Of a stretch of 24,000 nucleotides of DNA, positions 1-24,000 are shown one piece after another (within the stretch, counting starts at the first letter, position 1; the number at the start of each line of letters is the position of its first letter). A model generated the notes under the pieces. That model was given only the letters and a program-made list of their open reading frames with translations, ran no database searches and was not told where the DNA came from. The DNA comes from Gracilimonas amylolytica. Its GTDB lineage: Bacteria; Bacteroidota; Rhodothermia; Balneolales; Balneolaceae. Position numbers and translations under genes: made by a program. Location: NCBI RefSeq assembly GCF_002911695.1, contig NZ_PQBS01000019.1:10002-34001 (forward strand), in the 5' to 3' direction.

Positions 1-66
1 GAAGAACTGAAGGAAGCCGGAGCATCTGATATCGTGATGTTGCCGATCGAAAGTATGATCCTATAG
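1..66 (+). CDS. hisG: ATP phosphoribosyltransferase, C-terminal fragment (5' end lies outside the window)
   Basis: Frame 1 reads EELKEAGASDIVMLPIESMIL then TAG. This resembles the conserved long-form HisG C-terminus (..LKALGAS.ILVLPIEKM..). It sits directly upstream of hisD, as in hisGDCBH operons. Confidence 0.75.
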   Translation, partial: EELKEAGASDIVMLPIESMIL

Positions 67-89
67 AACATTGAACAAGGAATATTGAA
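62..89 (+). repeat. Degenerate heptad tract TATAGAA CATTGAA CAAGGAA TATTGAA overlapping the hisG stop codon
   Basis: Four consecutive 7-nt units each end in GAA. The hisG TAG (64-66) lies in the first unit. The tract contains the 13-nt motif AAGGAATATTGAA (77-89), which recurs exactly at 1485-1497. Confidence 0.6.
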
Positions 90-152
90 CCTGCCTCGCC
101 GGCAGGCAGGTATCGAAGTATTCGAAACTCGTTCCGTCGCTTCGCTACGGAA
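90..152 (+). other. Three consecutive short hairpins in the hisG-hisD spacer
   Basis: The hairpins are CCTGCC(90-95)/GGCAGG(101-106), TCGAA(113-117)/TTCGA(121-125) and TTCCGT(132-137)/ACGGAA(147-152). None is followed by a T-run. Confidence 0.4.
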
Positions 153-191
153 TGCCAAACTGAGGCCTGCTTTAAACTATAAGGCAAAGAA

Positions 192-1478
192 ATGAAAAAA
201 TACAACTATTCTGAATTATCACCGGAAGAGATCAGAGAGCTGCTGAAGCGGCCAAAAATTGATTTTAGCTCCATATTCCAAACGGTTCAACCCATAATTG
301 AAGCTGTTGAAGAAGAGGGCGATTCTGCCGTGATCCGATATACGGAGCAATTTGATGGTGTGAAACTGAATGAGGTCACGTTGGATCCAAATGATGTTAA
401 GGTTCAGATAGACGCCTCGGTCAAAGAGGCCATAGATATTGCGTTCAGTAATATTTCCCAATTTCATAGGGCCCAGCAGGCACCGGACCTGCATGTGGAA
501 ACCATGCCGGGTGTGCGGTGCTCAAAAGTGAGTCGCCCGATCCAACGTGTTGGACTGTATATTCCCGGTGGAACCGCCGTTCTGCCTTCCACGGCGATGA
601 TGCTGGCTATTCCTGCCATGATCGCGGGTTGCACAACAAAAGTGTTAGCAACACCGCCCAAGAAAGATGGAAGTGTGGCACCGGAGATCATTTACATTGC
701 CCAGAAAGCCGGGATCAATACGATACTTTTAGCCGGTGGTGCCCAGGCTGTGGCAGCATTGGCTGTGGGAACCGAAAGTGTGCCCAAAGTGGACAAGATC
801 TTTGGGCCGGGAAATCAATATGTGACAGCGGCGAAAATGATCCTTCAAAATTCGGAGGCTCAGATCAGTATTGACATGCCGGCCGGGCCTTCTGAAGTTC
901 TGGTCATTGCCGATGCTGAAGCCAATCCTGCTTATGTTGCAGCCGACTTGCTGTCTCAGGCAGAACACGGAAGTGACAGTCAGGTAGTTTTGGTAGCCAC
1001 TGAAGATTTTGACATGAATGAATTGGAGCATGAACTAAAAACCCAACTCAACGAGCTTCCCCGAAAAGAAATGGCAACCGGGGCTTTGGATAACAGTTTC
1101 AGCCTTGTGGTGAAGTCGCTTGATGAGGCTTTTGAGTTTTCAAATCAGTATGCGCCCGAGCATTTAATTGTGAATGTGAAAGAAGCTGAATCGTATGTGG
1201 ATGAGATCATCAATGCGGGGTCGGTCTTCCTGGGACAGTTGACCCCGGAAAGTGTGGGGGATTATGCTTCCGGCACTAATCACACATTGCCAACTTATGG
1301 GTATGCCCGCATGTACAGCGGGGTGAATCTGGCCGCTTTTCAGAAATCAGTGACCATGCAATCTCTTACAGAAGAAGGGTTGAAAAATGTGGGTCCTGCA
1401 GTGGAAATACTGGCGGAATTAGAAGAACTTCAGGCGCATAAAAATGCCGTCAGCCTTCGGTTGAAGAATATCGAATAG
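192..1478 (+). CDS. hisD: Histidinol dehydrogenase
   Basis: The 428-aa ORF shows HisD hallmarks: [40 protein letters not shown] and AHKNAV near the C-terminus. It is in an operon with hisG and hisC. Confidence 0.95.
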
Positions 1479-1507
1479 TGAATAAAGGAATATTGAATTT
1501 GAAGTTG
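1463..1507 (+). repeat. Degenerate GAA-phased heptad tract spanning the hisD stop codon
   Basis: The sequence reads GAAGAAT atc GAATAGT GAATAAA g GAATATT GAATTT GAAGTTG. The hisD TAG (1476-1478) lies inside the unit GAATAGT. The tract includes the exact 13-mer AAGGAATATTGAA (1485-1497). Confidence 0.5.
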
Positions 1508-1516
1508 TAATAACAC

Positions 1517-1613
1517 CGGAATAGAACAAGGATGACGCAGATTTAGCAGATGATCGCTGATATAAATTTAGATCTTTGGGCATGCGTAAAAGGCGCTTCA
1601 TCCGCGTTTCAAT
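1517..1613 (+). repeat. Intercistronic hairpin-forming repeat element, copy 1 (hisD-hisC spacer)
   Basis: It aligns by eye with 2722-2820: CGGaATaGAACaaGGATGAcGCaGATTT...AGAT...CGCtGATATAAATTTA ... CATCCGCGTTtCAAT. The terminal arms GGATGACGC and GCTTCATCC are inverted. The GCWGAT motif recurs within it. Confidence 0.7.
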
Positions 1614-1659
1614 TCAAAAGCAGAAATAATATATAGCAGTACACCATAAATCATTAGGA

Positions 1660-2712
1660 ATGAAAAAAATTGACGTTAGTGCCCTGGTGAGGGAAAACAT
1701 CCGTGATCTCAAACCTTACAGAAGTGCCCGGGATGATTTCGACTCAGGGATCTTACTGGATGCCAACGAGAATAGTTTTGGTGCTCCTTTCGCGGATGAC
1801 CTTGAGCTGAACCGTTATCCAATGCCGTATCAGAACGAACTGCGTGATAAGATCGCAGCATTCCGGGGTGTGGATACAGAGAATGTGTTTGTGGGTGTGG
1901 GAAGTGATGAGGCCATTGAATTACTGTTCAGGATATTTTGTAAGCCCGGGAAAGATCGGGTGATCATCAACCCACCTACCTATGGTATGTACAAAGTATC
2001 TGCCGCGATCAACGATGTGGCTGTGGATGAAGTACTTTTGACGGAGAATTTTCAGCTTCAGCCTGATAAGATCCTTGAAGCGGTTCAACCCGAGACCAAA
2101 ATGATCTTTATTTGTTCTCCCAACAATCCTACAGCCAACAGCCTGGATATTGATGACATCATGCAGGTGCTCAATGAATTTGAAGGGATCGTAGTGATCG
2201 ATGAGGCATATGTTGATTTCAGTACTCAGGCCAGTTTAGTGGGAAATCTCACTGACTATAACAACCTTGTGGTGCTGCAAACTATGTCGAAATCATTTGG
2301 GTTAGCGGGCATAAGGCTGGGAATTGCCCTGGCTGATGCGGAGATCATATCCTACTTTTTGAAGGTGAAGGCGCCATACAACATCAACAAACTGACGGCT
2401 CAAAAAGCGAATCAGGCATTCTCTAATCTGGATAATCTTCAGAAAAATATCAATGCTGTGTTAGAAGAAAGGGAACGGGTGATCAGTAAGCTGATTACTT
2501 TTCCTCAGGTTAAACGCGTGTACCCAACCGATGCCAATTTTGTGTTGTTCAGGATCGATGATGCCATGGAGGTGTATAAGAAACTGGCTGATGAGGGCGT
2601 GATCATTCGGTATCGGGGAAATGAACCCCATTGCGAAGATTGTTTAAGATTGACTGTAGGAACGTCCGTGGAAAGCGACCGGTTCTTCGCTGCATTAAAG
2701 AATATTCAATAG
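1660..2712 (+). CDS. hisC: Histidinol-phosphate aminotransferase
   Basis: The 350-aa ORF is a class-II aminotransferase. It has the LDANEN motif, CSPNNPT, IDEAY.DF and the PLP-lysine motif (QTMSKSFGLAGIRLG). It lies between hisD and hisB. Confidence 0.93.
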   Translation: MKKIDVSALVRENIRDLKPYRSARDDFDSGILLDANENSFGAPFADDLELNRYPMPYQNELRDKIAAFRGVDTENVFVGVGSDEAIELLFRIFCKPGKDRVIINPPTYGMYKVSAAINDVAVDEVLLTENFQLQPDKILEAVQPETKMIFICSPNNPTANSLDIDDIMQVLNEFEGIVVIDEAYVDFSTQASLVGNLTDYNNLVVLQTMSKSFGLAGIRLGIALADAEIISYFLKVKAPYNINKLTAQKANQAFSNLDNLQKNINAVLEERERVISKLITFPQVKRVYPTDANFVLFRIDDAMEVYKKLADEGVIIRYRGNEPHCEDCLRLTVGTSVESDRFFAALKNIQ

Positions 2713-2721
2713 TGGATACAA

Positions 2722-2820
2722 CGGTATGGAACCCGGATGATGCTGATTTTATAGATACCCGCAGATATAAAATTTACTCATCAGTGGTAATCCGCTGAAT
2801 CTGTGTCATCCGCGTTCAAT
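2722..2820 (+). repeat. Intercistronic hairpin-forming repeat element, copy 2 (hisC-hisB spacer)
   Basis: This is the same element as 1517-1613. Its inverted arms are CGGATGATGCTGATT (2734-2748) and AATCTGTGTCATCCG (2798-2812). In RNA they pair over about 15 positions, allowing G-U pairs and one mismatch. Confidence 0.7.
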
Positions 2821-2893
2821 ACGATTATTTTATTAAATAATATCAGCTTTAAATATCAAAAATGGACGACTTGTCCGCCTAAGAGGCTTAACC

Positions 2894-3778
2894 ATGTTGA
2901 TCTCAATTACCAAAAACGCACTGAACGACCCTTCCGAAACGTTCATATTCCGTCCAAATACCATTTCTGTCTTAAAACAAATTGTGGGTGGGGGACGTGA
3001 CCTGCATATTCCAACGGATGCCATTTCATCTCAGCAAAGGTTGGTATTGGAACAGGAAGGGATCTCGTTTGTTGAAAAAGGGGATGCAGATCTGGTTATC
3101 ACTGAAGATGAAGGGAAGCTTAAACTTCTCAAAAAGGAAGAAGTATTGATCACTTCAAAGGAGTGGGAGCCTGTGATCGGGTTTATCATCCGGAAAGCGC
3201 GTAAGGCAAGTATTCAGCGAAAAACGAATGAGACGAATATCAGCATAGATGTAAATTTGGATGGCACGGGTAAGGCAGATATCTCAACCGGATTAAACTT
3301 CTTTGATCACATGCTGGATCAGATCGCCCGGCATGGTTTGATCGATATGAACCTGAAATGCGAGGGGGACCTTGAAGTTGATGAGCACCACACCATTGAA
3401 GATGTAGCCATTGCATTGGGCGAAGTGATCACTAAAGCCCTGGGAAACAAGATGGGAATTGAGCGTTATGGTTTCGTGTTACCAATGGACGAAACGCAAG
3501 CTACCGTGGCTATTGACCTGTCAGGCCGGCCATATCTGGTGTTCGAAGGAGACTTCAAGAGAGAATATGTTGGAGACTTCCCCACAGAAATGGTTGAGCA
3601 TTTTTTTTATAGCCTGGCAATGAACTTGAAGGCGACATTACATGTTAGCTTTTCAGGTAAAAATGACCACCACAAAATTGAAGCCTGCTTTAAGGGTCTC
3701 GCCCGGTCTTTAAAGATGGCTATAGAACAGAACGGGCGCATAAAAAATCTGGTCCCAAGTTCAAAAGGGACGCTGTAG
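2894..3778 (+). CDS. hisB: Imidazoleglycerol-phosphate dehydratase with a shortened, degenerate N-terminal HAD-phosphatase-like extension
   Basis: The C-terminal 190-195 aa are canonical IGPD: RKTNETNI, GLNFFDHMLDQIARHG, GDLEVDEHHTIEDVAIALG, GKNDHHKIEA and PSSKGTL. The N-terminal ~100 aa look like a remnant of the fused histidinol-phosphatase domain but lack the DxDGT nucleophile motif. An in-frame TAA at 2879-2881 blocks any upstream extension. Confidence 0.9.
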   Translation: MLISITKNALNDPSETFIFRPNTISVLKQIVGGGRDLHIPTDAISSQQRLVLEQEGISFVEKGDADLVITEDEGKLKLLKKEEVLITSKEWEPVIGFIIRKARKASIQRKTNETNISIDVNLDGTGKADISTGLNFFDHMLDQIARHGLIDMNLKCEGDLEVDEHHTIEDVAIALGEVITKALGNKMGIERYGFVLPMDETQATVAIDLSGRPYLVFEGDFKREYVGDFPTEMVEHFFYSLAMNLKATLHVSFSGKNDHHKIEACFKGLARSLKMAIEQNGRIKNLVPSSKGTL

Positions 3779-3785
3779 ATTACAT

Positions 3786-4406
3786 ATGATCGCTATCATC
3801 AAGTATAAAGCCGGTAACACAGCTTCAGTGGCCAATGCCCTGGAGCGGCTTGAAGCACGATATTTTTTTGCTGAGACACCTGAAGAACTTGAAAGTGCAA
3901 GAGCTGTAATATTTCCGGGTGTCGGACATGCCGGTGCTGCCATGGAGTCACTCAAGGAAAAAGGGGTGGATGAATGGCTGAAGAACACGAAAAAACCGGT
4001 ACTCGGTATCTGTGTCGGAATGCAGTTGATGTATGAAAATTCATCAGAAGGGGATACGGCAGGACTTGGGATCATTCCCGGTTCATTGAAAAAATTTGAT
4101 GAGTCTAAAGCCAAGGTTCCGCACATGGGCTGGAATAAATTAAAAAGCACAGGACAACATCCTATCCTTAAAAATCTGATCGAAAAAAACTACCTGTATT
4201 TTGTGCATAGTTACTACGCGCCTGTAAGTGAGCATACTTTAGCTACCTGTAATTATATCAACAACTTTTCAGCAATAGTTGCCAAGGATAATTTTATTGG
4301 GGTTCAATTCCACCCGGAAAAATCAGGAAGTGTCGGCTCAATGATCCTTCAAAATTTTCTGGATCTTGTTTACTCTCCTAAAGCAGCCAATGCCCTGGAT
4401 AAATAG
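3786..4406 (+). CDS. hisH: Imidazole glycerol phosphate synthase, glutamine amidotransferase subunit
   Basis: The 206-aa ORF is a class-I GATase with the GICVGMQL nucleophile elbow, HMGWN, FVHSY and QFHPEKS. It starts 7 nt after hisB. Confidence 0.93.
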   Translation: MIAIIKYKAGNTASVANALERLEARYFFAETPEELESARAVIFPGVGHAGAAMESLKEKGVDEWLKNTKKPVLGICVGMQLMYENSSEGDTAGLGIIPGSLKKFDESKAKVPHMGWNKLKSTGQHPILKNLIEKNYLYFVHSYYAPVSEHTLATCNYINNFSAIVAKDNFIGVQFHPEKSGSVGSMILQNFLDLVYSPKAANALDK

Positions 4407-4495
4407 GATGAAGGTGTAGCTCTTCACCTTAACTTCACGTGTTTCAGGTATTTTCTTTTGACCTTAGTTTTGGTTAAATAACCGGGGAGGTCAAT

Positions 4496-5254
4496 ATGAT
4501 ACTATCCAAATCCAAAGCCTGTTTACTTTCACTGTTTTTACTGCTTCTTTCGGGAACAGTTTTGGCACAGAATGCATCCGAGATCGTGAAGAAAATGGAT
4601 GAAAAAATGCGGGGGGAATCGCTGGAAGCCGAGGTTACCATGACTATTGTCAGGCCGGATTGGAGTCGGGAAGTATCCATGAAGAGCTGGAGTCGCGGTT
4701 CAGAATACTCAATGATCTTGATCACAGCCCCTGCCCGCGATAGGGGTACCGCTTTTCTTAAACGAGGTAACGAAATTTGGAACTGGATCCCGAATGTGGG
4801 AAGAACCATAAAAATGCCACCATCAATGATGATGCAGTCATGGATGGGCTCTGATTTCACCAATGATGACCTGGTTCGTGAATCGTCTGCTGTGACAGAT
4901 TATGAGCATGAACTGGTTGGGGAAGAAACGATTCAGGGGTACGAGTGCTATAAGATCGAAATGACCCCCAAACCGGATGCCCCGGTTGTATGGACGAGAG
5001 TGGATGTGTGGATCTCAAAGGAAGAATACATCGAATTAAGAGCAGAGTTTTATGATGAATTCGGGGAATTGATCAATGTGATGAATGGCATGGATGTGAA
5101 GGATTTTAACGGGCGGCAGATACCCTCACGCATGGAAATGATCCCAATGGATAAAGAAGGCCATATGACAATACTTGAATACAGATCTATGGAATTCAAT
5201 GAAAACATCTCTGAAAGATTCTTTAGCGTGCAGAATATGAGAAGAGTTCAGTGA
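4496..5254 (+). CDS. LolA-like outer-membrane lipoprotein-sorting protein (secreted)
   Basis: The 252-aa ORF has a signal peptide (LLLLSGTVLAQ) followed by the pattern typical of the LolA_like family: W.W.P....I......Q.WMGSDFTNDDL, CYKIEM.PK, and a C-terminal FS...M.R. Confidence 0.75.
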   Translation: MILSKSKACLLSLFLLLLSGTVLAQNASEIVKKMDEKMRGESLEAEVTMTIVRPDWSREVSMKSWSRGSEYSMILITAPARDRGTAFLKRGNEIWNWIPNVGRTIKMPPSMMMQSWMGSDFTNDDLVRESSAVTDYEHELVGEETIQGYECYKIEMTPKPDAPVVWTRVDVWISKEEYIELRAEFYDEFGELINVMNGMDVKDFNGRQIPSRMEMIPMDKEGHMTILEYRSMEFNENISERFFSVQNMRRVQ

Positions 5255-5283
5255 TCAGTTATCAGTGAACAGTGATCAGTACC
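5249..5283 (+). repeat. Heptamer tract T1: CAGTGAT CAGTTAT CAGTGAA CAGTGAT CAGTACC
   Basis: Five tandem 7-nt units share CAGT and an A at position 6. The first unit encodes the last codon (CAG) and the TGA stop (5252-5254) of the LolA-like gene. Confidence 0.9.
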
Positions 5284-5328
5284 CAAAGTATATTATAACT
5301 TGATTGTTGAATCCAGTTCGGCCAGCTT

Positions 5329-5398
5329 CTGCTAACTGCTAACTGCTAACTGCTAACTGCTAACTGCTAACTGCTAACTGCTAACTGCTAACTGCTAA
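5329..5398 (-). repeat. Heptamer tract T2: perfect (CTGCTAA)x10, which is (CAGTTAG)n on the minus strand
   Basis: Ten exact tandem copies were counted base by base (5329-5335 through 5392-5398). The tract is the reverse-complement orientation of T1. It provides the last codons and the TAG stop (5388-5390) of the minus-strand four-helix-bundle ORF. Confidence 0.95.
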
Positions 5399-5753
5399 TC
5401 CTAGTCGTTTTTAATATGGAAAATAGAATTCTGCAAAGTTCATCTGCATCGTCATGCATACTATTAAACGTCTTAGAATTTATAAAATCAGTATCATACA
5501 ATAGGTTTAGCCAATACTTTGTTTCTAAAGATTCTTTGTATGCAATGGAAATTTTAGATGAAAAATCAGCTTTTGAAATGGCACCATTGGCTTCAGATAT
5601 ATTTGCGCCAATACTGGTTCCACATCGAAGTAACTGTTTTGAAAGCATAAATTAACGTTATTCTTTACTTAAGAATTGATATCCTTTAACAACCCGAATT
5701 GCAAATGCATATGCTTTTTTAGAATTAATGATGGATTACATTGTAAGAGCCAT
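5388..5753 (-). pseudogene. Four-helix-bundle protein gene (23S rRNA-intervening-sequence protein / Avd-like family) interrupted by three in-frame TAA codons
   Basis: The remaining 86-aa ORF (5388-5648) reads LSKQLLRCGTSIGANISEA..SKADF..KISIAYKESLETKYWLNLL, the core of this family. The same frame upstream reads MALTM*SIINSKKAYAFAIRVVKGYQFLSKE*R*F and then that ORF, which is the expected N-terminal helix. It is broken by TAA codons at 5736-5738, 5658-5660 and 5652-5654. The region is visibly more AT-rich than its neighbours. Confidence 0.7.
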
Positions 5754-5796
5754 TAAATCCAAAATCCTTACAGAATTTTTTAAAACATATGTAAAA

Positions 5797-5831
5797 CTGT
5801 TTACTGATCACTGTTAACTGCTCACTGAAAA
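5797..5831 (-). repeat. Heptamer tract T3: CTGTTTA CTGATCA CTGTTAA CTGCTCA CTGAAAA (minus strand: CAGTGAG CAGTTAA CAGTGAT CAGTAAA CAGTTTT)
   Basis: Five 7-nt units are in the same phase and orientation as T2 and inverted relative to T1. The tract ends 6 nt before the ATG of the first FtsX permease gene. Confidence 0.85.
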
Positions 5832-5837
5832 ACGAAC

Positions 5838-7067
5838 ATGTTATATCTAAAATTAGCCTGGCGGAATATCTGGCGGAATAAGAGGCGCACGTTCATAACG
5901 ATGCTATCAATTATTGTGGCCGTCATGCTCTCGTCAGTTATGAGGACGATGAACGAAGGTTCCTATGAGCAGATGATCGAAAATACGGTCGGCATCTTTA
6001 CCGGTTATGTACAAATACATCAAAAAGGGTACTGGGACGACAAGACACTCGAAAACACGTTGGTTTCTTCAGACACACTGTTCCAGATCATTGCCCAAAC
6101 TCCCGGCATTACAAAAGCAGTTCCAAGAATTGAATCCTACGCTTTGGTAGCAGGAGAGAACCAAAGCCGAGCCGCTATGGTCATCGGCATAGATCCTGAA
6201 AAAGAAAGGTCTTTAAGTGATCCTCAAAACCGGATCGTTACAGGTTCCTATTTTGAAGATTTAAATGAGCGATCGGTCCTTTTGGGAACCGACTTGGTGC
6301 AGAGACTTGAGCTACAGGTAGGAGACAGCCTTGTGATGATCGGGCAGGGATTCAGAGGACAAAGCGCAGCCGGATTATACGAAGTGAAAGGAACCGTGCG
6401 GTTTCCAAATCCGGAAATGAATAAAAGCCTGGTTATGATGCCACTCGGAACGGCTCAGTTCTTTTTAGCCGCTCCCGACAGACTTACTGGGATCTCACTT
6501 ATTATTGAGGATTCTGATGACGCAGAATCGGTTACAAAGATACTATCGGGTTATTTATCGAGCGAGGATTATGAGGTCATGGACTGGAAGGAACTGATGC
6601 CTGAGTTGGTTCAGGCCATTGAGTCGGATCGGGGCAGTGGGTTAATCATTATCATGATATTGTATGTGGTTGTTGGTTTTGGAATACTGGGAACCGTTCT
6701 CATGATGATCACGGAACGCACTTACGAATTCGGTGTGATGATATCGGTAGGAACATCAAGGTTTGCAATTGCGATGATGCTGGCCTTTGAGGTCTTACTC
6801 ATGGCCATGGCAGGGTCACTCGTTGGTATTGTTGCCTCCTATCCAATTTCATACTACTTCCACATAAATCCGATCCGTTTGTCAGACAGTGGAGACATGG
6901 CACAGGTTATTGAGACATTCGGTATGGAACCGGTCCTTCAGTTTTCACTTGAACCTTCACTATTCTACTCTCAGGCCATCATCATTTTTGTGATCACCCT
7001 GATCTTTTGCCTCATACCTATTCTTAAAGCCAGTCGGTTGAATCCTGTTAAAGCGATGAGGTCCTGA
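5838..7067 (+). CDS. ABC transporter permease, FtsX/MacB-LolCE type
   Basis: The 409-aa ORF has an N-terminal L.LAWRNIWRNKRRT motif and TM1, a ~230-aa periplasmic domain, then three C-terminal TM helices. It ends with ..A.RL.PV.AMR, as FtsX-family permeases do. Confidence 0.9.
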   Translation: MLYLKLAWRNIWRNKRRTFITMLSIIVAVMLSSVMRTMNEGSYEQMIENTVGIFTGYVQIHQKGYWDDKTLENTLVSSDTLFQIIAQTPGITKAVPRIESYALVAGENQSRAAMVIGIDPEKERSLSDPQNRIVTGSYFEDLNERSVLLGTDLVQRLELQVGDSLVMIGQGFRGQSAAGLYEVKGTVRFPNPEMNKSLVMMPLGTAQFFLAAPDRLTGISLIIEDSDDAESVTKILSGYLSSEDYEVMDWKELMPELVQAIESDRGSGLIIIMILYVVVGFGILGTVLMMITERTYEFGVMISVGTSRFAIAMMLAFEVLLMAMAGSLVGIVASYPISYYFHINPIRLSDSGDMAQVIETFGMEPVLQFSLEPSLFYSQAIIIFVITLIFCLIPILKASRLNPVKAMRS

Positions 7068-7068
7068 T

Positions 7069-8301
7069 ATGCTGAAATATATCCTGAAACTTGGCTGGAA
7101 GAATGTCTGGAGAAATCCCACACGAAGTGGTGTAGTGATCATCACCGTGCTGCTTGGAACCTGGGCCGGTATCTTTGCCACCGGTTTTTTTAATGGAATG
7201 CTGAATGATTATATCAAGGGACAGATAAATTTGACGGTGGGTCATGTTCAGATCATGTATCCGGAGTTTGAAGATCTATACAATCCGAATTATGCCATCC
7301 CGAATGCTGAGAACCTAATAAGAACACTGCAGGTAAACCCGGATGTGGATGAGGTATCGGGTAAAAGTGTGGCAACCGGACTGGCGCAAAGTGCGCGAAA
7401 CAGTTTTGGGGTCACAATATGGGGTATGGATATTGAGAATGACACCTCTGTTTCGGTGCGTTCCATTAAAGGGTATCTGGAAGAGGGAGACTTTCCGGAA
7501 GCTGAAAATCGAAATCAGATACTGATTGGAGATGACTTGGCCGAAAGACTTGGCCTGGAGTTGCGCTCCCGAATGGTATTAAGTTTTCAGGATGTAAGTG
7601 GAGACCTCACGGCTGGTGCGTTCCGGGTAGCCGGCATTTTTGACAGTTTTGATAGCCGGTTTGATGAGAACTTCGTGGTGGTCAATAAAGCCGATCTGAA
7701 CCGTATTTTAGGAGGGAAAAACTTAACCCATAACATCCGTATTGATACAGACGATCTGATGACAGCCGGTGTACTTGCTGAACAGCTTCAGGATTCGAAT
7801 CCGGACCTTGAGGTGAAAAGCTGGAGGGAGATCGCCCCGGATTTAAGGTATGTTTTTGATATGCAGGATCTGTCCCTGTATTTGGTGATGATCATAATCA
7901 TCATTGGTCTGATCTTTAGCATCATCAATACTATGCTGATGGCCGTGATGGAGCGAACCCGCGAACTTGGTATGCTGCGTGCTATTGGTATGAATAAAAG
8001 CCGAACCTTTAGTATGGTCATGCTTGAGACGGTGTTCCTGACCCTGGTTGGATCACCGGTAGGTTTGCTTCTCGGTTGGTTAACGATCACATATTTTGGG
8101 GCTAGCGGGATCGACCTCAGTGCTTTTTCTGAGGGACTGGAAGGATGGGGTTTTACAACCATGATCTATCCATCACTGGCTTTGAAATACTATTTGAATA
8201 TTGTGCTTTTTGTGGCTGTAGCAGCCTTGATCTCGGCACTGTATCCGGCCTGGCGGGCACTTCAATTGAGACCTGTTGAAGCAATACGAAAATTTAACTA
8301 A
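7069..8301 (+). CDS. ABC transporter permease, FtsX/MacB-LolCE type (second copy)
   Basis: The 410-aa ORF has the same architecture (LGWKNVWRNPTRS, MERTRELGMLRAIGM, ..A.RALQLRPVEAIR). Its ATG is 1 nt after the stop of the preceding gene. Confidence 0.9.
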   Translation: MLKYILKLGWKNVWRNPTRSGVVIITVLLGTWAGIFATGFFNGMLNDYIKGQINLTVGHVQIMYPEFEDLYNPNYAIPNAENLIRTLQVNPDVDEVSGKSVATGLAQSARNSFGVTIWGMDIENDTSVSVRSIKGYLEEGDFPEAENRNQILIGDDLAERLGLELRSRMVLSFQDVSGDLTAGAFRVAGIFDSFDSRFDENFVVVNKADLNRILGGKNLTHNIRIDTDDLMTAGVLAEQLQDSNPDLEVKSWREIAPDLRYVFDMQDLSLYLVMIIIIIGLIFSIINTMLMAVMERTRELGMLRAIGMNKSRTFSMVMLETVFLTLVGSPVGLLLGWLTITYFGASGIDLSAFSEGLEGWGFTTMIYPSLALKYYLNIVLFVAVAALISALYPAWRALQLRPVEAIRKFN

Positions 8302-8341
8302 AGGTTAGAGATGTTTAAACGGATGTTTATAGTGAAATTTA

Positions 8342-9064
8342 ATGCCAACACAGAACGGAAATAACATGTCTGTAATACGAACAGAAGGGTTGACCAAAGT
8401 ATATAATCCGGATCAGGTACCGGTTCATGCCCTGAACGGTGTGGATCTTACCATTGAAAAAGGTGAATTCACTGCCATTGTCGGCCCATCCGGTTCAGGT
8501 AAAACCACCCTATTGAATATCATTGGTGGCCTGGATGAACCGACCGGGGGGAAAGCCTTTATCAGAGGGACAGACATCAGCACCCTTTCTGACCGTGAGT
8601 TGATCAACTTCAGGCTCAATCATATTGGGTTTGTATTTCAATCCTTTAATTTGATCCCGGTTCTTACTGCCCTCGAGAATGTGTCGTTCATCATGCAGAT
8701 GCAGGGAAGGCCGGCAAAAGAATGCCGTGAAAAAAGTATAGAGCTTTTAGAGGAAGTTGGTCTTAAAGACAAGATCAATAAACGTCCCTCAGAATTATCA
8801 GGAGGACAGCAGCAGAGGGTAGCAGTGGCCAGGGCTTTGGCATCCAAACCCGATTTTGTCCTGGCTGATGAACCGACGGCCAATCTTGATTCTGTTTCCA
8901 CAGCCGAATTACTGGATATGATGGCGGAATTGAATGAGGTGGAGGATATGACGTTCATATTTTCGACTCATGACCAAAGGGTGATCGATAGAGCGAGGCG
9001 GGTCATTACACTTGTGGATGGGAAAATTGATTCGGATGAAGAGAGAACAGTGGACAGTGGATAG
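8342..9064 (+). CDS. ABC transporter ATP-binding protein (LolD/MacB-type)
   Basis: It has Walker A GPSGSGKTT, a Q-loop, the signature LSGGQQQRVAVARAL, Walker B FVLADEPT and an H-loop STHD. The true start may be the internal ATG at 8366 (MSVIRTEGLTKVY). Confidence 0.95.
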   Translation: MPTQNGNNMSVIRTEGLTKVYNPDQVPVHALNGVDLTIEKGEFTAIVGPSGSGKTTLLNIIGGLDEPTGGKAFIRGTDISTLSDRELINFRLNHIGFVFQSFNLIPVLTALENVSFIMQMQGRPAKECREKSIELLEEVGLKDKINKRPSELSGGQQQRVAVARALASKPDFVLADEPTANLDSVSTAELLDMMAELNEVEDMTFIFSTHDQRVIDRARRVITLVDGKIDSDEERTVDSG

Positions 9065-9110
9065 TAAACAGTAAACAGTAAACAGTAAGCAGTGATCAGT
9101 GTTTAGTTTG
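9048..9110 (+). repeat. Heptamer tract T4: CAGTGGA CAGTGGA TAGTAAA CAGTAAA CAGTAAA CAGTAAG CAGTGAT CAGTGTT TAGTTTG
   Basis: Nine 7-nt units are in the same orientation as T1. Units 1-3 encode the last residues (..VDSG) and the TAG stop (9062-9064) of the ABC ATPase. Confidence 0.9.
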
Positions 9111-9121
9111 AATATGGAATT

Positions 9122-10327
9122 ATGAACGAACATATTTTTAAATATGAAGTAGGAGCTTATGAAGTAACGTCGAGGCGTTTTGGATTTGGCTTAGTTATTC
9201 TGATTCTGATTTTGCTGGTTCCAACAACCATTCAGTCCCAAAATATTGAGGCTGACCTCAGAGGATACGTGAAAGAGCTCGGTGTTTTTAGCCTGAGCAA
9301 TGATCTTGGAACACTAAGGTACGATAACATCCTGCATCATCGCATTGAAAGCCGTTTTGGCCTGGGGGAAAAATTTGAGATCAGGGCAGATGCCAGAACA
9401 CGCCTCTTTAACGGCTGGACGGTCAATAATTCACCGGGTTATGGTGACTTTCTATCCAACGATCGCGGATACTTCGATCTGAGTCACACCTGGATCGATA
9501 CGGACAACACCGTGTTAAATACCGCCATTGATCGCCTGCACGTATCTTATATCAACGGACCGTGGGAACTGCATGCAGGTCGCCAGCGGATCAACTGGGG
9601 AAAGACCATGGTGTGGAATCCCAACGACCTGTTCAACGCCTACGCCTATCTCGATTTTGATTATGAAGAGCGTCCGGGTACAGATGCTTTTTATGCATCT
9701 TATTCGTGGAGTTATGCATCCAGTGTGGAGGCCGGTTACCGTTTGGGGAATGGCATTGATGAGTCGGTTATAGCCGGAATGGTCCGCGGAAATGCCGGAG
9801 AGTATGATCTGCAATTCATTGTAGGAAATTATTTTGAAGAACTGGCCGTAGGAGCCGGATGGAGCGGATATCTTAAGAATGCAGGATTCAGGGGTGAGTT
9901 CACGTATTTTCACCCCAGAGATAATTTCTTTGATGAAACCGGACATATCACCTCCACGGTAGGAGCAGATTATATGTTTCAGAATGGGGTATATGGCTCT
10001 GCCGAATTATTGTATAACGGGGGATGGAGCCGATCCCTGAATCCGGTGGCACAGTTAACCAGACCGCCCAGTGCATCCGATCTTTTTATTGCGGAAACAG
10101 GGTACTTCCTGAATGGAGCCTATCAGGTAAATCCTTTAACAAGTATTTCCGGTGGAATTATGGGGAGCTTTGATCGGAAGATGATCATCCTGATCCCCCA
10201 GTTTACCCGCTCCCTTTCCGAGAATATCGATCTTTTGATCCTGGCTCAGCTTCTAAAGGGGGCCGTCTTTACTGATCTGACCGATACCCCGAACGGCATT
10301 TACTTTAGGTTAAAGTGGTCCTATTAA
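9122..10327 (+). CDS. Hypothetical outer-membrane beta-barrel protein
   Basis: The 401-aa ORF has an N-terminal hydrophobic signal-like segment (GLVILILILLVPTTIQSQ). The sequence is rich in Gly, Tyr and Asn with alternating amphipathic stretches. The C-terminus YFRLKWSY ends in an aromatic residue, as in BAM substrates. No family was recognised with confidence. Confidence 0.5.
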   Translation: MNEHIFKYEVGAYEVTSRRFGFGLVILILILLVPTTIQSQNIEADLRGYVKELGVFSLSNDLGTLRYDNILHHRIESRFGLGEKFEIRADARTRLFNGWTVNNSPGYGDFLSNDRGYFDLSHTWIDTDNTVLNTAIDRLHVSYINGPWELHAGRQRINWGKTMVWNPNDLFNAYAYLDFDYEERPGTDAFYASYSWSYASSVEAGYRLGNGIDESVIAGMVRGNAGEYDLQFIVGNYFEELAVGAGWSGYLKNAGFRGEFTYFHPRDNFFDETGHITSTVGADYMFQNGVYGSAELLYNGGWSRSLNPVAQLTRPPSASDLFIAETGYFLNGAYQVNPLTSISGGIMGSFDRKMIILIPQFTRSLSENIDLLILAQLLKGAVFTDLTDTPNGIYFRLKWSY

Positions 10328-10357
10328 AAAAGCACAGCTTAGAAAACCGTGCTTTTT
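10327..10357. terminator. Candidate bidirectional hairpin terminator between convergent genes
   Basis: AAAAAGCAC (10327-10335) pairs with GTGCTTTTT (10349-10357) around a 13-nt loop. An A-run and a T-run flank the hairpin, so each strand sees a hairpin followed by a U-run. The GC core is only 4 bp, so this is weak. Confidence 0.45.
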
Positions 10358-10386
10358 GATCAAATTCGTAAGATCCGAAAATGTGA

Positions 10387-11472
10387 CTAATCCACCCAGT
10401 CAGCCACAAAGACGTTGGTAGATCGGTCACCGCCGTTATTTCGATTGGATGAGAACACGATCTTCTTGCCATCCGGTGAGAACATCGGAAAGGAATCAAA
10501 TTGTTCATCAAAGGTGACCTGTTCAAGTCCGGTTCCATCCACATTGATCATGAAGATGTTGAATGGAAAGCCACGTTGCGACTGATGATTTGAGGAGAAT
10601 ACCACTTTCTCTCCGGATGGATGAAAATAAGGAGCCCAGTTGGCATTGCCGAGATCGGTGATCTGTCGTAATCCGGTACCGTCTACATTTACAATAAAGA
10701 GCTCCATGTTAGTCGGTTCCACCAGACCGTCATCCAGTAATGACTTGTATTTTGTGACTTCTTCCTCAGTCTGAGGTCGTGAGGCCCTGAAGATCAGCTG
10801 AGTGCCATCAGGCGAGAAGAAAGCGCCGCCATCATAACCGAGTTCGTCGGTTATCTGTATCACGTTGGAACCGTCGGTGTCCATAATGTATAACTCCAGA
10901 TCTCCGGAACGGTCTGACGTAAAAACGATCTTGTCACCTTTGGGAGAAACAGTAGGTTCAGCATCATAACCCGGTTCATCGGTGAGTTTTGCAATGACGT
11001 TACCATTCATGTCAGCTTTATAAATATCGTAGGTATCATAGATGGGCCAAACGTAGGCACCTGCTTCTCCGCGCTCGGGAGGGGTAGGACATTCCATGCC
11101 AGACTCGTGGGTTGAAGAATACACAAAGGTTGAATCTCCCGGCAGGAAGTACGCACAGGTAGTCCGGCCATTTCCGGTACTGATCATGGTTGGCTCAAAT
11201 CCGGGTTCTTTTTCAGAAATATCCATCGTGAAGATCTGATCACACTCCACTCCCCATTCCGGATTGTTGGATTGAAAGATCAGTTTGTCACTGTCGTAGC
11301 TCCAGTAAGCTTCAGCATTGTCGCCACCAAAAGTGAGCTGTTGAACATTCCGGAGGTGAACTTCCTGCTCGTACTTGAGTGAGTCAGATTCCGGGTTGTA
11401 AGTTTCTTTTTCAGGTGTGGAGTTACAGGAAACAGCCAGCATGGCTGCCACAGATATTAGTAGGTACTTCAT
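10387..11472 (-). CDS. PD40/TolB-like beta-propeller lipoprotein
   Basis: The 361-aa ORF has a lipoprotein-type signal (MLAVSCNS). It contains repeated PD40-type units (SPDG..I.F.S.R.G..dly....dG), for example FSPDGTQLIFRASR, FSPDGKKIVFSSNR and VSPKGDKIVFTSDRSGDLELY. Confidence 0.8.
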   Translation of the reverse strand: MKYLLISVAAMLAVSCNSTPEKETYNPESDSLKYEQEVHLRNVQQLTFGGDNAEAYWSYDSDKLIFQSNNPEWGVECDQIFTMDISEKEPGFEPTMISTGNGRTTCAYFLPGDSTFVYSSTHESGMECPTPPERGEAGAYVWPIYDTYDIYKADMNGNVIAKLTDEPGYDAEPTVSPKGDKIVFTSDRSGDLELYIMDTDGSNVIQITDELGYDGGAFFSPDGTQLIFRASRPQTEEEVTKYKSLLDDGLVEPTNMELFIVNVDGTGLRQITDLGNANWAPYFHPSGEKVVFSSNHQSQRGFPFNIFMINVDGTGLEQVTFDEQFDSFPMFSPDGKKIVFSSNRNNGGDRSTNVFVADWVD

Positions 11473-11555
11473 GAATAGTTTTAGAATAATTTTGATGAAT
11501 GGATTAAAGATAAGGAAAATAATTTGTTTTGAATGGGCAGGAAATTGCTCAGAAT

Positions 11556-14045
11556 TTAACTTCCGATCTTAAGCTCCAAAGTAAGATAAAAGGTACGTGG
11601 GGGGGATGGGATAATGCCGGGGCCGGGATAACCTGTTGCACGTCGTGTAAAATACCAGTTGTGCAAAACGTTATTGATGCCTGATTCAAGCGTTACCCTA
11701 TTCCAGTTATAGGAAAAGGAAAGATCCAGAACATCATATGCAGGTATTTCACCCCGGATGCCACTTTGGTTATCAAAGGGATTTTGCTCTGCGTTAGAAG
11801 CATCCGTGAACTGCCTGGTTACATAGGTGTACTGCAGACTCCCAACAAAATCTTTATAACCAATGTTGAATCCCGTTTTAAGATTCAAAAAGGGGACAAA
11901 CTCTACATTATTACCTTCGATACCTGGAATGTCTGAATTGAGGTATTCCGATCGGGTCAGAGCCGTATTGGCAAAAAAGCTAAGTTTTTTATCCGGTGAA
12001 TCATATCCTAGTATCGGCAATAGATTTAATTCGATCAGGCTTTCAATGCCATACATAAATGCCTGCCCGATGTTTCCACGGTAACGGACAACACGGCCTG
12101 TTTCCTCCAGTTCTCCTTCTGTATTCTGGCGGGTTTCTGCTCTCAGAACCTCACCAATTCGGTTATCATACAATAAACCAAAACCCCCGATATCATATGA
12201 AACAGATTCATTAAAACGACCCCTGATCCCAAAGTCGGTTGTAAATCCGCTTTCATCTGTAATGTCTGGATCAACCTGAAATGTTGGATTGACAATGCGA
12301 ATATCATTGAAAGTTACAGAGCGATAGTTTTGAGAGAAATTTCCATAAAATTCTGTTTTTGAGCTCGGGAGATAACTGATACCGGTTCCCAATAAAATAA
12401 AGCTACGCTTGAAATCGCGGTTGTCTTCAAAAGTTTCGTTTTGTATTGGATTTCCGGCAAGATCGAAATTGATGCGTTTAAAAGTCCCTTCACTTCTTGT
12501 ATTGATATATTCGAAGCGAAATCCCGGTGTGATCGAAAGGTTATCCTTTAAATAGAATATGTTCTCCCCAAACACAGCCACATTGCGGTTTGGAAAGGTG
12601 AAATCAGATTGGTTGGGGTAATTAGGAAACTGTTGGTCACCAAGAGAAAAGTCAGCTTCTGAACTTGCGGTACCCGGCCCCTGGACGGATTCATTGTTAG
12701 ACTGATAATATTTGGAACCGATCAGGAAAACAGAACTCATGGAACCGATCTCATAGCGATTCAGGAAACGTATTTCAGTACCCCAATTGTTGAAATCTCC
12801 AAGAATGAGGTCGCGGGGGGCATCAAGGTCATCTTCCTGAGAGACTCGGTTTGTACGGAATCCGACAGATTTCCTGGAGGCATCAAGGCCATAGGTCAAT
12901 ACGCTTAGTCGGGTTTTGTAAGAAAATCGGTGCTCTAATTTTAGAGAGGCCAGTTTCCAATCCACTTCAAACCAGTTCCGGGTACGATTACTAATGGTTG
13001 GGTCCCGGTAAAACTGAGCATCTGTTAAGCCACCCGGCTGCTGTGCCAGGTAGTACAGGTAAGTAAAATCAGCACTGATGGTTGTGTTTTTACCCAGCTT
13101 GTAATCACTGAAGATATAGGCATTCTGAGAATCGAAATTTGAATTGGGGCGAAAACCATTTCCTTGCTTATAATTGAAATACCCATAATATCCGATCTTA
13201 CCGATTGAACCACTCAGGCTGTTGAAAGAGGTAAAAAGAGCATTAGATCCAAGAGATTGACGAGATATGAGTTCTATATTTCTATCTCTTTCAGGAGTTT
13301 TCATTTTAAAATTGACGAGACCACCAAACTGAGTACCATACTGCAGGGAAGCCGCTCCGCGTATGACCTGTATCTCTTTTATGCCCTCGGCTGGAGGGGT
13401 GTAATAACTTTCAGGGTAGCCTAACACATCCGCACTGATGTCATAGTTGTTTTGGCGGGTATTAAAATTGGAAGAACGATTTGGGTCCAAGCCACGTCCA
13501 CCGATATTCAGTTGGAGTCCTGCATCATTTGATTCAAATATGTTCAATCCTGAAATCTGGCTGTAGATCTGCCGGGCATTATTGGAGGATGTATTTACAA
13601 TCATCTGATCCAGATTGATGACCTCATTCTTCTTGCCTGCAAAGATGGCTGTGCCCTCCACTTCACGCAAGCGCTGCATGGCAAATACTTGCTCTTTTTG
13701 CTCAATGATGGCCACCTCAGACATTTCCCTGGATAATTTTCTGAGTTCAATGTAGATGTTGGCGTTTTGGGTATCCAAAATGATGGGCCGTTGTTCTACT
13801 TCATACCCCAATTTGTAGAAAAACAGAAAATAGGTTCCATATGGCAGGTCATTGATCTCGAAATAACCCTCCTCATTCGTACTATAGGACTTACCCGCAT
13901 TATTATCATATATCTCAACTGATTCAATGGGTTCCTTGGATTCCGCATTGATCACATACCCTGAGATCTGATGCTGGGCAAAAGCAGGGAAGCACCAGAT
14001 TCCTGTGAACAGTAATAAACTAAAGGCCTTTAATTTCGTCATCAA
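11556..14045 (-). CDS. TonB-dependent receptor with N-terminal CarboxypepD_reg-like domain
   Basis: The 829-aa ORF has a signal peptide (FPAFAQ) and a CarboxypepD_reg-like segment (ISGYVINAESKEPIESVEIY...EGYFEINDLPYGTY). A plug region follows (IQVIRGAASLQYGTQFGGLVNF), then a long Gly/Tyr/Asn-rich barrel. Confidence 0.9.
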   Translation of the reverse strand: MMTKLKAFSLLLFTGIWCFPAFAQHQISGYVINAESKEPIESVEIYDNNAGKSYSTNEEGYFEINDLPYGTYFLFFYKLGYEVEQRPIILDTQNANIYIELRKLSREMSEVAIIEQKEQVFAMQRLREVEGTAIFAGKKNEVINLDQMIVNTSSNNARQIYSQISGLNIFESNDAGLQLNIGGRGLDPNRSSNFNTRQNNYDISADVLGYPESYYTPPAEGIKEIQVIRGAASLQYGTQFGGLVNFKMKTPERDRNIELISRQSLGSNALFTSFNSLSGSIGKIGYYGYFNYKQGNGFRPNSNFDSQNAYIFSDYKLGKNTTISADFTYLYYLAQQPGGLTDAQFYRDPTISNRTRNWFEVDWKLASLKLEHRFSYKTRLSVLTYGLDASRKSVGFRTNRVSQEDDLDAPRDLILGDFNNWGTEIRFLNRYEIGSMSSVFLIGSKYYQSNNESVQGPGTASSEADFSLGDQQFPNYPNQSDFTFPNRNVAVFGENIFYLKDNLSITPGFRFEYINTRSEGTFKRINFDLAGNPIQNETFEDNRDFKRSFILLGTGISYLPSSKTEFYGNFSQNYRSVTFNDIRIVNPTFQVDPDITDESGFTTDFGIRGRFNESVSYDIGGFGLLYDNRIGEVLRAETRQNTEGELEETGRVVRYRGNIGQAFMYGIESLIELNLLPILGYDSPDKKLSFFANTALTRSEYLNSDIPGIEGNNVEFVPFLNLKTGFNIGYKDFVGSLQYTYVTRQFTDASNAEQNPFDNQSGIRGEIPAYDVLDLSFSYNWNRVTLESGINNVLHNWYFTRRATGYPGPGIIPSPPRTFYLTLELKIGS

Positions 14046-15390
14046 ATGGGAGTAACCAGGTTCGGTGTTTAAATGAGGGTTCGATCTCTGTTAGATCAAC
14101 GTTTGGGTCTACATAAGGTTGACTTCGCCGCCCATTGAGGGCAACGTAGCTTTCAGCATATATTTCTGGATCTTTGATGCCTTGTTCCTGATAATGATCT
14201 TCAAGGAAGTGTGCATATTCCAGAATAAAATCCGGCTGCGAGGACATCTGCTTTTCCTGGAAGCGGGTCAGAAACTGCGTATTATCAACATAGAAACGCT
14301 GATCATTTTCAGGATCAACAACCTTGAAATTTGCATACCCGGCTTTTTCCATGAGCATCACTCGCCATGAAAATCGGTACCCTTCCTCAGTCCAGAACAA
14401 TTCACCCGGATAGAGTAGGTACCGAAAGGGGATCAAAAGTTGAAGAATAAAAAATGCTGATATGATACCCATGGAGGCATTACGGAGCCAGGTCTTTGGA
14501 AATTCGTAAACAGCACCGTTATCAAAATAGGATTTACTGATCCTAAGCCATTCTGAAAGTTTTTCCAGGATCTTATTATGTAATGCAGAGTCAAAAAAGA
14601 TAAGGGCACTGGCGATCATTATATATGGAAACATACCGATCGGGAAAAGCACCCTGGTCATAACGTGGAATACAACCACCAAAATAAATGCAAAAGGCTT
14701 GGTTCGTTTATATAACAGCAGAAACGGAATAGACAGATCGTAAATGGCGCCACTCCAGGCAAAGATGTAATGCATCCAGGTTTGCTGCAGCAGATCACCT
14801 AATAATGGAATAGAGTACTTAGCCGGTAACCAGATCTGCAATGGCATGGCTTCAAATAACCAGTCCGAATTGAGTTTGGCAAGACCGGCATAAAAATATA
14901 CGATCCCTAAAAGTAGTTTGATAGAATCGATGGTCCAGGAGGGAACTTTCTGTGAGCGGATCTTTTCATCCTGCCAAGCGTCTACAGAAAAATAGCAGTG
15001 AGCCGGGAGAAAGATCATTAAAAAACTGAGTATACTGATGAAGTAATAGTGGTTCAGGTAGGTGGTCTTATCCATCAGCTCGATGTAAGTGAAACTGAGG
15101 AAAAAAATGATAATTGCCCATCTATATTTGAAGCCTATGGCTACAAATAAAGAGGCGAGCCCGCAAATGATAAAAATCAGATAGGTCCATTCACCCAAAG
15201 GCTGAACCCATTCAAAGCCGTAGTAGGAAAAGAAAAATTGCGGTTCTATGTAAAGTTTAGAAATCCAGCCGTTTGCCGCAAAACGAATGATGCTCCAAAA
15301 CATCAGGATCCCAAACTGGATTCGGAAAACGGCTAATGGAGCAGCATTCTTGGTACCGGAAAAATATGTGCGAATGGAAGAATTATTCAC
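14020..15390 (-). CDS. HTTM domain (vitamin K-dependent gamma-carboxylase-like) integral membrane protein
   Basis: The 456-aa ORF has the N-terminal APLAVFRIQFGILMFWSIIRF motif typical of HTTM domains and many TM helices, followed by a soluble C-terminal region. It starts with GTG, and its 3' end overlaps the receptor start by 26 nt. Confidence 0.75.
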   Translation of the reverse strand: MNNSSIRTYFSGTKNAAPLAVFRIQFGILMFWSIIRFAANGWISKLYIEPQFFFSYYGFEWVQPLGEWTYLIFIICGLASLFVAIGFKYRWAIIIFFLSFTYIELMDKTTYLNHYYFISILSFLMIFLPAHCYFSVDAWQDEKIRSQKVPSWTIDSIKLLLGIVYFYAGLAKLNSDWLFEAMPLQIWLPAKYSIPLLGDLLQQTWMHYIFAWSGAIYDLSIPFLLLYKRTKPFAFILVVVFHVMTRVLFPIGMFPYIMIASALIFFDSALHNKILEKLSEWLRISKSYFDNGAVYEFPKTWLRNASMGIISAFFILQLLIPFRYLLYPGELFWTEEGYRFSWRVMLMEKAGYANFKVVDPENDQRFYVDNTQFLTRFQEKQMSSQPDFILEYAHFLEDHYQEQGIKDPEIYAESYVALNGRRSQPYVDPNVDLTEIEPSFKHRTWLLPFDDEIKGL

Positions 15391-15393
15391 GCC

Positions 15394-16503
15394 TTAGTCA
15401 CCGTCGGCATCCACATAATCTACATTGATATTCAATGCCTGAAGCATATCCACTTTCAGGTTGACGACATTCCGCTGAAGCTCATCGTATGTTGAAAGCA
15501 TGAGGCTGTTATCAGATTCTACCTGAACAGCGAAGTTATCGTTCAAAGTCTGAGCTTCATTTTTTGCATCCTGAAACTGGCTATTTATGATGGATGTGAG
15601 GTCAGCACCATCTTTCATGGTATTGAGATAATCCAGGTAATCATCCAGACTTTGACCATCAGCTTCTCCTTCAAAGTGAGTGCCATTAAAGAAATTGATA
15701 CTCGCTGACAATGCTTCATTGAATAAAGCCTTAGAAAAGCCTTCACTGTAATAAGCCTCAACATGACTGCTTAATGGCGAACCGGAAAAAACACCGGCCG
15801 GAATGCCGATCTTGCCCGCGCGCAAGTGTTTTTCGTAATAATAGATATAATCATTTACCATCATGTCGAGTGAAGAATTAGCTCCGTTTCCAGAGTTACT
15901 TACAAATTCATCCCGATATCCTGATGTCCAGCTGTTTAAGACCTGATCAGTTAGAGTATCGATTCGCAGGGTCAGGTCTGTCAGGTAAGTGCGATAGTTT
16001 TGGGCATCAATGTTGGTGGTGTAATATGATAGTATTTCAATGTCATTATCACCGAGACCATGGATCAGATAATCCAGTGCAGGGAAGCCCTGACTGTCAT
16101 TTAAAGAAGGAAGTGTTAGATCATACCCCCCTTCACTGACATTCTGTTTGATCTCAGTTGTGTCGGTTGGGTATATATTCAGATTATCCCGAAAACGAAG
16201 CTGCATGGCTTCTCCCATCTCAAACATAGAAACATGCTGAAATGCGAGATAAGTATTTTCCCAGGAGTTTCGAAGGGTGTTTAGATTTTGCTGGGTAGGG
16301 GAGGCTGAAAAAGTTTCAGCCGAGGTATGGAGTTGGTCAGTCGCCTCTGATAGATCAGTAAATGAAGGGATGATAATATTATCAGCCCAGTTCACTAAAA
16401 TTGCTTCTCGATCAAAATCATCCGGGTTGGGGCCTGAAGGGCCGTTATTCGTACAGCTCCATAGAAAGAAAACAGTTAATAACAGAATGGCATATTTCTT
16501 CAT
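15394..16503 (-). CDS. Imelysin-like (Peptidase_M75 superfamily) lipoprotein
   Basis: The 369-aa ORF has a lipoprotein signal (FLWSCTNN). It shows a two-lobed helical pattern resembling imelysin-like proteins (LVNWADNIIIPSF..L, W...YLAFQHVSMFEMGEA, a second half with YYYEKHLRAGKIG). Assignment is from memory of the family and was not checked by HMM. Confidence 0.65.
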   Translation of the reverse strand: MKKYAILLLTVFFLWSCTNNGPSGPNPDDFDREAILVNWADNIIIPSFTDLSEATDQLHTSAETFSASPTQQNLNTLRNSWENTYLAFQHVSMFEMGEAMQLRFRDNLNIYPTDTTEIKQNVSEGGYDLTLPSLNDSQGFPALDYLIHGLGDNDIEILSYYTTNIDAQNYRTYLTDLTLRIDTLTDQVLNSWTSGYRDEFVSNSGNGANSSLDMMVNDYIYYYEKHLRAGKIGIPAGVFSGSPLSSHVEAYYSEGFSKALFNEALSASINFFNGTHFEGEADGQSLDDYLDYLNTMKDGADLTSIINSQFQDAKNEAQTLNDNFAVQVESDNSLMLSTYDELQRNVVNLKVDMLQALNINVDYVDADGD

Positions 16504-16516
16504 GGCAAAAATGGTT

Positions 16517-16554
16517 TAAAACAAAAAAGCTGGCAATTTTTCTTAATGCCAGCT
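16517..16554 (-). terminator. Rho-independent terminator/attenuator between the DUF4856-like and imelysin-like genes
   Basis: On the minus strand, AGCTGGCA (16554-16547) pairs with TGCCAGCT (16535-16528) around an 11-nt loop and is immediately followed by TTTTTGTTTT. The 8-bp stem is perfect. Confidence 0.7.
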
Positions 16555-16571
16555 TTATTATAAAAATGGTT

Positions 16572-17780
16572 TTAATTAGCGGCTTGTGCTACTGTGAAAT
16601 CAAATTGAGCCGCAATCGTTTCAGACATTTGATCCAACGTGCTGGTTTCAACATCCCAAAGTCCTTCTCCATCCTCTAACTGAGCTAACATTGCATCAAT
16701 TTCCTCAGAAGAAAGGTAGGGACTATCAGAATTTGGAACACGGCTGAATTTCAGGCTATACATAAACCCATAAGCTTCAGAAAGATCGTGAAAAGCTGCT
16801 CCAAAATCAGGATTGGATTGCTCCAGGGCTGCTTTCCCGGACTGCAGATAGTAGACAGCTCTTACCGAGATCACAGTTGAGATATTTTCCCGAATGATCT
16901 GTGCTTGTTCATCACGAACATCATAAGCTCCGGCCTCAATGGCGGCTCGTCCAAGAATAAAAGCTTCGTAGGTTTCCTGTCCAATTCCGGCAAAATCATC
17001 GTCACCGTCAACCCGCCCAAGATAGGTATTCAGAAAACCACTACCCTCACCGATGGTAGGATTTGCAGGATTGTCAGCATTTCCGAATAAGTATCCGTAG
17101 GCTTCATCCCACTTATGTTCCATGTTGGTATAATTGGAGCCTTCAGCGAGAGTTCCCTCATTATTATCTTCGCGGTTCGTTCCGGCGTCCAATACCGAAG
17201 TACTTAAATAGTTATTTAGCATTTGGTCGGCCATCAAAGCACCGATGAGGCTTTTGCCCACCAGTTGATTGTATTCAAAACCTTTTCCGTTTACATACCG
17301 TGTAGATGAACCATCAGCAATTTGTCCGGGCTGACCGGGGGCTGCCAGGGTATTTTCATTAGGAAATACTTCATTGACCTGAGCGCTGATCCAGCTTTCA
17401 AATTCATTTTTGATATCGGCACTCATCTGAGTGTTGGAAGCAAAATAATCAGTGGAGGCAGCTACTTTGCCTTTTATATTTTTGGTGGCATCATTCAGAT
17501 CCGGATTCTGAAATGGATCGGCATCACCACCATTAGCAGTTTCATTACGATACATTTCCAGGAGCAGCGTTTCAGTGGAATTGTCAAAATCCAGCATGGC
17601 GGAAGTCAACTCTGCGGCCATTTGTATCCGGGTGGTTTGACCGGTAAATGATACAGATGATTCACCGTTTCGGGTAAACTCATAAGTGGCAGGAGCGTCT
17701 ATATTTGGTTCGTTATTATTATCGCAGGAAAAAAGAGAAAGAGCTAATATCGGAAGTAATAATATATTAGAGAGTTTCAT
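16572..17780 (-). CDS. DUF4856-like lipoprotein
   Basis: The 402-aa ORF has a lipoprotein signal (LSLFSCDNN). It shows ATYEFTRNGESSVSFTGQTTRIQMAAEL, RYVNGKGFEYNQLVGKSLIGALMADQMLNNYL and NYTNMEHKWDEAYGY, patterns I associate with DUF4856. This was not verified by search. Confidence 0.55.
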   Translation of the reverse strand: MKLSNILLLPILALSLFSCDNNNEPNIDAPATYEFTRNGESSVSFTGQTTRIQMAAELTSAMLDFDNSTETLLLEMYRNETANGGDADPFQNPDLNDATKNIKGKVAASTDYFASNTQMSADIKNEFESWISAQVNEVFPNENTLAAPGQPGQIADGSSTRYVNGKGFEYNQLVGKSLIGALMADQMLNNYLSTSVLDAGTNREDNNEGTLAEGSNYTNMEHKWDEAYGYLFGNADNPANPTIGEGSGFLNTYLGRVDGDDDFAGIGQETYEAFILGRAAIEAGAYDVRDEQAQIIRENISTVISVRAVYYLQSGKAALEQSNPDFGAAFHDLSEAYGFMYSLKFSRVPNSDSPYLSSEEIDAMLAQLEDGEGLWDVETSTLDQMSETIAAQFDFTVAQAAN

Positions 17781-17819
17781 CTGAGAAGAAAATTGATATG
17801 ATATGGTTAGAGTTATTAT

Positions 17820-17834
17820 TTAGAACAATTCTAA
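17820..17834. promoter_or_regulatory. Palindrome TTAGAA-caa-TTCTAA upstream of the DUF4856-like gene (candidate operator)
   Basis: The 6-bp inverted arms are perfect and lie 40-54 nt upstream of the start codon at 17780, in an AT-rich leader. Confidence 0.3.
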
Positions 17835-17926
17835 GTTAAGGAGCTTTTTAGACGGAATCAAAGCTTATGTAGAATAAATCTAAATTAAAATAAGAAAGCT
17901 ATAGAAATATAAAGGGAGGCGTATTT

Positions 17927-19429
17927 TTAGTCGTGTTGGCGGGGTGAAACGATCTCCATAACCTGACTGAGTATGTTCTTACTGACGCTGAAGATGCGTT
18001 CCTGATGATTCATGGCAAGCATTCTTAGTACCATTCGTAGTTCGGCAAGTAAAATAGGTGGATCGTTGACGAGGGTATCTTCAGCAACGACTTCATTCCA
18101 GTCAATGCCTCGCTCAAATTTCACTCCGGCGCGGGCCATGGTCTTGATGTACACATTGGCCATTAATCCATAACCGATGGTGGTAGGGTGTAGTCCATCC
18201 AGGCTGAAAATACCACCTTTGTAGATCTTTCCTTCCTCGTTGAGCCGGATGAAATCAGTGGTTAGCTTGATGTTGCCGGATTCATCCACCAGGTGTTTTG
18301 TGGATTCTCTGGCAAGCAGGGCATCACCTAGTCCTTTAGGAAGATCGCGAACTAACTCGCCTCCAAGTCGCCTGTGGGCAAGTCCGGCTACATTCTTAGC
18401 GATCGGGACAACTGTCCAGCCGTACTCTTCAGCAATGGATTTGATGATCTTGTTGTAAGCGTCAATTGTAAAGTCGAGTTCAATGACCTGTTCTTTGGTA
18501 AGGTAGGGATGTTTATCGGGATGAAAGTCTTCATCCCAGATCCAAAAGCGGGTGTAGTAATCAAAATAACCCAGACGTTGACTTGAAAGATCGGAATTTA
18601 CGCCACGAATTACGGGTGGGATGGTCACGTAGGGGATCGTTGGCACAAACACCCGACGAGCTCCTAATTTCGAGATCTTTTCAGCCAGTTTTCGGTATTG
18701 TTGCTCAAAATGCTCCGGCCGGTATACCGTATAGTTTCGGTGACCCGGAAACGCCTCAAGGTCATCCTCATCTTCCGTCCAAATGACTTTCAGGTCTGTG
18801 ACGGCAGCAAGTATGTTATTGTGACCATGGCATACGATCAGATTTTCGATACCACCATCTTCTGCTAATATGTGAGCATTATCGATCTGAGAGCGGTTTT
18901 CGTACTCCGGGTTCAGTGTTGGATTAAGCACCAGGCGGGCTGTGGTAAATTTAGCATGCTCCGGCAGCATATTGAATACGGTAAACGATTCCTTGTTATT
19001 AAGGATGTATTCACGGCTGTTCTTTTCTGTGACAGTCCAGGAATCACTGATATTGAATCCCCATATCGATTGATTATGATAGGGAGTGGTTCTTTCAACC
19101 GACAGATCCTTCATGCCACCTTCCCAGTATTTTTTGATCCGCTTGAAGGTTGTGAACATATATTTCGAAGCTGATAGCGCCTCGGTCAGATCAATTTCAT
19201 CTCCGTATTTTTCCGAAAGTCCTCGAACAATGACTTCTATATTCAGAGGTATACCGGCCTGAGCCGTAAAAATGGGTTGATCAAAATCAGGTTTGGGTTC
19301 AAAACACCTGTGGATGAAGGATGGGAAATTGATGTCTGTACGGTAAATGCCACCGTTGTTAAAACCCTGAGACAGGCTGTCACCGATAACGACCAGTTTA
19401 TGTTTAGCTTCCTTCTTTTTCCAGAACAT
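17927..19429 (-). CDS. SGNH/GDSL-family hydrolase, unusually large, no signal peptide
   Basis: The 500-aa ORF has block I VVIGDSLSQGF (Ser18), a block III-like HGHNN (~residue 202) and block V DGLHPT (~residues 411-416). The distance between blocks is far larger than in typical ~200-aa SGNH enzymes. Confidence 0.6.
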   Translation of the reverse strand: MFWKKKEAKHKLVVIGDSLSQGFNNGGIYRTDINFPSFIHRCFEPKPDFDQPIFTAQAGIPLNIEVIVRGLSEKYGDEIDLTEALSASKYMFTTFKRIKKYWEGGMKDLSVERTTPYHNQSIWGFNISDSWTVTEKNSREYILNNKESFTVFNMLPEHAKFTTARLVLNPTLNPEYENRSQIDNAHILAEDGGIENLIVCHGHNNILAAVTDLKVIWTEDEDDLEAFPGHRNYTVYRPEHFEQQYRKLAEKISKLGARRVFVPTIPYVTIPPVIRGVNSDLSSQRLGYFDYYTRFWIWDEDFHPDKHPYLTKEQVIELDFTIDAYNKIIKSIAEEYGWTVVPIAKNVAGLAHRRLGGELVRDLPKGLGDALLARESTKHLVDESGNIKLTTDFIRLNEEGKIYKGGIFSLDGLHPTTIGYGLMANVYIKTMARAGVKFERGIDWNEVVAEDTLVNDPPILLAELRMVLRMLAMNHQERIFSVSKNILSQVMEIVSPRQHD

Positions 19430-19445
19430 TGAACCTTATTTATAA

Positions 19446-19466
19446 ATCTTCTAAGCATAAGAAGAT
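19446..19466. promoter_or_regulatory. Palindrome ATCTTCT-n7-AGAAGAT in the leader of the SGNH hydrolase gene
   Basis: The 7-bp inverted arms are perfect and lie 17-37 nt upstream of the start codon at 19429. This could be an operator or a 5'-UTR hairpin. Confidence 0.3.
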
Positions 19467-19627
19467 AGTTAAGAGTCAGAGGATTCAAAATGCTTTTAGA
19501 AGGAATTACACTCAGCATGTGAATTCAGGTACGTCTCAATCTTAATTACAAAATTCAACACCACATTCCCTCTAAAAACTCTCTATTTTAAGCAGACAAT
19601 AACAAGCCAAAAATAATCAACCCTAAT

Positions 19628-19996
19628 ATGTCCGATAAAAACCGATTAGATCAATTCAGAGAAGAACGTGAGATCATGAACGAAAAAGTGATGGATCTGG
19701 ATCACCTGGGGATCAAACGTTTTTTCAATATGGATACCAACACTTACCGGGATGGGGCGCTTCCGAAACAAACCAAGGAGCTTCTGGGCTTGGTTGCTTC
19801 TGCCGTGCTTCGCTGCAACGATTGCATTGATTATCACCTCGAGCAATGTGCAAAAACCGGTTCAACCAAAGCTGAGATCGTGGATGCCATGAACGTAGCT
19901 TTGATAGTGGGTGGCAGTATTGTGATCCCCCATTTGCGTCATGCAACCAATACACTTGAATTGCTGGAAGAAGAAGGGACGTTAAAGACGGTTTAA
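19628..19996 (+). CDS. Carboxymuconolactone decarboxylase (AhpD-like) family protein
   Basis: The 122-aa ORF contains the AhpD-core CxxC-H pattern (LRCNDCIDYH) in a helical ~120-aa protein. This is typical of small CMD-family peroxidase-like proteins. Confidence 0.75.
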   Translation: MSDKNRLDQFREEREIMNEKVMDLDHLGIKRFFNMDTNTYRDGALPKQTKELLGLVASAVLRCNDCIDYHLEQCAKTGSTKAEIVDAMNVALIVGGSIVIPHLRHATNTLELLEEEGTLKTV

Positions 19997-20802
19997 TTTG
20001 GATATTTCATTGGATCGGGATGAATGAACTCATATTCAAGATCCTTGACCAGTTTTTGAGAAGATATCTGTTTGTAGTCGGCTCCACCCTGTAAAAAATC
20101 AGGTTCATCCATACCCAGTCTATTAGCTATGGTGGTATAAATTTTCTGCTTTGAGGGATGAACCGGGCCGCAAACATTATAGATCTGTGAACGGATCTCA
20201 TTCTTGATCATTAATTGTGTGACCTGAATAACATCCTCACGGTGGACCAGATTTACAGGAGCCTCACCATTCTTTACATTCTCACGGCCGGCCAGATACT
20301 TCACAGGATGACGGTCTTCACCGTACAAACCCGCCAGTCGAAGTATTACAGCATCACTCAAAGCCTTACAGAGTTCACCTTCAGCAGCACATATAACGTT
20401 GCCATTCTTGGGGTCTGGTTTGGTATGGTTTTCATTGATCAAACCTTTTGCGTTTCCATACACTCCGGTGGAACTATACATGATCACCTGTGTGTTGGTT
20501 TCCTTCCAAAGCTCGCCGAGCTGGCGGATGATATCAGGATATGTATTTCTGTTCTCACCCCGCCCCGGTGAAATAGATATAACAACTGAATTTACTTTAG
20601 GAAGCTCAATATTTTGTATTTTATCGATCGAAAGCTGAAGCTTTACGGGCGTGATATTATGTTCTTTGATTCCGGAAAAATTTTGTTTAGATCTGGTGGT
20701 TCCATAGACCTTATACCCATTATCACTGAGGTACTGACCAAGTTTTTTCCCAACCCATCCGCAACCGACGATCAATACGGAGGTAACTGAATCTGATTTC
20801 AT
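19993..20802 (-). CDS. NAD(P)-binding Rossmann protein (atypical SDR / epimerase-like)
   Basis: The 269-aa ORF has an N-terminal dinucleotide fold VLIVGCGWVGKKLG followed by TTR. Its size and pattern resemble NAD(P)H-binding/NmrA-epimerase-like proteins. Confidence 0.7.
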   Translation of the reverse strand: MKSDSVTSVLIVGCGWVGKKLGQYLSDNGYKVYGTTRSKQNFSGIKEHNITPVKLQLSIDKIQNIELPKVNSVVISISPGRGENRNTYPDIIRQLGELWKETNTQVIMYSSTGVYGNAKGLINENHTKPDPKNGNVICAAEGELCKALSDAVILRLAGLYGEDRHPVKYLAGRENVKNGEAPVNLVHREDVIQVTQLMIKNEIRSQIYNVCGPVHPSKQKIYTTIANRLGMDEPDFLQGGADYKQISSQKLVKDLEYEFIHPDPMKYPN

Positions 20803-20865
20803 AATATCTTCACATTAAACAATGTTATTGCGCAACTGTACACTAAACTTATACTAAAATCTGGC

Positions 20866-21930
20866 ATGGAACAATCTAAAACAGGCATTTTATTGGTAAA
20901 CCTTGGGTCACCGGACAGTTATGAACCGGCCGACCTGAAAGTGTACCTGAGAGAGTTTTTAACTGATAAAAGAGTGATCGATTTCCCAACCCCGATCAGA
21001 AAGGCACTTGTGGAAGGGATCATCTTACCTATTCGCCCCAAAGAATCTGCAGAAGCTTATGAACTGATCTGGTGGGATGAGGGATCTCCTTTGATCGTGA
21101 TCACACAGCAGGTGATCGATAAACTTCAAAAAAGACTGGGAGAGAATGTGCCGATCGCCATGGGAATGCGTTACGGTAACCCTTCAATTGAAGCCGGTTT
21201 TGATGAATTGATGGAAAAGAATCCGGATCTGGAGGAGATCTTCCTGATACCACTTTATCCTCAATACGCCATGTCAACCACCGAAACGGTGATCGAGAAA
21301 GCGAAAGAAGTGTGGCAGAGTAAGTATCCACAACTTGAAGTGAAATTCAAGGAGGCCTTTTATGACGATCCCCAATATGTGAAAGCATTGGGTGAGAGTA
21401 TTCGTCCATATATTGAAGAACATGACATTGAGCATCTTCTGTTCTCCTATCATGGTGTTCCGGAACGGCACATAAAAAAGCGCGATATCACCGGTGATCA
21501 CTGCCTCAAATGTGAAGATTGCTGTAATGTGAATTCTCCGGCTCATACCTTCTGTTATCGCCATCAGGATATGAAGACTACACAGAATGTGGCAGAATAT
21601 CTTGATCTGGACAGTAAGGACTTCAGCTATAGTGTTGCTTTTCAATCTAAGCTGGGTATTGACCCCTGGCTACTGCCGGCCACTGATGATGAGCTGGTAC
21701 GCCTAGCCGAAGAGGAGGGTGTGAAGAAAGTAGCCGTTGCCTGCCCGGCTTTTATCTCTGACTGTATTGAGACCCTGGAAGAGATCGGAATACGCGGTAA
21801 GGAAGACTTTGTGGAAGCAGGCGGAGATGATCTGATCCTGATCCCATGCGTCAACGACAGCGATCTATGGATCGATGCGCTTGAAACCTGGTGTACCGAT
21901 ATGCTAAAACCTGCCGAACCCGTAGCTTAA
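20866..21930 (+). CDS. hemH: Ferrochelatase with an internal Cys-rich segment
   Basis: The 354-aa ORF shows GILLVNLGSP, MRYGNPSI, PLYPQYA, the catalytic FSYHGVPE and FISDCIETLEEI. An internal segment reads CLKCEDCCNVNSPAHTFC (residues 213-230). Confidence 0.93.
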   Translation: MEQSKTGILLVNLGSPDSYEPADLKVYLREFLTDKRVIDFPTPIRKALVEGIILPIRPKESAEAYELIWWDEGSPLIVITQQVIDKLQKRLGENVPIAMGMRYGNPSIEAGFDELMEKNPDLEEIFLIPLYPQYAMSTTETVIEKAKEVWQSKYPQLEVKFKEAFYDDPQYVKALGESIRPYIEEHDIEHLLFSYHGVPERHIKKRDITGDHCLKCEDCCNVNSPAHTFCYRHQDMKTTQNVAEYLDLDSKDFSYSVAFQSKLGIDPWLLPATDDELVRLAEEEGVKKVAVACPAFISDCIETLEEIGIRGKEDFVEAGGDDLILIPCVNDSDLWIDALETWCTDMLKPAEPVA

Positions 21931-21981
21931 ATTAATGAAAATCGGTTCATGTCGGTTTGTTGAACAACCGGTCAGAACTTA

Positions 21982-23340
21982 GTGAACATCCTGATGGAAG
22001 ATTCCGGTGAAAAAAGAAAAGTAATGGTATTAGGCGGTGGGATCTCCGGATTAGCCACGGCCTGGTATCTTAAAAAAGCCGGAGTTCCATTTACCCTTAT
22101 TGAAAAAGAGGATAAGGTCGGTGGCGTAATTAGGTCTTCAGAAATTGAGGGAACCGTAGTCAATTTTGGGCCGAATTCACTTCGGGATAAAGATGGCTCA
22201 CTCAGAGCCCTGGCAAAAGATGTGGGATTGGAAGATGAGATGGTAGAGATCTCAGAAGCCTTTAAAACCCGATACATCGTGCGGCATCAGGAGCTTCAGG
22301 AATTGGTGCCATCTCCAAAGACCCTGTTTACCACCAAGGTGTTGTCGGCAAAAGGTAAATGGCGAATATTTGCTGAACCGTTTATCTCAAAGGGTCCCGA
22401 AACCGATGAAAGTGTCGGAGCTTTTCTGGAACGCAGGATCGGAAAGGAAGCGGTTGATTATCTGGTGGACCCGGTCTTTTCCGGGATCTATGCCGGAGAT
22501 ATCTACCAAATGAGTAAAAAGGAGATATTGCCGCAACTGGCAGAAAATGAGCAACAGTTTGGCTCCTTGATCATCGGGGCTTTCCGGTCTAAAAAAGAAA
22601 AGTCTGATGTAAAGCCAACCGTTCTTTCCTTCAAAAAAGGGGTTCAACAGCTGGCAGAGGCCATACAATCAAAGCTTACAGAAAATATCCGCCACGAAAA
22701 GATCCTGAGAGTCACAAATAAGGAGGGGGGATATCTGGTCGAAACGGATAAATCCACGTATCACTCAGATCAGGTTATTTCATGCCTGCCGGCACACGAA
22801 CTGGCGAACCTGTTAGATAACGTTGAGGGAGATCTGAAAGATGCGCTTGGACAGATCACGTATTCGCCCATGGTATCCACTCAGCTTATATTTAAAGGAG
22901 AGAATGTGGATCTTGAAAAGCAGGGATTTGGGTTTTTGATCCCAAGAAAAGAAAACATTCGACTGCTTGGCGCCATTTGGAAAACAAGCATTTTTCCGGA
23001 ATTGAGTAAGGATGATCATTTTCATTTTACCCTTATGACCGGAGGGGCTCACGATAAGTGCTTGTTAAGTGAATCCATAGACGACATCGAACAAGAGATC
23101 CTTCAGGAGTTTGCAAGTCTCACTGGAATAAAGGCTGATCCGTTGTACGTAAGGTCGGTTATGTGGGGAAAGGCGATCCCTCAGTTTCACGTGGGTTACG
23201 AGCACATTCGTGAAGTCCTGAAGCAGGCAGAAGAGAATTATCCCGGGTTGTATTTTGGCGGTAATTACCGATGGGGAGTTTCAGTACCTGATTGTATAAA
23301 GGGTGCAAAAACCTTGGTTCAAAAAACGTTCACATTATAG
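21982..23340 (+). CDS. hemY: Protoporphyrinogen oxidase (FAD-dependent, HemY type)
   Basis: The 452-aa ORF has the FAD fold VMVLGGGISGLATAWYLKKAG and a C-terminal GNYRWGVSVPDCI motif. It is adjacent to hemH. The ORF track starts at GTG 21982, but ATG 21994 (MEDSGEKRKV) is an equally plausible start. Confidence 0.9.
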   Translation: MNILMEDSGEKRKVMVLGGGISGLATAWYLKKAGVPFTLIEKEDKVGGVIRSSEIEGTVVNFGPNSLRDKDGSLRALAKDVGLEDEMVEISEAFKTRYIVRHQELQELVPSPKTLFTTKVLSAKGKWRIFAEPFISKGPETDESVGAFLERRIGKEAVDYLVDPVFSGIYAGDIYQMSKKEILPQLAENEQQFGSLIIGAFRSKKEKSDVKPTVLSFKKGVQQLAEAIQSKLTENIRHEKILRVTNKEGGYLVETDKSTYHSDQVISCLPAHELANLLDNVEGDLKDALGQITYSPMVSTQLIFKGENVDLEKQGFGFLIPRKENIRLLGAIWKTSIFPELSKDDHFHFTLMTGGAHDKCLLSESIDDIEQEILQEFASLTGIKADPLYVRSVMWGKAIPQFHVGYEHIREVLKQAEENYPGLYFGGNYRWGVSVPDCIKGAKTLVQKTFTL

Positions 23341-24000
23341 CTCTGAAATCACAAGTTCTGCTTCAGCGTTTTCAGAGTCGAACGTGCCAACAAAAATACT
23401 GTATAACCCATCTTTAGGATCCTGGAAGGTAATAGCTGGGTTTACTCCATTTGAATCATCACTAAAGTACCAGGTCCCTTCAGGATCATTGATGAGCAAA
23501 ATCGTATCCGTTTCACTGTTGACAGAGATAGTAAGAGTCTCATTTGCATTACTAGAAGGAGTAAAATAAAAATCTATATCTGGTTTTGCAGCGGTATATC
23601 CGGAGTAGCCGTATTGGGACAGATCTACAGAACCTCCGGCTGTAATGGTTTTTACATAGGGATCGGGCATAAAGCCACTTTCAAGGGTTACGTCACCATA
23701 ATAAGGATCTTCAGAGATGTCCAGCTCATCAAAAGAGGCATTGCTTATTAAGCCGGTGTTCTCGCTGTTTCCATATCTGTTGATCTCTGAGATCACCAAG
23801 GTAGTTGAAATGAAGTCCTCAGCATCATAGTTGCCAACCCATACCGCATAATTTCCTGATTCAGGGTTTTCAATTGTTATTTCTGAATTATACCCGTTTT
23901 CATCCCCATCATCATTAAAATGAAACTCACCGGAGGGTGAAAATATCAGTATCACAGGGTCATCTGCACCATCTTCGACCTCTACTGTAAAATTGAGTTC
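23335..24000 (-). CDS. Hypothetical secreted repeat-domain protein, C-terminal part (5' end outside the window)
   Basis: The frame stays open to the window edge: upstream of the GTG at 23955 it reads ELNFTVEVEDGADDP with no stop. Two tandem ~75-aa modules share D..LLI..P.G...F.DD..G.NP.ITF..P..G.Y...VG......A.LVISE. Confidence 0.5.
   Translation of the reverse strand, partial: ELNFTVEVEDGADDPVILIFSPSGEFHFNDDGDENGYNSEITIENPESGNYAVWVGNYDAEDFISTTLVISEINRYGNSENTGLISNASFDELDISEDPYYGDVTLESGFMPDPYVKTITAGGSVDLSQYGYSGYTAAKPDIDFYFTPSSNANETLTISVNSETDTILLINDPEGTWYFSDDSNGVNPAITFQDPKDGLYSIFVGTFDSENAEAELVISEL

Follow-up and report, generated by a model that had tools for sequence, protein, structure and literature searches.

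The his Locus

The window analyzed here, a stretch of 24,000 nt from Gracilimonas amylolytica, contains hisD, hisC and hisB downstream of hisG, the stop codon of which is at 64–66 (Table 1). HisB has a conserved N-terminal extension of about 100 amino acids, and residues 1–101 of this protein have no Pfam match. The hisD–hisC and hisC–hisB spacers are both 181 nt. The original prediction allowed that this equality might be coincidental, which it is, because the corresponding spacers of the closest relative are 138 and 181 nt. On the plus strand of both spacers, a terminator scan detected no intrinsic terminator (a GC-rich hairpin followed by a T run), and a promoter consensus scan detected no promoter. 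The small hairpin preceding hisB has a terminator-like score on the minus strand only.

Table 1. Genes and repeat features at the his locus (positions in the window)
Feature	Position	Strand	Basis
Family B repeat, hisG–hisD spacer	66..127	+	Family B HMM from 11 other genome copies: 62–114, E 5.4e-9
Third dispersed module (module C): CTCGTTCCG...CGGAATGCC, then GAGGCCTGC	128..170	+	Regex census
hisD (histidinol dehydrogenase)	192..1478	+	TIGR00069, E 1.6e-152
Family B word array, hisD end	1466..1506	+	Family B HMM built without the his copies, E 1.4e-5
Family A palindromic element, copy 1 (gene-less, inner stem decayed)	1505..1619 (core 1519–1614)	+	HMM and CM matches
hisC (histidinol-phosphate aminotransferase)	1660..2712	+	TIGR01141, E 1.4e-110
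Family B-like words GAATATTCAA TAGTGGAT, hisC end and stop	2698..2720	+	20/24 match to 1461–1484
Family A palindromic element, copy 2 (gene-less, hairpin intact)	2711..2829 (core 2724–2822)	+	Best CM match in genome
Small hairpin GGACGAC/GTCCGCC, just 5′ of hisB start	2864..2879	+	Spacer alignment; also in relatives L002, L005, L009
hisB (imidazoleglycerol-phosphate dehydratase)	2894..3778	+	NF002111, E 9.6e-83, residues 101–294

Structure of the Family A Element

Each of the two spacers contains one copy of a palindromic element of about 95–115 nt (family A), which is bounded by the terminal inverted repeats GAATRGAAC...GTTCYATTC. Each arm opens with a GAAT(A/G)GAAC head, after which three or four CGGAT words recur at a spacing of about 10 nt. 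The presence of two copies of one element of about 100 nt, the left 55 nt or so being three-quarters identical, had been proposed by eye. The identity is 74% between 1513–1569 and 2718–2774, and the relationship is borne out by HMMs built without the his copies (1507–1612, E 5.5e-16; 2713–2826, E 1.4e-21) or from hairpins of other phyla alone (copy 1, E 3.4e-14; copy 2, E 1.2e-18), as well as by the family A CM (E 8.8e-8 and 4.8e-14, respectively). A genome BLAST search with copy 1 missed even copy 2, and iterated nhmmer was required. Both copies are gene-less orphans, because their loops span only about 15–25 nt.

The long RNA stem proposed for the inverted arms is found in copy 2, which folds to −35.4 kcal/mol (z −3.6 versus shuffled sequence), but not in copy 1, which is equal to its shuffles (−20.9 kcal/mol, z −0.14) and keeps the terminal stem alone. 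The consensus pairs retained number 27 of 41 in copy 1 and 32 of 41 in copy 2. In the family as a whole, the arms covary: 83% of alignment cells are paired, versus 28–41% after sliding the pairing, and 63 cells are compensated, a number exceeded by none of 500 shuffles (39.6 ± 6.0), so that covariation, which had been named as the check on the stem, is present. The decay of the stem in copy 1 argues against a maintained hairpin function.

Family B Repeats and Gene Ends

The hisG–hisD spacer begins with a repeat of a second family (family B), in which GAACATTGAA and GAATATTGAA words precede a CCTGCCTCGCCGGCAGGCAGG hairpin and TATCGAAG words follow it; the first G of this repeat is the final base of the hisG stop codon. 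Module C has 15 matches to its regex in this genome, about 13 of them as a double hairpin, and is also present in his spacers of relatives.

Family B is characterized by GAATATYGAA words, and such an array spans the last three codons of hisD (AAT ATC GAA), the TAG stop and 28 nt more. The family B HMM alignment at 1466–1506 starts at the first word of the model. The last codons of both hisD and hisC had been proposed to be overwritten by a repeat; this holds for hisD, the end of which lies inside the word array. At the hisC end, the family B HMM gives no significant match, so that a family B copy is not independently significant there, and three relatives (L003, L004, L008) have family B words at the corresponding position. 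The hisC tail ALKNIQ resembles the native ALENIQ of relatives that lack the element, and overwriting of hisC is therefore weakly shown. The two gene ends (1461–1484 and 2695–2718) are identical at 20 of 24 positions, one fewer than originally counted. Among 3.16 million gene-end pairs in this genome, only three non-paralogous pairs reach 20/24, and one of the two others is also a family B pair.

Family B has 34 loci in this genome, 10 of which contain the stop codon of a gene. At one locus (G000:C8:83786-84070), family B arms bracket a PF05635 (four-helix-bundle) gene, with which they form a cassette; in the his operon, repeats of this family adjoin or cover the stop codons of hisG and hisD. 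23S rRNA intervening sequences with an S23p (PF05635) ORF likewise have long inverted repeats whose loop holds a small four-helix-bundle gene; unlike these, the elements described here lie between protein-coding genes and not in rRNA.

Family A Copies Elsewhere in the Genome

The genome-wide search for additional copies, which had been suggested at the outset, identifies about 30 family A loci. All are outside real genes, though the genome is 88% coding, and by crude gene calls they lie in tandem gaps in 15 cases, in divergent gaps in 9 and in convergent gaps in 6. Roughly eleven copies are full-length, and five of these are within the his and trp operons, including three at the trpC–trpF–trpB–trpA junctions. 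Other copies are located beside pyrF, dnaK/tsaD and numerous unrelated genes.

Insertion History in Relatives

Within a Gracilimonas-like (Balneolaceae) genus, only one sub-clade, comprising eight genomes, has the elements in its his spacers. The his junctions of sister lineages, in which the elements are absent, are tight or overlapping (−14 to +17 nt), and in outgroup families, 5 of 7 genomes have a 4-nt hisC–hisB overlap. This comparison with tight-junction relatives extends the initial description of the spacers as composite repeats: they are mosaics that were inserted into ancestrally tight junctions. Copy 2 has 95% identity to its counterpart in the closest relative (L002), and a family A element occupies the same hisC–hisB site even in relatives whose HisC identity is only 77%.

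The termini of the elements carry in-frame stops, namely GAA TAG in family A and CAT TGA or TAG TGA in family B, so that the upstream gene of a coupled junction can have its final codon or codons changed by an insertion and still be terminated. This has occurred at trpF, the native end of which (AATTAA) is replaced by the terminal GAATAG of the element in element-bearing relatives. Of the 11 genomes with a family A element downstream of trpF, 5 have GAATAG at the end of the gene and 8 have a TAG stop; of the 13 without one, the respective numbers are 0 and 1.

Mobility of the elements is itself only inferred, because no pair of empty and filled sites was found between near-identical strains, and one polymorphic site (G000 C12:36616-36834 versus G024 and Gracilimonas sp. 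Q87) holds different fillers, which indicates replacement and not clean insertion.

Cross-Phylum Distribution and PF13366 Genes

The terminal 17-mer of family A has matches in Chloroflexota, Planctomycetota, Acidobacteriota, Ignavibacteria, Flavobacterium, Cyanobacteria, Methylobacter, Methanoperedens and Gracilimonas, and nearly all of these matches extend into the same phased family A arm. The words are short and AT-rich, and by our own estimate the 17-mer alone is expected about 280 times in 596 Gb, as would suit a similarity arising from chance or low sequence complexity. Such an origin is refuted by the continuation of the 17-mer matches into the phased arm, by the matches of HMMs built without the his copies (E 1e-13 to 1e-21) and by the rank of the hisD–hisC gene-end pair in the top 3 of 3.16 million, and it retains practically no credibility.

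The five full copies in the his and trp operons might instead suggest a cis-regulatory RNA of amino-acid operons (attenuator, T-box or riboswitch-like). This is extremely improbable given that an Rfam scan of positions 1–6000 of the window (E ≤ 1) returned zero matches, that the elements sit between genes and have no leader position, and that sister species do without them; moreover, other copies lie beside unrelated genes, and the same element adjoins nuclease genes in archaea and many phyla.

These nuclease genes are small and encode PF13366 (GxxExxY) proteins of the PD-(D/E)XK fold. They have family A arms on both sides at 5 of 33 same-genus loci and adjoin family A arms at 5 of 80 cross-phylum loci, and four of the associated ORFs are confirmed by Pfam. 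Judged by arm sequence, the his copies belong to the arm family of GxxExxY cassettes, and family A in the his operon represents the inverted arms found around such genes at other loci, but without a gene. The three PF13366 genes of this genome have other arm types, and the family A copies here are therefore without a cognate gene. The exact 24-nt arm pattern has no match in viral contigs, and no description of these arms was found in the literature on GxxExxY, PF13366 and S23p inverted repeats.

MITE-like insertions had been among the origins first considered. Family A resembles MITEs in being short (about 100 nt), non-coding, dispersed, intergenic and patchy among relatives, with terminal inverted repeats. 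Classical MITEs are non-autonomous transposon derivatives that depend for movement on a DDE or similar transposase from another locus, whereas the only genes found between family A arms are those of the PF13366 nuclease, with no transposase, and the arms are made of phased short words. Furthermore, across 23 sharply bounded family A copies, flanking matches of 2–8 nt that could represent target-site duplications do not exceed the chance level. Given this lack of duplications, the elements are not classified as classical MITEs, an origin that is very unlikely.

Origin and Role of the Elements

The his spacers are mosaics of dispersed palindromic repeats that were inserted into ancestrally tight or overlapping junctions, and the repeats are probably passengers and not regulators of the his genes. 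The analysis establishes how the repeats are related, their occurrence across phyla, the covariation of the arms, the course of insertion and the altered gene ends, and from these a passenger role is the probable reading. As such, they would be co-transcribed selfish or neutral DNA, and any effect in the his operon would be a side effect, for example the loss of translational coupling. Another could be the slowing or attraction of RNases by the hairpin (about −35 kcal/mol) within the hisC–hisB mRNA. Spread of the repeats may involve, for example, putative cutting of the arms by the PF13366 nuclease.

A different role is that of host-domesticated REP/BIME-like hairpins, which would set differential his and trp mRNA stability or RNase processing and thereby tune enzyme ratios. 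The location between co-transcribed genes of two biosynthetic operons, the stable fold of copy 2, the covariation of the arms and the retention of an element at the hisC–hisB and trpF–trpB junctions across much of the genus are all consistent with this role. It is nonetheless unlikely: copy 1 folds no better than shuffled sequence, positional homologues of family A copies (identity 0.75) are no closer than paralogues (0.63–0.74), and the plus strand has no terminator-like tail. In addition, on crude gene calls, divergent gaps (9) appear no poorer in family A copies than convergent ones (6), whereas REPs favor 3′ ends; the sequence itself recurs in phyla and contexts that are unrelated; and sister species live with overlapping junctions.

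REPs are short palindromes of 20–40 bp with a conserved GTAG or CGTC head (PMC3733652). Like REP/BIME and REPIN-RAYT systems (PMC3733652), the elements are dispersed, extragenic, imperfect palindromes that form mosaics with other motifs in operons including his, and copies without a gene far outnumber copies with one. Membership in the REP family, of which the spacers had initially been said to be reminiscent, is contradicted by the length (about 100 nt versus 20–40 nt), by the GAATRGAAC head in place of GTAG or CGTC and by arms that are arrays of phased words. The partner gene of family A encodes a PD-(D/E)XK-fold protein and not a HUH transposase; the genome has eight PF01797 (RAYT/Y1) matches, and the inspected RAYT-like genes are flanked by other hairpins, neither A nor B.

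Two observations could be read in favor of a function beyond that of a passenger. The stable hairpin of copy 2, its 95% identity in L002 and the element at the same site at 77% HisC identity could reflect selection, and the concentration of five of about eleven full copies in two amino-acid operons could indicate that the elements contribute to operon expression and are more than tolerated.

A further system with similarities to family A is Ssn/NTS, in which small GIY-YIG single-strand nucleases are flanked by, and act on, their own dispersed hairpin repeats (PMC11893778). In both cases, a small nuclease gene is bracketed by a repeat that is scattered, mostly without the gene, in the genome and across phyla. 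The likeness is an analogy only: the family A partner is PF13366 and not GIY-YIG, the repeat differs, and this genome has family A repeats with no A-armed nuclease gene. More speculatively, and with rather low probability, family A hairpins and the PF13366 nuclease may constitute an undescribed nuclease-plus-repeat system across phyla and archaea that would operate in the manner of Ssn/NTS or REP/RAYT. Copies without the gene would settle preferentially on stop codons and translationally coupled junctions of operons, because termini bearing GAATAG or TGA re-terminate the upstream gene, and would thereby systematically rewrite 3′ ends and uncouple operons.

Significance

The large "structured spacers" in the biosynthetic operons of this lineage are best regarded as colonized junctions and not as regulatory leaders. 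The colonizing repeat is nearly identical from Balneolaceae to Planctomycetota and Methanoperedens, and no description of it was found. The repeats alter protein C-termini and stop codons, probably break translational coupling, and lead to the annotation of spurious small ORFs. Should the PF13366 nuclease act on the arms, this would represent a second widespread nuclease-and-repeat system beside Ssn/NTS.

Palindromic Repeats in the his Spacers

The hisD–hisC and hisC–hisB spacers each carry a copy of a palindromic element of ~100 nt, termed family A (Table). The downstream copies described in the original prediction are real (74% identity, 1513–1569 versus 2718–2774), and profile HMMs built without them recover both (1507–1612, E 5.5e-16; 2713–2826, E 1.4e-21). 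A search for further copies by iterated nhmmer revealed ~30 family A loci in the 3.15-Mb genome, comprising 10–11 full hairpins of 95–115 nt, with single arms making up the remainder. Every locus lies outside real genes, in a genome that is ~88% coding. In consensus, family A forms a long imperfect palindrome in which each arm has a GAAT(A/G)GAAC head followed by three or four CGGAT words ~10 nt apart. On crude gene calls, the occupied gaps are tandem (15), divergent (9), or convergent (6), which gives no sign of a 3′-end preference. Copies generally cluster locally, in this genome (G000) on contigs C4, C7, C19, and C37; a genome of the same genus has five hairpins within 2.6 kb (G005:C2:311545-314159; locus L198).

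Features of the his region (window coordinates)
Feature	Position	Remark
hisG	window start	end only
Third module, CTCGTTCCG...CGGAATGC	128–170	hisG–hisD spacer; recurs in genome and in relatives' his spacers
hisD	192–1478	
Family A copy 1	1505–1619	hisD–hisC spacer
hisC	1660–2712	
Family A copy 2	2711–2829	hisC–hisB spacer
hisB	2894–3778	
HisB N-terminal extension	2894–3196	~100 aa, no Pfam match
hisH	after hisB	last gene of the his cluster
LolA-like ORF (PF17131)	4496–5254 (region 4407–5254)	not hisA
PF05635 remnant and surrounding repeats	5246–5837	two stop codons in remnant; surrounded by CAGTNAN heptamers in inverted tracts and by CTGCTAA in tandem array

The stem was examined in an alignment that combined both his copies with 21 drawn from other phyla. 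Across 41 pairs, 83% of cells are paired, compared with 28–41% when the partner is slid, and covariation is evident in 63 compensated cells versus 39.6 ± 6.0 after shuffling (63 was reached in 0 of 500 shuffles). The bases between CGGAT words vary from copy to copy, yet are complementary within each copy. The his copies are worn, retaining 27 (copy 1) and 32 (copy 2) of the 41 pairs. The predicted RNA fold of copy 2 is stable (−35.4 kcal/mol, z −3.6), and a domesticated role of this copy in mRNA stability is conceivable but unlikely; the fold of copy 1 (−20.9 kcal/mol, z −0.14) is no better than that of shuffled sequences.

Effects of the Elements on Gene Ends

The term "composite" in the original prediction is apt. 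The his spacers hold family A, a second dispersed repeat (family B), and a third module. Family B occurs at 34 loci as GAATATYGAA words, often followed by a CCTGCC...GGCAGG hairpin, and a gene stop codon lies inside 10 of these loci. A family B HMM from which the his copies were left out matches 62–114 (E 5.4e-9) and 1466–1506 (E 1.4e-5); thus, the hisG stop touches a family B copy, and another copy covers the final three codons of hisD together with its stop. The hisC end resembles that of hisD but has no independently significant match to this HMM; relatives have clear family B words at this position. The third module, also read as CTCGTTCCG...CGGAATGCC followed by GAGGC...GCCTC, has 15 regex matches in the genome, ~13 of them with the double-hairpin form.

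The likeness of the hisD and hisC ends (1461–1484 and 2695–2718) stands, with the reported 21 of 24 matching positions corrected to 20. Of the 3.16 million gene-end pairs in this genome, only three that are not paralogous match this well (20/24), and the GAATATYGAA repeat also makes one of the other two. Tails that fit LRLK(D/N)(I/L)x in HisD, and ones like ALENIQ in HisC, occur where no element is present, so the gene tails are partly native. The identical length of the two spacers (181 nt) is a coincidence, given 138 and 181 nt in the closest relative.

The trp operon replicates this arrangement: the trpC–trpF, trpF–trpB, and trpB–trpA junctions (G000:C7:90713-92918; locus L199) are filled by three full family A hairpins. 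Both trpC and trpF stop at the TAG within the terminal GA(A/G)TAGAAC, and trpB stops at a TGA within the terminal motif. Among 24 genomes of the genus, trpF carries a terminal GAATAG in 5 of 11 with a family A element after trpF versus 0 of 13 without, and has a TAG stop in 8 of 11 versus 1 of 13, counts that are not independent because the genomes are related; TAG accounts for only 18.8% of stops genome-wide. This pattern supports the proposal in the original prediction that the elements rewrite gene ends, which is best shown at trpF and hisD and less well at hisC.

History and Turnover of the Junctions

The hisD–hisC–hisB synteny is kept in all 30 relatives examined, with spacers of −14 to 515 nt. 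Of 7 genomes from outgroup families, 5 have a 4-nt overlap of hisC and hisB, and several lineages of the genus have his junctions of −14 to +17 nt. In a HisD+HisC+HisB tree, the genomes bearing family A in a his spacer group together as a single sub-clade of eight members, each with expanded spacers; within it, the spacers are reshuffled mosaics. The HisB N-terminal extension, which might be a degenerate phosphatase domain, is kept across the genus and is alignable in most outgroup families.

One site in the closest relative holds a family A hairpin plus a PF13366 cassette bracketed by family A arms (675 nt); the matching site in this genome (C12:36616-36834) has an unrelated 219-nt intergenic filler with a GTCATCCCGAG...CTCAGGATGAC palindrome, and that in Gracilimonas sp. 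Q87, whose syntenic contigs align at 81–83% nucleotide identity, has a decayed family A hairpin. This comparison shows turnover rather than clean insertion. Positional homologues resemble each other no more closely than paralogues do.

Identical 654-nt and 1014-nt ORFs lie at many contig ends of this genome (e.g., C8:47-700, C9:47-700, C10:47-700); these are probably insertion sequences in multiple copies, at which the assembly breaks, and they account for the excess of TKH and KSA protein tails.

Distribution Across Phyla

The terminal 17-mer of family A matched at least 120 stretches in 185,579 species genomes, a number uninformative in itself because we estimate ~280 chance matches; nearly all matches run on as the same phased arm. 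They occur in Chloroflexota, Planctomycetota, Acidobacteriota, Ignavibacteria, Flavobacterium and other Bacteroidota isolates, one cyanobacterium, Methylobacter, Methanoperedens archaea, and Gracilimonas/Balneolaceae. An HMM from 23 foreign hairpins only recovers the his copies (E 3.4e-14 and 1.2e-18) and 26 loci in this genome. By covariance model, family A is present in 21 of 25 other genomes of the genus, but across the order it reaches only 8 of 23 genera. From this patchy distribution, we infer that family A moves. A 24-nt arm pattern had no match in viral contigs.

Identity of the Elements

The elements had been likened to REP/BIME, but their size and head are wrong for REP/RAYT, and the Y1-type genes inspected here are flanked by other hairpins. 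They are not classical MITEs, as the original prediction had allowed, because target-site duplications are no commoner than chance across 23 copies. A consensus scan of the spacers gave no terminator or sigma-70 promoter on the + strand, and Rfam had no match at E ≤ 1 in window positions 1–6000.

An ORF of the GxxExxY nuclease family (PF13366; PD-(D/E)XK fold) lies directly beside an arm at 5 of 80 loci in a cross-phylum sample, and family A arms lie on both sides at 5 of 33 PF13366 loci examined in the genus, including the closest relative (G024); Pfam confirmed PF13366 in all four ORFs submitted. PF13366 is listed as a family of unknown function that has passed between Bacteria and Archaea more than once (PMC3424549). 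The three PF13366 genes of this genome have inverted arms made of other words, so its family A copies are without a cognate gene. Inverted word arrays also enclose ten PF05635 (S23p, four-helix-bundle) genes, and one PF05635 gene is bracketed by family B arms (C8:83786-84070). Among published systems, the nearest parallel is Ssn/NTS, in which a gene for a small nuclease lies between copies of its own dispersed repeat (PMC11893778), followed by REP/RAYT (PMC3733652).

We consider it likely that the his elements are orphan copies of the arms of a nuclease cassette, lacking the gene, which settled at junctions within operons. They would be tolerated there because their ends supply the upstream gene with a new stop, and would ride along in the his transcript.

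Follow-up and report, generated by a model that had tools for sequence, protein, structure and literature searches.

Intervening sequences and heptamer repeats

Intervening sequences (IVSs) that carry an S23p open reading frame (ORF) are present in the 23S rRNA of Coxiella burnetii, Leptospira, Brucella and Haemophilus, where they are inserted in helix 25 or 45. In the Coxiella IVS, three to four tandem GACAGAT heptamers, the copy number of which varies among strains, precede the S23p ORF at the element's 5′ end, and RNase III cuts inside a 28-bp terminal stem, the 5′ cut falling at the start of the first repeat (PMC4990558). In a literature search conducted mostly outside subscription journals, that description of the Coxiella IVS was the only one found to tie heptamer arrays to four-helix-bundle (4HB) genes. 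The 4HB fold and Pfam family PF05635 are also those of Avd from diversity-generating retroelements. Avd, whose partners are a reverse transcriptase and a set of template/variable repeats, is not known to have heptamer arms.

Heptamer arrays have otherwise been described as intergenic repeats. TAACTGA direct repeats occur in Beggiatoaceae, Cyanobacteria and some Bacteroidetes, often a few nucleotides upstream of a start codon; they change by indels in 7-nt steps, have a patchy phylogenetic distribution and were proposed to act in translational regulation (MacGregor, 2015; PMC4679880). That study deals with direct repeats alone and draws no link to 4HB genes or inverted pairing; the words "intervening," "four helix" and "S23" do not appear in its text. 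In Xanthomonas, 70–75 of the GGGAATC heptamer arrays occur as convergent inverted pairs (PMC4692102). These arrays and the cyanobacterial STRR sequences resemble the tracts described below in being intergenic heptamer arrays found genome-wide, but they have been read as G-quadruplex or fingerprinting repeats and no cargo gene has been described in them. The STRR units that Mazel is said to have reported in 1990 (CCCCAGT, TTGGTCA, and CAACAGT) reportedly have a CAGT/CAAT core in common.

A cassette between a LolA-like gene and ftsX

The window, a 24-kb stretch of DNA from Gracilimonas amylolytica, carries on its plus strand a LolA-like gene (4496–5254; PF17131, Pfam 1.1e-60; 100% identical to G. 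amylolytica P0121) and, downstream, the first of the FtsX/MacB-type permease genes (5838–7067; PF12704 and PF02687). As an earlier, sequence-only reading of this DNA had noted, 583 nt (5255–5837) separate these two host genes, and the GC content of the spacer (0.30–0.35 vs. 0.44–0.49 in the neighboring genes) bears out its remark that the minus-strand gene in the spacer is AT-rich. That reading had also seen no transposase, integrase or reverse transcriptase nearby, which holds across the entire window; a reverse transcriptase domain is absent from every window ORF of at least 130 aa, as are the template/variable repeats, and the locus is not an Avd-type retroelement. Positions 5100–6000 gave no Rfam match at E ≤ 1, and the whole window gave none at the gathering score. 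No terminator was found in the spacer, where sigma-70 promoter matches were no more numerous than expected by chance.

The spacer is delimited by two tracts of five CAGTNAN units. T1 (5247–5283, plus strand) reads CAGTGAT CAGTTAT CAGTGAA CAGTGAT CAGTACC from 5249 to 5283, its first heptamer being supplied by the last codon and stop codon of the LolA-like gene (CAG TGA, with TGA at 5252–5254). T3 (5796–5831, minus strand) reads CAGTGAG CAGTTAA CAGTGAT CAGTAAA CAGTTTT from 5797 to 5831 or, as NNNACTG units on the plus strand, AAAACTG TTTACTG ATCACTG TTAACTG CTCACTG. It ends 6 nt before the ftsX ATG (5838), the orthologs ending in ACTGAAA(A)ATG, and in this T3 matches the TAACTGA-type repeats. 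TAACTGA is the same heptamer, in the reverse complement register of CAGTTAT; an intergenic position shortly before a start codon, indels in 7-nt steps and a patchy phylogenetic distribution are likewise common to the published repeats and the arrays described here. With respect to the 4HB gene that they enclose on the minus strand, T3 is the 5′ arm of the cassette and T1 the 3′ arm. A third tract, T2 (5329–5398, minus strand), is a perfect (CAGTTAG)×10 array (CTGCTAA on the plus strand; TRF, 10.0 copies, 100% matches) located just past the 4HB stop codon as a direct repeat of the T3 motif. Its copy number is 10 in the window, 8, 15, and 2 at the related loci L190, L188, and L003, respectively, and at least 7 at L002; T2 is not an arm but a hypervariable satellite, in which slippage has expanded a direct copy of the motif found in the arms. 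Short-read contigs end inside T2. The coordinates, sequences and strands first given for the three tracts proved exact. In the window as a whole, CAGTNANCAGTNA occurs 17 times, against 0.01 occurrences expected from shuffles, and repeat finding located a fourth tract, overlooked in the sequence-only reading, in which about eight CAGTNAN units overlap the ABC ATPase gene at its stop codon (9046–9101, plus strand). This solo array repeats the motif of the cassette arms and lacks an inverted partner. The arrays of the window have one motif in common, as do those at L026.

The four-helix-bundle pseudogene

The gene enclosed by the arms (5388–5735, minus strand) was delimited by profile matches and by alignment to the intact copy at L190. 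It matches PF05635 with 94.8 bits (cut-off 33.8; profile positions 7–105 of 106) and TIGR02436 with 101.7 bits (cut-off 24), which places it in the 4HB family as originally proposed, over practically the full profile, and an orthologous protein matches PDB entry 2RLD at 3.8e-33. No defense-system model in PADLOC fits the protein, which is highly conserved, with 44 invariant columns. In the stretch from the 5′ arm to the start of the 4HB gene lies the octamer TGTAAGGA (5765–5772, minus strand), a leader motif conserved among Balneolaceae copies (the window, L003, L006, L011, L013, L016, L017, L171, and L188), with the gene in either orientation.

The gene had been called a remnant, and comparison with L190, which is near-identical across the shared part of the gene, agrees. 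A deletion of 29 nt between direct repeats of AAAAAGCAT (junction at about 5711–5721) has removed the start codon and first nine codons, and in-frame TAA nonsense codons occupy 5658–5660 and 5652–5654, where L190 has AAA and GAA. What is left is a residual ORF of 86 aa (5388–5648), the only part annotated by NCBI (P0042), rather than an intact translatable gene. Judged against L190, the copy in the window is thus a recent pseudogene. An alternative genetic code was considered for the in-frame TAA codons and rejected because L190 has AAA and GAA at these positions and because the start codon of the window copy has been deleted outright.

Pairing of the arms

Repeat finding defined the window arms as 5247–5280 and 5796–5829, 34 nt each, 85% complementary and 515 nt apart, and T1:T3 pairing closes both the minimum free energy and the centroid structures on either strand (z-scores of −3.1 and −6.7). 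The imperfect stem of about 30 bp with a loop of roughly 510 nt that had been suggested from the letters is therefore recovered by folding, and the unit-by-unit agreement then counted between the two tracts (6/7, 6/7, 6/7, 5/7, and 4/7) is correct. The mismatches between T1 and T3 sit at the free N positions of CAGTNAN, a placement that fits conservation of the motif as well as it fits conservation of pairing.

In a general sample of 91 4HB genes, genomic and metagenomic, the heptamer unit differs from element to element, and the two arms of one element match each other. Allowing one mismatch, the unit upstream of the gene is the reverse complement of the downstream one in 44 of 61 elements (72%), compared with 13% of non-self pairs. 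Across 57 stems, with a median length of 29.5 bp, 92.3% of cells pair vs. 44.7% in shuffles, and the covariation score of 1.108 (0.217 in shuffles) was reached by none of 500 shuffles. The arms at L083 are nearly perfect. The number of exact cores per arm ranges from three to five with a mode of four. Mismatches in the arms comprise 44 G:U pairs in 4HB-sense RNA, 46 in antisense RNA and 86 others; these counts, taken to tell RNA from DNA and one strand from the other, favor neither strand and so do not speak for selection at the RNA level. Pairing in the best register gives 87% complementarity and registers shifted by 7 or 14 nt give 81%, a comparison that is biased by the choice of the best register, and a unique stem specific to unit order found no support in it. 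The arms behave like arrays of one motif rather than like a unique stem.

Four-helix-bundle genes and heptamer tracts in other genomes

The sequence-only reading had made its case depend on an enrichment of heptamer tracts beside 4HB genes, and such an enrichment exists. A period-7 tract lies within 200 nt of 84 of the 91 4HB genes (on both sides of 61, on one side of 23, on neither side of 7). TRF returned 308 rows for period 7 and 33–99 for periods 6, 8, and 9. Within 4HB-bearing loci, 171 of 245 tracts are no more than 150 nt from the gene, in flanks that make up 6% of the bases, and a tract is present in 32 of 46 spacers next to a 4HB gene, compared with 79 of 469 elsewhere (odds ratio 11, p = 2e-13). 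The same architecture is found in Hymenobacter, Runella and Gracilimonas sp. and on plasmids of Euhalothece, Bernardetia and Nostoc; it is thus general across phyla (Balneolota, Bacteroidota, and Cyanobacteria). Hymenobacter and Runella have sense copies, and Gracilimonas tropica DSM 19535 has an intact antisense one. An arm unit is shared by 64% of pairs with at least 75% protein identity vs. 7% of pairs below 60%, which shows that a 4HB gene and its arm motif are inherited jointly.

Orthologous junctions

The predicted presence/absence polymorphism was borne out in a comparison of 77 orthologous LolA-like/ftsX junctions, where the spacer is shorter than 100 nt in 52 and a 4HB gene is present in 10, with both orientations represented. 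An empty site consisting of a single heptamer tract, also predicted, is found at L012, where (ACTGAAC)×11 spans the distance from stop codon to start codon with no 4HB gene, and L004 is similar. Since the gene-less L012 is placed among the 4HB carriers L011 and L013, close relatives have lost the cassette down to a single heptamer tract. Short inverted heptamer hairpins free of any gene occur at L005, L042, and L026; these resemble REP/BIME elements and MITEs, which likewise are small intergenic inverted-repeat elements between co-transcribed genes. What sets the cassettes apart from REP/BIME elements and MITEs is that their arms consist of 7-mers repeated in tandem, with a sequence particular to each element, and that a conserved protein gene is present in many of them; no RAYT or other transposase partner is known for the cassettes.

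At L015 and L016 the host genes are 87–91% identical, whereas the 4HB proteins are 52% identical, and the two 4HB genes have opposite orientations and different arm motifs: in this sister pair the cassette has been replaced by one with a different 4HB gene. At L015 the ACTG core is retained in the outermost unit, beside ftsX, and the inner units are of the AATTG type. L171 has the sense orientation and is nested among antisense Balneolaceae copies, and the leader motif flips together with the gene. Cassettes at this junction have therefore been lost, replaced and found in both orientations. Identical proteins present on many contigs (P0055 and P0048) were considered as a sign of recent transposition; every one of these places is the LolA-like/ftsX junction, and they thus give no evidence for it. 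The cassette is mostly inherited vertically at the junction, which makes mobility a rare event; it is an old Balneolaceae resident of the junction, not a recent insertion, and was inactivated only recently in the genome of the window.

Comparison with 23S rRNA IVSs and a proposed mechanism

The geometry of the spacer had been likened to that of 23S rRNA IVSs, and the likeness is closer than that reading could know, since the Coxiella IVS also has tandem heptamers, at its 5′ end upstream of the ORF, where the window has five CAGTNAN units per arm (PMC4990558). In both cases an ORF of the same protein family, prone to decay, occupies the loop between terminal inverted repeats; in the IVSs the stem made by these repeats measures about 28 bp, and the T1/T3 stem falls within the roughly 25–30 bp expected of an IVS stem that encloses the element. 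The window cassette differs in lying in the spacer of a protein-coding operon and not in a 23S helix, in having an ORF antisense to the host transcript, in its extra direct satellite T2 and in that RNase III excision is, for this cassette, a prediction. Antisense orientation is atypical of the cassette class (58 of 60 match the upstream gene in the general sample) and counts against an IVS-type reading.

On balance we consider that 5247–5831 is probably a decayed IVS-type cassette residing in an mRNA operon, with an arm duplex cut by RNase III and a mobility driven by recombination between arrays. The plan of such a cassette is a 4HB gene of about 117 codons, of the S23p/TIGR02436 family, between two inverted arrays of some four to five tandem heptamers each; the gene family, its inactivation, the arms and their complementarity are all observed in the window. 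In a transcript spanning the cassette, the arms would pair to give a duplex of about 30 bp, which RNase III may cut by analogy with the 23S rRNA members of Coxiella and Leptospira, where such cleavage has experimental proof. The cut would excise the cassette RNA and leave the ftsX-ftsX-ABC mRNA apart from that of the lolA-like gene. In the DNA, cassettes may be gained, lost, inverted and exchanged through the heptamer arrays, which rather than a transposase would offer homology or a substrate for slippage. The window cassette itself is dead: T1 and T3 have drifted to 85% complementarity, and T2 arose by replication slippage from the arm motif.

Alternative explanations

The arrays could instead be binding sites on single-stranded RNA or DNA, recognized by a ring-shaped 4HB oligomer or a host factor, the inversion meaning that the same motif array is present in each arm. 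TRAP and HutP, which bind short periodic motifs, provide a model. The free N positions, the barely specified pairing register and the missing G:U bias all fit such a role, as do a partly conserved core common to many units (of 71 upstream units, 35 contain AATT, where 9.8 are expected, and 28 contain ATTA, where 9.6 are), the covariation of arm motif with 4HB protein clade and arms that usually have three to five units. 2RLD, the nearest relative with a solved structure, contains five chains, and S23p of X. campestris is a homopentameric toroid (cited in PMC4990558). A match of a pentamer to five repeats is kept here as speculation alone, because the modal core count is four and not five, and the binding-site explanation must also accommodate ORF-less inverted heptamer hairpins, on which a 4HB protein encoded elsewhere could act in trans, and a protein that is highly conserved in its 44 invariant columns while the units vary widely. 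We regard it as rather unlikely, and less credence still is given to a conventional, MITE-like non-autonomous transposon whose arms would be terminal inverted repeats for a transposase encoded elsewhere in the genome. The inverted terminal structure, the presence/absence and replacement polymorphism, the scatter of cassettes over unrelated intergenic sites and plasmids and their AT-richness relative to the host are what such an element would produce, but target-site duplications outside the arms are not visible by eye in clean examples, the arms, being tandem arrays, vary in copy number and have no fixed ends, and multi-copy, near-identical elements are not seen, exact proteins on several contigs being confined to one locus. 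The window has no transposase, so neither hallmark of a transposon is seen at this locus, and a trans-acting enzyme would have to be encoded elsewhere in the genome.

An invertible switch, in which the inverted arms recombine and turn round the segment between them, with its promoter or 4HB gene, so as to modulate ftsX-ABC expression, would account for the two orientations at one junction within the Balneolaceae 4HB clade (the sense copy L171 among antisense copies) and for a leader motif that flips with its gene. It is nonetheless very improbable: orientation differs between species only and never inside one population sample, the change between L015 and L016 is a replacement and not a flip, and no invertase is found nearby. 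That the tracts are ordinary intergenic simple sequence repeats or TAACTGA-type translational signals, with a 4HB gene there by chance, is the least credible proposal of all. Solo arrays without a 4HB gene (9046–9101 in the window, L004, L012) speak for it, as do T3-type arrays that abut start codons in the manner of TAACTGA repeats (PMC4679880). Coincidence is already contradicted by the 11-fold enrichment at the level of spacers, by tracts flanking 84 of 91 4HB genes, by arm complementarity that is element-specific and by co-inheritance of motif and protein.

Significance

The inverted-heptamer and 4HB layout known from the 23S rRNA IVS recurs widely among the ordinary genes of many bacteria, in the spacers between them. 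More broadly, and quite tentatively, 4HB genes with inverted heptamer arms might constitute one widespread, transposase-less, operon-riding class for which the 23S IVS is merely the best-known insertion site; shed or solo arms might then be the source of the excess of heptamer repeats in bacteria (STRR, TAACTGA, and GGGAATC), and a ring-shaped 4HB protein might recognize the arrays for processing or for recombination-based exchange. In practical terms, heptamer arrays break short-read assemblies, and the cassettes would split operon transcripts that annotation pipelines take as continuous. The locus and its roughly 100 relatives tie together three questions: the function of S23p/TIGR02436, obscure since the early 1990s, the origin of rRNA IVSs and the bacterial heptamer excess. 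Since 4HB genes with heptamer-array arms lie between ordinary genes in Balneolota, Bacteroidota and Cyanobacteria and turn over at a fixed site without a transposase, all three questions become testable in culturable organisms.

The window's spacer and its decayed gene

The LolA-like protein encoded in the window matches its Gracilimonas amylolytica counterpart at 100% identity, and the spacer between its gene and ftsX contains the three heptamer tracts of the sequence-only reading, the positions and readings of which all hold when checked on the sequence. T1 (5249-5283, plus strand) comprises five CAGTNAN units, the first including the final codon of the LolA-like gene and its TGA stop, T2 (5329-5398) repeats CTGCTAA ten times without a mismatch, and T3 (5797-5831, minus strand) comprises five CAGTNAN units and ends 6 nt from the ftsX ATG. 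The window contains 17 occurrences of the two-unit CAGTNAN pattern, compared with an expectation of 0.01. T1 and T3 are 85% complementary over 34 nt, and predicted folds of the spacer, in which no terminator was found, close with this pairing; its GC content is 30-35% versus 44-49% for the flanking genes. T2 repeats the arm motif in direct orientation, and its copy number ranges from 2 to 15 across Gracilimonas. Four independent short-read contigs of close relatives (L002, L190, L191, and L192) stop in or just before this satellite, which systematically breaks assemblies at the locus. A fourth CAGTNAN array, of about eight units (9046-9101, plus strand), stands alone; it extends over the end of the ABC ATPase gene, stop codon included, and therefore encodes that protein's last residues, and has no inverted partner although its motif is that of the cassette arms.

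Between T2 and T3, the minus strand matches PF05635 (94.8 bits) and TIGR02436 (101.7 bits) over their full length, identifying a four-helix-bundle (4HB) gene that is interrupted by in-frame TAA codons and has T3 as its 5′ arm and T1 as its 3′ arm. An intact 117-codon version is present on L190, a metagenomic contig near-identical over the shared gene. Relative to it, the window gene has lost its start codon and nine codons through deletion of 29 nt between direct AAAAAGCAT repeats and has gained AAA>TAA and GAA>TAA changes; it is therefore a recent pseudogene. Conservation is strong among 30 intact relatives from several phyla (44 invariant columns). The nearest solved structure, 2RLD, has five chains in its deposition, and S23p of X. 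campestris is a homopentameric toroid (PMC4990558).

Other repeats were noticed nearby. A second period-7 motif, GAATANN (∼5 units), begins at the hisD stop codon (window 1466-1600). After it comes a repeat, ggaatagaaca.ggat.acgcag.tttagc..., which likewise occupies the LolA-like/ftsX spacer of G. halophila (L001 6745-6850). In relatives, the ftsX2/ABC spacers start with comparable GAATANN arrays (L001 9290-9330, L003 9735-9780, and L005 9340-9400); these spacers measure 320-380 nt in G. halophila, G. tropica, and Balneola sp. versus 40 nt in the window. A conserved, structured-looking GC-rich block (cctccccgaaag...ggtccctcc...; L001 9330-9600, L003 9790-10030, and L005 9420-9640), missing from the window, may represent a non-coding RNA or other small element in these spacers.

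Turnover at the LolA-like/ftsX junction

Among 77 orthologous junctions from genome assemblies, no 4HB gene was found in spacers under 30 nt (n = 38), of 30-100 nt (n = 14) or of 100-250 nt (n = 13), and 10 of the 12 spacers over 250 nt contained one. The proposed presence/absence polymorphism is thus borne out (10/77), as are single-tract sites: the L012 spacer is filled from stop to start by (ACTGAAC)x11 and that of L004 holds four units. Gene-less short inverted heptamer hairpins occupy the junction in L005 and L042. G. tropica, Fodinibius, and several Balneolaceae MAGs carry the 4HB gene on the minus strand; four others carry it on the plus strand. L012 is placed among the 4HB-carrying L011 and L013, in which one ACTGAAC unit left of the cassette is direct relative to the right-hand array; deletion between such direct units therefore explains L012. 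The host genes of L015 and L016 are 87-91% identical, and the 4HB proteins at their junctions are 52% identical, encoded by cassettes of opposite orientation with different arm motifs. Both loci retain an ACTG core in the outermost unit adjoining ftsX; here one cassette has replaced another at a fixed site. The junction therefore has instances of cassette loss, of replacement and of either orientation. The best database matches of the window 4HB are mostly copies at this junction, in either orientation, and junction 4HB divergence roughly parallels that of the host genes, with the L015/L016 pair as the exception; the cassette is a long-term resident, with turnover.

In the Saprospiraceae locus L026, which uses one heptamer motif throughout, ORF-less inverted array hairpins (ATGAACG/ATGAATG; 5241-5275/5884-5915, 6743-6848, and 8077-8146) are present at the LolA-like/ftsX1 and ftsX1/ftsX2 junctions and flank a TetR-like gene. 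More distantly related 4HB genes (30-35% identity) occur between ftsX2 and the ABC ATPase gene (L015 10057-10401 and L057 5048-5356), the L015 copy having 22-nt inverted arms without obvious period 7.

Inverted heptamer arms around 4HB genes

With 80 metagenomic loci carrying the window-type 4HB subfamily added, Tandem Repeats Finder (TRF) was run on 161 sequences in total and returned 308 rows of period 7, versus 33, 89, and 99 for periods 6, 8, and 9. In 4HB-bearing loci, 171 of 245 period-7 tracts lie within 150 nt of the 4HB gene, in flanks that make up 6% of bases. Tracts are found on both sides of 61 of the 91 4HB genes, only upstream of 10, only downstream of 13, and on neither side of seven. 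The suspected tie between heptamer tracts and PF05635/TIGR02436 genes is supported by their enrichment in 4HB-adjacent spacers (32/46 versus 79/469 others; odds ratio 11, p 2e-13). The arms, mostly of 3-5 units, generally adjoin the ORF at 2-50 nt, filling the gaps to the neighbor genes (median 51 and 67 nt).

The heptamer varies by element (CAGTTAT, AATTACG, AAGAGTT, AAAAGGT, AAGGATT, GTCGGAG, and others), an AATT/ATTA core being common to more than half of units and the upstream arm being A/G-rich on the sense strand of the gene. In 44 of 61 elements, the upstream unit is the reverse complement of the downstream unit with at most one mismatch, versus 13% of mismatched partners. In 57 stems (median 29.5 bp), which were picked as best local pairings so that shuffling of partners between elements is the meaningful control, 92.3% of cells pair versus 44.7% after shuffling, and the covariation score of 1.108 (0.217 shuffled) was reached by none of 500 shuffles. 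An arm unit is shared by 64% of pairs at ≥75% protein identity versus 7% of pairs below 60%; arm similarity tracks protein similarity, and the arms therefore belong to the element rather than to the host site, co-evolving and being co-inherited with the 4HB gene.

Highly similar 4HB genes also occupy unrelated intergenic sites, such as between a Wzi-like and an ABC exporter gene in Hymenobacter (80% identical) or between UDP-glucose dehydrogenase and epimerase genes in Runella, and plasmids of Euhalothece, Bernardetia, and Nostoc. In L195 (Nostoc punctiforme pNPUN01 160221-165532), a cassette with GTCGGAG/CGACCTC arms directly adjoins xisH/xisI, a tyrosine recombinase gene and Tn7-like tnsA/tnsB; TAACTGA repeats and XisH/XisI have a common phylogenetic distribution (MacGregor, 2015; PMC4679880). 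No transposase, integrase or reverse transcriptase gene was found in the window.

Orientation, mechanism and relation to intervening sequences

In the metagenomic sample, 58 of 60 cassettes are co-oriented with the upstream neighbor and none is antisense to both neighbors; the typical cassette therefore rides its host operon in sense and lacks the space for a promoter of its own, a situation also seen in rRNA operons. Balneolaceae junction copies differ from this type in having a leader of 70-150 nt and in often being antisense. A conserved motif, TGTAAGGA (window 5765-5772, minus strand), precedes the 4HB start by 60-150 nt in every one of them, in either orientation (the window, L003, L006, L011, L013, L016, L017, L171, and L188), and does not match the sigma-70 consensus.

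The interpretation of the spacer as an IVS-like cassette in an mRNA operon is supported by the 4HB family, the element-specific inverted arms, and loss and replacement at the junction; the window contains a dead cassette of the IVS type that sits antisense in an mRNA operon. In the Coxiella 23S rRNA intervening sequence (IVS), three to four tandem GACAGAT heptamers of strain-variable copy number precede the S23p ORF, and the stem is cut by RNase III, the 5′ cut being at the start of the first repeat (PMC4990558). The arms would likewise pair in a transcript spanning the cassette and, by analogy with the rRNA members, the duplex may be cut by RNase III; turnover at the DNA level could proceed by homologous recombination or slippage using the arrays themselves. 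Selection may act on pairing of the arms or, alternatively, on the motif: arm mismatches show no G:U bias, and the pairing register is barely specified.

TAACTGA direct repeats, a heptamer identical to that of the window, have been described from Beggiatoaceae, Cyanobacteria, and Bacteroidetes with no 4HB link drawn (PMC4679880). Among the GGGAATC repeats of Xanthomonas, 70-75 pairs are inverted and convergent, and the excess of heptameric repeats in bacteria has been called unexplained (PMC4692102). A full-text literature search found no paper tying repeat families of these types to 4HB genes. The wider pattern, which the literature search did not turn up, is one of 4HB genes routinely lying between inverted heptamer arrays of co-evolving sequence; it offers several orphan heptamer-repeat families a concrete explanation.

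Follow-up and report, generated by a model that had tools for sequence, protein, structure and literature searches.

A stretch of 24,000 nucleotides from the Gracilimonas amylolytica genome, referred to here in its full length as the window, raises the question of why unrelated genes end inside tandem repeats whose unit, at seven nucleotides, is not a triplet. The clearest case is the gene of a MacB/LolD-type ABC ATPase, which takes its stop codon from a tract of nine degenerate heptads, termed T4 in the following. The original prediction, made from the letters of the window, had offered two causes: the tracts could be insertion or recombination hot-spots that repeatedly rewrite gene 3' ends, or they could be a shared 3'-end signal for mRNA processing, stability or termination. 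The window is part of contig C19 in a 3.15 Mb genome with a G+C content of 43.7%; among named genomes, Gracilimonas species and Balneolaceae MAGs are closest to it. The features discussed below are collected in Table 1.

Table 1. Position and assignment of the genes and heptad tracts discussed (numbering from the first letter of the window).
Feature	Position	Strand	Basis or remark
hisG TAG (64-66), followed directly by four GAAYAnn heptads	64..94	+	read directly
GAATAnn heptads over the last hisD codons and TAG	1461..1503	+	read from sequence
LolA-like ORF	4496..5254		ends CAG TGA
T1, five CAGTnnn heptads	5248..5280	+	left arm of PF05635 cassette
T2, perfect (TTAGCAG)10, plus-strand reading (CTGCTAA)10	5329..5398	-	ends PF05635 ORF
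PF05635 (23S_rRNA_IVP, four-helix-bundle) ORF	5388..5648	-	Pfam
T3, five ACTGnnn heptads	5796..5831	+	right arm of PF05635 cassette
Three-gene ABC module, two FtsX/MacB_PCD permeases (first ATG at 5838) and ATPase	5838..9064	+	identities, trees, AU tests
MacB/LolD-type ABC ATPase gene, tail TVDSG	8342..9064	+	Pfam ABC_tran, E 4.5e-36
T4, nine degenerate YAGTnnn heptads	9048..9110	+	read from sequence
Downstream gene, 401 aa (ATG at 9122)	9122..10327	+	no Pfam hit; the OM-barrel-like gene of the original prediction

The heptad tract at the end of the ATPase gene

Read unit by unit, T4 consists of CAGTGGA, CAGTGGA, TAGTAAA, CAGTAAA, CAGTAAA, CAGTAAG, CAGTGAT, CAGTGTT and TAGTTTG, i.e., a YAGT core of four nucleotides followed by three variable bases. 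The reading frame of the ATPase enters the tract by two units and ends with ...RTVDSG and a TAG at 9062-9064, the last four to five codons and the stop being supplied by the repeat. The predicted units, tail and stop were all verified. The 57-nt spacer between the ATPase and the downstream gene, two genes that are syntenic across the order, is wholly T4, with the end of the tract approximately 11 nt short of the ATG. Five YAGT motifs at 7-nt spacing matched the window 12 times, compared to no match in 100 dinucleotide shuffles.

Within T4, plus-strand stops are located at 9062 and 9065 in the ATPase frame, at 9072 in frame +1 and at 9079 in frame +2, and every plus-strand frame is closed within 20 nt, while on the minus strand one frame stays open from end to end. 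The tract had been described as a frame-independent translational stop pad. The closure of all three plus-strand frames agrees with this description, but it is mere arithmetic, as stopping becomes frame-independent because the 7-nt unit holds a stop triplet. MacGregor (2015) argued likewise for the three-frame stops of the TAACTGA repeats (PMC4679880).

ATPase tails among related genomes

The junction between the ATPase and the downstream gene was gathered from 29 related genomes, which are non-independent samples, and the C-termini of 29 orthologues were compared (all tails are given up to the stop codon). In group B, which comprises five Gracilimonas genomes, and in most other families of the order, the ATPase ends with ...DSDEQR, ...DSDEKRG or similar, and the outgroup ends follow the pattern ...DSDE(E/Q/K)R(G). 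In the outgroups and group B, the stop overlaps or abuts the next ATG (spacers of -4 to 29 nt), and a T4-type tract is missing from the outgroup orthologues. In the Gracilimonas subclade of the window, the ...DEER codons are followed by a heptad tract into which the ATPase frame continues. The resulting tails, TVDSG in the window, TVDSKH in its closest relative G024, and TVGNK, EKGDSEQ, TPNNEQGTSN, TEKNIEH and others elsewhere, differ in nearly all tract-bearing relatives. It can therefore be concluded that tail and stop are repeat-encoded and lineage-specific. Identical C-termini without any repeat would have spoken against the predicted origin of the tail; the tract-free orthologues end five residues earlier, and the tail is not shared. 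The tail is apparently dispensable, judging from this comparison.

G024 is 93% identical at the DNA level, and the alignment of both T4 tracts contains a clean 28-nt (four-unit) indel and two substitutions. Such an indel is the signature of slippage or in-register unequal exchange. With regard to a possible phase-variable contingency locus, where unit number would switch a gene on or off by way of frame or promoter spacing, the changes in unit number affect only the C-terminal tail of the ATPase and the length of the spacer. A tract is retained at the ATPase junction in all group A and W genomes, with its sequence turned over, and G. tropica DSM 19535 likewise has one at this position. It was also observed that contigs of the G024 assembly terminate inside heptad tracts.

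Other gene ends in the window

Further genes of the window end in heptads, as had been noticed. T1 starts at the last codon and the stop (CAG TGA) of the LolA-like ORF and matches the reverse complement of T3 by 84% without gaps. T3 ends a few nucleotides ahead of the ATG of the first permease. The PF05635 ORF has its TAG and the codons just before it inside T2; the T2 unit TTAGCAG forms 9-copy arrays at two further genomic loci. The two stops placed inside T1 and T2 by the original prediction were thus found there. The full-length match to PF05635 is broken by two TAA codons, and the C-terminus of the ORF reads RISS within the tract here vs. RINIK in G020. For the histidine genes, a variant phased on GAA had been proposed at the stops of hisG, hisD and hisC. 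It is present directly after the hisG TAG (GAACATT, GAACAAG, GAATATT, GAAC) and around the hisD stop at 1476-1478, which is situated within GAATATC, GAATAGT and GAATAAA, but the hisC stop (2710-2712) has a weak likeness of approximately two units and no convincing tract.

The proposed rewriting of gene 3' ends applies to the ATPase tail and goes less far in the LolA-like protein, HisD and HisC, which have their native length. The LolA-like protein ends with ...NMRRV(Q/N/E) at a length that is constant across the whole order, HisD ends with ...RLK(N/D)(I/L)(E/Q/K), and the end position of HisC is constant across the genus. Repeat-like sequence that co-varies with the tract is confined to, at most, the final one to three codons of these genes. 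The LolA-like gene ends with CAG TGA wherever a CAGT tract follows, and the near-identical LolA-like proteins of G003 and G019 differ at their ends, with RLE in G003, which lacks the cassette, and RIQ in G019, whose cassette has a CAGT arm. The HisD of some relatives runs into a tract, e.g., ...KNIEHSTSNKEH followed by the stop. Depending on the species, the junction between the LolA-like gene and the permease is empty or is occupied by a cassette or by a heptad hairpin that lacks a gene.

Distribution of the tracts over the genome

The gene set for the genome-wide statistics consisted of 2,659 ORF-based calls made here (88% of the genome, no curated annotation), and tracts were detected as a 4-mer core that recurs at a fixed period. 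With at least four units, 32 tracts of period 7 were found, compared to 0 to 11 at periods 5, 6 and 8 to 12; with at least three units, there were 136, compared to 72 in shuffles. A stop codon was overlapped or no more than 5 nt away in 32 of the 84 non-coding period-7 tracts, while tracts placed at random inside their own spacers (± 20 nt) gave an expectation of 16.2 ± 3.0, and 32 was not reached in any of 1,000 simulations. The same bias was seen for tracts of at least four units (13 of 25 at stops; 5.7 expected) and after removal of the tracts beside PF05635 genes (26 of 76; 13.2 expected). Start codons were depleted of period-7 tracts (8 vs. 14.5 expected), and no enrichment at stop ends was detected for the control periods 5, 8, 10 and 11. 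The association with gene ends, for which random placement had been named as the refuting outcome, hence extends from the window to the genome. The enrichment exactly at stops goes beyond such random placement, and tolerance acting purely as a filter explains only part of it.

The tracts are also biased in orientation and in the positions at which they vary. Of the CAGT tracts within 20 nt past a stop, nine are in sense and one is antisense to the gene that ends there, and the two CAGT-class tracts within 10 nt before a start both read ACTG in sense. The CAGT core is present at at least 17 loci of the genome and in many related genomes. Mismatches within tracts fall into three of the seven positions in 104 of 126 cases, with an expectation of 91.7 ± 3.4, a comparison that is approximate as the units are inherited.

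A mosaic operon with tracts at its junctions

The genes around T4 do not share one history. For the flanking genes, the window is closer to group A than to group B, with identities of 75-83% vs. 62-64% for the LolA-like protein and 67-81% vs. 54-59% for the downstream gene. For the ABC genes, the order is reversed (group A vs. group B: 52-55% vs. 62-64% for the N-terminal part of permease 1, 27-59% vs. 66-69% for the C-terminal part of permease 2, and 72-77% vs. 84-87% for the ATPase). In the trees, the window clade (G000, i.e., the window genome, with G024, G020 and G022) is placed within group A for both flanking genes and groups with group B for all three ABC genes; in the reference trees of hisC and hisD, it joins the group A core. 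The opposite groupings are rejected by AU tests (p 3e-11 to 0.005), although these p-values carry less weight, as the groups were named after the identities had been seen. The last ATPase codons (...DEER T) and the ensuing tract are of the A type. Along the ATPase, the sliding-window identities to groups A and B are only 0 to 13 points apart, too close for a sharp DNA-level breakpoint to be placed inside the gene.

The simplest reading of these trees and identities is a horizontal replacement of the native ABC module by a B-like one. On the same reading, junction 1 would extend from the stop of the LolA-like gene to the start of the first permease, where T1, the cassette and T3 are located, and junction 2 would lie right where the ATPase gene ends. 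The tracts coincide with the module junctions as placed in this way, which does not imply causation, because gene boundaries naturally suit viable crossovers. They may mark, and possibly promote, recombination breakpoints. A bolder proposal is that heptamer tracts serve as portable homology patches for the exchange of operon segments between diverged lineages, the B-type module having been swapped in exactly between T1-T3 and T4, with the LolA-like and downstream genes on either side remaining native; we regard this as speculative and rather improbable. If true, modular recombination in Balneolales and in further phyla rich in such tracts would generally make use of gene-end heptads, as a device or at least as a hot-spot. 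For the hot-spot part of the original prediction, the variable ATPase tails, the 28-nt unit indel and the tracts at the module junctions speak in favor, while the other genes have been little rewritten.

Origin and persistence of T4

We lean towards the explanation that T4 is a tolerated, hypermutable heptanucleotide tandem repeat at a gene boundary, of the kind known as STRR, long SSR or TAACTGA repeats. It has the characteristics of a heptanucleotide long SSR, i.e., tandem units, an excess of period 7, a bias towards stops and length variation by whole units. In the Gracilimonas subclade that carries it, the ATPase frame passes its old end (...DEER) and halts at the first in-frame stop triplet that the repeat offers. 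Tracts would gain and lose units through slipped-strand mispairing or unequal recombination, and they were perhaps seeded in situ on the terminal codons and the stop of a gene, because the repeat unit resembles each gene's own last codons (CAG TGA in the LolA-like gene, AAT ATC GAA TAG in hisD and GAA CAG in the ATPase clade). Their persistence at gene 3' ends would come at a cost of a few C-terminal residues at most, and survival would be favored there because a 7-nt unit causes frameshifts inside genes and disruption near promoters or starts. The three-frame closure is presumably a by-product of copying a stop-bearing unit; thanks to this closure, gain or loss of units would never result in long read-through.

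Several observations stand against the purely neutral form of this explanation. Variation falls into three of seven positions and the four-nucleotide core is kept, as would be expected if a protein were bound or if some sequence-specific process were at work. The CAGT core is more uniform across at least 17 loci and the related genomes than expected from independent local seeding. Additionally, the tract has been kept at the ATPase junction through long divergence, which could reflect selection for its presence.

Alternative explanations

The same observations lend some weight to a functional RNA element, an explanation that we nevertheless consider unlikely. Here, T4 would act in the transcript as an unstructured, A-rich YAGU array with 7-nt spacing, bound by a cooperative or oligomeric single-strand-binding protein (candidates are S1, Csp or a TRAP-/HutP-like ring), and would either affect the stability of the mRNA or uncouple or tune how the downstream gene is translated, thereby replacing the coupling by ATGA overlap of the outgroups. 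HutP recognizes NAG triplets 4 nt apart, which equals a period of 7. The conserved core with its variable 3-nt spacer, the 9-to-1 strand bias relative to the gene, the persistence of the junction tract across many species despite sequence turnover, and an unstructured T4 that fills the spacer to approximately 11 nt before the ATG all fit such an element, and MacGregor (2015) suggested likewise for TAACTGA repeats upstream of starts (PMC4679880). However, the heptads vary between loci (CAGT, GAATAT, AGGTGTT, TTAGTGG and others) as well as between species at one and the same junction, and a single sequence-specific binder is therefore disfavored. Moreover, near relatives are four units apart in tract length.

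It is doubtful that T4 is a solo arm, footprint or landing site of the heptamer-armed hairpin/PF05635 cassette family. Each of the 10 PF05635 genes in the genome is flanked by inverted heptad runs, the content of the junction between the LolA-like gene and the permease changes between cassette, gene-less hairpin and empty site, and T4 shares the CAGT class of T1 and T3, with approximately 80% ungapped identity. Yet no inverted partner arm for T4 was found in its 57-nt spacer, the ATPase junction is free of PF05635 genes in all relatives examined, and the unit-wise indel suits slippage better than insertion or excision. The cassettes are not supported as a general source of solo tracts either, as the abundance of CAGT tracts and the PF05635 copy number were correlated with a rho of 0.28 (p 0.08) over 41 genomes and of -0.04 within the genus, and one genome had 35 CAGT-pattern hits and zero PF05635 genes.

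Two related candidates were not supported. T3 and T4 could have been partner arms around the ABC module, but T4 matches the reverse complement of T3 by 80% over 25 nt and T1 by 79%, so that the likeness of T4 and T3 is near the similarity within the class; besides, the group A equivalents of T3 and T4 are in direct and not in inverted orientation, which argues against a conserved hairpin. A link to REP elements and RAYT transposases was discarded, as the Y1_Tnp genes (contigs C10 and C27) have GC hairpins alongside that are unrelated to the heptads.

A transcription terminator or mRNA 3'-end processing signal common to many genes is very improbable, even though the tracts are stop-proximal and, in Xanthomonas, G-rich heptamer repeats contain transcript starts or ends more often than control repeats do (PMC4692102), since T4 is placed within a conserved operon with the next ATG 11 nt away, its fold is not significant (z-score -0.64), no terminator-like site (stem plus U run) was found at 9040-9125, Rfam covariance models gave no match in the window at E <= 0.1, and the stem that an intrinsic terminator needs cannot arise from a solo direct tract. 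With these results, T4 as a terminator or structured RNA is rejected, and the second cause named in the original prediction, the shared 3'-end or termination signal, is not upheld.

Significance

With the tolerated, hypermutable repeat as the preferred reading, the operon shows a non-triplet repeat at a gene boundary that has repeatedly rewritten a C-terminal tail and stop without harm to the protein. Heptamer repeats at gene ends are already known; the lineage, the rewriting of the tail, the unit indel and the coincidence with junctions are new. The tracts are non-randomly anchored at stop codons, which is newly described for Balneolales. For genome annotation, it follows that tails and stop positions beside such tracts are unstable and strain-specific and that assemblies break at tracts. 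The coincidence of tracts and module junctions provides a testable lead on repeat-promoted modular recombination, and the conserved 4-nt core bears on the question of why 7-nt repeats abound between bacterial genes.

Comparison with known repeats

In the literature searched, neither a report on tandem repeats in Gracilimonas nor a link between PF05635 and heptamers was found. The heptamer-armed PF05635 cassettes, of which T1 and T3 are arms, share the heptad class with T4; in contrast to them, T4 is a direct tract on its own that lacks both a second arm and a loop with an ORF. The REP and BIME elements of Enterobacteria and Pseudomonas are short repeats in spacers just past stops inside operons, and REPs are GC-rich imperfect palindromes mobilized by RAYT transposases. 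Heptad tracts resemble them in their location in post-stop operon spacers, but are not found beside Y1 genes. A known system to be named together with the PF05635 cassettes is that of the 23S rRNA intervening sequences with an S23p ORF (PMC4990558).

As regards the heptamers proper, no class of long SSR was more abundant in the work of Mrazek et al. (2007), according to the summary given in PMC4679880, and polymerase slippage was proposed there as their origin. Mazel et al. (1990) reportedly described the STRR heptanucleotides of heterocystous cyanobacteria, e.g., CCCCAGT and CAACAGT, with function said to be unproven. Both STRR and T4 are heptamers with CAGT, STRR units ending in CAGT and occurring in many intergenic copies per genome; they differ from T4 in the phylum and in their more uniform units. 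To our knowledge, the rewriting of stop codons was not a focus of the STRR work.

MacGregor (2015) described TAACTGA direct repeats in marine Beggiatoaceae, Cyanobacteria and five Bacteroidetes, which have stops in all three frames and overlap the stops of 13 ORFs (PMC4679880). As TAACTGA can be written as nnnACTG, it carries the CAGT core of T4 on the opposite strand, and both repeats are intergenic with three-frame stops in one orientation. T3 is similar to most of the BOGUAY TAACTGA sets, with the 'forward' orientation and a position few nucleotides before a start codon. T4 differs from these sets, as it has the opposite orientation (CAGT in sense), abuts a stop instead of a start and consists of degenerate units; exact TAACTGA was found on neither strand of T4, and only the ACTG/CAGT core is common to both. 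Furthermore, the genome of the window uses many other heptads too, unlike the TAACTGA family.

The closest parallel in terms of gene ends is the work of Rehm et al. (2015) on intergenic heptameric SSRs, with GGGAATC in Xanthomonas and GGGGAYT in Nostoc, which are near or overlap stop codons and vary in length and sequence between related species (PMC4692102). The original prediction knew of no such mechanism in this lineage, which holds for Balneolales, but stop-proximal and stop-overlapping heptamers had been published for these two genera (PMC4692102). Like the Gracilimonas tracts, the repeats of Rehm and colleagues are tandem 7-nt units over-represented in intergenic DNA, and they mostly remain with the same gene pair in related species while their length and sequence are highly variable. 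T4 deviates in being A/T-rich (YAGTnnn) and not G-rich, and G-quadruplex formation is inapplicable. The Gracilimonas case from the Balneolales goes beyond these repeats with a variable C-terminal tail that is encoded by the repeat and with the coincidence of tracts and recombination junctions.

Ancestry of the ABC module and the adjacent cassette

The permease-permease-ATPase module of the window does not share the history of its neighbours. Phylogenetically, the window clade (G000, the Gracilimonas amylolytica genome, with its relatives G024, G020 and G022) groups with group B across this module, whereas in the flanking LolA-like and downstream genes it groups with group A, the other set of Gracilimonas relatives (loci compared: L001-L030 and L079-L108). 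Congruence of the module with its flanking genes was rejected by AU tests, and recombination appears to have replaced the module in the window clade.

The junction between the LolA-like gene and the first permease carries a PF05635 cassette framed by inverted CAGT and ACTG heptad arms. The window copy of the PF05635 gene matches family positions 7-105, with two TAA codons interrupting it, and is probably a pseudogene; an intact copy is present in G020, where a cassette with similar arms (L060) occupies the equivalent junction. The G020 interior, consisting of a promoter-like motif and the intact gene, is inverted relative to that of the window, which fits either an inversion between the inverted arms or an independent insertion. 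Of the near-identical genomes G003 (L101) and G019 (L102), the former lacks the CAGT-armed cassette and the latter has it, and their LolA-like genes differ in the last three codons only (RLE* versus RIQ*). The cassette seems to bring along a gene end of its own, a pattern that allelic replacement by homologous recombination would be expected to produce.

Heptad tracts and an RNA element at gene ends

In many Gracilimonas relatives, the spacer between the ATPase and the downstream gene holds a whalefall-1 RNA (Rfam RF01762) scoring 43-55 bits, compared to a gathering score of 37, and the stems differ among species with apparent compensatory changes. Lower-scoring copies were also observed close by on either strand. 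In the window, this same spacer contains only T4, the nine-heptad tract at the ATPase gene end, and an Rfam search of the window returned zero matches, whalefall-1 included.

At the hisD end of G025, which belongs to a different family of the order, approximately seven TGTCGGA units directly follow the TGA (L138). That so distant a relative has another heptad after this gene shows heptad tracts at gene ends to be an order-wide habit. Furthermore, the backwards control TGACnnn at period 7 was far commoner than CAGTnnn in some related genomes (contrast seen in the columns for G012, G036, G007 and G019), so that by these counts the favoured heptads are genome-specific.

Perfect (TTAGCAG)n arrays of 9-10 copies occur at three G000 loci, two of which share a similar AAG(C/G)TGGCCGA-type flank after the array. 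Long TTAGCAG arrays were also found in G005, G010, G016 and G019, and contig ends of G024 fall within such arrays.

Coordinates of the features discussed
Feature	Location	Strand	Source
Permease-permease-ATPase module	window 5838-9064		
G020 cassette (L060)	G020:C1:54340-54960 (equivalent to window 5248-5831)		
PF05635 gene	window 5388-5753	minus	
whalefall-1 (RF01762)	L003 1442-1497; L005 1442-1497; L006 2650-2705; L008 2650-2705; L009 1422-1476		Rfam
(TTAGCAG)n array	G000 C19:15330-15399 (= window 5329-5398)		
(TTAGCAG)n array	G000 C4:33002-33065		
(TTAGCAG)n array	G000 C35:107588-107653		
Motif upstream of PF05635, examples	window 5690-5760	minus	
Motif upstream of PF05635, examples	C39, C11, C5, C40		
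Motif upstream of Y1_Tnp gene	C27:164491-164560		
RAYT-like Y1 transposase locus with GC-rich hairpins	G000 C10:146500-147200		
RAYT-like Y1 transposase locus with GC-rich hairpins	G000 C27:163700-164950		

Upstream motif and RAYT-like repeats

Most PF05635 genes are preceded by TTTGTAAGG(A/G), followed approximately 15-25 nt on by GCTCT(T/A)AC. The motif is absent from Rfam and also precedes one Y1_Tnp gene; it may serve as a promoter or belong to an RNA element. Finally, G000 has two RAYT-like Y1 transposase genes, both with GC-rich REP-like hairpin repeats beside them (e.g., CCGGCCTTCAGGCCGG). These hairpins are a second repeat system in this genome, unrelated to the heptads.
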